From the NCBI GenBank assembly GCA_030264375.1, contig JASCQW010000081.1, positions 73,114,202 through 73,178,201 of the forward strand: a stretch of DNA of 64,000 nt, given 5' to 3'. The notes beneath the pieces are model-generated. The model saw nothing but the letters and a program-made list of their open reading frames with translations, searched no databases and had not been told where the DNA came from. The DNA comes from Carcharhinus longimanus (lineage: Eukaryota). A program made the position numbers and the translations under genes. This document shows positions 1 through 64,000 of the stretch, piece after piece. Each line of letters opens with the position of its first letter. The first letter of the stretch is position 1.

Positions 1-918
1 CCCCCAACTCCATGCCCCCTTACCTTCTGCAATAACCTCTTGTGAGGTACCTTGTCAAACGCCTTCTGAAAATCAAGCAGGGATTGAAGAAAATTAGACA
101 TCCGCAAATCCAAAGTCCAAGAAAACATTCAAACACTAAGAAAGGTGTCTGCTTCTGTCGTGCCCCAGAATGTCTGGAGAATGTTTTAGACATTGGAGAG
201 CTTTTCGATTAATGTATGTAATGAAGCAGCTGATTTGCCCACAGCAAGACCTCACAAGCAATGATGAGACCCTAGGCAGAATCCCACTTCCCCTGAGTCC
301 TGGTTTCTTTTACAGCCACCTGGGGGAGCGAATGGGGGGGGGCCTTAGCTCGACATCTCAGCCAAAGGACGGCACTTTGGCAGTGCCGCACTCCCTCAGT
401 ACTAGCCCAGGAGTGTCAGCCTCCACCTTGTCTCTACTCTAGGGGCAAAGTGTCTCAGTCACCTGCCTCCGAGGTGAGAGGGCTATCAACAGAACCTTGA
501 TAATGACAGAGATATAACAACTGGCAGGCAAAGAGAAAAAACAACCCATGAGTGTCTACAGGCCTCATTGATATCTGTTTAAATCACAGATCCTGTATAA
601 AAGGAATATAAATTATTTGAAATGTAGTTCTTTAAATGTTTTACGCCAGTAGAGAGGAATTCTAACACCACTCAATTTTTTATGTTAAAAGCTTTAAGGT
701 AATTTTTATGTATAGATGCAGATTATTGTAATGGATTCCTGCAGAGTAACGAGTGAAAAAGCTGTTTATTAATTTTTGGGCTTCATCTCATTTGGATCAA
801 TCAGCCTGGTTAATGAACAGAATTTCTAAAGACAAACAAGTCAATCTTTCCCCCTTATTTGTTTCACTAGCAGATTTTTATCAGCAAGATAAACATAGAT
901 CATTCAGTGCCCGACTGA

Positions 919-1133
919 TGACCTTTGCCCCTTTGCTCCTGTTTGGTCTTTGGCCAATCGAGTCATAGAGATTTACACTTTGCATTTGGCTATTTATTTA
1001 ATCAGGGGTTTACAGCAGCACCAATACAGAGGCCTACATGGTCAAAGCCTAACAACCTTTTAATAGCAGCATTATTGTCATGTGGTCATTTCGGCTATTG
1101 TTTCTTTGAGACAGAACAACAACGTGACGTCAC
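919..1133. promoter_or_regulatory. Possible enhancer motifs: DR1 nuclear-receptor-like TGACCTTTGCCCC (919-931) and palindromic CRE GTGACGTCAC (1124-1133)
   Basis: Motif matches in an apparently repeat-free block about 3 kb upstream of FAM163A coding exon 1; function unproven. Confidence 0.25.
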
Positions 1134-2758
1134 TAAACTGGTGTCTCGTTTGCATCTTGAAATTCTGGCACACAGCCCAAAAATGCAAATCCACTCCCCC
1201 CCCCACCTTGCCGACGCAGCCTTTTTAATCAGAAGAGATCCTCCCCAGTTTCCGGCTAGTTATATCGTTGGCAAACGTCTGCAGCACAACTCAGGATGTG
1301 CCGTGATCCAGCCGATGCCAACACTGCCACCGCTGGGTGTTGTGTGGTACTGTGGGGCTCTGGCATTAAACTCAATCAGCACTCCAGCGCTTAGAGACGT
1401 CTCTGAAACCCAAACGACCAGCTCATTTCCGGTTCACTACATATTCTCTGGAATTAGCACAACGTGACTTCCAGGAAAGAAGGGGAGAATGTATTTTCCA
1501 CCTCACCCATCCTGAAGAATTACGGATTCACGGCACAGAAACAGGTCATTCAGGCTGACCAGAGTGTTTGGCAGCGTCAGGAGGAGTGCTGCTCACCTGC
1601 AATTGGGGTGTGCCATCGACAGGACTGTAAGATCCTGCTGGCATAAGCAGCAGATTTCAATCGCCTGAACCTCTATCTTTTCTCATCGATATCTTAATCT
1701 TCTATTCTCTTCCCTTTCCCACACTTGTCTTTCTTCCCCTTAAATGTATCTGTACTGTTCACATATCACCCATCATGGCAGACGGTGAATTTTGAATTCA
1801 ATAATAATCTGGAATTAAAAGTCTAATGATGATTCTGAAACCATTGTCAATTGTCAGAAAAGCCCATCTGGTTCACTAGTGACCTTTAGGGAAGGAAATC
1901 TTCAGTCATTACCCGGTCTGGCCTACATGTGATTCCAGACACACAGCAATGTCGTTGACTATTAAGTACCCTCTGAAATGACCAGACAAACCGGTCAGTT
2001 CAAGGACAGTTAGGGATGGGCAATAATTGCTGGCCCAGCCAGAAATGCCCTTGTCCTGTGAACAAATAATTTTAAAAAATTCACTTCAAACACTTATAGT
2101 GGGAGCACATTCTACACCCTCACCATTCCCTGGGGAAAGATGTTTCCTCTGAATTCCCTATTGGATATCTTCCTGACCACCTTAAACTGACGGTCTCTCC
2201 TTTCCCTTCCCCACAAGTGGAAACATTCTCGCTGCATTTGTGCGATCAAAAACTTTCCGAATTTTAAAGACTTCGATTGGGTCGGCCCTCAGCCTTCCCT
2301 GCCCAAGGTCAAAGAGTCCCACCCTCTGAGGGCGGGATCCTGAGCCCAAGTTTGCCCTCCACGGGGATGGCGACATGGGCTCAAAGATCAGAAAAGCGTG
2401 AATCTAGCCGGCGAGATTGCGTTTTCCTATGTTGAAGTAACCTCACCAGTGGAGTGATGTGGAACACGCTGGAAAAGTTGGGGGGGGGGGGACTGAAAAA
2501 AGGGGTTGAAATTACAAGGTAGCAAACAAATCCTATTGTTGTCAGTCCTGGGAAAACGAGTGTTTAATTACACCGTCTCCTTTATCCAGTCATTCACAAT
2601 TTTAAATCGTTCCTGTCGATCGGTGAAATTTTAAATTACCATACTTGCACGGGGGGGGNNNNNNNNNNNNNNNNNNNNNNNNNNNNNNNNNNNNNNNNNN
2701 NNNNNNNNNNNNNNNNNNNNNNNNNNNNNNNNNNNNNNNNNNNNNNNNNNNNNNNNNN

Positions 2759-3300
2759 AAGTCTGAGGTCACGTATCAACCAACTCAAGAACAGCTTCTT
2801 CCCTGCTGCCATCAGACTTTTGAATGGACCTACCCTGTATTAAGTTGATCTTTTTCTACACCCTAGCTATGACTGCAACATTACATTCTGCACTGTCTCC
2901 TTTTGCTGGTGGCACAGTGGTTAGCACTGCTGCCTCACAGTGTCAGAAACCCAAATTCAACTCCTGGCTTCAGTCACTGTCTTTGCGGAGCCTGCATGTT
3001 CTGCCCATGTCTGCATGGGTTTGCTCTGGTTTCCTCCCACAGTCTAAAAGACATGCCGGTTAAATAAATTGACCATGCTAAGTTCTTCCTCAGTATACCC
3101 GAACAGGCACCAGAGTATGGTAACTAGGTTATTTTCACAGCAACTTCATTGCAGTTTTAATGTAAGCCTATTTGTGACAATAATAAATAAGCTTTAAACT
3201 TTCCTTCTCTATGAATGGTATGCTTTGTTTGTATAACGCTCAGAAAACAATATTTTTCACTGTACACTAATACATGTGACAATAATAAATCCAATCAAAA
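2759..3300 (+). mobile_element. Rex1-type LINE 3' end interrupted by an HE1-like SINE (~2908-3200)
   Basis: Same 3' sequence as 28560-28785; SINE head ggtggcacagtggttagcactgctgcctcacag. Confidence 0.8.
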
Positions 3301-4198
3301 TGGGGCCTTAGGTTTAACACCTCATTTGAAAGATGACACCTCTCAAAGTGCAGAACTCCCTCCAGCGCTGCGCCAGAGTCTCAGCTCCCATCATCATGCT
3401 CAAGGCCTGAGTGGGATTTGAACCTGGAACCTTGTGACTCAGGGGTGAGGGTGCTGCCCCCCTCAACCATGAGTGACAACTCAGTGCAGCAAGAACGGGC
3501 ATAACTGAAGACCTGGCAGGATATCCTCAGCTGAGGAAAAGGGAAGACTTATCAGAAGTATTGACATAGAAGACAGAAATGTCAGCACAAATGTGGTGGA
3601 GAGACAGGGACGTGAGAATGGAATGGAATGGAATCCTTAGTGGCAGTGCAGCACGAGGGAGTGTATTTGTAACAGTCATGGGCTAATAATGAATATTTTG
3701 GTTTCACAGAAGTGAATTTTCATCTAATATAATTCTAAATAATATTAAAACTGAAAATGCTGGAAAACGCAACTGGTCTGGCAGCATCTGTGGAGAGAGA
3801 AACAGAAGTAAACAATGTGATCTTACTAGCCATTCACACCNNNNNNNNNNNNNNNNNNNNNNNNNNNNNNNNNNNNNNNNNNNNNNNNNNNNNNNNNNNN
3901 NNNNNNNNNNNNNNNNNNNNNNNNNNNNNNNNNNNNNNNNAAATGCTGGAAAACGCAACAGGTCTGGCAGCATCTGTGGAGAGAGAAACAGAAATAAACA
4001 ATGTGATCTTACTAGCCATTCACACCAAGCTCTTGCTGCAGTGAGGCCGAAGAACTTGGCAGCCAGCCAAATCTCCGTTCACTGCAGCAGGATGGGGAAA
4101 TCCCACTGGCGTGAACGGTGCTAACATTCTGACCGCAGTTTCAAAGACTCCACCACCCGATTCTCACCACTTTCTCTCTTTGTTCTTCCAGGGTTTGA

Positions 4199-4387
<189 letters not shown>

Positions 4388-4906
4388 TAGTGAATGAACC
4401 TATGGGGAGATTCCCAATGACTGCAGAACACCATACTGTGTCTGTTTTGAAACTCGTTCCTCCTTGTTTGTCCAGATGGCTATGTCCTAACATAGACTTT
4501 GGTGATTCCTTGAGTAAGCAAGCAGTGGCCAAATGCCTGCCTAATGTGAAGAAAAAAGCAAGACTTACATTTCTATAGTCCCTTTCACAACCTGTCCCAC
4601 AGACGTTTACAGCCAATGAAGTACTTTTTGAAATGTAGTCACTGTTGCAATGTGGGAAACACAGCTGTTAACTGTTAGGCAGCAATCTCCCACAAACAAC
4701 AATGAGATAAATGACCATTGCTTTATAATGGGATTGGTTAAGGGATTGGTTAATGTTGTGCCTGGTTGGTACCATTCCGCTGGCTGGGGGGGGTTTATAG
4801 AACCGGGGAACTCAGTTTCAGATTTAGGGATAAGCCATTTCAGACTGAGGTGAGGAAGAATTTCTTCATTCAGGGGGGAGTAAATCTTTGGAATTCACTA
4901 CCCCAT

Positions 4907-5300
4907 GCACGCACACTCTCTCCTCTCTCACACAGGCACACCCCTTCACACACACACACGCATGCACCCCTCTCACGCACACACACTCTCCTCACTCACA
5001 CACACACACACAAACACACAGTGATTCTGTGCCTCTCTCACACTCTCCTCTCTCACACACTTACACTCTCCCCTCTCTCTCTCTCTCACTCCTCTTGCTC
5101 TCTCTTACTCACTCTCCTCCCCCTCTCTCTCTCTTTCACACTCTCCCCTCCCTCTCTCTCTCTCTCTCACACTCCCCTCTCTCTTTTTCACTCTCTCTCA
5201 CACACTCACACGCCCCTCCCTCTCTCATGCCCGGGGCCCGCACTCTCCCTCGCCCCGGGGCCCGCGCTCTCCCTCGCCCCGGGGCCCGCGCTCTCCCTCC
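4907..5300. repeat. CA/CT low-complexity tract plus a 24-bp GC-rich minisatellite x3 (~5229-5300)
   Basis: (gccccggggcccgcRctctccctc)3 directly visible. Confidence 0.9.
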
Positions 5301-6067
5301 CTCACTCCGTCCACCTTACTCTCAAAGTTACCTTAAAAGTTTATCTTCCCATTGTTTTCTGCTTGTCCAATCACTGACTGGTTTCTCCCCGCATTTGCTG
5401 CTGTTAGGCTCACCCAAGCCAGCCTGTACAGTATTTTTTAAATGTTAGCCAGTTAAACGTCCGACAAATGTGGCGAGCTGAGTCCAGAGGTCTGGGGGAG
5501 GCGCAATGCGGACAAACCACTGGCTGGACAAACTTAATCTAATTGAGGGGCTGAATGGCCTACTCCTGCTCCTATGTTCCAATGAGTGATGGGGTCTTCA
5601 ATGCCTCCTGAGAGGTCAGACAGAACCTCATTTTAACATCTCGTCCATAATACAGCACTTGCTGACAGTGCAGCACTCCCTCAGTACCACACTGGGAGTG
5701 AGCATTAGTTTACATTATATTCTCAAGACCCCAAATGGTGATTGAACCCATGACTCTCAGAAACAGAGGTGAAAGTGCTGCCTGGTTCTGTAGAGAGGAG
5801 TAACAGAATGAGCTGCATTAAGCCTTGCTCCTAGCAGGAAAAGGACAAGTGTGCAAAACCAATGCGCTGCATCCAACACCCACAGCAACAACTTATGCCT
5901 GTATAGCGGCATTAATGTAGTCTCTGCCCAGGAACATGATCAGATAAAACTCAGCACTCAGCCACATAAGGAGACCTTGGAGTTCTGTGGGGCTGCAGGA
6001 CATTACAGAGTAAGGGAGGACGGAGCGAGGACGTGGAGAGATTTGCAAACAAGGTACAGAATTGAGA

Positions 6068-6775
6068 TAAAAGCAAATTACTGCAGATGCTGGAATCTGA
6101 AACCAAAAGAGAAAATGCTGGAAAATCTCAGCAGGTCTGGNNNNNNNNNNNNNNNNNNNNNNNNNNNNNNNNNNNNNNNNNNNNNNNNNNNNNNNNNNNN
6201 NNNNNNNNNNNNNNNNNNNNNNNNNNNNNNNNNNNNNNNNNNNNNNNNNNNNNNNNNNNNNNNNNNNNNNNNNNNNNNNNNNNNNNNNNNNNNNNNNNNN
6301 NNNNNNNNNNNNNNNNNNNNNNNNNNNNNNNNNNNATTGGACACCCCCGCTGGGACAATTACCTGCCCTCAATCTTTTCATTGGGAACTGTCGACAGGAC
6401 ATTGGCCATCTTAATTTTTCCGCCCCCTAACCCATTCCAACTTTCTGCCCTTTGCTCCCTCAGGTCTGACCCCGACATTGTCATCAAACCTGCCAGCAAA
6501 GGGGGTGGTGTTGTCATCTGGTGTACTGACCTCTACCTCACAGAGGCCGAGCACCAACTCTCAGATACCTCCTCTTACCTCTTCCTGGACCATGACCATA
6601 CCACTGAACATCAAGCCATTATCTCCAACAGGCCTCATTTCCTCCGGATGCCTTCCCCCACAACTTCCAACCTCATAGTCTCCCAACCCAGGATAGCCCG
6701 CTTCTACCTACTTCCCAAAATCCACAAAAAGGATGGGTAGGCCCATTGTGTCAGCATGCTCCTGCCCCCCCCCCA
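6068..6775 (+). mobile_element. Penelope-like fragment in the FAM163A intron
   Basis: DIVIKPASKGGGVVIW, QLSDTSSY, ARFYLLPKIHK, GRPIVSAC; inverted terminal-repeat-type sequence at 6068-6140; includes an N gap. Confidence 0.8.
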
Positions 6776-7020
6776 CTATAGAACTGAGACATTGCTGGAT
6801 TGGGAGCCAGTATGTGAGCAGAGGGATAATCGGTGAGTCAGATTTTGTGACAGATCAGATATGGGCAGCAGAATTTAAGATGAGTGGAGGTTTATGGAAG
6901 GTTCACAATGGGTCGCCAGCCAGGGGAACACTGGAATTGCCAAAGCAAACTGTTGACTGCTGGTTTCTTCTGACTAACGCCTCCATTTTCTTTCTTTCTT
7001 TCTCGTTGTCCCCGTCCCAG

Positions 7021-7386
7021 TATTATTGCTGCAAGAAGGATGAATCAGACGATGAGGAAGAAGGTTCGGATTTACCCGCTCATCCACACTTCCCTTGCAA
7101 CTCATGCAATGCGCACGTTGTGGATGGATTGGTCGCTCAGCTGGCTCCTGCGGTGGAGCCCGGCCAGACGGTGGCCAGGGGCTCCTGCCCCAGCTGCTCG
7201 CCCTTTTACATACAGACCGCCGATGAGATGCGCAATGGGGGTGAGCGCATCACGTACACTCCTGCCTGCTACAAAGAGCCAGGGCTGCCCATTGAGATGC
7301 CATCACTGCAAGGTTTCCCGTTGAGCCAGCCGAACGCCATGCGGGAAACGCCTACGGGTACCAGGGCTATAAGTACTGAGGTGTGA
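7021..7386 (+). CDS. FAM163A: FAM163-family protein, coding exon 2 (to stop)
   Basis: Acceptor ...tcccag ends at 7020, then YYCCKKDESDDEEEGSDLPAHP...CNSC...SPFYIQTAD...GGERITYTPACYKE...RAISTEV*. DLPxHP, CNxC, SPFYIxTAD, YKE and RAIST match my recollection of FAM163A better than FAM163B. Spliced product is 152 aa. Confidence 0.88.
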   Translation, partial: YYCCKKDESDDEEEGSDLPAHPHFPCNSCNAHVVDGLVAQLAPAVEPGQTVARGSCPSCSPFYIQTADEMRNGGERITYTPACYKEPGLPIEMPSLQGFPLSQPNAMRETPTGTRAISTEV

Positions 7387-8204
7387 ACTGGGGACCGGGG
7401 AAGCTTCAGAAGGTGGAGAGAGGGAGAGTATTTTTTTTCTAATAAGGGGGAGGAAAAAGAGAGTTTGCAAAAAAAAACATATGGCCTTGAACAACAGGTT
7501 CCAACGGAAGAAATTCACCCCTTTCCAATCTCATCAGTGAAGGACAGTGTTCATCCGGCAAGAACACAAGGAGGGCATTAACTCGAGCCACCCTTTGCTC
7601 AGAACTTGCTTCCTGGGTGACAATACGGATAAAAGCTAAAACCAGTCCCACTGCATCTAATTTAGGAAAGTCCATTTGTGTCTTTATAAACTTTCCGCAG
7701 GACTCCTAATTGCAAAGCCAGCGCGGTAGGCTCATCTTTTTCCCGAAGAGGTTTAGGGCATTAAATTTCCATATCTAAGGCTTAAAAGTCAATTGAGTGA
7801 ACCAGGCTGGAATCTAAGCATCAAAAAGCAAAGTGTCATTTCACTCTGATTTTTTGCTGTTATTCCAACACATTGATTTTTTTACACACCAGATCATTGC
7901 ATTGTATCTCCAATGCATCAAGTTGTTTGCAATTTGCATCACTTCAAAGTATTTGTTCTGTCCCCAGTCTCTAACATTACATGAATTATTAAAATCCCCT
8001 CACTGCACCTCTAGAGTCACCGAATATCGTTTCAGTGGATTTCATTCCACCTCATCCACTCTCATCTCAGCCAATGGTTTTGGCCATGGTCAGGAGGAGG
8101 ACAAGAGTGAGAGCTCCCGGGCATTGCTGTGAGTGGCCCAGGTTGTTGTGTCTTTGTTTTCTTCCAACCCTCTTGTTAAATAGTTCAAAAACTATTTGCA
8201 ATGT

Positions 8205-8205
<1 letters not shown>

Positions 8206-8236
<31 letters not shown>
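8206..8236. repeat. (GT)n microsatellite
   Basis: Direct observation. Confidence 0.95.
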
Positions 8237-8237
<1 letters not shown>

Positions 8238-8289
8238 AGGGAAGGTGGGGGGGTGCGGGTAGCAGAGAGACAAGGAAGAACAACTCCTG

Positions 8290-8820
8290 AGGGCAGTTGT
8301 ACAAAGATAGAAACCACCTGGAGTGCTGTATACACACCTTTGGTCCCCTTATTTACTGAAGGAGATAAATGCATCAGAAGCAGTCCAGAGAAGGTTGATT
8401 CGACTGAAAGCTGGGATAAGGAGGTTATCATATGAGGAAAAGTTGGGCAAGCTGAGCCTACACACATTGGAATTTAGAAAATTGACTGAGTCCTATAAAT
8501 TCCTGAGGGTATTTAACAGGATGGATGCTGAAAGGATGTTTCCCCTAGTGGGAGAGATTAGAACTAAAGGACACAGTTAAGATGGAGAGGGGACTTTTTT
8601 TTCTCTGAGGGTTGTGAGTCTGTGGAATTCTCTTCCCCGATGGAAGCACAGTCCTTGACTATTTTTAGAGCAGAGGTAGATAGATTCTTGACTAACAAGG
8701 GAGTCAAAGGGTAGGCAAGAATGTGGAGTTGATGCCACAATTAGATCAGCCATAATCTGATTGGAGCAGGTTCATGGGGCCGAAAAGCTCACTCCTGCTC
8801 CTAACTAATATGTTTGAATG
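8290..8820 (+). mobile_element. CR1 3' fragment
   Basis: WSPYL..EAVQRRLIRL..LSYEEKL..RMFPLVGE. Confidence 0.8.
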
Positions 8821-9329
8821 TATGTCTGATGAACAGGATCAGACATGGCTATAACGATTGTCAACTTCCAGCCAGCCTGTCTCACTCTTACAGCCTGGGC
8901 TCACTGGCTGAGTACCTGTGCACCTGCTACCCAGTCAGCACCCACTGGGAGAGCACCATCGAGTAGGTTGTTGGAACATTGGGGATTGGGTGAAGCCTGG
9001 TGCTGGCAGGAGAAGGAGTACTAATGGTATTCAAGCCTGGGGGGGCAGCAAATCATTTGTCAGCCTAAACGCTATTGGATTTAGGTTTAGTCTTTGGATA
9101 TCAGTGGGGGTGAGGGATATGGGGGCGTTGGAGGTGAAAGAAAGCATCTGGCTTTGGGCAATAGGTTCCGTCAAGGAAATTCATTCCGTTCTAATCTCGG
9201 TCAGTGGGAGAGATTATCCATCTTGAATGAGGTGGTCAAAATGTCTAATGCTCAGAAACTCTCTCCCTCTTCCTGACCATGACATGTGTAACCCTACAAT
9301 TAGTTATCTCCTTTTTCTTTCCAAAAAAA

Positions 9330-10790
9330 AGTACAAAGCTTTCAAAAGCATGGCCTCTTCGACACAGACTGATCTGACCATTGCTGGTGCAACCTGGTCA
9401 ACACAATACTGACACTCACAGCATCGATGTAAGTTGTGCACTCTCCACCATCATGTGCAAAATGCTTACATTCCATCCCTGGTCAACCTCATCACTTCTC
9501 AAAGTGAAAATGTTCTGTTTCGTTCCAAGTGCGGAACAGTTTTTAACATTCGTGGAATAATACTCGCACGTTGTGAACCAAACAAGAAGAAGAACAACGG
9601 GCTGTGAGCATGTAGTCAACGTGGTTTCCAACAACACCAGGAAAACATACCATATTGGTGTCACAGAGACACTCAGCATTTCACTTCTAAAAACAACTGC
9701 TTTGTGAATATGTTTACATGGATTTGCCAGTGCCTCCCAGAGCCTGTGGGAAGTGTGTGTATGTGTGTCTCCCTGCAGCAAATCACCCAGTAGACAAAAT
9801 CACTTCCTCGTGTGGTTTATCGGCTGAGATAGGCAAGTTTCAGAAAGAGAGAGAGAGACTGAAGTCTTGTCATGGTGCTTTTTCACCTTAGCAGCCAGAG
9901 TTTAAATCTAATCTAGGCTATCGGCTTGAACATCTCCTCAATTCCAAGATGGAAAGGACATGTATGTGTTGGCACAGTCCCATTCCCATCCCCATCTTTC
10001 ACCCTTGCTGATAATTCTGCACAAATTGGCAAGTTACATAAGGCCTCAATTGTGGGAATTGAGAAAGTCATATCAGTGTGGGGAGAGGAAAGACTTGCGC
10101 ACGGTTTAAGTGATTTGGTGGAGATGTCAAACTGTTGCATCCCAAGCTGTACCTTAGCCGAGAACAACTGAAGACGGAATGTATTTAAGAGTGGACATCT
10201 ACCAAACCCTGGCAATCTCATCATGATCAGCATCAAATCCGATATCACTGCTAATTCAGCACTGATTAAATAATAGCTTCCATCGATCAGGAGTAATTGG
10301 GCCTCAGCAAAGGCCAAGGAAGCGATTGGCAACAGCAGAGGATTGTCACAATGATGCAATAACTTGGTAAAAACACTTTCATTACTGAATTTCAGGGATT
10401 GCATAAGTTTGAAGTGTTCGTCTTTGATTATTAGAATTTAATGGGATGTGTCTCTGGTGGCGATAAGAGTCTTCTGATGAAAATTTGTCACATGATCATC
10501 AACACCAATGTGTAACAATCAGCCTATGATCGTTTCCCGTGTGTATGAGCAGGAATCTGATCAGTCCATGTACTGGAGTCGTATTCTGACTCTATTGTAC
10601 AGTACAATCTCCTGTTATCTTTGGAGGCATTCGAATAACACTTCAGAGACCCTCTTGTGGTCATGTGCCAGACAATTAAATATTAAGGTGAAAAGTAACT
10701 TCTACTTTTGACAACATCTGCACAAGACAGTGTGTTGGTACCAGCTGACTAGACAATTGGGCCTTGATGGTCAAAATGTCACTGTTGGCA
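9330..10790 (+). mobile_element. Possible very old Gypsy pol remnant (RNase H/integrase)
   Basis: TLADNSAQIGK..SIVGIEK weakly resembles the NYAQIEKE..IxxGxxKF motif; other motifs are only faint. Confidence 0.3.
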
Positions 10791-11664
10791 CCACTCTCCC
10801 TCACCTCAGCTCTGAAGAACGACCTGGGCATCTTATCAATGAACTGCCACTGTTCATTTGCAAGGTTAAGTCACCAGCAAGGGGATAAAGCTATTGTGGT
10901 ATCTTTCCTGTGCCATCCTCCCCTCACTCTCATAATCCTAGATGTCTTCTGCTTCAGACTTTACTCCCAACATTTTGTTTGTCAACTTGTGTGTGTTCTC
11001 TTCGCCTCCCAACCAAATTGCCTTTCTCTTATTCTCCCCTACCATCCTCACTCACTCCAAGATTTATATTCCTCCCTCATTTTTAGCCACCAATCTAGCC
11101 TCTGTTCCTTGAACTGATGCTCTCTCTCACCTCCCTCTCTCCCCCCTCTCTCCCTTCTGAGCCACTTTCTTCTCTGCCACACAAATGCACTGGCCTACAG
11201 TAACTCACGTTGACAGGCCCATATTCGAGCTCCAGCCCCATAGATATATCAAACCCAACAATATCTGAGCTCTTTGAAGTTGGGGGCTGGAGGATAGAGG
11301 CGCAACTGGATCTGATTTTACAAAATATTTCCAATGTGAGCTCGCAATATTGCAGGCACAGTAATTACAGGTTAATATCTGTAAGAGCCAGCACCCCCAA
11401 CTATATGCACACCAGACTGGTCAGGTCTTCAAAGTAAACTTTGTTGACTAACAGGATTTTATCCTTTGGAAAGCCTTTAAGAGTTCAGTGTAACAAACAG
11501 CATCCAACACAGGGGCAGTGGAGTGCGATTGGCAGCAAGCAAACTTCCAATTTCAGAATTTCTGTGACAAGCCCTCCCAAATCTGCAAACTCCCATCAAC
11601 ATGAATTGGGAATGCCACCGCCTGTGAAATGCCCCCCTCCCCAGGTCACGCACCATGTTGACTA

Positions 11665-12135
11665 AACTGTTCCTTCACTGTCACTGCTTCAAAATCCTGG
11701 CACTCCCTCCCTAACAGCACTGTGGGTGTATCTACACCACATGGACGGCAGCAATTCAAGAAGGCAGCTCACCAACACCTTCTCAAGGGCAACTAGGGAT
11801 GGGCCATAAATGCTGGCCTTTCCTGTGATGTCCACATTCCAGGCACCGTGGTTAGCACTGCTGCCTCACACTACCAGGGACCTGGGTTCAATTCCAGCCT
11901 TGGGTCACTGTCTGTGCGGAGTCTACACATTCACTCCATGTCTGCGTGGGTGTCCTCCGGGTGCTCCAGATTCCTCCCACAGTCCAAAGGGTTAGGTGCA
12001 TTGGCTATGCTAAATTGACCCTAGTGTCAGGGGACTAGCAGAAGGGTAAATATGTGGGGTTACAGGAATAGGGCCTGAATGGGATTGTTGTCAGTGCACA
12101 CGCAATGGGCTGAATGGCCTCCTTCGGGACTCTAG
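11665..12135 (+). mobile_element. L2/CR1-type 3' tail followed by an HE1-like V-SINE (~11842-12135)
   Basis: Shared tail motif; tRNA-like A/B-box head and V-domain. Confidence 0.75.
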
Positions 12136-12299
12136 GATGAATCTCTTTTCACAAAAGAAAGTTACTGAGCATTTAATATCTTTGTTCCTCATGAGCAGTG
12201 TGTTTGGTTTGAATTTAGTGCTGGTAATGGCAGTTGTGGATCCTGAAGTTATGAAGTACGAACAGTATCACCAGCTTAATTGGAACTCTGGAGTGGTGG

Positions 12300-13400
12300 T
12301 GAAGTACGACAGATCAAACCGCTGTCATCCACTATTTTACAGGGATGGATGGACAGACTCCAATGCCACAGACACCTCTCCCCTCACTGACACCCCCGCC
12401 AACTTTTATTGAGATCCCTAGGCCAGCCTTACTGCTGCATGGATGGCCCCAGCGTCTCCAGGAACTGATGCTTGATAGCTTGGTAGCGATGCCAGCAAAC
12501 ACTGGGATAAAACCATCAGAACATTTCTTAAATTTACATTGGAGACTTCCACTCATTGGTTATAAACATGCATTGGAGGTGATGAAAAGAGCAGTTTGAA
12601 ATTGAGAAACGCCCAATAGACACTGGGTACCAGGGATGTTGGGATGCTGGTGCATCAGGAGGAGGGTGGGCCAATGGCAGGGGCAGGGTAACAGGAGTCA
12701 GGAGGTCATCTGATGAAACAGTCAGGAACATGTCCAACCAGAGTTAGCAATCCCGTTGCTGCATGCTAGTGGAAGAGTTACATGGGGATCGCACAGCTCC
12801 ACACCCACCCTTCCGACCTTACTCATCGACCCCGNNNNNNNNNNNNNNNNNNNNCAGAGACTTTCACCCCATCCCTCCTCCCCTGCCACCAACCACTCCC
12901 CCTCCAGGACCCTGACCTCACCTCCGATCCACGTGCCCAGTTTCCAAACCCTGATCCCTGCCTACCCTATCTCAGCATCCCCTCCAATGTCCCCCATTCT
13001 CAAACAAAAGTCTGCCACCCCACCATCTTAAGACTTCAGATCTCCCCTCGAGGATAGGCAGCCCACCTGAATGGAGCCCCTGCTCCCATGCCCCTGATCA
13101 AACACACTCCTCCCCAAAGAGTCTACATGCTTTCCAATTGTTGTGAGAAGGCAGGTGCCCCGTGACCATGGCTGGATCAGCTGGGAGCGTAGGGTCAGGA
13201 CGGGTTGCAGGTGTGTGGTGAAGCCTGTAAGAATCCATCCAACCAGTGTTGCCAAGGTTACTGCAGGGCCATTGACTACAGAGATTGTGTTCAAAAGATT
13301 CACTTACTTGTTCAAAAGAGCCTTGTTGCGCTCAAACACAGCTTACCATGTAGCCTGGTGGTCCGGTAGAGTCTAGGGATTGTGTACCACTGTTTTAGAC
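12300..13400 (+). mobile_element. Possible Harbinger-like DNA transposon remnant (Myb/SANT-like piece)
   Basis: SVAKVTAGPLT..KRFTYL..NTAYH weakly resembles a Myb/SANT-like helix. Confidence 0.25.
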
Positions 13401-16400
13401 ATTGTATCTCTTTCTGCTGGGACACAGGTCACTCTCTGCACCCCCCCAACCCCCACCTCTTGCTCCTCTTCCCCCAATTCCCCTCAAATGCCTTCACACC
13501 CTGAGCTCCTGGCCAATGGGACAAGCAGGAAGAAGTCCCCAATGCTTAACAGGAAGGACAGACAGACGCAGCAGAACGGCGAGGCCCAACCATCTTAGAC
13601 AAGCATCTGATTGGAGAGTGGAAATAGTTTGGAGTCTCCAACTGGCCAGGGATCAGAAAGGAAACTTCCTACCAGCAATGAATGAATAGAACGATGCAGG
13701 TTAAAGGGAATCCACAAGAAGCTGTGAGAAATGTTCTTGTGAATGACATAATCTTTGCAACACATTCTAATAAACAGGTTTTGATGTATGCATTTCATAC
13801 ATCAACCAAAACCTTGCATGTTCTCTTGGTGTATACGGGAAAGGGCTGGATATACCCTGCTAACTGGATTTTGAGAGTAAATTGTATTTATTTAAATAAA
13901 GTAATAAAATGATATGTCTTGGAGTTGCTGAGCACCTGCCGTGGACTGAGTCTCTCTTGTTTGCATTTGAATGTCATTCTTTGGGTGAGAGAAGTGAAGC
14001 CTCAGAGTAGTTGTACCTGAGCTAAAGGCCATCATCTTTTATCAAGTTGCCAAATAGCTGACTGAACTAACAGAAAGGATGGGCCTTTTGGCTGACTTCT
14101 ATCAATGAAAATGAACATAGATGTTTACAGCACAGACTCACTTCACCACATTGTGTGCATGCCAACCTTGCTGGATCAATCACAGGCACAATCCCACTCC
14201 TCCATTCTTTCCTTACAGCCTCTTGGCTTCTTCTTCTTCAGATAGTTTTCCTGTGCTAACCTTGGACACAATTACTTTCTGTGGCAAATCCTTGGCTTTG
14301 TTTCGCAAGAGTTAACTGGCACACAAGTGAATCAATCTGACCTTTCACCTTTGATTCCAGCCAAGATTGTTGAGATGGAAATAAGAGCCTTAAAGTTAAT
14401 TGAGCTTTCTGCAAGGGACAACTCCATTCTCCATGTAAGCCAACTGCCCTCAGTCTAATCTTCAGCTTTGTGCATCTTATCTGAGTCGAGTGTTGCCCTC
14501 ACCTTGCACTATGTGCTGAAGGACCTCTTTCTGTGCTGAATGACTCTACAACTCTGTATTNNNNNNNNNNTGTAAGGGCAGTTACAGTCTGCAGCATGCA
14601 TATCTTTCACAATGGGGGTCTTGGGATTAATGATCAGGAAGTGCCTGATTGAGGATTGGTGCAGTCAGCACAGGCCACAGATAGATCTGTGGCTATAGAC
14701 TTTCAATTTGCTACCTTTCTCTAATAATAAACTGACACACAACAGTAGTTTAGTATTGGCAGCTGAGAGGGAGGGAAAAGCTAACCATGTTGTAAATGAG
14801 TCTGAGCCATCACATTCCACCCACAAGTGATTAGAGGGAAGTCTTGTTCTGTGCAATGGAACACCACCATAGAATATCGTTTCAGTCATATTTATTTGTT
14901 TTGCAGAGAGCAGCAAATTCAGGGGAACAAGAAGGCTGTCACTGCATTTATACAAGTCAAACACAGAGCTATAGGGGATGATCTTATCAAAAAATTCTAA
15001 GTGACGAACGAGCGTGAAAACAGGAGAGAATCACACCCATTTTTTGGATGAATTTCCAGATGCTATTGTATGGCACTTAGAAACAAAGAGGCAAAATGTG
15101 ATTCTTGCCAATAGGTGGAGCCTATTCACACCAGGAAGCCAGTTGCTGAGCTATAGGGATGTCATTGCACAGGCCCCCCCCCAATCTGTCACTTCCTCCC
15201 CAACCCCCACCCACCCAGACATTGAGTCACCCCCCGCCCCCCGACATCATGACAAGCTGGTAAGATCACCCCATAGAGTCATACGGATATACAGCACATC
15301 CTTTGGTCAGTGGTAGCCATCAAGCACCTATTATAATCCCATTTTCCAGCATTTGGTCCCTAGTCTTGTATACTATGGCATTTCAAATGCTCANNNNNNN
15401 NNNNNNNNNNNNNNNNNNNNNNNNNNNNNNNNNNNNNNNNNNNNNNNNNNNNNNNNNNNNNNNNNNNNNNNNNNNNNNNNNNNNNNNNNNNNNTCCCTAG
15501 TCTTGTCTACGATGGCATGTCAAATGCTCATCTAAATGCTTCTTAAATATTGTGAGGGTTCCTGCCTCTGTCACCCTTTCAGGCAGTGAGTTCCAGATCC
15601 CTGCCATTCTCTGGGCGAAAAGGATTTTCATCAACACTCCTGCCCCTTACCTTAAATCTAAGCTCCCTGTTATTGACCCCTCTACTGATGGGAAAAGTTT
15701 TTACCTATCTACCTGACTTATATCCTTCATAATTTTGTACAATATTTGTAACAATAATAGAAAGAAAGAATTTGAGGGTAGACAATAAACTGTTTTTATT
15801 TGTTCATTGGTTGAGGTGTCACTCATCACTGGACCAGCATTTATTGCCCATCACTAATTGTCTTTGAACTGAGTGGCTTGCGAGGGCGTTTAAGAGTCAA
15901 CCACGTTGCTGTGGATCTGGAGTCACATGTCGACCAGACCAGCTAAGTACGGCAGATTTCCTTCCCTAAAGGACTTTAGTGAATCAGATGAGGTTTTATA
16001 ACAATCATAGAACATAGAACATAGAANNNNNNNNNNNNNNNNNNNNNNNNNNNNNNNNNNNNNNNNNNNNNNNNNNNNNNNNNNNNNNNNNNNNNNNNNN
16101 NNNNNNNNNNNNNNNNNNNNNNNNNNCCTAAATTCAATCCCCCTACCAATAAACGCCAAGACACCGTACGCCTTCTTAACAACCTTATCAACTTGATTCC
16201 CAATCGTCAAGTGTTTCATTATCGTGACTATACTTTTAATTCTAAACTTTTATTGAACTCATGTTTTATCATCTGCCGTGATGGGATTTGAACGTGGGCT
16301 CATTATCACCCTAGGTCTCTGGATTACTAGAAGCTGTGACACAATAAAATAAATAAATAGGATTTACAGAAACAAGTACCCAATGCCCTCCAGCAATGAC

Positions 16401-16553
16401 AAAACAGGAAGTAATGATAATACCACTATGCCATCGCCTCCTTTTTTTCATCTGTTCATGTGGGTATCTCCAGCTGGGTCAGTATTTATTACCCATCCTA
16501 GGGCATTTGAGAGTCAACTACATTGTTGTGAATCTGCAGACCAGGTCAAGACT

Positions 16554-16590
16554 TCACCTGACAAAGGAGCAGGGCTCCGAAAGCTTGTGA
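16554..16590 (+). ncRNA. Degenerate minimal hammerhead motif in a Penelope-type tail
   Basis: tcac CTGACAA a ggagc agg gctcc GAAA gc t t gtga; G8 is mutated to A. Confidence 0.45.
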
Positions 16591-17169
16591 TGTCAAATAA
16601 ACCTGTGTCGTGTGACCTCTCGTCTTGATCACTCCAATCCAACACTGGGATTGCCACATCATAAAAAAATGAGTGACTCCTACACTGTGGATAATGCCAA
16701 TGAGCTCTATTTGAATTTACCACCAAGTTCAAATGGCCTTGATAGGTTCGATTTTTCCTCATTTGTGAGACATGTGCCTTTTTCCTTCAGGTGAAAACGT
16801 TGAAAATGGAGGCTGGACTTCAAAATCTGGCTGCCGTTTTGAAAAGTCTACGGAGTCTCCATGATGCCCTTAATTACTTGGACAACCTGCAACCTTATCT
16901 CAGGAATGGTTCCTAGATCAAGTTCATTTATTTCTATTTGTGTCACAAATCTGCTTTGCATGTTCAGATATAGCACCTGCAACTATTGACTATTTTTTCC
17001 ATGATCTGGTTTTAGTTGCTAATACCCTAATACTGTATTAAACTCTCTGTGTCCAGTCCTGACAAAATTGCTTGATTTTACCCAAGTCCCTACTCCATGC
17101 CACAACCATGACTTTTCACTTAAATCTTATAAATTTACCTTTACCTAGATCTACCTTCCATATAGACAT

Positions 17170-18140
17170 GTACAGATTTACAACTGAATAGGCAGGTGGG
17201 GGAAATGTGGGGACACGTCAATTTTATTCACTTTCATAGGGACAACAGAAAACTGAATATTTTAAAGGTGAGAAACTGTGAAATGTTGGTTTTCTAAAGG
17301 ATTTTGGTGCCCTTGTACACAAAACACAGGAAAATTAATCTTCAGGTACACCAACCTGGTTAATAAGAGTAATAATACATTGCAATATGGTTGCAGCACT
17401 GAAATCTTTCTGTACTGTGTTTTGGTGAGACTAAACCAGGAGCAGTGTTTTGGTCTCATTATCGAAGGGTGGATAAATTTGCTTCAAAATGATGTGACAA
17501 AGGTTCATGATGATTCCTGGGGTAACGGTGCTGTCCTTATGAGAAATGCTGAGTAGAGTAGGCCTGTATTCTTTGGAGTAGATCACACATCTCCTCAAGG
17601 CTGCATCCACATCTCAGAGAAGGTGAAGGAGAGATTTATTAGAAGCCAAAATCATGAAGGGTTTTGATCAAGTAAAAAGAAATTGCCCTCACTGGCAGGT
17701 AGGTAGGTAACTAGAGGACGCACCAGATTTAAAATAATTGGCAAAAAGAACTATGCGCGGATGTGGAAATTTTTTTCCTCGTTTTAAAAGAATGAAAGGC
17801 AATCAATGAAATACGCAGGTTCCTGAGAGGGTTTGAAAGGATCGATACTGAGGGTTGTTTCCTCTCACTGGAGATGTGAGGCTCATAAGTCTCAGGGTAA
17901 GGAGCTGATCATTTAGGACTGTGATGAGGAGAGAATCTTTGGAATACTCTATCTGAGAGAGTGATATATGTCCACTGTTGACTTTACTTAAGGCTGAGAT
18001 TGATGGAATTTCCATACTAAGGGATCAGACAAGAAGGTGCAGCACATGTTGTTGGGTCAGCCATTATCTCATTGAATAGTGAAGAAACATCCTTTTAGTG
18101 AAGTAAAGTGAACCCTCCTGCTCCTATTTATGATGTTCGT
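17170..18140 (+). mobile_element. Old CR1 3' fragments
   Basis: Degenerate LVRLNQEQCF and CR1-type 3' UTR ending ctcctgctcctatt. Confidence 0.55.
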
Positions 18141-19689
18141 ATGACGTCCTATATCTTTTTGAAAGGGCATCTACTTAATTTCAAATCCTTGCAAATATTT
18201 CCTTGTCAAATGTCTGTTGAATTTTGATTTGAATGAAGCTGTTAAACCCGCTTCCACCAGGTTTTAAGGCAGTGCATGGGAAAACTTAACAATTTGTTGT
18301 GTGGAAAAAAAATTCTCCACGTCTCCCCACATTTCTTAGATTTTCTCAAATCTGTGCACCTCTGATTACTTACCTTCCTGCCCTCTTAGTCTACTCTATC
18401 ACATTGTTAAAAATGTCTAATAAATCTCTCCTTCACATCCTCTGCTCTAAGGTGAGCAATCCCATCATCTCCAGTATCTCCTGGATGACTATTGTGATTT
18501 GAGCCAAGAATCATTCTCCTGAAGCTTTCCAGCTTCTTTGAGCAGTGACCTACAAATCTTTTATCGCATCGCTAGCGTCAATAACTCCTCTTCATTCAGA
18601 TGGTGTTGACAGCTGTGGACTTCCATTGGATTGGTCCATGATTATTGAAGTCTTCTGCAGTATGGCTAGCTGGGAAAGCCTCTGCCATCAGCATATTGGA
18701 TTGCTGATAATCAACCTGTAACTGCATTATGAATGTGGCCAAATTTAAAGAGTACAAGCAGAAAGGGTCTATAAAACTGTCAATCTGTAAAGTTATTTAA
18801 ATCCACAAACTTTTAAAAATTAGAAAAGCTTGGTGCTTGTTGTCAGTAAGTGTTGAAATAATTCTGCTCCAACAGTTACAATAGCTGTTGACATTTCCCC
18901 AAGGATTAATGTTATATCATTATCAGTGCATGACTGATTTTCACAATCTATAATTATCTCAGCAGGATATCCTAAATTCATAGCTTGATTAACAACTCAA
19001 AGAGGTTATTAAATGATTAGCTGTCCTAAAATGTGGGATTATGAATGCAAGTCTTTTTTATCAGAGATTAAGTACTTGAGATTTTAAAGTACTTGGGATT
19101 TAAAAATTTTGAATGAGCTTTCATGAACGGGAATACATTATTTTTAATATTGTGAAGACTGTAATCGAGCTTAAGGTGTTTATTTCATTTCATTTCAATA
19201 TGGCCATTGAGGTCTGACCATGGTAAATGATAGATGAATTGGCAAGGTTTAAGGGTGGGAGAGGGGCATGGGTTGGCATGATGGTCCCCCCAGCTCCTTT
19301 TCCATTTTGTCTATCTTTTATTAAAGTCACATATCCAAAGTGGAGAGCGTGAATTGGGGAATTTCCTAGTTTACACTTTGGACAAAAGTGTCCATTTTTG
19401 CTCCAGGTGCAGGATGAAGTCAGGCATGGGGCTATCAGGACAGGGTCAGAGAATGGTGGGGGTTGCATTTTCATGAATTGTCATGGGGGTGATGGGGTAT
19501 GAGGGCTGAGGACTAGACAGCCTATATTTTTAATGAAATAACTAGAACAAAGTCCAAGACAACCAAGATGAGCCTTTTAAATAACCCACCTTGGCACTCG
19601 GCAGCTCTTGCAGAGGCCTCCAATCTGATCCCCCAATTCGCGCTATGTGCTTTGGATATGTGACTTTAATAAAAGAGGCAAAATTAATA

Positions 19690-22360
19690 AGGAGATGGAG
19701 GAACCCTGAAAATAAAGGATGAGATAACGAAAGAACTGAGACTGGATCTTAGCACAGAAAATCAGGATGTAGAATCAGTCCAGGCGGAGCTAAGAAGAAA
19801 TGAGGGTGGGAATAGTCTAGAAACACACATAGTATTGGACGGAATATAAACCAGAAAATTATTAACAAGGGTAAATCAATAATCATGTGGGACTTTTAAC
19901 CTCATGTCCACACCACATCAAATTGGCAAAATTGAAAGATGAGTTCATAAAATGCATTCAAGACAATATGTGAAGAAAACGTCAAGAGAACAGACTATTT
20001 TAGATCCAATGTTCTGTAATGCAACAGGTTTCATGAGTAATCTTATAATGAAGGATCCTGGAAGGAGGGCGATCATAATATGTGTAAGTAATTTTACTTC
20101 TTTAAGTTCAGAGATCAAGAATTATGATTGGCCCAACCCTACATTAAGTCAAACAAACAAAATAATTAAATCATAGTTACCCTTCAGGCAGTGAATCTGA
20201 GTTGATTGTAGGTCACTTAGGAGTGATCTTTGACCAAGATCTTTCTGCTTGTTTCACCAGGGCTCTCCTGTTGCATCTTTCTTCTGTCTGAAGCGCTGTT
20301 CATCAATAACACCCTCCATCTTCCTTGATGAGCATTTGTGTGTGGGACTTTTCAGGGGTTTACATACAGTTTTTCAAAGAGCTGATGCATAATCCTTTGC
20401 TGGTTAGTTGGGTACATGATTATCTGTTGGTTAGTTAGCATATTCCATATTAGCACATGGCTGAGCCTTCTAAAGACTTCTTCCCATCCCTTCTGATTAC
20501 CTGCCTGGCTTTGATCAATTTGCTGCTATTAGCTGTTCTATTTCAATGTAAATTGTCTAATTCAGCACTGCAATTAACAACTATCAATGTAATTAGCAAG
20601 TATCAAAGCCATCCGGTTTCTACATAATAAACACTGATCTGAACTCATAACCAGCCCATTAACTCTTTCCTCACATATGTTTAAAGTTCGAGGGTGATAT
20701 AATGAAGTTCGAGGGTGATTATAATTAAAAAATAGGATCTTAAGTTTAAGCAAAACAAATTATGTTAGTATGAGAGATGAGTTTGTTGAGGTGATATACA
20801 AGAGCAAACATTGAGAAATTATTAAAAATTCTGAAGTATTGTACATTCCTTTGAGGATGAAAAACTCCACAGGAAAAATGGCGTAGCCACAGCCAGCTAG
20901 AGAATGGGTAGTATTAGATTAAAAGAGGGTTATAATGTCAAAAAAGCATAGTAAGCATGAGGAATTTGCTAAAAATCTGCAAAGGATGATCAAGAAATAA
21001 TAAGGGGGAGACAATTGAGTGAGGATAAATGAGCATGAAATATAAAAAACACATTGCAAGAACTTTCATTAGCAGGAAAGCAAGAATTTAGCAAAAGTAA
21101 ATGTGGGTCCTTTGCAGACAGGCAGCAGAATTTATATTGAGTATTAGGAAATAGGACAGACATTAAACAAATGTTTCACATCTATCTTCACAACACAAAG
21201 TATGAAAAACATGCCAGGAGTTATGGGTTACTCAAGGTTTGCTGAGAATAAGGAGCTTAAAGTAATTACTATCGGTTAAAACAAAAAGCATGACAAAATT
21301 AATGAGACTAAACGCCAACAAATCCCTTGAACCTTACGCTCTACGCCCTAAGGTTTTAAAAGAGGTGGCTGTAGAAATAGTGAATGCATTGAATCATAGA
21401 ATCCTACAGTGCAATAGGAGGCCATTCAACTCATCGAATCTACACTGACCACAATCTCACCCAGCCTCTATCCCTGTAACCCCAAGTCTTTACCCTAGCT
21501 AGTCCCCCTAACATTAAGGGACAAATTTAGCCTGGCCAATCCATCTAATCCACACATCTTAGAGTTTGATCTTCCAGAATTCCCTAGATTCTAGAAGAGC
21601 CCCTGTAGATTGGAAGGTAGCAAATGAAATTCCACTGTTCAAAAAAATCAGGGAAGAAAGAAAACAGAACTGTCGGTTAATTAGCTTGACATCAATAGCA
21701 GATAAGATTCATTAAACTCATGATAACAGGGCTCTTGGGAAATGACTACAGAATGAGGCAGGGTCAGCACAGTTTAATGAAAGGAAAATTGTGTTGGAAA
21801 AATTATTAATTAATTTTGAGGGTGTAACTAACCTGGTAGATAAGCAGCGGACCAGTGAATGTAGTAGACTTGGATTTTCAATAGGTTTAAATGGTTGTTA
21901 CATAAGGTCATGGAATTGAAAGTAAATGTTAGCTTGGATGGAGGATTAGTTAATGGATAGGAAACAGAGAATAGGAATAAATGGGCCATTTTCAAGTTGG
22001 CAGGGGTAATGAGTGGAGTACTACAAGTATCGATGCTTACGCCTCAACTATTTGGATTCTGTATAGATGAGTTAAAATGGGAACCAAGTGTAATTTACCT
22101 GCGTTTACTCAGTACAGGAGGCTAGGTGGGAAAGCAAAGTTGAGGGGGAAAACAGTCTGTGAAATTCTTATCAAGGAGGTTACAAAGTGGTTATAAAAAG
22201 ATAAAGACAGGTTAGGTGATCAGGTAAGAGGGTAGCAGATAAGGTATAATGTGGAAATGTGAAATTATTTTTCACTTTGGTAGGAAGGAAAGAGGCAGAA
22301 TACTGTTTAAAAGGAGAAAAACAGTAGACTTAGGTATTCAGAGGGAATTGGGGTGTACAT
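19690..22360 (+). mobile_element. Old long CR1 LINE with nested insertions (~20170-20680 unknown/LTR-like; SINE ~21391-21560)
   Basis: Degenerate ILDPMFCN, NKSLEP, DWKVANEIPLFKK, LDFQ motifs. Confidence 0.7.
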
Positions 22361-23700
22361 AGAACATAGAACATAGAACATAGAACATACAGCGCGGAAC
22401 AGGCCCTTCGGCCCACAATGTTGCGCCGGCCAGTNNNNNNNNNNNNNNNNNNNNNNNNNNNNNNNNNNNNNNNNNNNNNNNNNNNNNNNNNNNNNNNNNN
22501 GTGGGGGAGGTGGGGGGGTGCGGTGGGGAGGTGTTGGGGGAAGATGGGTAGGATTAATAAATTTGCGAGTGACACACAGATTAGCTGGGTGGTTAACAAT
22601 GAGGTTGAGTGTCATGGGCTACAAGAAGATATAGATGGAATGGTCAAAGGGGCAGATTAGTGGCAGATGGAATGTAACCCTGAAAAATGAGAGATGGAAG
22701 GAGTAGTTTGGCAAAGAAGTATTCAGTGAATGTTAGGACACTAGGAAGTTCTGTAGGACAAAGATGTCTTGGTGTATTTGACCACAGATTCTGAAGGCGG
22801 AAGGGCATTTAGTAAGGTAGTAAAAAAGGCATACGGGACACTTGCCTTTATCAATTGAGGCATAGATTACAAAAGCAGGGACATCATGTTGGACTTGTAT
22901 AGAACTTTGGTGAAGCCACAACTAGAGTACTGAATGCAGTTCTGGTCGCCACATTATCGGAAGGATGTGATTGCACAGGAAAGGGTGTAGTGGGGATTCA
23001 CCAGGATGCTGCCTATGGAATGGAACATTTAAGTTAAGAAGAGAAGTTGGGAGGGCTTGGGTTGTTTTTGTTGGAGCAGAGAGGATTGGGGAGTGACCTG
23101 ATTGAGGTGTACAAGATTATGGGGGGCATGGACAGAGTTGATAAGGAGCAGCTGTTCCCTGCAGTTGAAGTGTCAATAATGAGAGGACATAGGTTCTAGA
23201 TGAGGGGCAAGAGGTTTAGGGAGGAATAGAGGAAATACTTTTTACCCAGAGAGTCTGGAATGAGCCGCCTGTGAGGACAGTAGAGGTGGGTTGCCTCACA
23301 TCCTTTAATGTATTTGGATGAGAACTTATCATATCAGAACATTCAGAGCTATGAGCCAAGTGGAATTGTGATTCTAATGTCACAGTATGAACTTGATGGG
23401 CTGAAGAGCCTCTTATGCACTGTATGATTCTATAAATACCATATACAGTTTTGGTGTCCCTACTGAAACTCAATCAACTGCGATTGTGGCAACTCCAAAC
23501 TATGGCTGTGGAGTGTTTCAACAGGAGTTTCCCCTGGCTGGAGAGTCAAGATTTAGGGGTCATATTCTCAGCATAAGGAGTCGACCATTTAGGACTGGAC
23601 AAGGAGAACTTCCCTCACTCGGAGGGTCGTGAATTGTTGGAATTCTCTATGCGAGCTGTGGATGCCCAGTCAATGAGTATATTTAAGACAGAGATTTGTA
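22358..23700. mobile_element. CR1 pieces: minus-strand (ATGTTCT)n tail at 22358-22434 and plus-strand 3' fragments ~22530-23440 and beyond
   Basis: INKFASDTQI; KKAYGTLAFI; LEY*MQFWSPHYRKD. Confidence 0.75.
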
Positions 23701-25014
23701 GATTTGGGGCACTAAGGGAATCAAGAAAAATGATGCAAACTCTGCACAAAATATCACAAATCCTGTAGTGAGTGTTGATGTCCAAAGTTGAGGTATCATC
23801 TTAATGAGTGGCACAACAGGCATTCCTGCTCCTACTACTTATAAGACCATGGTTTGATGATGGTAAAACTCACTATCCGTTCCCAGACCCACTGGTGAAT
23901 ATGCGATGCTACAGCGTGCCCACTAGTCCTACACGATAGTACTGTGAGGTATTAGCCGAGGACAACAAAAATTATTAGTGCACAGCCTCAAAAAGCATTA
24001 GTGACAGTGTTTTAATCCCATGTCACTATCTCCAGGCCAACGTTTTCCATTCCCAAATACGTCCACATGGATGTTCTTGACCATTAAGCATGCAAAGATT
24101 CCAACATGGCTGCATGAGAGCAAAACTAAAATATAGATAATCATCATAAAAACCACATGTTAAATTCTCAAATTACAAAAGTATATAATCATTTCCCAAA
24201 GCAGGAAATGTACAGAAATGTACATTGCTTCTTCCTTCCATTCCCTGATAAGGTCAGATCTTCTGTACGCTCCCACCCACTGACAGCTAAACTAAGACTG
24301 ACCAAACTCATTTGTTTCTGGGATGTTTGGCAGCTGGAGGGAGCTGGCTTTCTTCCCACCAGTCTGGGCCCGATTCCAAACTGCGTAATACAGAGGTGAA
24401 AGGCTAATGCTCCAACCCACTGTGCCACCTGCTCCTTCCATCTCCTACAGTTAGGAACCAACAACATTTAACAGCTCAAGAGTTTCAGCTAATGCTATCT
24501 GGGTCAAGTGAAAGAACTGTTTCATTGCTTCCAACCACGTAGCATCTTCAGCAGACTCCATGGAGAGGCGTATAATTGGAACACATATGCAAATGATCAG
24601 TGACATGCTTTCTCAAGTGTAAAATATCTTTACTTTGAGTGCTGCTGGAATTCTGACTGACCCCAAGGGAAAACGTCCATAATGGTTTAAAAAAACATAT
24701 CAAATGAGTGTAGAATTTACTCAGATTCAACTCCACATTTACACTCAGAAGGGAGGGATGACAGAATGCTTAGGCTCAGGAGCTGGAAAATGTCATTGGG
24801 AATCAGTGCAGTAAGGGGACATTTGAGGTTAGCTCAATTCAATCCAGCCAATCATGGCAGAAAACATGGCAGCCAGGCCCACTAAATCACACGGGAGGCT
24901 ACGTGTCAGTCTGCCAAAAGCAGAAAAACATTTCACAATTAAGTCGGAGGTGGGAAAGGGTCCATTGAGGTGGTGGCGGGTGGGGGGGGGTAGGGTGTCA
25001 GAGGTTCATCAGTG

Positions 25015-25238
25015 TGTCAATATACTATTAATCATAGTGTATGGCAATGACCTTGTTAAGGAAATTGCTAGTTAAACATGCAACATTGATTATACTATAA
25101 ATAGAGACAACTGGAACACTTTGGGAGAAGAGTTTCTTGTTGGTTGGGAGAACTGAGGAAGTGTCTTACAATAAACCAGCTTGAACTGCAATGACCAGTC
25201 TGAATCGATCCTTCCATTGTAGCCATTTGTTGTGAATA
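25015..25238 (+). repeat. 5' LTR of the Copia-like element
   Basis: Starts TGTCAA, contains TATAAA and AATAAA, aligns to 31435-31642; followed by degenerate iMet-PBS-like taggagcaaaggatg (25243-25257). Confidence 0.82.
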
Positions 25239-25317
25239 CCAATAGGAGCAAAGGATGAGCACTAAGGTTGGTGATTGACTGCTACACATGAAGACTTCTG
25301 TCTCAATCTTCTGAGGA

Positions 25318-25370
25318 AAATCAAGTGTAAATCAAGTGTAAATCAAGTGTAAATTAAGTGTAAATTAAGT
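25318..25370 (+). repeat. 11-bp tandem repeat (aaatYaagtgt) x ~5 in the Copia leader
   Basis: Directly visible just upstream of the gag ATG. Confidence 0.85.
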
Positions 25371-27475
25371 TATGGAATGGCAGAAGGACAGTGCAAAATT
25401 GCAAGTTTGGCTTATCCATCAATTTTTCTGACTCTGAACCATATTAGCAATGGAAAGCTGAAGTAGAAGTGTGGATCTGGGTTATTTCCACATCCTAAAA
25501 GGAGCAAGTATTGGCATCATAGCATTGTTGCTACTGCCCAAAAGAAAGATGAGTAAAGTGTTTTCAGGGTGGAAAGTGGATAATCTAAATCAAGATGAAG
25601 GATCGCACCTTCTGTAACATTCTTTGGATAAATTTTACAAAAAGGACAAGTTATTGGAAGCCTATGAAGCTGGGCCAATCTTTGATAAGTTAAAGAAATC
25701 AGAGGATCCATCTATGAGAGAATATATCATGGATTTTGATAGATGTTACAAGAGACTATAAAGATTTGCATTTGAAATTCCAGAATCTGTATTGACATTT
25801 AAGTTCCTGGAGTCTGCCTGCGTTTTCCACATTGATAATCCTTTAATACTAACAGGGGTTAAATTCCCAGGGAAAGAATCTTACCCAGATCAAATGCCTA
25901 TGGCCCTAAAAAAATTCTGGGAAAACAATCGTTCCCAGCCACTCTCTTTGCAAATGCAAACAAAAATGTTATGAAATAAAAAAATAGAGGACTCAATGAT
26001 GGTGCAATGCTAGTGCTGACCAAATACTAGATGAAAATTCCAATACAGAGATGAGGTTAATGTCCAGAGTTCTGAAAACCTGTTTGAAGGTTGGGATAAA
26101 AAGCACACCTGATATGGTAAGCGTTTAAACCCAAAAAATGCATTGGGCATAGCTAATCAGCATTTCTAGCACAATTCCTAGTATCGTTATATGATGGATG
26201 GAACTATCCATAGCAAAGGAACCATGTTTTTGAAGTAGCCCATGAGACTGATTTATCTGAGATTGAAAATGGTGATGGTGACTGCCATGATGGAATTGTA
26301 TTGGTCATTGAAAATTTGATTCCCATAACGAGCATATTGATGGTTGACTCCTTCAACTGTGAAGTTTTGGATAGTGGTTGCACTTCTACAGTGCATTGTA
26401 TGGATTGATTTAACTGTTATCTGGTGTCTCTCAATGAGACTGGCAGAAGGTCTGACTTGGAGGTGATAATATATTAACATTCTCCAAATGGGTGGTCCTC
26501 CTTTTCAAGATCACAGGGATTAATCTGTATTGACGTGGTTTCTTGTGAGATACTACTATTGATCTGTGAAGTTGGCTCAGATGATGCTATATATGAATGA
26601 TTGAGCTATCATGTTTAGAAAATGTATGGACCTTTAGTTTAGTTGATCAGGGCAATAGTGCTTACCACTAAAGAAGCTAGAGATTGCTCATCAAAATATT
26701 CAAAGTTTTGCTAACCACTCTTAAGAAATTTGGAAATTACAGTTTGCACATCCAGCTCTGCCAGAAACTGAAGACTCTACTCTGTGATGCAGGAGAGTTT
26801 GATGAAGGATACAATGACCACCTTGAACAAATCACTGCTTGATGCAAACTCTGCATAAAATATCACAAATCCTGTAGTGAGTTTGCCAGTAGGCAGTGAG
26901 TTTAATGATGCCATCATAATGGACTTGAAAGTTTGAGACAAGGATAGGGCTATTTATAAACTACACTTTCTAGGCTAAATCTGGTTGCCATATCTATCCA
27001 CCATGATGCATACTAAGACAAAAGAATCATTGTTGATAGGGTCATGGAGAAATGGGTAGCAACAGGATTAGGAACACTGATAAAGTTCCTGACAGATAAT
27101 GGTGAGGAATTTGTCAATAATGAATTTCAAGATGTGTGCAAAAATCCAAACATTGTAGTTATGCACACAGCAGCTGAAAGGCCATTTAGTAATGGTCTTT
27201 GTGAAAGAAACCATGCAGTAATAGATACTGATATGATATTGGATGACCCACCAGATTATAATTTGCAAACGGCATTGGCATAAGCAACACATGAAGAACT
27301 CTCTTTGCAAACGGTTGGGTTACAGACCATTCCAGTTAGTGTAAGAAAGCATGGAAGGCAGCTTTGGATTTCTATCAGATGCCCCCCTGCTCTAGAAGGA
27401 AATAGCATTAGCTCGACTTTTTCTGCTTATCCGAATGCCTTGCAAGCAGGCAGAGAATCTTTCATTAAAGCTGAG

Positions 27476-28785
27476 GACTACCTGGATCCACTACAGTTAG
27501 CGTTTTGCCACAACAGGTCCACAGCAGACGCCATCTCCCTGGCTCTGCACTCAACCTTGGAACACCTAGATAACAAGGACACCCATGTCAGACTCCTATT
27601 TATTGNNNNNNNNNNNNNNNNNNNNNNNNNNNNNNNNNNNNNNNNNNNNNAAACTCCACGTCCACCTGTGACAGGACCCTGAACTCCCTAACTCATAGAC
27701 CACAGTCAGTAAAGATAGGTAACAACACCTCCTCCACGATCATCCTCAACATCAGTACCCCACGCGGCTGTGCTCTCAACCCCTTACTATACTCCTTATA
27801 CACCAATGATTCTGTTGCCAAATTCCCCTCAATTCGATTTTCAAGTTTACTGACAACACCACTGTAATAGGTTGGATCTCAACGATGAGACAGAGTGCAG
27901 GAATGAGATAAAGAATCTGGTGAACTGGTGCAGCAACAATAATCTCTCCCTCTGTCAACAAAACAACTCCTCATGGTACCAGTAAAACATTGCGGGGTCT
28001 GCCTTTAACTGAATGCAGCCTGATTTCAACAGAACAGACCATAATCTTGATGGATCATGCAATCTATAGACACTTGTTTAATTTGCATAGTTTTCCTTCA
28101 ACTTCAGGAAGCATGAAGGAGAACATGCCCTGTCTACATCAATGAGAATGAAGTACAAAGGGTCAAGAGCTTCAAGATTTTGTGTGTCCAGATCACCAAG
28201 AACCTGTCCTGGTTCCCCCCACCCATGCTGACACTATAGTTAAGAAAGCCCACCAATGCCTCTACTTTCTCAGAAGACTAAAGAAATTTTGGCATGTCAG
28301 CTACAACTCTCTCCAACTTTTACAGATACACCATAGAAAGCATTCTTTCTGGTTATATCACAGCTTGGTGTGGCTCCTGCTCTGCCCAAGACCACAAGAA
28401 ACTACAAAATGAATGTAGCCCAATCCATCACGCAAACCAGCCTCCTATCCACTGACTGTCTATACTTCCCGCTGCCTCAGCAAAGCGGCCAACATAATTA
28501 AGGGCCCTACGCACCCCGGACATTCTCCCTTCCACCACCTTCTGTCAAGAAAAAGCTACAAAAGTCTGAGATCACGTACCAAGACTCAAGGACAGCTTCT
28601 TCCCTGCTGCTGTCAAACTTTTGAATGGACGTACTTTCTGTACAGCCTAGCTATGACTTTAACACTACATTCTGCACTCTATCTTTTCCTTTTCTGTGAA
28701 TAGTATGTTTTGTCTGTATAACGTGCAAGAAACGATACTTTTCACTGTATGTTAATACACTTGACAATAACAAATCAAATCAAAT
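27476..28785 (+). mobile_element. 5'-truncated Rex1/Babar-type LINE nested in the Copia pol
   Basis: [40 protein letters not shown]; KKAHQCLYFLRRL; (caaat)n tail. Removing it rejoins the host sequence FIKAE|VSE. Confidence 0.85.
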
Positions 28786-30731
28786 GGTATCGGAGAGAAA
28801 TTAGCAAGCCCTACACACCACATAAAGCCATCCAGGATACCATTTTGGCAAGGAGATATGGTATGCTATGAAAGAGAAGGCCAAAGAGTAGAAAGGGCCT
28901 GGCAAGGTAACGGAATGTTGGGGAAGTACAATCTGGTAATCAACCTGTTCGGACACATTCTTAGTTGCTGACTGATACTGACTATCCAGTCACAGGTCCT
29001 GAACAACACGAAGTTAGGAGGCATCATGCACTTCACACATACTGGGTAATTATGAAGATCAGATGATGGGAAAACACAAGGTTGACAGTCTATGAGCAAA
29101 GTAATACTGAGGCACAGGATGACCCTGTCTGTTCAAAAGGGCAACTATCTAAAAGTGGGCACAAAGATAACATACATACCAGGAGAAACCAGTGTGTGCG
29201 TGAATGCCACTATAATAGGGAGAGCAAGAAAAGCCTCTGGTAAATACAAAAATTGGCTGAACATGCAGAAGAAACGTCAAGAAACAAGATCTATGGATTG
29301 GCAAAATGACCCAAAAAGCATAACATCAGTTCTGACACTGATCCAGAAAATGACCACAGACCCAGAAATAAATCACAAACTTGCGAATGAGATTCTGTTC
29401 ATATGAGAGGAAGATCATATGATAGTAGTCCAGAAAGGGCCAGGAATGCAACCCCAGGCCATAGTTTAACAAGAACTAGGCTAAGAGAGGAAGCTAGCAA
29501 TCTCAATAGAAGTCCTCATGACCAGGAGGTTTTAATATTGCTAATGAAAGATGCCAAACAGAGTTAGAAAGTTGATTGGAATTTGGAGTATGTACTGAAG
29601 TACCTGATAGGGGACAGCCCTCTATTGCAGCAGTACCTCTGTACAGACAAGGTATTCCCAGACGCCACGTATAGAACAAGATTAGTAACCCCAAGGCTTT
29701 GCATAGACATTATGGGAACAGGATGTTGGAGTGGATTCACCTACTGCAGGGCAAGTGACTCTGAAGTTTTTTTGGCTATTTTGGAATTGTATTTCTAGGA
29801 ATGGAAATCTATTAACATGAAGACTGCATTTTTACAAAGAGAGAAATTTCAAAGAGAAGTGCTTTTGAAACCTCTCTCCCAAAGAAGTTAGTGATGTTGA
29901 AGGAAAGCTATGGAAATTAAACAAGTGTCTGTAGATTGATCCATCAAGATTATAGTCTGTTCTGTTGAAAACAGGCTGCATTTAGTTAAAGGCAGACCTT
30001 GCAATGTTTTACTGGTACCATAAGGAGAAACTATAAGGGGAATTTTCATCATGTATTGTGATGATTTCCTGCGGGGAGGCGCTGATGGATTTGAACAAGG
30101 AGTGATTGAGAAGTTAAAGAAGGAATTCAAGGTAGGAAGTCAGGCTCCAGGGGCCTTTTAATACTTGTTTTGCTTAATGTCTAAATCTATGTTAGGAGTA
30201 ACACTGAATCAACAGTCTTATCTAGAAAATATTAACCATATCTCTACAACTTGGGCTAGATCCTCACAAAAAGAGGATCCAGCTACCAAGGAAGAAAGAG
30301 AACTGAGAAGTTTGATCGGGCAGTTGAACTGGTTGTTCACCCAACCTAGACCTGATTCTAGATGCGATGTGATAGAGTTGAGTACCATGATGAAACATGC
30401 TTCAGATGAGGAAATTCTGAGACCAAATAAAACACTGAAAAAGTTACATTTAGAAAGATGCATGCTCTCAGGCCAAGCCTTGGGCAATCCAAAGATGTGA
30501 GGTTGGTCATTTTTGTTGATGCTTCTTTACACGCCAATCTCAGATGGGTACTCTAGTCCAGCACAGCTTTTCATATTCTTAGTAGGAATAACTGAGAAGT
30601 GTTCTCTATTGGCTTGGGAGGCCAAGAAAATAAGAGTCACAAAAAGCACCTAAGCTGTTGAAACACTGGCATCGGTAGAAGTATTAGATATGGGGGTTTA
30701 CTTGTCCAACATCTTGTCAAATTTTATATTT

Positions 30732-31030
30732 GAATCATAGAATCCCTACAGTGCAAGAGGAGGCCATTCTGCCCGGCAAGCCTGCACTGACAACAATCCC
30801 ACCCAGACCCTATCCCACATAACCCCATGTATTTACCCTGCTAATCCCCCTGACATGAAGGGGCAATTTAGCATGGCCAATCAACATAACTTGCATATCT
30901 TTGGAGTGTGGGAGGAAACTGGAACACCAGTGGAACCCCACACAGACACAGCGAGAATGTGCGGAGTTTGCACAATCATCCAAGGCAGGAATTGGCACTG
31001 AGGTAGCAGTGCTAACCACTGTGCTATCCC
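30732..31030 (-). mobile_element. HE1-like V-SINE nested in the Copia RNase H
   Basis: Minus-strand gcacagtggttagcactgct head, V-domain and CR1-type tail. Confidence 0.8.
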
Positions 31031-31434
31031 TTAGGGGCAATGTGAGAAATGTGGAATGTTACGCTGACAGTGGTCTTTGGGACAACGTTCATTCAATAAA
31101 GAATGTGACAAAGAAAAGGCTAAGAATAGATTTAGCCACCATATAAGAGATGTTAGAGAGAAGAAAAACCTCTTCAATGGGTTGACAAGTCACCAGCTAT
31201 TGGACTGTTTCACAAAAAAGAAATGCCTGCTCCAAGAAATTACTAAATGTATTTGAACAGGGCATCTTCTGTTATAGTTGAATGAAAAATCAATTTCTGG
31301 TTTATAATGGTTTATGTATATTATATAAAGGAATTACAGGATTTATAGATGTGAAAATGTGAGATCATTTATTTCTGTTCAGATTCAAAAGAACGTCTTT
31401 CTTTTCCAAAGCTTTAGTTTAAAAGAGGGGTATC

Positions 31435-31642
31435 TGTCAATGTACTATCAGTGCATGGCAATGACCTTGTTAAGGAAGTTGCTAGTTAAATATGTGACAT
31501 TGATTGTCCTATGAATAGAGACTCGGGGGGGATGAGCTTCTTGTCAGTTAGCAGCACTAAGCAAGTGTCTTTACAATAAACTGGATTGAACCTAAACAAA
31601 CACCTTGGATTGATTTTTCCATCACAGCCACTTGTTGTAACA
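31435..31642 (+). repeat. 3' LTR of the Copia-like element
   Basis: TG...CA termini, 4 nt after a polypurine tract; aligns to the 5' LTR. Confidence 0.85.
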
Positions 31643-33909
31643 GAGTCAATTGACACCAATTATTCCTGCTCCCAAAAGTTTATAGGTGGATTAGGGATTA
31701 AATGGGAGTCTGCGGGGTCTTCCTGTGACTCCTGTAGTTTGTCCAGCAAACCTTGTTTGGTTTGTCCAGCAAACCTTGTTTGTTTGGTTTGCTTGCAATC
31801 ACGCACTGAGGAATTCCCTCATTCAGAGGTATTCAGTTCTTACTCATCAGGAAGGTGGATCTGTTGAAAGCTACTCATCTGCCCTTGCCTCTGACCTCCT
31901 CCCCTGCACACTATTCACCATCCTAATGACAACCCCGCAACATATCCCCCGTGACTGCCCTCCCGCCCCACTCAACTTTGTCCAGGGATTTGGCAATGAT
32001 CCTTGGTGAAGTCCTTAAAGCATTACCAGCAGCTGCCACTGCTCCCAGTGGCACTGCTGGCAAAGAGCAGCAGCTGGCCTCTAGCCAATAGCTCTCAGGA
32101 GTCAGAGTTTCTACTCCGCACTGCCCCCCCCTCAGAAATCCTATGGAGACCCCCAATGTAGAATCGACTAAATGTCTGATGGACACTTAATTTTGTCAGG
32201 CTTCCCCTATGGAAGTGATGTCGTGTTCTTCTGGAGAACCCAAACTTGAGGTTGCAAATGCAAGATAGTCACTTGTAAAACTAATAGGGAATTCAGGAAA
32301 AACTTCTTTACCCAAGGATTTGGAACTCACTACCATATGGGATAAGTGAAATTAATTGCATAGGGGAAGTTAGATAAGCATGAGGGAGCAAACAATAGGA
32401 TAGGGTAGGAGAAGGTTTGTGAAGACGGAAGTGACCAGTCGGGCTGAATGGTCTAATTTTGCAATGCACACTTGATGGAAGAGTGTTTTATATCTTGCAC
32501 TGTATTATGGGTCAACTTCAAGGTACAGTGCCATGTGATAAACACCTCTCTCTCTCTCAATGTGACAAACGGTCAAGAAGGAAAATTCTGGTTCAGTAAC
32601 AATTCAAGGGGCAGTATGAATGTAGATGGAAGGATACCTGAATGGGGTAAAGAGAAAGATATATGATAGTATTTGGTAGAGTATTCCAAGCCAGCCTTTG
32701 TGCATTATGAGAGCTATTGAGGGTGTTATAGAGGGAAATAAGCAAAGGGTTCTGTGAGAAGTAACCCAGATGTCAAGATATAAAGAGTAACAACTGAATT
32801 TTCACGCAAAAACTATTTTTTCAGATAGAAAACATCCTTACAAGAGATGATTAACTATTAGAATGCTGACACAGGGAAACTCTCTCCTCCTTTGGCTATC
32901 CAGTCATATTTCATTCTTCAGCTCTCTGATACAAGATAATCTCAATATGTCACAGAAATAGGGCCAATAGCAGGAATATACTTGTTATAATCAATGATTG
33001 AAATATAACCAACAAAAAAACACCAACCTCTTAATCTGTTCTCTACACTTTCCTCAACTTCCACTGCAACCCCCTATCCCCCTTACTGTTACAAAAACAG
33101 AAAAGTCAATTATTCCTCTGCTTTAATGAGGTTGAACAAGTTTGAAATAATTGAGACTCAATGGTCTGAAGCCTGAGTTTAAAGAACTGCATTCCAGAAG
33201 ATGTAGAAGACTAAAATGTTCACATTAGTGTTTTTTTTATATCAAAACCAGGAAGCAGATCACTTAATGAATATATTCTCATTATACTTCCCTGCGGTTC
33301 AACTGCACCACACACCCTATTTAAACTATCTTCTTGCCTTCAGTGCCAACTCCTTTAGGCCCTCTGCTCAGCTGCATGACATGATACAACTGACTTTGAA
33401 CCTGAGAACAACATCAGCCTCAATCAGACTCTCCGTTTAGTACCATCACCTGCCTTGATTTGGGTCGTAGTCATGCTGTACTGCACAGTCCAACTTCCAA
33501 TTTTGTATGGTCACTTGGAGTAAACTACACGACTAACTGCAAAATTGTAGCTAGCTTGGAAGCATACATCATCCATTCCAATCCTAAAATCACATCACAT
33601 TAAAATGTTAATGATTTCCTCCAGCTCTATAAACTCCAACAGATTCTCACATTTTCAGGAAGGAAACAAAAAAAAGTCCTGATTAATCATTGCTATAACA
33701 GTGCATGATGTATTGAAGCCAATTTAACATGCAAAATATACCAGGGGGCATTTTTCCATTCAATGGCCCATTAGAGGCTATACCCTTTATTTAGAGGTCA
33801 AAGTGTACTTGCTCGAAAGGCGAGTGTGTGAAAAAATTCAGACGCAAGTAAGATAGTGGCAGAAAGGGAAAGAGAGGAGCAGGAGACAAAACTAAATATA
33901 GATACAGAG

Positions 33910-36105
33910 TCACTGAGTCATAGAAGTTTACAGCATGGTCCTTCAGCCCAACTTGTCCATGCCCCTTTTTTTAAAACCCTAAACTAATCCCAATTGCCTG
34001 CATTTGGCCCATATCCCTCTATACCCATCGCACCCACGTAACTATCTAAATGCTTTTTAAAAGATAAAATTGTACTCACCTCTACTATTACCTCTGGCAG
34101 CTTGNNNNNNNNNNNNNNNNNNNNNNNNNNNNNNNNNNNNNNNNNNNNNNNNNNNNNNNNNNNNNNNNNNNNNNNNNNNNNNNNNNNNNNNNNNNNNNNA
34201 TTGTACCCGCCTCTACTACTACCTCTGGCAGCTTGTTCCAGACACTCATCACCCTCTGTGTGAAAAAATTGCCTCTCTGGACACTTTTGTTACTCTCCCC
34301 TCTTACATTAAACCTATGCCCTCTAGTTTCAGATTCCCCTAACTTTGGGAAAAGATATTGCCCATCTATCTGTGCCCTTCATTATTTTATAGACCTCCAT
34401 AAGATCACCCCTCAGCTTTCTACACTCCAAAGAAAAAATTCCCAGTCTATCCAGCCTCTCCTTATAACTCAAAGCATAAATTCCCAGTAGCATCCCAGTA
34501 AACCTTTTCTGCACTCTTTCTAGTTTAATAATATCCTTTCTATAATCGGGTGATCAGAACCGCACACTGTATTCCAAGTGTGGCCTTACCAACAACTTGT
34601 ACAACTTCAATAAGACATCCCAACTCCTGCAATCAATGCTCTGTACAATGAAACCAAGCATGCCATATGCCTTCTTCACCATTCTGTTAACCTGTGACTT
34701 TACTTTCAAGGAGCTATGAACTTGCACCCCTAGATCTCTTTGTTCTATGAACCATGCCTCCTAAATTTTCATCCAAATCATTAACATAAATGACAAATAA
34801 CAGTGGACCCAGCAGTGATCCCTGAGGCAAACCGCTGGTCACAGGCCTCCAGTTTGAAAGACAACCCTCTACAACCACCCTTTGGCTTCTGTCATCAAGA
34901 CAATTTTGTATCCATTTGGCAACCTCACCCTAGATCCAGCGAGATTTAACCTTATGCAACAACATACCATGCGGTAGTTTGTCAAAGGCTTTGCTAAAAT
35001 CCATGTTGACAATGCCAACAACACTGCCTTCATCTACCTTCTTCGTTACCCCTGCAAAAAACAATTAAATTTGAGAGACATGACTGTCCCTAAATCAGTC
35101 CTCGTGTCTTTAAATGCCTGCAGAACCTGTCTCTCAAAATACCTTCCAACAATTTACTCACCACAGATGTGAGGCTCACTGGCCTGCAGTTCCCAGTCTT
35201 TTCCCTGCAGCCCTTCTTAAACAAAGGCACAACATTTGCCACTCGCCAATCTTCAGGCATCTTACCCATGACTATCGATGATTCAAATATCTCTGCTAGG
35301 GGACCGCAATTTCCTCCCAAACCTCCCACAACGTCCTGGGATACACTTCATCAGGTCCCGGGGATTTATCTACCTTGATGTACTTTAAGACTTCCAGCAC
35401 TTCGTTCTCTTAATATGTACATCCTCAAGACATCACTATTTATTTCCCCAACTTCCCTAATATCCGTGCTTTTTTCAACAGTGAATACTGATGAGAAATA
35501 TTCATTTAGGATCTCACCCATCTCTTGTTGATCCGCACCTAGATGACCTTGTTGGTCCTTAAGAGGTCCTACTCTCTCCCTTGTTATTCTTTTGCTCTTT
35601 ATGAATTTGTAGAAGCTCTTTGGATTCTCCTTTGGCTTATCTGCCAAAACAATTTCATGTCCCCTTTTTGCCTTCCTGATTTCTCCCTTAACTCTACTCC
35701 TACACCCCCAAAACTCTTTCAGGGATTCACTTGATCCCAGCTGCCTATGCACGCCATGTGCCTCTGTCTCCTTCTTGACCAGGGCCTCAATATCCCGAGT
35801 CATCCAGGGTTCTCGACTTCTGCCAGCTTTGCCCTTCATTCTAAGAGGAATGTGTTTACCCTGAGCCCTGGTTAACACACTTTTCAAAGCATGCCACTTA
35901 CCAGATGTCCCTTTGCCTTCCCACAGACTACCCCAATTAACTTTTGAAAGTTCCTGCCTGATACCATCAAAATTGAGAATATTAACTTTTGGGAAAGAGC
36001 TACCATTCTCCATAGGTACCTTAAAACTAATAGAATTATGGTCACTGGGCCCAAAGTGATCCCTCACTAACACTTCTGTCACCTGCCCTTCCTTATTTCC
36101 CAAGA
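33910..36105 (-). mobile_element. CR1 LINE (endonuclease C-terminus + RT + 3' tail), decayed
   Basis: ORF 35366-36103 (DHFGPSDHNSISF, KENPKSFYKFIK); PEDWRVANVVPLFKKG..RPVSLTSVV; QKRFTGML..YKERL..LRGDL. Confidence 0.9.
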
Positions 36106-36400
36106 GAGTGAGAAGAGTAAGGTAAAAAGAAACAGTGGCGGAGACAGGGTCACGAAGACAGAGAGAAAGAAGGTGACTCAGGCAGAGTGAAAGAGATAAA
36201 AAGAAACAGAGGGAGCAAAAGGCAAAATAAATAAAGCCAGCGAAAGAGAGCGAGCAGAGCTACAGAAAGAGAGCAGGCCAAAACTCTGGAGAAAGAAATA
36301 CAAAGAATGGCAAGATATGTGAAAGGGCGGAGAGGGCAAGAGAGAGTGAGCAGAAGAGGCAAAATGAGAGCAATGGAGATTACCAGAGAAATAGAAAGGG
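36105..36400. repeat. GA-rich low-complexity tract
   Basis: Purine-rich on the + strand; explains the spurious ORF 36150-36542. Confidence 0.7.
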
Positions 36401-36806
36401 ATTGAGATCCAGCAATGGCAACCTTGAAGGAACGCAGAGACAAAGATCTATCCCTGCCAATTGGCCACTTCCTCTGATTCTGAGCCCTGGCAATGTCCCA
36501 GTCTCTCAAGTTCACAAGGACAGAGAAAGTCAGGGAGAACAATTGGTACTTCTGAAATTTTGTCAGGAGATATCAACAGCTTTCATTGGAACGGGTTAAA
36601 GGAGGGCTAGGGATTTATGTTCAATTGATCTATAAAGCAATGATTTCTCAAATTGTTTCCTAACTACTAACATATTTAACAATTAGTAATAAACTCCATA
36701 TATAGTAAGGCCTTTTCACATATTAAAGAGCCAGAAACTTGGGTGTAATTTATTTGAGTTGACTTATTGTCCACCATACACAAACACTTTAACCCATGCA
36801 CTATGA

Positions 36807-37170
36807 GGTGGTGATGGCTTAGTGGTATTATAGATGGTCTATTAGTCCAGAAACTCAGCTAATGTTCTGAGGACCTGGTTCAAATACCACCCTGACAAAT
36901 GGTGGAATTTGAATTCAATAAAAAAAAACTGGAATTAAGAATCTACCGATAACCATGAAACCGTTGTCGATTGTCAGAAAAACCCATCTGGTTGACTAAC
37001 GTCCTTTAGGAAAGGAAGTCTGCTGTCCTTATCCAGTCTGGCCTACACATGACTCCAGAGCCACACAGCAACGTGGTTGACCCTCAACTGCCTTCCAAGG
37101 GACGACTAGAGATGGGCAATAAATGCTGGTCAGCCAGCGACTTCCATGTCCCACGAATGAATAAAAAAAA
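36807..37170 (+). mobile_element. tRNA-derived SINE with L2-type tail (other copies at 1775-2075 + and ~15790-16330 -)
   Basis: Shared core gaatttgaattcaataa...cccatctggtt..ctttagg.aaggaa..tctggcctaca. Confidence 0.75.
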
Positions 37171-39612
37171 AGAAATTAGTAGGCCAAGTACACAATGGAA
37201 AAAGTATATAGAAGCTGATACAGAGGAGAATTTGATCCACAAGTTGATAGGTCTAAGTTGTCAACAGACACGTGACGGTCCAAATTTCACACTAGTGACA
37301 AAGGTTTTAATTTGTCAAGTATTAAATTCAGATGCTAACACTGGAGATGTGGCTCCAAATCCCTCCATTTCCATTTGCCCAGCCGTGCCCAATTATGGCA
37401 GCCTCATTGGTGCTGGAGTAGTCACATGTTGATTATTAAAAAATACATTTGGCTAGAATACCCAAAGCATCATCATCCATTCAGCCTGAGCTAGATTTCA
37501 ACCAAGTCCCAGAAGAATAATTTCATGGATCACAAGTTCAGTATTTCTTCCTTGTATTCAGTATCTGCTGCATGGTTTCCAAGCTTTGGTAGCCCATTGC
37601 CTCACTGATCTACACGAGGTGTGTATTAAGGGCACAGCTTTATTTGAGAAACTGTGATACATGTTTATTGGAGATGACCCCACTCAAAAAGTCTGGATGG
37701 GGCCACAGAATGATAAAGATTAAGCAATGCTTGTGCAAAGGATGATTCTGCTCTGGGAGAAAATATGCCTGTCCACATCCTACAAGAAAATTTCTGATGT
37801 TATTATCCCATAGAGACTGAATTTCCAATTAATAGCCAAAAAGATAACCCAACAGCATTTCACATTTTAAGACTTTACTGCAACACCAGACTAAAAGCGC
37901 TATTGGCAAAACACCATTTCTCTAGACAACTTATACTTTAAACCACAAGACATTTCTTGCACAATTGAAAAATATATTTCACAGATATAGTTTACACTGT
38001 CCTTTGAGTAGACATTAAGTTCTCCCAGGGTCAGTCCAGAATAATTTTTAGTTTGAGAGATTTTACATAAGAACATAAGAAATAGGAGCAGGAGTAGGCC
38101 ATCCAGCCCTTCGAGCCTGCCCCGCCATTCAATAAGNNNNNNNNNNNNNNNNNNNNNNNNNNNNNNNNNNNNNNNNNNNNNNNNNNNNNNNNNNNNNNNN
38201 NNNNNNNNNNNNNNNNNNNNNNNNNNNNNNNNNNNNCCATTTGCCAGTTCCTGGCCCATTCGCCCAGCCTATCTAGATCCTTCTGCAGACTCTCCACACC
38301 CTCTGCACAATTTTCCGTTCCAATTTTCCTTCTGTTCTTTCCCTTTCTCAGCCCGGTAACTTCTAATCTAGAACTGTCTTTAATGAGATTATTACTAGAG
38401 ATCCTCCCTCAAGCACGCTAGATGAATCTTCATTTTAACTCATGAATTTGGTCTTTCCAATCCAAGCACAAGCTCTGATCAGCATTCCTGCTCTGTGAAC
38501 CTTCAAACTGTAACTGCTCTCACTCCCAGACCCTGGCAGACTGCCTGTGCCTAAATAATTTCAGGGATATCTTAGAAACCATTCCTCTCCAAGGCCAATT
38601 TTTATGGCAACACAAATCACATGGGTCTTGTATCCAAGCAGAAATGCTGATTGGCTAAACTTGAGAGCCCAACTCTTACATCTTGGAACTAAACAGACAG
38701 TTTGAAACTATTGTTTACAACCCAGCATTCTCAACACTTTTTTGGGAGACTCCCCACTGTTAGCAGATAGGCTGCTGCCATTGTATCCAACTGTAAAAAC
38801 TTTGCATCTTCTTCCCAGTAAAAGATTTTGGGTCCCCTTTAATCTTTAACAATCAAGCCATATAGGTTTGCTGTCAAGCAGACATCAGCACAGGTCATAT
38901 GACCCGTTCATTATACCTTAAATAAATAATACCACTCGGCCATCACCTAGTGGAGCACTTACCAAAAAATGCCATCCACCAAGTTCAACAGAACCCATGC
39001 CTCTGAAAGGCTTGGTATTTGGTTGAGGGAAAGGTTAGTTGTTTCTGGAGCCTCCCTAACATTCCAGGCCTCCATTGGTGGAATGCTGTCTGTTTGCCAG
39101 TATGGATGATGTGGGTATGCCGGCGTTGGACTGGCGTAAACATATTCATGCAGCACTGAATATTTTTACAGATTTTACAGTTTTTACAGATTTGCCAGTA
39201 TGGACACATTCTCCCCAACTGTGCTGATGACATTGTCCGCGTAATTAAAGGTCATCGCTGGAGATTGGTGGACCTCGAATCATAACTTGGCCCTAATAAA
39301 GCAGCATTTGGCCACTTTTACTATAAGCCTATTTTTAACATGCTTTCATTTCTATAGCATCCTGAATGTAGCAAAATATCTTAAGGAACTTCACAGTNNN
39401 NNNNNNNNNNNNNNNNNNNNNNNNNNNNNNNNNNNNNNNNNNNNNNNNNNNNNNNNNNNNNNNNNNNNNNNNNNNNNNNNNNNNNNNNNNNNNNNNNATT
39501 GTTATTAAACAATAATTGGCACCAAACTGCATAAGGTGATATCAGGAAGTGTTTTAAAGAGAGCTTTAAAAGAGAAGGAAGGGTGGGTTCAGTGTTTAAA
39601 AGTTAGAAAAAC

Positions 39613-39676
39613 TATGACAATTGAGGTTTCTAAATAATTTGTTTTTGGAAATTATTTAGAAACCTCAATTGTCATA
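39613..39676. repeat. Perfect 28-bp inverted repeat with an 8-nt loop
   Basis: tatgacaattgaggtttctaaataattt-gtttttgg-aaattatttagaaacctcaattgtcata. Confidence 0.95.
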
Positions 39677-40149
39677 TCAAGCTTTGCTTATGCACACATC
39701 TATCAGACAGAAGTTAATTCCAAGTGGATCCAAAAATGGAGTGTTGAATGCATCTCTAATTGAAAAAGATCAGTTGAACAGCAAAACATTATATTTATCT
39801 CAATCAATATTTCTTCATTGATCAACAGTGCAGGACAAAAGCAATTGCTAATGGAGTTTGGCCAAGCTAACAGTTTTCCAGTACTTCAAAGTAATCCATT
39901 GTGTGAAGCATTTTTCAATGCCAGAATGTCCTCCAATCCTACATTGGTTCTCCATCTGGCAACATTTCCAACTGGAAATTCTCATCCTTGTTTTTAAGTC
40001 CCTGCATAGTCTTGTCCCTGTTATTGTCTCCATCCCTACAACTCTCTTCAGAGAAAAGCAAAATACTGCAGATGCTGGAATGTGAAACAAAAACAGAAAG
40101 TGCTGGAAAATCTCAGCTGGTCTGACTGCATCTGTGGAGAGAGAGAATA

Positions 40150-40190
40150 GAGCCAACATTTCAAGTCTGGATCACCTTTCATCAGAGCCC
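40150..40190 (-). ncRNA. Minimal type I hammerhead ribozyme motif in a Penelope-type repeat
   Basis: Minus strand gggct CTGATGA aaggt gatccag actt GAAA tg t t ggctc: core boxes intact, short helices I and II, decayed AACGTT-type helix III palindrome. Confidence 0.55.
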
Positions 40191-40882
40191 TTTTTGAGAG
40201 GTCTACATGCTCCAATTCTGACCATGCACACATCACCTATTTCCTTTGCCCCACCATTGGGGAATGTGGTTTCAGCTTCATGGCTCGTAAGTTCTTGAAC
40301 TCCATCCCTAAAACTTTTAAACACTGAACCCACCCTTCCTTCTCTTTTAAGGCTCTCTTTAAAACACTTCCTGATATCACCTTATGCAGTTTGGTGCCAA
40401 TTATTGTTTAATAACNNNNNNNNNNNNNNNNNNNNNNNNNNNNNNNNNNNNNNNNNNNNNNNNNNNNNNNNNNNNNNNNNNNNNNNNNNNNNNNNNNNNN
40501 NNNNNNNNNNNNNNNNNNNNNNNNNNNNNNNNNNNNNNNNNNNNNNNNNNNNNNNNNNNNNNNNNNNNNNNNNNNNNNNNNNNNNNNNNNNNNNNNNNNN
40601 NNNNNNNNNNNNNNNNNNNNNNNNNNNNNNNNNNNNNNNNNNNNNNNNNNNNNNNNNNNNNNNNNNNNNNNNNNNNNNNNNNNNNNNNNNNNNNNNNNNN
40701 NNNNNNNNNNNNNNNNNNNNNNNNNNNNNNNNNNNNNNNNNNNNNNNNNNNNNNNNNNNNNNNNNNNNNNNNNNNNNNNNNNNNNNNNNNNNNNNNNNNN
40801 NNNNNNNNNNNNNNNNNNNNNNNNNNNNNNNNNNNNNNNNNNNNNNNNNNNNNNNNNNNNNNNNNNNNNNNNNNNNNNNNNN

Positions 40883-41620
40883 TGAGGGATCACTGCTGGG
40901 ACCTTTGATGTTTGTAATTTTTATATATATATATGATTTGGATGAAAATGTAACTGGTTTGATTAGTAAGTTTGCTGACAACAAAGGTTGGTGGATTTGT
41001 GGATAGCGATGAGGACCAGAGGATACAGCAGGATACAGATCAGTTGGAGACTTGGGAGGAGAGATGGCAGATGGATTTAATCTGGACAAATGTGAGGTAA
41101 TGCATTTTATAAGGTCTAATACAGATAGGAGATATACAGTAAATGGCAGAACACTTAAGAGTATTGATGGGCAAAGGGGTCTCGGTGTACAGGTACACAG
41201 GTCACTGAAAGTGGCAATGCAGGTGGAGAAGGTAGTCAAGAAGGCATACGTCTTGCTTGCCTTCAGTCGGCTGGGGCATTGAGTTTAAAAATTGGCAAGT
41301 TATGTTGCAGCTTTCCTTTGACAGCACCTTCCAAACTAGCAACATCTACGACCTAGAAGAACAATGGCAGCAGATCATGGAAACACCACGATCTGCAAGT
41401 TCCCCTCCAAACTAAATACCATCCTGGTTTGAAAGTGTATCACTGTCCCTTTGCTGTTAATGGGTCAAAAACTTGGAATGCCCTTCATAATGGCACTGTG
41501 GGTGTACCCAAACCACATGGGCAGCAGCAGTTCAAGATGGCATCTTTTCAAGACCAATTAAGGATGGGCAGTAAATGCTGGCCTTGCCAACGATGCCCAT
41601 ATTCCATGACTGAATAAATA
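40883..41620 (+). mobile_element. CR1 RT fragment joined to an L2/CR1-type 3' tail
   Basis: GSLLGPLMFVIF..DLDE..ISKFAD; FNLDKCEVMHF; then a gggtcaaaac...gggcagtaaatgctggcc tail. Confidence 0.75.
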
Positions 41621-41944
41621 AATGCATAGAATGATTAAAATTACTGCAGAGGAGAAGCCAATCAACTCGAAAGAAGTCCTTAAAAGGACAGCAGGGAAAG
41701 GAAGACTGAGCTCTCTTTGGCTCTGGAAGTGGAAGGCAGCTTCTGATCTCAGTCATCATTTGACACGTCATTGAAATCTGACCACCAGTCCATGCATTCC
41801 AGTCTCTCTCTCCTCCCCATTTCCCTCTCCACCCATCACCTTCTCTCCCAACACCCAATTGGCCCTTCTCCCCTCGTCCACTCTTCCCATAATTGTCATC
41901 CTTATCCCGTTCTCTAGTTTTCCTCTCTCCAGCCTTGGCTTATT

Positions 41945-42237
41945 TTTTATTTATTTGTGTCACAAGAAAGCTTACATTAACACTGCAATGAAATTACTGT
42001 GAAAATCTCCCAGTCGCCATACTCTGGCACCTGTTCAGGTACACTGAGGGAGAATTTACCATGGCCAATGCACCTAACCAGCATGTCTTTGCACTGTGGG
42101 AGGAAACGGGAGCACCCAGACAAAACCCACGCAGACATGGGGGTAATGTGCAAACTCCACACAGACAGTGACCCGAGCCATGAATCAAACCCGGATGTGA
42201 GACAGCAGTGCTAACCACTGTGCCAGCATGCTGCCCA
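41945..42237 (-). mobile_element. HE1-like V-SINE
   Basis: Reverse complement of the 2908-3200 family. Confidence 0.85.
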
Positions 42238-42579
42238 ACTTCCTGCAAATGCTACACGATGCAATGCTACATCACCAAACCAAAGACAGAGTGGTTATGG
42301 AGCGAGGAAGCAAGGTTCCATGGTGGGGTAGGTATTGGGCATAGAGGCGGCATTCACAGATGCTCAAAAGTTTAAGATTGTTAACGTGCCCAAAGCTCCA
42401 AATAGCAGTGCTCAAGAGATTTGTGCCATGTATCCAGTGCCACGTCTTGTCGACTGCAATAACTCACACCTTTATAAATATTGCAATATGTGTAAATATA
42501 GAGGATGAGTTCCTTTTCGAACCTAGATGATCTGGAAGCGAGCCCATTGATGATCTCTTCCTGTCCAAAGCATCAATAA

Positions 42580-43405
42580 AATAAGCAAAACACTGAGGAT
42601 ACTGGAATCAGAAACAAGAGGGGGATGCTGGGAAAACACAGAGAAAGTAGAGTTAATGTTTTGAATTCTTTAGCTTTTTGTCAGAACTGGAGGGAGAAAG
42701 TGTTAGAGCTGTGAAAGTGCAACAAGTAGCAACTTTAAGAAAAGGCAAGAAACACTTCTCAATTTTGCTTCCATATTCCAACCTTCACCTTCACTTCGTC
42801 CATCTCCCAACACTTATACCTTCCCTTCCTTGACCTCTCTGTCTCCATTTCCAGTGATAGACTGACCACTAATATTCATTATAGGCTTTCCTCTCACCCC
42901 ATTTCCTGTAAGGACTCCATCCCATTCTCCTGGTTTCTCCACCTTCATCACATCTGTTTTGATGATGATGCCTCTGAAAACGACACTTTTTACATGTTTT
43001 TCTTTGCCTTAACTAAGGTTTCCCCATCGTGGTTGACAGGACACACATCCATGTCCGACCAATCTACCATACCTTGACCCTCTCCCCTTCCCCTCCCTCC
43101 CTGAACCAGGATAGTGTCCCTCTTGTCCTTACTTTCCATCCCACTGGCCTCCCCATTCATAGAATTATCCTTTGCATTCTCTAACATGATGCTACCATAA
43201 AACGCATCTTCCCCTCAACTCCTATTCCACTGCCCCCCTTTTCTGTCTGTCTTTTGTTCTTAAAGTTGTTACTTCTTGTTTCAATCTCTCATAGCACTGA
43301 CACATTCTCCTTCCTTCAGTTCCAAACAGCCAAAGGACTCAAAACATTAACTCTGCTTTCTCTCCTTACAGATGCTGGCAGACCTGCTGAGCTTTTCCAG
43401 CACCC
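42580..43405 (+). mobile_element. Degenerate Penelope-like fragment flanked by inverted terminal repeats
   Basis: RT C-terminal remnants (LPFLDLSVSIS, DSIPFS, DSVPLVL) between opposite-orientation copies of the terminal repeat. Confidence 0.6.
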
Positions 43406-43843
43406 TCTATTAACATTAGTAATCAACCAACTTGGCAGTGCAACAAATGAAACCAGTTGATATTTAATCTGGGTAGCAACTGCCCTGAAGAGTTAATGGA
43501 GTGTTGTTTCCCAGGAGCATCCATAACATTGCTCATCTGTAGGAAAGAATCAGGCAGAAAGAAGTTTGGAGGCTGTTCTGTCCTAATCAGAGTTTAAGTG
43601 GGACCTGCTGGTCTGCTCTGTGGGATAATTGGCCGCATGTATTGGATTGGACTTCAGAACAAGCTATCTTTCCACACGCTTGAGGTAGACTGCCCCCACC
43701 CAATCGCCTGCAGTTTCGATGGGTACCAGACAGGGAAATATTCCTGGAACCTTTTTAGTTTATGTGACTCCACCAGGACAGCTCAACAATGTCACATTCC
43801 ATCCCAGCAGCGACAAATTAAGAGTCACTCAAAAAGTCACTTA

Positions 43844-43849
43844 TTTATT
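43844..43849 (-). terminator. Candidate poly(A) signal of the ADAMTSL-like gene
   Basis: AATAAA on the minus strand, preceded by AT-rich, apparently non-repetitive sequence with TGTA motifs and followed by a T/GT-rich stretch. Confidence 0.4.
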
Positions 43850-46079
43850 GCTGTACAAAATATTTCTAATAATATAGCTACAGTACATCAATAATCTGTT
43901 ATTGTAAAATAATTCTAAAGAGTCGCTGTACAATTACCATTTGGGAGCTTGTGTTAATGTCTAGTTGTCATATATTAAAGCTACATCGTACTATCGGAAA
44001 TACATCCCCGAACTCAGTTTCACCAGAATGTTAACTTTGCTACCTTTGTGGCAGCTCAAGAGATTTCCTGCTGCAGAAAATTGCCATATTTTACTCTGAT
44101 TGCACCAACAGAATTTGTGATCATAATGTTGTCACATGGTGCCACTGTGGCCAAAGCTGCTCCCTCTTCAGTGGTGCCCCGTAAACAGTGTGCCTGTGAG
44201 TCAGTTGACCGGATCCTCAGCATCAGGTCCGAGGTGATTTGGTTAAGCTGCTAACATTGAGAGAGTTGTACTGAAGTGCATTTTCATTCCATAAGCAACC
44301 CTGTTAATCTGCTATTTCTCCGTTCCTTAGTTGATAATTAAGAATGAAGTGTGTCCACTGTGCCATGAGCTGGAGCATCAGGCTGTAGCTCCATTATCGA
44401 ATGTGTACAGCTGAGGATGTACTCATCGAGTCCCAGAGCTCAGGCAACACACTCCAGGAAGCTACAGGAAGGAAGGGAACAGGAAGGAATCAGAAGGATA
44501 GTATCGCATTCCTCCTGATAACGGGCTCCAGGGCAGTGGGAGAGGAAACTTTCAGACTGGTAGTTTATTGGCATTCTTGTCTATAAGAAATGCAAGGTCC
44601 ATAGTTGAGGAGGAGGAGTTAACCAGGGAGTTGGGGGAAAAGGAAAAGTTGGAGCAGGAAGGGAGAAAGCTTGCTGCAGTATTAAATTTCTGCCTTCCAT
44701 GGCTCGAAGGAAGCTTGTAAACAATGTGGAATACAGTACTTGTTGTAATGGCTGAAGGTGTCCAGGCATCCAAATTAGTACTGGCCAATTTTTACTTGTA
44801 ATTACTCGTAAATCTATTAACTGCATCAAGGTCAAGCCTCTTACATTGGTCCAGATGTTGTTTATTTTTTTTACTGCTTGTGACCACTCGTGGAAATTTG
44901 CAAATGACTGTTGCCCTTATGCACTGCCCACAGACCCACTAAAATACCCAAAGATCTAGGTACCCATTTCAGTTAACAACTTCACCTCATCTTACTAAGA
45001 CATGGATCGTTGTTGGGACTGGGGCCATGCATTTTGTTTATGGGATGAATCAGCTGTAAGAAAGCAGGAACACTGACCATTTTAGAAGGTAGAGGTAGTG
45101 GAGGGATGGGGGTTACAGGGGAGGCTCTGGATTGAAGCTCACGCTCCTGTTCACTGGCAAGGACCCATGTCTCAAGCCATAGGCCCAGGATCCAGGTAGA
45201 GTTCAAGAGTTAATGGAGTTTAGAGTGGGGGCGTTGGCAGGGAGTGAAATAGCGAACCCACCANNNNNNNNNNNNNNNNNNNNNNNNNNNNNNNNNNNNN
45301 NNNNNNNNNNNNNNNNNNNNNNNNNNNNNNNNNNNNNNNNNNNNNNNNNNNNNNNNNNNNNNNNNNNNNNNNNNNNNNNNNNNNNNNNNNNNNNNNNNNN
45401 NNNNNNNNNNNNNNNNNNNNNNNNNNNNNNNNNNNNNNNNNNNNNNNNNNNNNNNNNNNNNNNNNNNNNNNNNNNNNNNNNNNNNNNNNNNNNNNNNNNN
45501 NNNNNNNNNNNNNNNNNNNNNNNNNNNNNNNNNNNNNNNNNNNNNNNNNNNNNNNNNNNNNNNNNNNNNNNNNNNAGACACCATTTACTACCTCCCCCCG
45601 CCATCTCCCACAATCCCCCCGCCAGCCCCATGAGTGTTGCCAACTCTGGGTCACGTATTCCAGCTTTCATCAGAAGACGTCTGACCTTCACATCTGTGTT
45701 TGTTTCATGACTAGAATACCACCTTGCCTCTTCTCTCTCTCCTCCTTTACATTGCAAAAGTGGTGGGTCTGTTATTTCACGCCCCACCCCCCCTCACCCC
45801 CACACAACCACCACCCTAAACTCCACTAACTCCCCACACAAGCATTCTTACCACTGATCACCCAACGTGACCACCCTTGTGGCACAAGACCCAAACTCAC
45901 CAGAAATTGATCAAACACTATTAACTAAATGGATAATTCTTCATTGTCGATCAATTAGCCTTTCATTCCGTCTGCAATTTTTAAAAATAAATTAAAGAAC
46001 TCACTAAAAATTTGGCGATAGCGCTCAGCCTTATCATATGCCTCTCTTCACTTAAAAGATGCCTTATTGCCCAGCTTCT

Positions 46080-46190
46080 ATCCTGATGCCATTTGCTCCC
46101 TATACAGACTCTGGATAAATCTCATATCTTTACTGTCAATGTCACATTTCAACCACCACATTAGCTTTTGGTGATAAAGAGATGCTTGAA
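46080..46190 (-). mobile_element. RTE-type LINE RT fragment
   Basis: HQKLM..IDSKDMRFIQSLYREQ. Confidence 0.5.
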
Positions 46191-46699
46191 TTTGCAAGAG
46201 CAGAAAGAACAAAGTGACATCCAGAAAAGAAAACATCAATATTTTGGCCACTTGATCAGAGCTGAAAAGCTCCAGATTGGTTGACCTGGGCGTCGTTGAA
46301 TGATGAACATGGAGCAGTTGCAGACAGTGGATGTGAGAGTGCTGCAAGGAAGACAAGTCTGACATATCATAACAGTAGATTTTCTGGTACGAGTGGCTAC
46401 AAGTGATAGCACATCACTGAAAATTAGAAAACCACAGGGGCAGGAATTATTGCCCTTTCCCACCAAAGACAAACCCTTGATAGCAGGACAGGAGAGCCAC
46501 GCACAACACTGTAGACATCGCAGGACTGGAAGATACCACTGGCTCCAATGGTGAGCCACCTCCACTGCCAGAAAACATGCCACAGGAGGGCCAGAAAATC
46601 CTGCTCATTGTCTCCAGAATTTGCCTGAAGCAAGACCTCACAGTTATGGTGTATGAGGCCATTCACAACCTGTATGTCTGTGTTGGCTCTTTGGAAAAG

Positions 46700-47440
46700 T
46701 GACCAACTGTACTCCGTTCCCTTTTCCTCATAGCCCTAACCCTTTTCACAACAGATGCTTATCTAATTCCTCTTTAAAACTCAACTCAATCTGCCCCTCC
46801 ATGCTACCAGGCAGTACATTCCAGAACCCACCACTCAGTGTGAAAATGTCTTCCCTCTTGTAGCCTTTGGTTCATTTACCATGCATCTTAACTCAACGTC
46901 CTCTGGTTCTCGGCCCTTCCAATAGTTGGAACGACTTGTCTCCACTTCTACTTTGTAGGACCTCATGATTTTAAACACCTCGGTCAAATCTTCTCTCAAC
47001 CCTCCCTATTGAGGAGAATATCCCAACTTTTACAATCTAACCATGTAACTGAGCTCCTTATCCATTCTCATGAGTCTCTTTTGCACCCTCTCTAAAGTCT
47101 TCACATCCTTCCTAACTTCAACACCCAGGATTGAACAATACTCAAGCTGAGGGTGGACCAGTGCTTTATAAGCGTTCATCACAACATCCTTGTTTTTGTA
47201 GCCGCTATTTTAAAGCCCAGGATTCCAAATGCCTTGTTAGCTACTTTCTTACCCTGGCTTGCCACCTTAAATACTGTGAGCACGTATACTACAAGGTCCC
47301 TCAGCTCCTGCATCCCTCTTAGAACTGTATTCTTTATTTTGTATTTCCTCTGCTCATTCTTCGAACCAGAATATATAATTTCACATTTCTCTGTGTTAAA
47401 TTTCACCTGACATGTCTACCCCTTCCATCAGCCTGCCTAT
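46700..47440 (-). mobile_element. CR1 3' fragment
   Basis: KFNTEKCEIIY; KANKAFGILGF. Confidence 0.75.
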
Positions 47441-49021
47441 TGCAGTAATAGGTGTTTGGCGTTGTAGGGGTTAATGGGTTAACAGCACAAGAGTCACATG
47501 GGAGGAGTAGAATGTGGGAGTAACTCTGGTAGAAGGTGGCATGAAGATAGCACCTCATCAGGACAACATCCTATATATATATATATATTCCAATTCCAAT
47601 TCTCTTCCCACACTTAGTGGTGCACTAAGGAGGCTTTCATCTGTTTTCATAGTTAGTAATTCTCAGGACAGGTTGCCATTCTGTCACCACGGGCATACAG
47701 CTTGAGGAGCACCTCTCCACAACAAATACGGCTGACCAGCCATCTCTCCCAGTCTTACTGCCAGCCATTGGTGTGTTTGGAAGGATCTGCAGGTTAGCAC
47801 ACTCAACCTGTCTGACTGCGTTATGAACACAGCTTGCTTGGCCATAGTCCTGGGATAGGAGTCAAATCCAGGGCTTCTGGCTCAGAGGGAGGGGCACGCT
47901 ATCCACTACATCACAAGATCTCCTATGTATATAGGTGTGTTATTAATAAAGTTACTGTTCAAACAAGCCTCTTGATCTCGTCATAAAATATCAATTTCCT
48001 CGTCACAATTTTGAAAAGGTGACCTGTACACCCAAGTCCAAGACATTAATATTGATCAAGAAAAGCAATCCTAATCCCAGTTCCTGAGAAACCTCATGAT
48101 AAACCTTCCTCCAGACCATAAAATACAAACCACACTATTTGCTGTCATCAGTTAACTTTGTACTCATGCTGCCAATGCTTTACTTCATGGACTTCAGTCT
48201 TGTTGATCAGCCCGTTATGTAGAACATCATTGAACGTCTTTGGGCATCCACATCAACAATATTACCCTCATCAACCTCTCAAAAAACTCAAAGCAAGGTA
48301 AACATGATTTGCCTTAAACAAATTAATACTGGCTTTCCTGAATTAATACACATCTGTCCAGGTAACTGTTAATTTTGTACTGTATTATCACTTGCCTGCA
48401 CCAAGATTAAACTGACTGGCCTGGAATTGCTGGGTTTCTCCTTACCTCTTTTTCCCAAGCCCACTGTTTCTTTGAAGCTACATTACATCATTGCTCCTGA
48501 CCAACAGATGGAATTAGGCTGAGGTGGTCAGAAAATATTCTCGTGAGGGAGGAAAAAAACATGAGCTTTTCCATAACGGTGAGCATTTCTCCTCACACAA
48601 TGCTCAGAACCCAGAATCCATCAACATCCCCAACCAGATACTGAATCCCACGTCCAGAATGCAGGCTGGGATAATGTACAGATTTCAGTATCTGTAAATG
48701 TAGCTTTGGGGGACTTGATCAGCTACTCAGATGTAATGACTTTTTAAAGAAAAGAAATCACAGCAAATAGGAAAACATGACCAGTAAATAAAAAGTAGAA
48801 AACAAACAAAGTGAGTACCCCTCAATATAATGACAGCATCGGAGTAGTGATTTAGTTGTGGGGTAGGGAGTTGGATTGATCTGTGGGGAATTAATCATTT
48901 ATTCTTGAAAATTTAAGTCCAAGGAGCATTTTGAGGAGGAGGAGGAGGAGGAAGAACGGGGTGGTTGCTGGCTGGATGGGATTGGAAGTGATGTAATCTT
49001 GCCTACTGCAGTCATTCTTAC

Positions 49022-49166
49022 CTGGTGCATCTGTGGGACACAGCTGAACCTCACATGTCTCCTTTGTCTCTGGTTTTGTGGATGGATCACATCCTTGTCC
49101 AACTTCATCGCCTTGGTAACATTTCACCTCCCGAACTCTGACTCCACTGCCACAGGTTTTGCTGCA
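49022..49166 (-). CDS. adamtsl7: ADAMTSL2-like protein exon (last TSR1 before PLAC)
   Basis: cag|CSKTCGSGVRVREVKCYQGDEVGQGCDPSTKPETKETCEVQLCPTDAP-G|gtaaga; 145 nt, ends in phase 1. Confidence 0.87.
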
Positions 49167-49850
49167 CTGTGCAGGATAAAGACTGCAGTTATTTATCAGA
49201 GTACACCAACTGCAGCTTACCAAATGTAACAGCAATCAGTCTGTGACCAGTTAAAGTGGCAATGTCGCATCAGTAATACTTCAAAACCAAGTAAAGAAAA
49301 AGGACTTTGGTTATTGAGAATTGTTCTAGCACCCAGGTCGCCAACAAACATTTGTTGTTCAAGTACCAAGTAACTCAACGATTACTCTTTCCATGCCAGA
49401 CCATTAAGCACATTCAGCTCAGGTCAGTGCAGGATACAGTTCCCTCATTACCACCTAATGATGCCTTCCTACATCAGATGCAGAATCGTTTCGATGTGGA
49501 GTTTGGGTCCTCTTGTATTGTCCCATCAGGCACTCCTAGCTCAGATACAGAATTGGAATAGATGTGGAATTAAGCTTTCTGTATACTGCCCATCAGACCT
49601 TCTCAGGCAGGGATAGAATGAGTTTATACATAGCCCTTCATTATGACCCACCTATTTCCTAAGAGCTCACAAATAGTTAAATGTTGAATGCTACAAATTG
49701 GTATAGATTGTATCCCGTAGCTTTCATTTCATGTTCGATTTAAGTCACTTGGTAGTTTAGCATACTAATACTATTCTTCTGGGATGCTGGAATGAGGAAG
49801 TGAGGCAACAGCAGCCTGGATTTGTGCAGGGCCAGGTGCAAGGGCCTTGG

Positions 49851-50100
49851 GGGGCACGGTAGTACAGTGCTTCACAGCACCAGGGACCCATGTTCGATTC
49901 CCGGCTTGGGTCATTGTGTGTGGAGTTTGCATGTTCTCCCCGTGTCTGCATGGGTTTCCTCCAGGTGCTCCGGTTTCTTCCCACAGTCTGAAAGACATGC
50001 TTGTCATGTCATTGACCCGAGTGGGCAACGAAATGTAGCGACTAGAGGAATTTCACAGTAACTTCATTGCAATGTAAGCCTTACTAATAAACAAACTTTA
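49851..50100 (+). mobile_element. HE1-like V-SINE
   Basis: ggggcacggtag...gttcgattcccggcttggg...V-domain...aataaa. Confidence 0.85.
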
Positions 50101-51494
50101 CTCAGAGGCCTGGCCCCTGCATCAACTTCCTACATTTATGTAGTGCCACGACCACAGCTCCACCTGGTTTCCAGGACAAAATCTGGCTACTCAGCCCTAC
50201 TAGCTGTTCTTGCTCCATATGCCCTTTTTCCTCAACCCTACCCCTTCACCTCAGCTGTGCTTCAGTTGGTCAAGTTAGAAGCTGTTGGGTTTAAGTCCCA
50301 CTCCAAAGATATGAGCACAAAAAATTTAACGATGGCACACTCCAGTGCAATACGGAGGGAGCACTGCAATGTCAAGGGTGGAGTATTTCAGATCAGTTCT
50401 GAAAGCAAAGACCCATCTGCCCTCTCACGGGGTTGTACAAGATTTCACACCACTTTTCAAAGAGGAGCAGGGAGTTCCCCAAGTGTTCTGGTCAATATTC
50501 CTCTAATCAACATCACNNNNNNNNNNNNNNNNNNNNNNNNNNNNNNNNNNNNNNNNNNNNNNNNNNNNNNNNNNNNNNNNNNNNNNNNNNNNNNNNNNNN
50601 NNNNNNNNNNNNNNNNNNNNNNNNNNNNNNNNNNNNNNNNNNNNNNNNNNNNNNNNNNNNNNNNNNNNNNNNNNNNNNNNNNNNNNNNNNNNNNNNNNNN
50701 NNNNNNNNNNNNNNNNNNNNNNNNNNNNNNNNNNNNNNNNNNNNNNNNNNNNNNNNNNNNNNNNNNNNNNNNNNNNNNNNNNNNNNNNNNNNNNNNNNNN
50801 NNNNNNNNNNNNNNNNNNNNNNNNNNNNNNNNNNNNNNNNNNNNNNNNNNNNNNNNNNNNNNNNNNNNNNNNNNNNNNNNNNNNNNNNNNNNNNNNNNNN
50901 NNNNNNNNNNNNNNNNNNNNNNNNNNNNNNNNNNNNNNNNNNNNNNNNNNNNNNNNNNNNNNNNNNNNNNNNNNNNNNNNNNNNNNNNNNNNNNNNNNNN
51001 NNNNNNNNNNNNNNNNNNNNNNNNNNNNNNNNNNNNNNNNNNNNNNNNNNNNNNNNNNNNNNNNNNNNNNNNNNNNNNNNNNNNNNNNNNNNNNNNNNNN
51101 NNNNNNNNNNNNNNNNNNNNNNNNNNNNNNNNNNNNNNNNNNNNNNNNNNNNNNNNNNNNNNNNNNNNNNGTAAAATCTGGGCTCAATCTGATGAATCTG
51201 CGCTGCACCCCCTCCAAGGCCATTAAAACTTGAGGTATAGTATTTGGACTGAATGCAAGGCTTTATGCGATTGAAATCTAACTTCCTGACCTTTATACTC
51301 CAGCTGTAGGAGATAAAGAAAACGTTCCACTTGCTTTTTATACCTGCCCATTGGCTTAATACGATAAATGGAGTTGAGAATGGGGGAGGAGCTTCATGCA
51401 TTGATATCTTCTGGCGCCACCTAGTTCCACTGGACCACAGACAGTAGAATGGGAGGAGGAAAACCAGTGTCGAGAAAACTAAGAGTTGTGGATC

Positions 51495-51690
51495 AAAAAC
51501 CGAAAATGCTGGAAAATCTCAGCTGGTCTGGCAGCATCTGTGGAGGGAGAATAGTGCCAACGTTTGAGTCAGGATGAACCTTCCGAAGATTCATCCAAAA
51601 CACTGGATCTATTCTCTCTCCACAGATGCTGTCAGACCTGCTGGGAGTTTCCAGCATTTTTCAATTTTTGTTTCCGATTCCAGCATTGCT
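51495..51690. repeat. Inverted pair of Penelope-type terminal repeats (~55-bp arms)
   Basis: aaaatgctgg...gcatctgtggagggagaatag / ctattctctctccacagatgc...ccagcatttt. Confidence 0.75.
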
Positions 51691-53504
51691 TCCACAGTAA
51701 TTTGCCTTCACCTAAAGTGGTGCGGATATCTGATTCCATAATTTACAGCCACAACATTAGTTTTAGGAATATAACTTTTAAGTTGGGGATTGAATTGTTA
51801 AATATAAAAATTGTTAAATACAAGTTAAATGGAAAAACCTGATCAAGAAACGGGTGAACACTTCTAATGCAAATGGAAATCCAACAAGCCAGGGTTAATT
51901 ATTGTTAAAAGGCAACTTGTGTTTTCAGTGGCAGCACTGGGAAAATCTAAATAATGGATGAGTGATCACGAAGCTTGAGAGAGAGCCAGGAGGTCTACAA
52001 CTACCTCAATAAAAAGATTTAGATTAAGTGTAGTTCCTAGGTGAAAAACAGCTAAAAGCATGTTGTAAACAAGGTAGATTTTTGGTGGGACCTGACAGTC
52101 TGGAGAAGAGGACCTTGAACTCTAATAGATATTTAAATTAGTTAAGGGGCTTCCAAAATCTGAGATTCTTCTGAAGGCTAAAAAGGGTTAATTTACATTT
52201 CTGTTTGGAACAACCGAAGTATATCACATTGCCATAGAGATAGGCTGTGGGGGGATTAAACAGGCCATTCAGTTCGGAAATAGGCAGTCGAAACTCACTG
52301 GATGTAATCTTACTGGTTCATGCCCTGCTGCTCCTGTAGCTAGGCCAGAGAATTTGGCACTGCCCAGCCAAATCTCCATTCACTGCAGCGGGATCAGAAG
52401 ATCCCGTCATCATGGACGGCTGTAAAATCGTACCCACAGGGAGGAAAAGCAATAAGTGTTAGCCAGGCCTGCACCTTAAGCAGAGAAAATACTAACTTTA
52501 TCGTTCACAGTGCTAAATGAGGATGGGGGCCCAAACTCAATGTGGAGGCAGAGTTTGAGAGAGAAGAGAGGCTGGAAGATTTTACTATCTTGGATTTAGA
52601 GGAAGAAATCTACAGTAATCCTCACATTGAAAACAGTTTGGCTTGGAGAAGTCCAAAGGTCTTTGGGGTGGGAGCTGAAAACACCCACTTGGTTGGTGTA
52701 AGCCCCAAGTTCAGAAAAGGAAAAGGACTTGCAAAGAGCTGCAGATCAAAATAAGAGAGTTATTAGAAACTAGGAAGTTTTGAATTTTCTCTTTAATTCA
52801 GCGTGCAGGAATTGCAGAGGAAGTTCAGACTGCAGCTGGAAAATCCCAGACTTTGCAAGGCAGCTGTGGAAAAAATTGTTGCTGTTATTAAGCAAATGAG
52901 TAATCTTTAAGAACCTGGTAAGTAGCCCAAGACTTTCTGGAGGAGTCATTATGGGAAAAGGAGTTCAGGATCACTGCGTAGAAGGAGGCCATTCAGCCAA
53001 TCACATCTGCGCTGGCTGTCCCATTCAGCATTATAACTTGTCTCTCAAAGTCCACCATAATGTTTGCAATTTGCAATATTTGCAGGTTTTGTGCCACCCC
53101 AAGCTTTTATATTTTCAAAAGGATGAGAAAAAACAATCTTTGGTTGAATTGAGAAGCAAAGTGTGGATTTTAGTTTAAAGTATATGTGGTTGTGTTTTAT
53201 TGTGCTTTTTGATGTAAAGTATAAGTAATTACATAAGAAAGTGCTCCGTTAGTACTGTTTGCTTAATTTGACTTTTGTACAATAAAATTATTTTGCTTTA
53301 AAACATGAAATCTTGTTAACCATACTTAATAACCATGGCATCATATTTCTCTAAATGTTGACAGTTTCTGTAGGATCATTTCAAAAAGGGAGGAAAATTG
53401 TGTAGGAAAAGAAGAGAAAATTAAAGAAACAAACAGGGCAAAGATAACTTCATGTGAATCAGTGAGACACAACAGCTCCCAGGTAATCAGGTAAGTTTGC
53501 TTAC

Positions 53505-53681
53505 CTGTGACCAAGATGTTTTGAACCACTTTGAGCAGGGCCTCTCGAAACAGGCTGCCTCCTCGTTAGGCTTCTTTGAATGCCCACACCGGCTCTCCTC
53601 ATACTCCTTGTAAGCTCCATTTTCCAAACCAGCGCACAGAATCTTCCTAGTCTTCCTACCCCGGCCACACGTGGCATTGCA
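53505..53681 (-). CDS. adamtsl7: ADAMTSL2-like protein exon (TSR1)
   Basis: cag|CNATCGRGRKTRKILCAGLENGAYKEYEESRCGHSKKPNEEAACFERPCSKWFKTSWSQ|gtaagc; 177 nt, phase 0/0. Confidence 0.87.
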
Positions 53682-53817
53682 CTGAAGTAGAACAAGGTCA
53701 ATCATTTATTAAAACAGTCCATTAGTCAATCCCTACCAATATCCTGCATCAGGGGCTCCCACAGGCTGGCGATATGCCAGTTAGCAGACAAAGACATCCC
53801 CATCCCTCTCAACCTTT

Positions 53818-54440
53818 TTGCTTTCATTGGTCACAACACTGAATACAGGAGCTGGAATGTCTTGTTGAAGTTGTACAAGACGTTGGTAAGGCCACACTTG
53901 GAATACTGTGTACAGTTCTGGTCACCCTATTATAGAAAGGTTATTAAACTAGAAAGAGTGTAGAAAAGATTTACTAGGATGCTACAGGGACCTGATGATT
54001 TGATTTATAAAGGAGGTGCTGGTAGACTGGGACTTCCTTCTCTGGAGCTTGGAGGCTTAGGGATGATCTTATAGGAGGTCTATAAAATAATGAGGGGCAT
54101 AAGTGAAATGGATAGTCAACATCTTTTCCCAAAGGCAAGAGAGAGTAAAACTAGAGGGCAAAGATTTAAGGTGAGGTGAGAGAAATACAAAAGGTTCCAG
54201 AGGGACAAATTTTTCACTCAGATGTTGGTGAGTGTCTGGAATAAGTTGCCAGAGGTAGTAACAGAGGCTGGTACGATTTTGTCTTCTAAAATGCATTTAG
54301 TCAGTTAAGTGGATAAGATTGGTAAGAGGGATATTAGCCAAATACAGGCAATTGGGACGAGCTTAATGGTAAAAACTGGGTGACATGGACAAATTGAGCC
54401 AAAGGGCCTGTTTCCATGATGTAAATCTCTATGACACTAA
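53818..54440 (+). mobile_element. CR1 3' fragment
   Basis: LYKTLVRPHLEYCVQFWSPYYRK. Confidence 0.85.
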
Positions 54441-55721
54441 GTGAACCTTTCCCTGGAAAGTCAATTAAAATTAAAACTAAGGCTAGAAGATATTGTGAAA
54501 ACTTTAGGCTGTTGCTTTAACCTGTTTCCAACAAGCAACAACTTTCTGCTCCAAGCCCGCCTTTTCCTGGCTCCAAGTCCAGTGCTTTCCTCTGCCAGGT
54601 TGCAATGGTTTCATTTCACTCTGCCAGTCTCCCACTCTCTTTTATCCTCTCACTTCCCTCCCGGTAATATTCTGAGGCCGTCACCAGGAATTGCCACTGG
54701 ATCCTTGAACACAAGTTACTAAGGGCTGAAAAGGGGTCGCAGGAGAAGTGAAGAGTCAATGGCAAGGACAGATGGGTAGTTCTCAGCAGACACCCACACT
54801 TCTCAAAACCGGTTCCCTCAATCAGACACTGTCTCCCAGTGAACCAGTGATCCTCTTAGATAGGCCTCTGGCAAACCCAACCAGGTTTGCTGGGCAGGCT
54901 TTGAAAACTACCAGACAACTGTGCAACTCCAATTTAATCCCTGAGCCACCTCTAAATTCTGATACACTCAGGGATAATTGGTGTCAATTGACTCATTAAA
55001 TGAACCTGACTGAAAAACTGCCACAAGAGAGCAGGTTTTGCACACTGGCCCCATCCCACCATCACGAGGAAACTGACACTCCCATGATTAAGTGAGCCCA
55101 GCTGCCAAGTTTCCTGGCGAATTAAACTGCACCTTGGAGGCTTAGGAATGATCTTATAGGAGGTCTATAAAATAATGAGGGGCATAAGTGAAATAGATAG
55201 TCAATATCTTTTCCCAAAGGCAAGGGAGAGTAAAACTAGAGGGCAGGTTTGGTGGGGGCAAGCCCCAGTGACCCAAGCCAGGAATCAAATCCGGGTCTGT
55301 GGCGCTGTGAGGCAGCAGAGCTAACCACTATGTTACCGTGCTGCCCATCAGAGCTATCATTCACTTTGTTGGACTTTCAAGCCGACATCTCTATTTTGAT
55401 GACTGAAACCTGTTTGGAAGATGTGTGTGGACAAATAACACTGAATAGTAGGTATAGTAGCAAACCATTAGCTGAGGAATAATTATTTTTCAACTGATCG
55501 GGTATCTGTGAGATCCTGCAGAGCAGTATATAGCTGTTAGCTGTATCCCCACAACAATGGACACTATTTTCAGATGTTACTTTCTTAATACAAGATGCCC
55601 TGTGAGAAACCTTTTATGATGTGGAGCCATGAATGCTTCCTGTATTACCTCTGTTTTTAAGCTGAAATTGGCTGTCAGCTCCAGTTGCCCTTTGCAGCAC
55701 GTGTTTCACTCACTATCATAC

Positions 55722-55892
55722 CTGCTCCCACTCCTGAGACACCCAGTGGGGAGGGCAGTCTTTATCTCCGCAGGGGTGCACTGCCAGGGGCTTTGTCATC
55801 AAGTCGCACTGAGAGTCTGGTAACACCTTCCCATCATTGTTCCTGCAAACCACATAGCGTGTCATGCGGCCCTCTCCACACACTCCCGAGCA
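55722..55892 (-). CDS. adamtsl7: ADAMTSL2-like protein exon (TSR1)
   Basis: ag|[57 protein letters not shown]|gtatga; 171 nt; compare ADAMTSL2 TKPLAIHPCGDKNCPAHW. Confidence 0.87.
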
Positions 55893-57717
55893 CTTTAATG
55901 AGAAAAGGAAAAACGCAGTTTAAATCAATCAATCATAATAGCTCACATCAACAACTCACGCAACATCACCCAAATTTAAAACCCCAGCAGTTTGAAGGAC
56001 TGCACAGCGGGCTTTTCAATGCTGCATGGCATCCACATCTCACCCAGGACAACCAGGGTCACCAACCATCCAGTGTCTCTAGGAATCAAAGGTCAGTCTC
56101 CAGGACACTGCTGCATGTAATCATGAAGAAAAATCATCAGGGCGCTAAAAATGAATGCTTCTTGGTCATTTTCTTTACACATTACTCTTTAATAGATATA
56201 AAACTATGGAAAGTGGGCTAGCATTGGCAGAGGAAGATACAAGGATTGAAGGACTAGCTAACAAATGGCTGAAGCATGGAGGCAAGTCATGGGGCTAACC
56301 CAAGATTACATTTCATTACAAGTTGGCAACGCAACTCCTGAGGTGGAAAAATATCACCATCCTTCCACAGTTAATGGGACAAAATCCAGACCTCCCACTC
56401 AAACAGCACAGTGAAAATGCCTTGACCCATGGGCTGCAGGGCTTTAAGGCCTACCAGCCTCTTGGGGCAATTCATGATGGGTAATAAATGCACGCCTTAC
56501 CTTTGACAGCCATATGCCAAGAATGAATATTGAGTGAACACATATTACACAGAAGATGTCACAAAGCACTTCACCTGTAAAAATACTGGATGGAGATGTT
56601 AGGAGGGATGAGCAAAAGCTTGGTCAAAAAATAGGGTTATAAAAGGAGAAGAGGGAGGTGAGAAGGCAAGGCATGGGACAAAAACCAGAGTGACCAAAAA
56701 TGGAGTGAAGGAAGCGTTGGGTAAAGTACAAGAGGCTGCAATTAGTGAAAAGGGGGAATTATGGAGCTGGAGAAAGTCGCAGAAACAGAAAAGGAAGAGG
56801 GAAACCATTTCAACATGGAGGGATGAGCATTGGAAATTTGAGGCACTGAAGGTGCAAGATTAGAAGAGGATGAAGCAGTCTGGATGGAGTGCAGGACTTG
56901 TTATAGGAAGGAAAGGATGAATTTTCAATGGTCAGGAGTTGTTGGCCACTGGAGGATGGGGAGGTCAGCCAGGAGAAACTTGGAGTAATTGAGTCTGGAA
57001 GTGACAAAGGCAACAGCAATTGTAAGTTGAGTTAGCATTGATATAGGTGAATGATCTTTGTGGTGGAGGTGGAATGGGTCAGAAACCAGTTTGAACAGGT
57101 TGCAGTCAAGTGGCCTGGGTTATCCCGAGAAGTATCTGGGAGGGGTAGGGTTTTTAAACACAAGCCAAAAACAATGGATTTGGTCCTAGTTCATTTAGAC
57201 AGAAAGCATGACTCCTCCATATTAAATTTCCATTCCTTACAGAACATTTCTTTTTTCATTTAAAGACATTCTCCAGCGAGAAGTAGGTTGCCAGGCAATA
57301 CTTAATCAACTCAAAAACCTAGATTACCTAAAGACATAATACAGCCACCCAAGCAGCAGATCTTCCACTGTGCTGGGGGACAGCAAGGGAAGCAGACTGT
57401 CTATAACAAGGCAATTTCCCAAGATACTAAGATTAGTGTGCCAACTCGAGCAAACGCTGCTAGTCCATCTGAAAAAAGTGAATTCTGAAATATTTGCTAC
57501 AAAACCCCAAAACATACAGCACATTAGGCTAACATGATACAAAAAAAACACACTATAGAGACAAGTCAGTCCACTGCTAGAATCAAACTCACAAGAACTC
57601 CTGGTGCCTTCTTTCTTTAGAGTCAGGAGGGGCAATAGTGCCAGAGACTATAGAGTGAGGCGAGAGCATAGCAAAATAAATAGGTGAGGGGTACGGGTTC
57701 CTGAGCATTCATCTCAG

Positions 57718-60700
57718 TGTGAGGTATGTGTCCCCGAGTGTTAATGTCAGTGTAGCTTAGGTTTTCATGCTTTGTTAGTGTGGGGTGTGCGGCCCTTACT
57801 GTTTGCATCAGTGTGGGTGTGAGTAATGTGATTAGCAGCTGGAAACAGAACTGAAAAATCTATCATTCTGCTAATAGGAAAAACTTTGGGGTATATGATT
57901 GCACTATCCAAGGAAGGCTTACATGTTAATCTTTTAGAACTAACAGAAGCTGAGGAAGCAAATAGGGAGAATCTTCAAAGCAAAACAATGGTATTATTGA
58001 TGACCTTTTCATGGAAGCAGGAGGCAGATTCAATCTAGCACCAAGAGGCAGGGTCCACCTAGCACCCCAAGAGCCCATAACCCAGCAGACCAGAAGCAAG
58101 AGTGCAGAAATCTTTGTGAAGGCTGTTAAAACCATGTCTTTGCTGAACCAAAAGATGCTTCCCAGAATAACTATTCAATTATATACAATGAGGTAATTAT
58201 AAGCTGGCCTTTACTTCTAGATCTATTGAATTGGATGTTGTTTGAGGAGAGAGAAGTCCTGAAAGAGTTCTTGTAAACATATTTTGAAACAAAAAGGGCA
58301 ATTTCTACTCAACTTTGTGGGTGAGTTTAGTAGTTTCTTGTACGCAACTGTCTTAGATCATTATAGTCCTGTGTGTGTAAATGTGTCTTTTCTTTATTGT
58401 AATAAATAGCTTTTAAATCAGTGTTATACTAGGACTGGGCTTGTTACTGTTCTCACTGAGTATTACACATGGGTCCTTCCACCATTCCTGTAGACAAAAC
58501 TGTACACCACCATGAACCAGTATTTTCAAGTCGGGATACCCTCGCAGTTATCATCAGAGGGGCATCGCCCTAGAAAATTAGGGGCTCAAGTCTGGGATAC
58601 TAATAAGCTTAAATTCCTTAGATGTAGGGGATTTTTGACTTTGCACCTAATGAGTAATGGCCATGTGTAAACAAGTGAGAATGTTTTATTTAAAATAACA
58701 GGATTGCAAAATGGTTTTGGAGGTAGTTTGATCTTAGCTGGAAGTAGATAATATAACCGGAGCAAGTTTAAAAAGTATGCCAAAACTAAATTGATGGAAT
58801 TGGCAAATAAATTGGAAGCAGCTTCATTTACACTAGCTTAGAAAGCTGAGATACTTGTCTAAGTCTAGCAACTCATTTAAATATACAAGAGGGGTTAGCC
58901 AGACCCAATATTCCGAGAAGGGAAGAAATCAAACTAGCTAAGCTTCAAGTAGAAAGAGCACATCAATTAGGTTAATGATGCAGGAAAGAGAGAGAGAGAA
59001 AAAAAAGGAAAGAGAGGGAAAGAGAAGAGATGGAAAAAGAGAGAAAGAAAAGAGATGTAAAGAGAGAGGAAAGAGCCAAAGAGAGATTTGTAAAGGAACG
59101 AAGGAAGAAAGGGAGGGAGCATGAAATTAAACTGCGACGAATGGCAGCAGGTACAGTGCTGAATGAAGAAGAAAGTGATTCAAGGCAGGAAGCCTGTGGG
59201 GAAATGTTCAGATACGTACAAGCTCTCCCAAAATTCAATGCAAAAGAAATCAAGACTTCGTGTGTTTTGAGAAAATAGCTAGGCAGATGAGATTGCCACA
59301 AGACATTTGGACCCTACTCACACAGGCTAAATTTATAGGTAGGGCTTGTGAGGCATATGTGGCTCTGTCTGAGGAAAGGTCTGGAGACTGAGGCAGTGAA
59401 GAACACTTGAATGTGTACTTATGAGCTGGTGTCAAAGGCTTACACTTTAGAGATATAAGAAAACTAACTGGGTAAACGTACCATGAATTTGAAAGGGTCA
59501 AACAAAGTCAGTTTGATAAATGGATGTGATAGCTGAAAGCTATGGAGCACTTAGGGAGATCATTTTGCTGGCAGAATTTAAAGATTCGCCTGTCATGATT
59601 AGAACGCATGTCGAGAACAAAATGTTAAAACAGCCAGACAAGCTGCAGAGCTTGAGAACAATTATGAATGGGTTCCCAGACTAAAGCTTTTCTTTAGACC
59701 CATCTTTAGATCAGAGGAAACTAGAAACTTGGAAGGTGCAAGGGGGGCAGGCTAGCGAGAGAGGGAGAGATAGGAAGGTCCAAGGAGAATCCCCCTCAAA
59801 ATCAACCCGAGTCTGTTGGAGGAGTGAGAGATAAAAGTCAGGTGTTTTCATTGCAACAAACTGAGCCACACCAAATCATAATGCTGGAGACTAAATGGTC
59901 ATCCAGTTGGGGTTATCAATCATACACAGGATAAAGGAAACTTAAAGGCTGGAGAATCAAAGAAGACAGTTGGATTGGTACACTGTGACAAAGGGGATAA
60001 AAATGTGCACACCACTTGCACAGGGGTAGAATGACCAGCAGGTGGCAGATATATTCAAAAGATTTTGTGCGTAAAAGGTAAATATTTCCATGTGGGCAGG
60101 ATAGAATGGTAAAATATAATAATATGGAGATGCTGGCATTGGACCGGAGTGGGCACAGTAAGAAGGCTGAAGGAGCACTGCTCCAAAAGCTTGTGATTCC
60201 AAATAAACCTGTTGGACTTTAATCGGGTGTTCTTAAAATGTAACAAGATGTTGGTGCAAATCGATCTCCGTCTTATGAGATGGAGATATTTGTTGCCCAG
60301 AAGGGATGTTGCTGGAGATGGTGTTAGATAATTCACAGAATTCAACGAGAAACAGAAGAAATCCCTTCAATAAAAGTAAGCTTAGAGAGTAGCTTGGAGA
60401 TAGAAGTAGTGATAAGCATCGTTGAAACCCTACCCATTGCAGGTATTCAATTCATTCTAGGGAATGATATAGCAGGATTACAGATGGTCATGATGCTTAC
60501 TGTGGTCGAGCAGCTGGTAGAAAATCCAGCCACAGAACAATTACAAACACTCCACCCTGGGTTTAAGATGGTGTAGTGACATGATCACAAGTTCAGCAGC
60601 TAAGACAAACGAGAAAGGAGTTGTGAGCCCAGGGCAAGGCAAAGGGAATCAGGTTATCTGATATCATCTTTAGCAAGTTAACCAAGAATGAGGTAGATGT

Positions 60701-61410
60701 AGAGAGTGAGAATGATGGGTTGAATTTCAAGACCTTAGTTGAATTACTGCAGAGTGGCTCAAGATTAAAACAACTCTATTAAGCTGCAGACTCAGTACTA
60801 GAACTCAAAGCATTTCCAAATGTGACCATGTACATGAGAACAAGCACGAGGCCTTGTTAGTCACAAAGCAGGGGGAGGATCAGGGAGAAAATTGTAATAG
60901 TGACTGCCCTAAAATTAGACAATGAGGAAATACTGGGAAATTTAAACCAGTGGATACGTCATCCCTCAGATAAGAGATAAAGCAAACTGACAGAATTACT
61001 GCAGACCTATAAAATGTATTTACAGGGATAAACTAGGTAAAATGGAGCTTGTGACACATGGAGGAGATGTGGCGGATACCTTTCCGAACAAACATCATCC
61101 ATATAGGTTAGGTCCAGCTAAGTCATTGCAAATATAAAAGGAAATGGAGTACATGCTCCAAAATGATCTTACTGAATTAAGTTCTAGTGACTGGAGTCCT
61201 ATTGTCCCAGTGCCCAAGTCAGATGGAACCCAGAAACCGTGTGTGGATTACAGGTGAATGCCGTAACTAAGATTTGTTTCCTATTCCACCGAGAGTGTTG
61301 AACAATCGAAATTCATTTGGGTGGGGTGGTGTTTGTCCCCATGTGTTAATGTCTGTGGAGTGTGTGTGTCTTTATTAAATAGTCTGTGTTGATGGTCTAT
61401 TTTGTGGGTA
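57718..61410 (+). mobile_element. Decayed, internally deleted Gmr1-like Gypsy LTR retrotransposon in an ADAMTSL intron (antisense)
   Basis: LTR ~57718-58575; tRNA-Pro PBS-like taggggctcaagtctgggat 58579-58598. gag with an E/K/R coiled coil, ALPKF..FEKIA..LREIILLAEFK and knuckle CFHCNKLSHTKS*C. Protease ILGNDIAG; RT start HPYRL...PIVPVPKSDGTQKPCVDYR. G-rich PPT-like tract and the start of a second LTR at ~61320-61360. Confidence 0.82.
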
Positions 61411-61467
61411 GCAAACAGTACAGTTCCTCAGGATATATTAGACTGGTAAAATGAGTGCAGTACTTAC

Positions 61468-61623
61468 TGGTCCCCAGTCTGATGCAGTCCAGCGACGGTC
61501 ACATGGAGGACCCATGCATTCCTTCTTGTTGCTTGGCTTGGTGTACTCATCGCACAGGCGAGGTTCCACTGAGCAGCGAACCTCACGTCTCATGATGCCC
61601 CTGGTGCCACAGCGGGCTGAACA
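61468..61623 (-). CDS. adamtsl7: ADAMTSL2-like protein exon (TSR1)
   Basis: ag|CSARCGTRGIMRREVRCSVEPRLCDEYTKPSNKKECMGPPCDRRWTASDWGP|gtaagt; 156 nt, phase 0/0; colinear with ADAMTSL2 (GPPCDRQWTVSDWGP). The symbol is inferred from divergence and synteny. Confidence 0.85.
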
Positions 61624-62179
61624 CTAAATGCAAAAGAATGAATGTTGTTAGCTGGGTGGGTTCCACATCGAGATTATTCCATCTATCGGTAGCTGGGGAT
61701 CGATATACCTGGTCAGGACTGAATCCTGCAAAATATGAAGACACTTCATCCCATAAAATGTGGAATTTAAGGAGCATTGCACTGGGAACATAGAAACTGG
61801 AGAAGTAAATTCAGCCCCTCAAGTTGTTCGGCCATTCACTTTAATCATCTTTGATTTGTACGTTAAATCCCCTTGCCAGCTTTGCTCCATATCCCCATGA
61901 ATCCTCACCTAACAAAATCTATTCTCAACCTGGAAATTTCTAAACATTATGCAGGACATGTGGCACGGAAGTAGATCTTTTCCCAACCACTCCATGCTAG
62001 TGGCTCCATTCGAACTTCTTCCCATCTTTTCTCATCTAAATTTACCTTGTATTCAATTTCACTATTACTCCAGTTCTCCCAGACAGAGTTTCAGATTACT
62101 GCTCTGCATGGCATCACTCCTGAATGAGCAAGCAATAACTTCAAAATTCTCACCGGTCCTTAATTACTCTGTAAGAAGT

Positions 62180-62985
62180 CTCACAACACCAGGTTAAAGT
62201 CCAACAGGTTTATTTGGTAGCAAACGCCACTAGCTTTCAGAGCGCTNNNNNNNNNNNNNNNNNNNNNNNNNNNNNNNNNNNNNNNNNNNNNNNNNNNNNN
62301 NNNNNNNNNNNNNNNNNNNNNNNNNNNNNNNNNNNNNNNNNNNNNNCCTGGTAATTGTTGAGCAGAGTTCATTCATCCATTGTTGTACTGTCTGCGTGGT
62401 CTCCCCAACGTACCATGCCTCGGGACATTCTTTCCTGCAGTGTGTCAGGTAAACAACGTTGACCGAGTTGCAAGAGTATGTATCGTGTACCTGGTAGATG
62501 GTGTTCTCACATGAGATGATGGCATCTGTGTCAATGAACCGGCACGTCTCGCAGAGGTTGCTGTGGCAGGGTTGTGTGGTGTCATTGTTACTGTTCTCCT
62601 GAAGGCTGGGTAGTTTGCTGGGGTAATGGTCTATTTGAGGTTGTACAGTAGTTTGAAGGCAAGAAGTGGGGATGCCCTTGGTGAGATGTTCTTCTTCATC
62701 AATGACATGTTGAAGGTTTCGGGGAAGATGTTGTGGCTTCTCCGCTCCAGGGAAGTACTGGATGACGAAGGGTACTCTGTCCGCCGTGTCCCGTGATTGT
62801 CTTCTGAGGAGGTTGTTGCAGTTTTTCGCTATGGCGCGTCAAAACTGTCGATCGATGAGTCGAGCGCCATATCCTGTTCTTATGAGGGCATCTTTCAGCA
62901 TCTGTAGATCTGTTGAGATCCTCCTCATCTGAGTAGATCCTGTGTATACGGAGGACTTGTCTGTAGGTGATGGCTTCTTTAACAT
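62180..62985 (-). mobile_element. Penelope-like element, 3' part (RT thumb, Cys linker, GIY-YIG endonuclease, terminal repeat)
   Basis: RVPFVIQYFPG; PCHSNLCETC; CNSVNVVYLTHCRKECPEAWYVGET; tail aaataaacctgttggactttaacctggtgttgtg. Confidence 0.85.
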
Positions 62986-64000
62986 TAATTACTCCACCAG
63001 AGGAAATAGTTTCTCTGGATTTACCCTTTCAAATCCCTTTATTAGTTTCAACATCTCATAGAATCCCTACAGTACAAAGGAGGCCATTCAGCCCATCGAG
63101 TCTGTACAATCCCACCCAGGCCATATCTCCTTAACCCTACGTATTTACTCTGCAGCTCCCCCGACACTATGGGGTATTTACCATGGCCAATCAACCTAAC
63201 CCACACACCTTTGGACTGCAATCAAATCATCTCTCAAGTCTTCTATAAATCAAGAGAACAGAAGACATATTGTCCTCAATTTAATTCTGAGCCCTGGTAT
63301 ATTTCTGTTGGATCCGCACTAATGTCTCCTCAGATGTCAATACCTCTTGAAGCACTCAAAAGATGCAGTCCTCCAGAGCTCTGTACATGGCAACATACTT
63401 TCCTACCTTTTGTCTTCCAGTCTCCTTATCTTGAGGCTAAGTTCTAGTTATCTTTTATTACTGTTTGTATCTGTCCTTTAACTCTAAAAGGAGGTATCCA
63501 CATTCTACCTTGCATCTCTCCTTCCTCTTTCCTTCATCTGCCGTCACTCACAGACAGTCGGAGGGTTGATATTTTGTACAGAACACCCTGGTTAATGGTG
63601 TCACAAGCTGGAAGAAGAGGCTATGGGCAGCATTCCTGACTTAAAGGGGAAAATAGACTTCAAATCAGGGGCATTTACATTCCTGGGCTGCCACTGCTTT
63701 CCTGGCTTGTGATTGGTTTGTCAGCATTCGAGAACCTTAAGGAAAGGTTATAGACAAGTTAAAACAGAGGAAAGAGATCATCTCAAAAGTTCCACAGAAA
63801 AATATATCTTCAGCTCACTACCTTCTAACAAAATAACTTCCTCCCAAGAGTACACAACTCTACAAATGAGGAAGAAGGTCAATTTCTCTGGTCTGAATAG
63901 TTCTGGTTCATGGTGGGGAATGGGCACTCAGCAAACCCAGAGAAAAAGAGGGGGAATTCACCTTATGGGAATGTGTCCGGGTGAACACACCAGATGGCAG

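Follow-up and report, generated by a model that had tools for sequence, protein, structure and literature searches.

The window analysed here, a 64,000-nucleotide stretch of a Carcharhinus longimanus contig, raises the question of whether positions 25015-31642 hold a Ty1/Copia-order LTR retrotransposon and, if so, to which lineage it belongs, how old the insertion is and how its family came to be in sharks. The element is very probably a dead Ty1/Copia copy extending from LTR to LTR, likely of the GalEa clade, which lies in an older repeat and occupies the same site in runs labelled with other organisms.

Structure and decay of the element

The element is delimited by LTRs of 227 bp (5', 25015-25241) and 208 bp (3', 31435-31642), both with TGT...CA termini; an earlier note on this DNA gave ~210-225 bp. 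The primer-binding-site remnant, described there as iMet-like, agreed with the 3' end of a host tRNA-Met gene in 12 of its 15 positions, a score reached by 3 of 4763 random 50-nt windows, and the reported polypurine tract was present just 5' of the 3' LTR at 31435. The domain order gag-PR-IN-RT-RH was recovered by tblastn of three intact RVT_2+rve polyprotein relatives, all collinear with the window (RT-RH, E 2e-45; IN, E 8e-34; gag, E 3e-21). A direct Pfam scan of the window in nine read-through frames gave a weak rve match only (E 0.004, under the curated cut-off). The window copy is too decayed to match RVT_2, which was present in 10/10 long relatives scanned, and the RVT_2-carrying relatives tested (3/3) gave E-values of 2e-45 to 9e-39 on the window. 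When the decayed RT-RH frame was used as query, a word-indexed protein search gave no match, and a HMMER search with one 112-aa frame recovered relatives where the word-indexed search had failed; Rfam gave no match in the window. The LTRs, primer site, polypurine tract, domain order and RVT_2 relatives together bear out the Copia-order assignment. The description "full-length" holds in that the copy runs from LTR to LTR, but it is dead and interrupted by two nested inserts, a LINE and a SINE, absent from the earlier note; without these inserts it measures 5016 bp. Its features are as follows.

25015..25241, +: 5' LTR, TGT...CA (alignment to 3' LTR; paralogous contigs stop at 25015)
25243..25257, +: decayed tRNA-Met primer-binding site (12/15 to host tRNA-Met gene 3' end)
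25374..26250, +: gag remnant, end approximate, zinc knuckle decayed near 26200 (tblastn E 3e-21; profile alignment)
26337..26462, +: protease core, DSGC at about 26370 (tblastn; profile alignment)
26690..27475, +: integrase first part, D ~26924, D 27097, E 27205, D35E (Pfam rve; tblastn E 8e-34)
26971..26997, -: ~27-bp micro-inversion within integrase (reverse-strand 100% match to copy L016; reverse-frame tblastn)
27476..28786, +: nested 5'-truncated LINE, RT fragment, AAATC-type tail (Pfam PF09004 E 4.5e-6)
27967..28106, -: inverted ~140-bp copy of the element's own RT (29892-30027), inside the LINE (90% identity)
28787..29400, +: integrase C-terminal part and linker (tblastn; comparison with other copies)
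29560..30729, +: reverse transcriptase and RNase H first part (tblastn E 2e-45)
30730..31030, -: nested SINE in RNase H (303-nt insert; more copies in window)
31031..31272, +: RNase H end, LDCFTK-type motif (tblastn; profile alignment)
31421..31430, +: polypurine tract (read from sequence)
31435..31642, +: 3' LTR, 208 bp (LTR alignment; contigs of runs X5 and X14 cross the right junction)
31643..31769, +: older low-copy repeat, the insertion target, continuing left of 25015 (flank comparison)

Profile alignment of the window copy filled 1222 of 1421 columns and revealed 26 stops and 31 frameshifts. The LTR element's other copies lack the nested LINE (~1.3 kb, with 45 N at 27606-27650), which has free copies in L024 and L029 and shows very high depth. 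The inverted RT piece that it carries shares 90% identity with the element's own RT, compared with 68-73% for comparable-length matches in other element copies, and is missing from other LINE copies. The micro-inversion in the integrase was traversed unbroken by contigs of 4/4 runs. The nested SINE (~0.3 kb), which we take to be an HE1-like V-SINE, also occurs in run X17. The gag C-x2-C-x4-H-x4-C knuckle, decayed in the window copy, is complete in one of six other copies and partial in the remainder.

Judging from this anatomy, the live element would have produced a single gag-pol transcript from the 5' LTR, with minus-strand priming by host tRNA-Met and plus-strand priming at the polypurine tract, and would have been integrated by a DDE integrase with a 5-bp duplication. 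After insertion, the copy decayed by stops, frameshifts, the micro-inversion, the LINE, the SINE and a local templated insertion. A present function of the window copy is likely lacking.

Insertion site and age

The right flank, from base 31643, matches 54868-54994 within the window, and in six of seven uninterrupted copies of this repeat the match continues on the left flank and exceeds the shuffle maximum there. With six of seven copies spanning both flanks, the proposal that the element interrupts a repeat with an uninterrupted relative at ~54750-55010 was confirmed. Paralogous contigs end exactly at 25015 in 3/4 runs among those listed, which places the left edge; a 5-bp target duplication is not recognisable at the window copy, where 3/5 bases match.

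Contamination or assembly artefact would fit the intact canonical Copia pieces found on tiny unplaced contigs of the assembly and the 16 N gaps in the window. The element, however, lies within a scaffold of >73 Mb and itself carries a host LINE copy and a host SINE copy; contigs in runs of other studies bridge its junctions, which refutes this explanation and leaves it a negligible probability. Among the runs listed, under other organism labels, the left junction was bridged in 3/4, and the orthologous stretch differed from the window by 1.9% (X1), 2.9% (X5) and 3.6% (X17); the listed X14 pieces showed 0 differences, though X14 is possibly the source itself. Runs X7-X13, with small word shares, were left out of the shared-insertion count. 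The presence of the insertion at the same site in runs with other organism labels, at only 2-4% divergence, shows long vertical inheritance of the window copy.

The LTR-LTR alignment gave 43 substitutions in 207 columns (21% diverged; K2P 0.25, bootstrap 0.18-0.35). Its first 88 columns held 10 substitutions, the same number as had been counted by eye, and this divergence, with the 26 stops and 31 frameshifts, agrees with the insertion being old, as first proposed. Absolute dating was rejected: the epaulette-shark rate of 7e-10 per generation, as given in PMC10587355, translates the LTR divergence into ~1.8e8 generations, an implausibly large number.

Probable assignment to the GalEa clade

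On the basis of motifs and of relatives that are unnamed or named only by host, the shark family is likely a member of GalEa. Its RT-RH shared 54% identity with GalEa-type proteins vs 27-33% with three unnamed canonical-type Copia pieces, and a canonical (branch 2, Hydra-type) Copia was rejected on these values. The protease motif DSGC, a form of the clade's D[ST][GA]C and the one listed for GalEa1, was found in the window and in two of six other copies, and the integrase is D35E as published, with a first D-D spacing of ~55-57 in the window and relatives vs 49-54 in metazoan GalEa. The window reads RTRLV, NMKTAF, YCDD, PRPDS, VDAS and LDCFTK where GalEa has KARLVA, DxKxAF/Y, [YH]VDD, TRPD[IV], SDAS and ADCLTK. 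Among the subfamily-A copies covered, the exact motifs occurred in 5/16 (KARLVA), 3/12 (DxKxAF/Y), 3/17 ([YH]VDD), 3/18 (TRPD[IV]), 8/19 (SDAS) and 0/13 (ADCLTK), the last being found in none of 24 copies covered. Between 90 and 140 of 149 intact relatives carried the GalEa RT/RH motifs. Agreement with the published GalEa table concerns the DSGC protease, D35E, xDAS and the DCxTK-type motifs. Listed GalEa hosts include krill (Euphausia) and Petrolisthes. Members comprise GalEa1, CoRex1/2, Zeco1, Olco1 and Cico1, according to PMC3587641 (section 20, Table S2) and PMC5445492 (Additional file 5).

Copies in the shark genome and primer usage

A shark host is supported by haemoglobin alpha, which scored 128 and 122 bits on PDB 1gcv and 3mkb, from two sharks, and 60 bits on 1cg5, from a stingray. 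At least ~100 decayed relatives, falling into three subfamilies, were found in the genome, with no young one among those sampled. Stops or frameshifts were present in 37 of 38 GalEa-type RT-RH copies examined, the exception being a 132-residue fragment, and pairwise DNA identity between copies reached 87% at most (437 pairs). Five of nine solo LTRs were flanked by a 5-bp duplication (4-5 of 5 bases matching). The search for intact young copies found none among the candidates scored (40/232 DNA candidates and 150/258 Pfam candidates), a sample small enough that a young copy may have escaped. The three subfamilies, to one of which the window copy belongs, would have burst at different old times and then died.

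Family primer sites matched host tRNA-Met at 12-14 of 15 positions in five of seven copies, the other two being without a readable site. Against the published GalEa 12-mer TGGTAGCAGAGC, the best copies reached 10/12, all copies being decayed. At position 12, all 5 readable copies share G with the host tRNA, whereas the published 12-mer has C. Such agreement with the host tRNA implies that the elements replicated in a host possessing it.

Phylogeny and origin of the family

The nearest host-named relatives found were proteins of the krill Meganyctiphanes norvegica (P0286 cluster) and Petrolisthes manimaculis (P0180), whose RT-RH is 54% and 48% identical to that of the window copy, respectively, as anticipated by the suggested kinship to marine-invertebrate Copia. 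The RT phylogeny agreed, grouping the family with the krill and Petrolisthes proteins and far from canonical Copia. The trees were built without named GalEa references (GalEa1, Zeco1, Olco1) and without teleost or other shark references, and support values were taken from unrooted trees. The first tree dropped 8/41 genome rows (<290 residues), and its root is unreliable because three short canonical-type outgroup pieces formed no single group; a PDB sequence search yielded no Copia RT for use as an outgroup, all its matches being retroviral integrases. The krill-sister tree dropped 16 genome and 16 database rows.

The shark family was sister to the krill-containing clade (support 97/98), in which three proteins without host name join the krill one. 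Measured from the shark node, the krill protein lay 0.38-0.43 substitutions/site away, vs 1.1-1.2 between krill and crab. A single group of krill, crab and P0181, picked after viewing the tree, was rejected (AU p 1e-48), and vertebrate-named proteins numbered 0 among the best 120 matches. These results are consistent with a founder of the shark family that arrived long ago by horizontal transfer, either out of a marine crustacean lineage or in parallel with one, and then amplified with shark tRNA; marine transfers of these clades have been proposed in general in PMC11889832. However, most relatives are without names, teleost and other shark references are missing from the tree, single shark copies are only 54-57% identical to the krill protein and support for monophyly of the shark copies is only moderate (89/76). 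Moreover, since GalEa is old, deep paralogy with loss yields the same tree, so that transfer, while quite possible, falls somewhat on the doubtful side. This reading concerns origin only and is compatible with the identification of the window copy as a dead GalEa-type element.

Vertical descent from GalEa in a vertebrate ancestor, with the krill likeness reflecting slow RT-RH evolution and sparse sampling, is evenly poised between true and false. It accords with reports of GalEa in teleosts, bichir, paddlefish, tunicates, amphioxus, hemichordates and two sharks, with the primer site following the host tRNA and with the three diverged subfamilies, which suggest long residence in the host lineage; yet 0.38 substitutions/site seems small across the protostome-deuterostome split, as judged from general, uncalibrated rates. 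Tentatively, a GalEa lineage shared with krill may have entered a shark ancestor, adopted the shark tRNA primer, passed through at least three bursts and become extinct, leaving fossils missed by LTR-similarity surveys.

Relation to published shark Copia

A 2025 survey (PMC11889832) lists Copia in five sharks, with 719 copies and 7 GalEa clusters in Scyliorhinus canicula and 210 copies and 3 GalEa clusters in Carcharodon carcharias, all 10 classified shark clusters being GalEa (Additional file 3). Copia in a shark, and GalEa in particular, is therefore already known from that text, which weakens the claim of an uncatalogued chondrichthyan family; what stands is an old shark Copia of a GalEa-like lineage. 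The survey threshold given there is 80% LTR similarity, and the window copy, with 79% LTR identity over aligned columns and nested inserts, would likely escape it. No report of a crustacean-shark Copia transfer was found in the literature outside subscription journals, Repbase, Dfam and GyDB; the terms copia, shark and chondrichth do not occur in PMC7070016, and PMC5055719 holds nothing about shark Copia.

The family reveals no new mechanism. Sharks rated nearly Copia-free by LTR-similarity surveys can nevertheless hold many fossil GalEa-type copies, and such insertions, common to several species, could be used as phylogenetic markers. If the transfer is true, shared insertions could date the arrival on the shark tree, and the krill kinship would be an example, between crustaceans and sharks and open to dating, of the host-to-host movement already proposed for marine Copia clades.

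Comparison with known elements

The family resembles GalEa in its length (~5.0 kb without inserts), short TGT...CA LTRs, tRNA-Met primer, marine hosts, 5-bp duplication (at the family level), DSGC, D35E, xDAS and DCxTK-type RNase H motifs. It differs in having G rather than C at primer position 12 and a slightly longer integrase D-D spacing, and in that every sampled shark copy is dead. The krill and Petrolisthes proteins, by comparison, come from long crustacean open reading frames and bear no clade name in the database. The shark clusters of PMC11889832 are likewise Copia in sharks and stand in its GalEa column.

Structure and decay of the insertion

The insertion at 25015-31642 is a real Ty1/Copia-type LTR retrotransposon that is dead, old and vertically shared, and it likely belongs to GalEa, a Ty1/Copia clade known from marine hosts. 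Subtraction of a nested LINE and SINE leaves an element of 5016 bp.

Features of the insertion (window positions).
25015-25241: 5' LTR, TGT...CA, from the LTR-LTR alignment
27476-28786: 5'-truncated LINE, interrupting the integrase
30730-31030: SINE, interrupting the RNase H
31435-31642: 3' LTR, TGT...CA, from the LTR-LTR alignment

The element had been described in the earlier note as full-length, which holds in that two LTRs enclose gag-PR-IN-RT-RH, but the copy is dead and carries a LINE and a SINE that went unmentioned there. With a single 112-aa frame as query, HMMER gathered 495 relatives; rve lay ahead of RVT_2 in all 10 long relatives scanned and, in agreement with the proposed domain order, all three of these that were aligned to the window mapped collinearly as gag, PR, IN, RT and RH. 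Aligned to a profile built from 24 database relatives, the window copy covered 1222 of 1421 columns. It contains 26 stops and 31 frameshifts and cannot encode working proteins.

Within the nested LINE, at 27967-28106, lies a 140-bp duplicate (90%) of RT sequence from this same element in inverted orientation, with its source at 29892-30027, 1.9 kb away; about 15 nt were replaced, and the 3' junction shows short homology. Its appearance suggests a templated insertion of local origin made during break repair; in public sequencing run X1, one single-copy-depth contig spans it, a weak observation. A 43-bp stretch of the integrase region (26840-26882) recurs with 98% identity outside the element, 3.1 kb upstream at 23731-23773, possibly as a second templated insertion. 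The integrase region also carries a micro-inversion of ~27 bp (26971-26997) common to all four runs aligned at the locus. In the leader, an 11-bp tandem repeat (25321-25371) is shorter by 8-22 nt in X1, X5 and X17, pointing to recent expansion or contraction.

The primer site (25243-25257) is identical at 12 of 15 positions to the 3' end of the host tRNA-Met(CAT) gene, a level attained in 3 of 4763 random windows, and a purine tract stands directly ahead of the 3' LTR. Four other family copies match tRNA-Met at 12-14 positions and two have no readable site. The primer sites of genomic copies L011, L020, L023 and L027, together with that of the window copy, track host tRNA-Met up to 15 nt.

That the element interrupts a repeat was borne out by the right flank, which aligns with 54868-54994 starting at base 31643, and by uninterrupted copies of the host repeat, six of seven of which extend into the left flank, exceeding the shuffle maximum. 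This repeat (31643-31769, 24780-24970 and 54868-54994) is old, low-copy and unclassified, with eight genome matches at 72-80% identity. No 5-bp target duplication survives at the window copy; among nine solo LTRs in the family, five have one.

Vertical inheritance and age

Part of 24900-27470 was found in 19 runs from nine studies, covering seven organism labels as well as unlabelled runs. The left junction was bridged by at least 31 letters in three of the four runs aligned (X1, X5 and X17; X6 reaches 29), the right junction in X5 and X14, the LINE 3' junction in X5 and that of the SINE in X17. Over the RT-RH stretch, differences from the window numbered 37/1998 in X1, 58/2020 in X5 and 60/1680 in X17, with none in the eight pieces listed for X14, which may be the assembly's own source. 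Host haemoglobin alpha scored 128 bits against PDB 1gcv, 122 against 3mkb and 60 against 1cg5, presumably haemoglobins of shark, shark and stingray, respectively; other single-chain entries were listed at ~46-56.

The LTRs differ by 43 substitutions over 207 aligned columns (K2P 0.25, bootstrap 0.18-0.35). The 10 substitutions counted by eye in the best-aligned ~88 nt recur in the first 88 columns, and the remaining columns are more diverged. As the LTR divergence is ~7-13 times the distances to the X1, X5 and X17 copies, the insertion is old, as first proposed, and would long predate those splits. The age is expressed in relative terms, as the sole measured shark mutation rate (PMC10587355) is per generation.

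Copies in the shark genome

Family counts are lower bounds: at least 51 matches from 40 scored of 232 candidates in an RT-RH DNA search (68-77% identity for those >300 nt outside the window), at least 124 from 150 scored of 258 in a Pfam RVT_2 search, and an LTR search with 122 candidates. No young family copy was seen among the candidates scored (40/232 DNA, 40/122 LTR, 150/258 RVT_2). Stops or frameshifts occurred in 37 of 38 GalEa-type RT-RH rows, the top pairwise identity among 39 RT-RH stretches was 87% (437 pairs), and five further two-LTR copies gave LTR p-distances of 0.15-0.26 in partial alignments. The trees resolved three subfamilies, A (including the window copy; star-like; 100/99), B1 and B2, which, with this identity ceiling and LTR divergence, indicates repeated ancient bursts of amplification. 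B1 and B2 (L048-L065) are GalEa-type and somewhat less decayed than A, with best pairwise DNA identities of 78-87%.

Three canonical-type Copia pieces with open frames (L046, L047 and L052; G000:C49681, C20289 and C53401), unrelated to the GalEa-type family, sit on tiny, unplaced contigs of 0.7-1.4 kb and 34-37% GC, and either stem from contamination or belong to a second Copia clade that is young.

Clade assignment and origin

The window copy shows DSGC in the protease and D35E in the integrase; its RT and RNase H motifs are present in decayed form. Each of eight GalEa motifs (Additional file 5 of PMC5445492) was present in 90-140 of 149 intact relatives, and RT-RH identity was 54% to the best GalEa-type relative vs 27-33% to canonical-type Copia pieces. 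The nearest named relatives were a krill cluster (five of nine members named Meganyctiphanes norvegica) and the crab Petrolisthes manimaculis; Euphausia krill and Petrolisthes are listed as GalEa hosts in Table S2 of PMC3587641. However, at position 12 of the primer site the family shares G with the host tRNA, whereas the published sites of the teleost GalEa elements Zeco1 and Olco1 are listed with an invertebrate-like C there (PMC5445492), and the spacing between the first two catalytic residues of the integrase slightly exceeds that of GalEa. Motifs and relatives, weighed against these misfits and with trees built from sequences other than named GalEa references, thus place the element firmly in Copia and likely in GalEa.

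In the careful tree, 16 shark rows formed one group (89/76), sister (97/98) to four proteins including the krill protein. Measured from the shark node, this krill protein lies 0.38 substitutions/site away, vs ~1.1-1.2 between krill and crab, a distance which, uncalibrated, seems short for a retrotransposon when shark and krill are so deeply split. An ancient transfer between marine hosts may tentatively be proposed as founding the shark family, although most relatives in this tree carry no host name and teleost and other-shark elements were not included. GalEa is also old enough for hidden paralogy. We regard unbroken vertical descent as having an even chance and ancient transfer as somewhat less likely.

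Comparison with published shark Copia

Marine transfer of these clades has already been hypothesized in print (PMC11889832). That survey reports Copia in five sharks, with seven catshark clusters and three white-shark clusters, every one tabulated under GalEa, and 1-2 unclassifiable copies in the remaining three; Copia is listed in the whale-shark paper as well (PMC8455134). On these reports Copia was already known in sharks, which weakens the novelty suggested by the earlier note, and the present family, compared with the published clusters through tables rather than sequences, may be one of them. The window copy lies below the 80% LTR similarity threshold of the survey, so the fossil Copia load is likely undercounted there, and it is this likely undercount that forms the small addition to published shark Copia.
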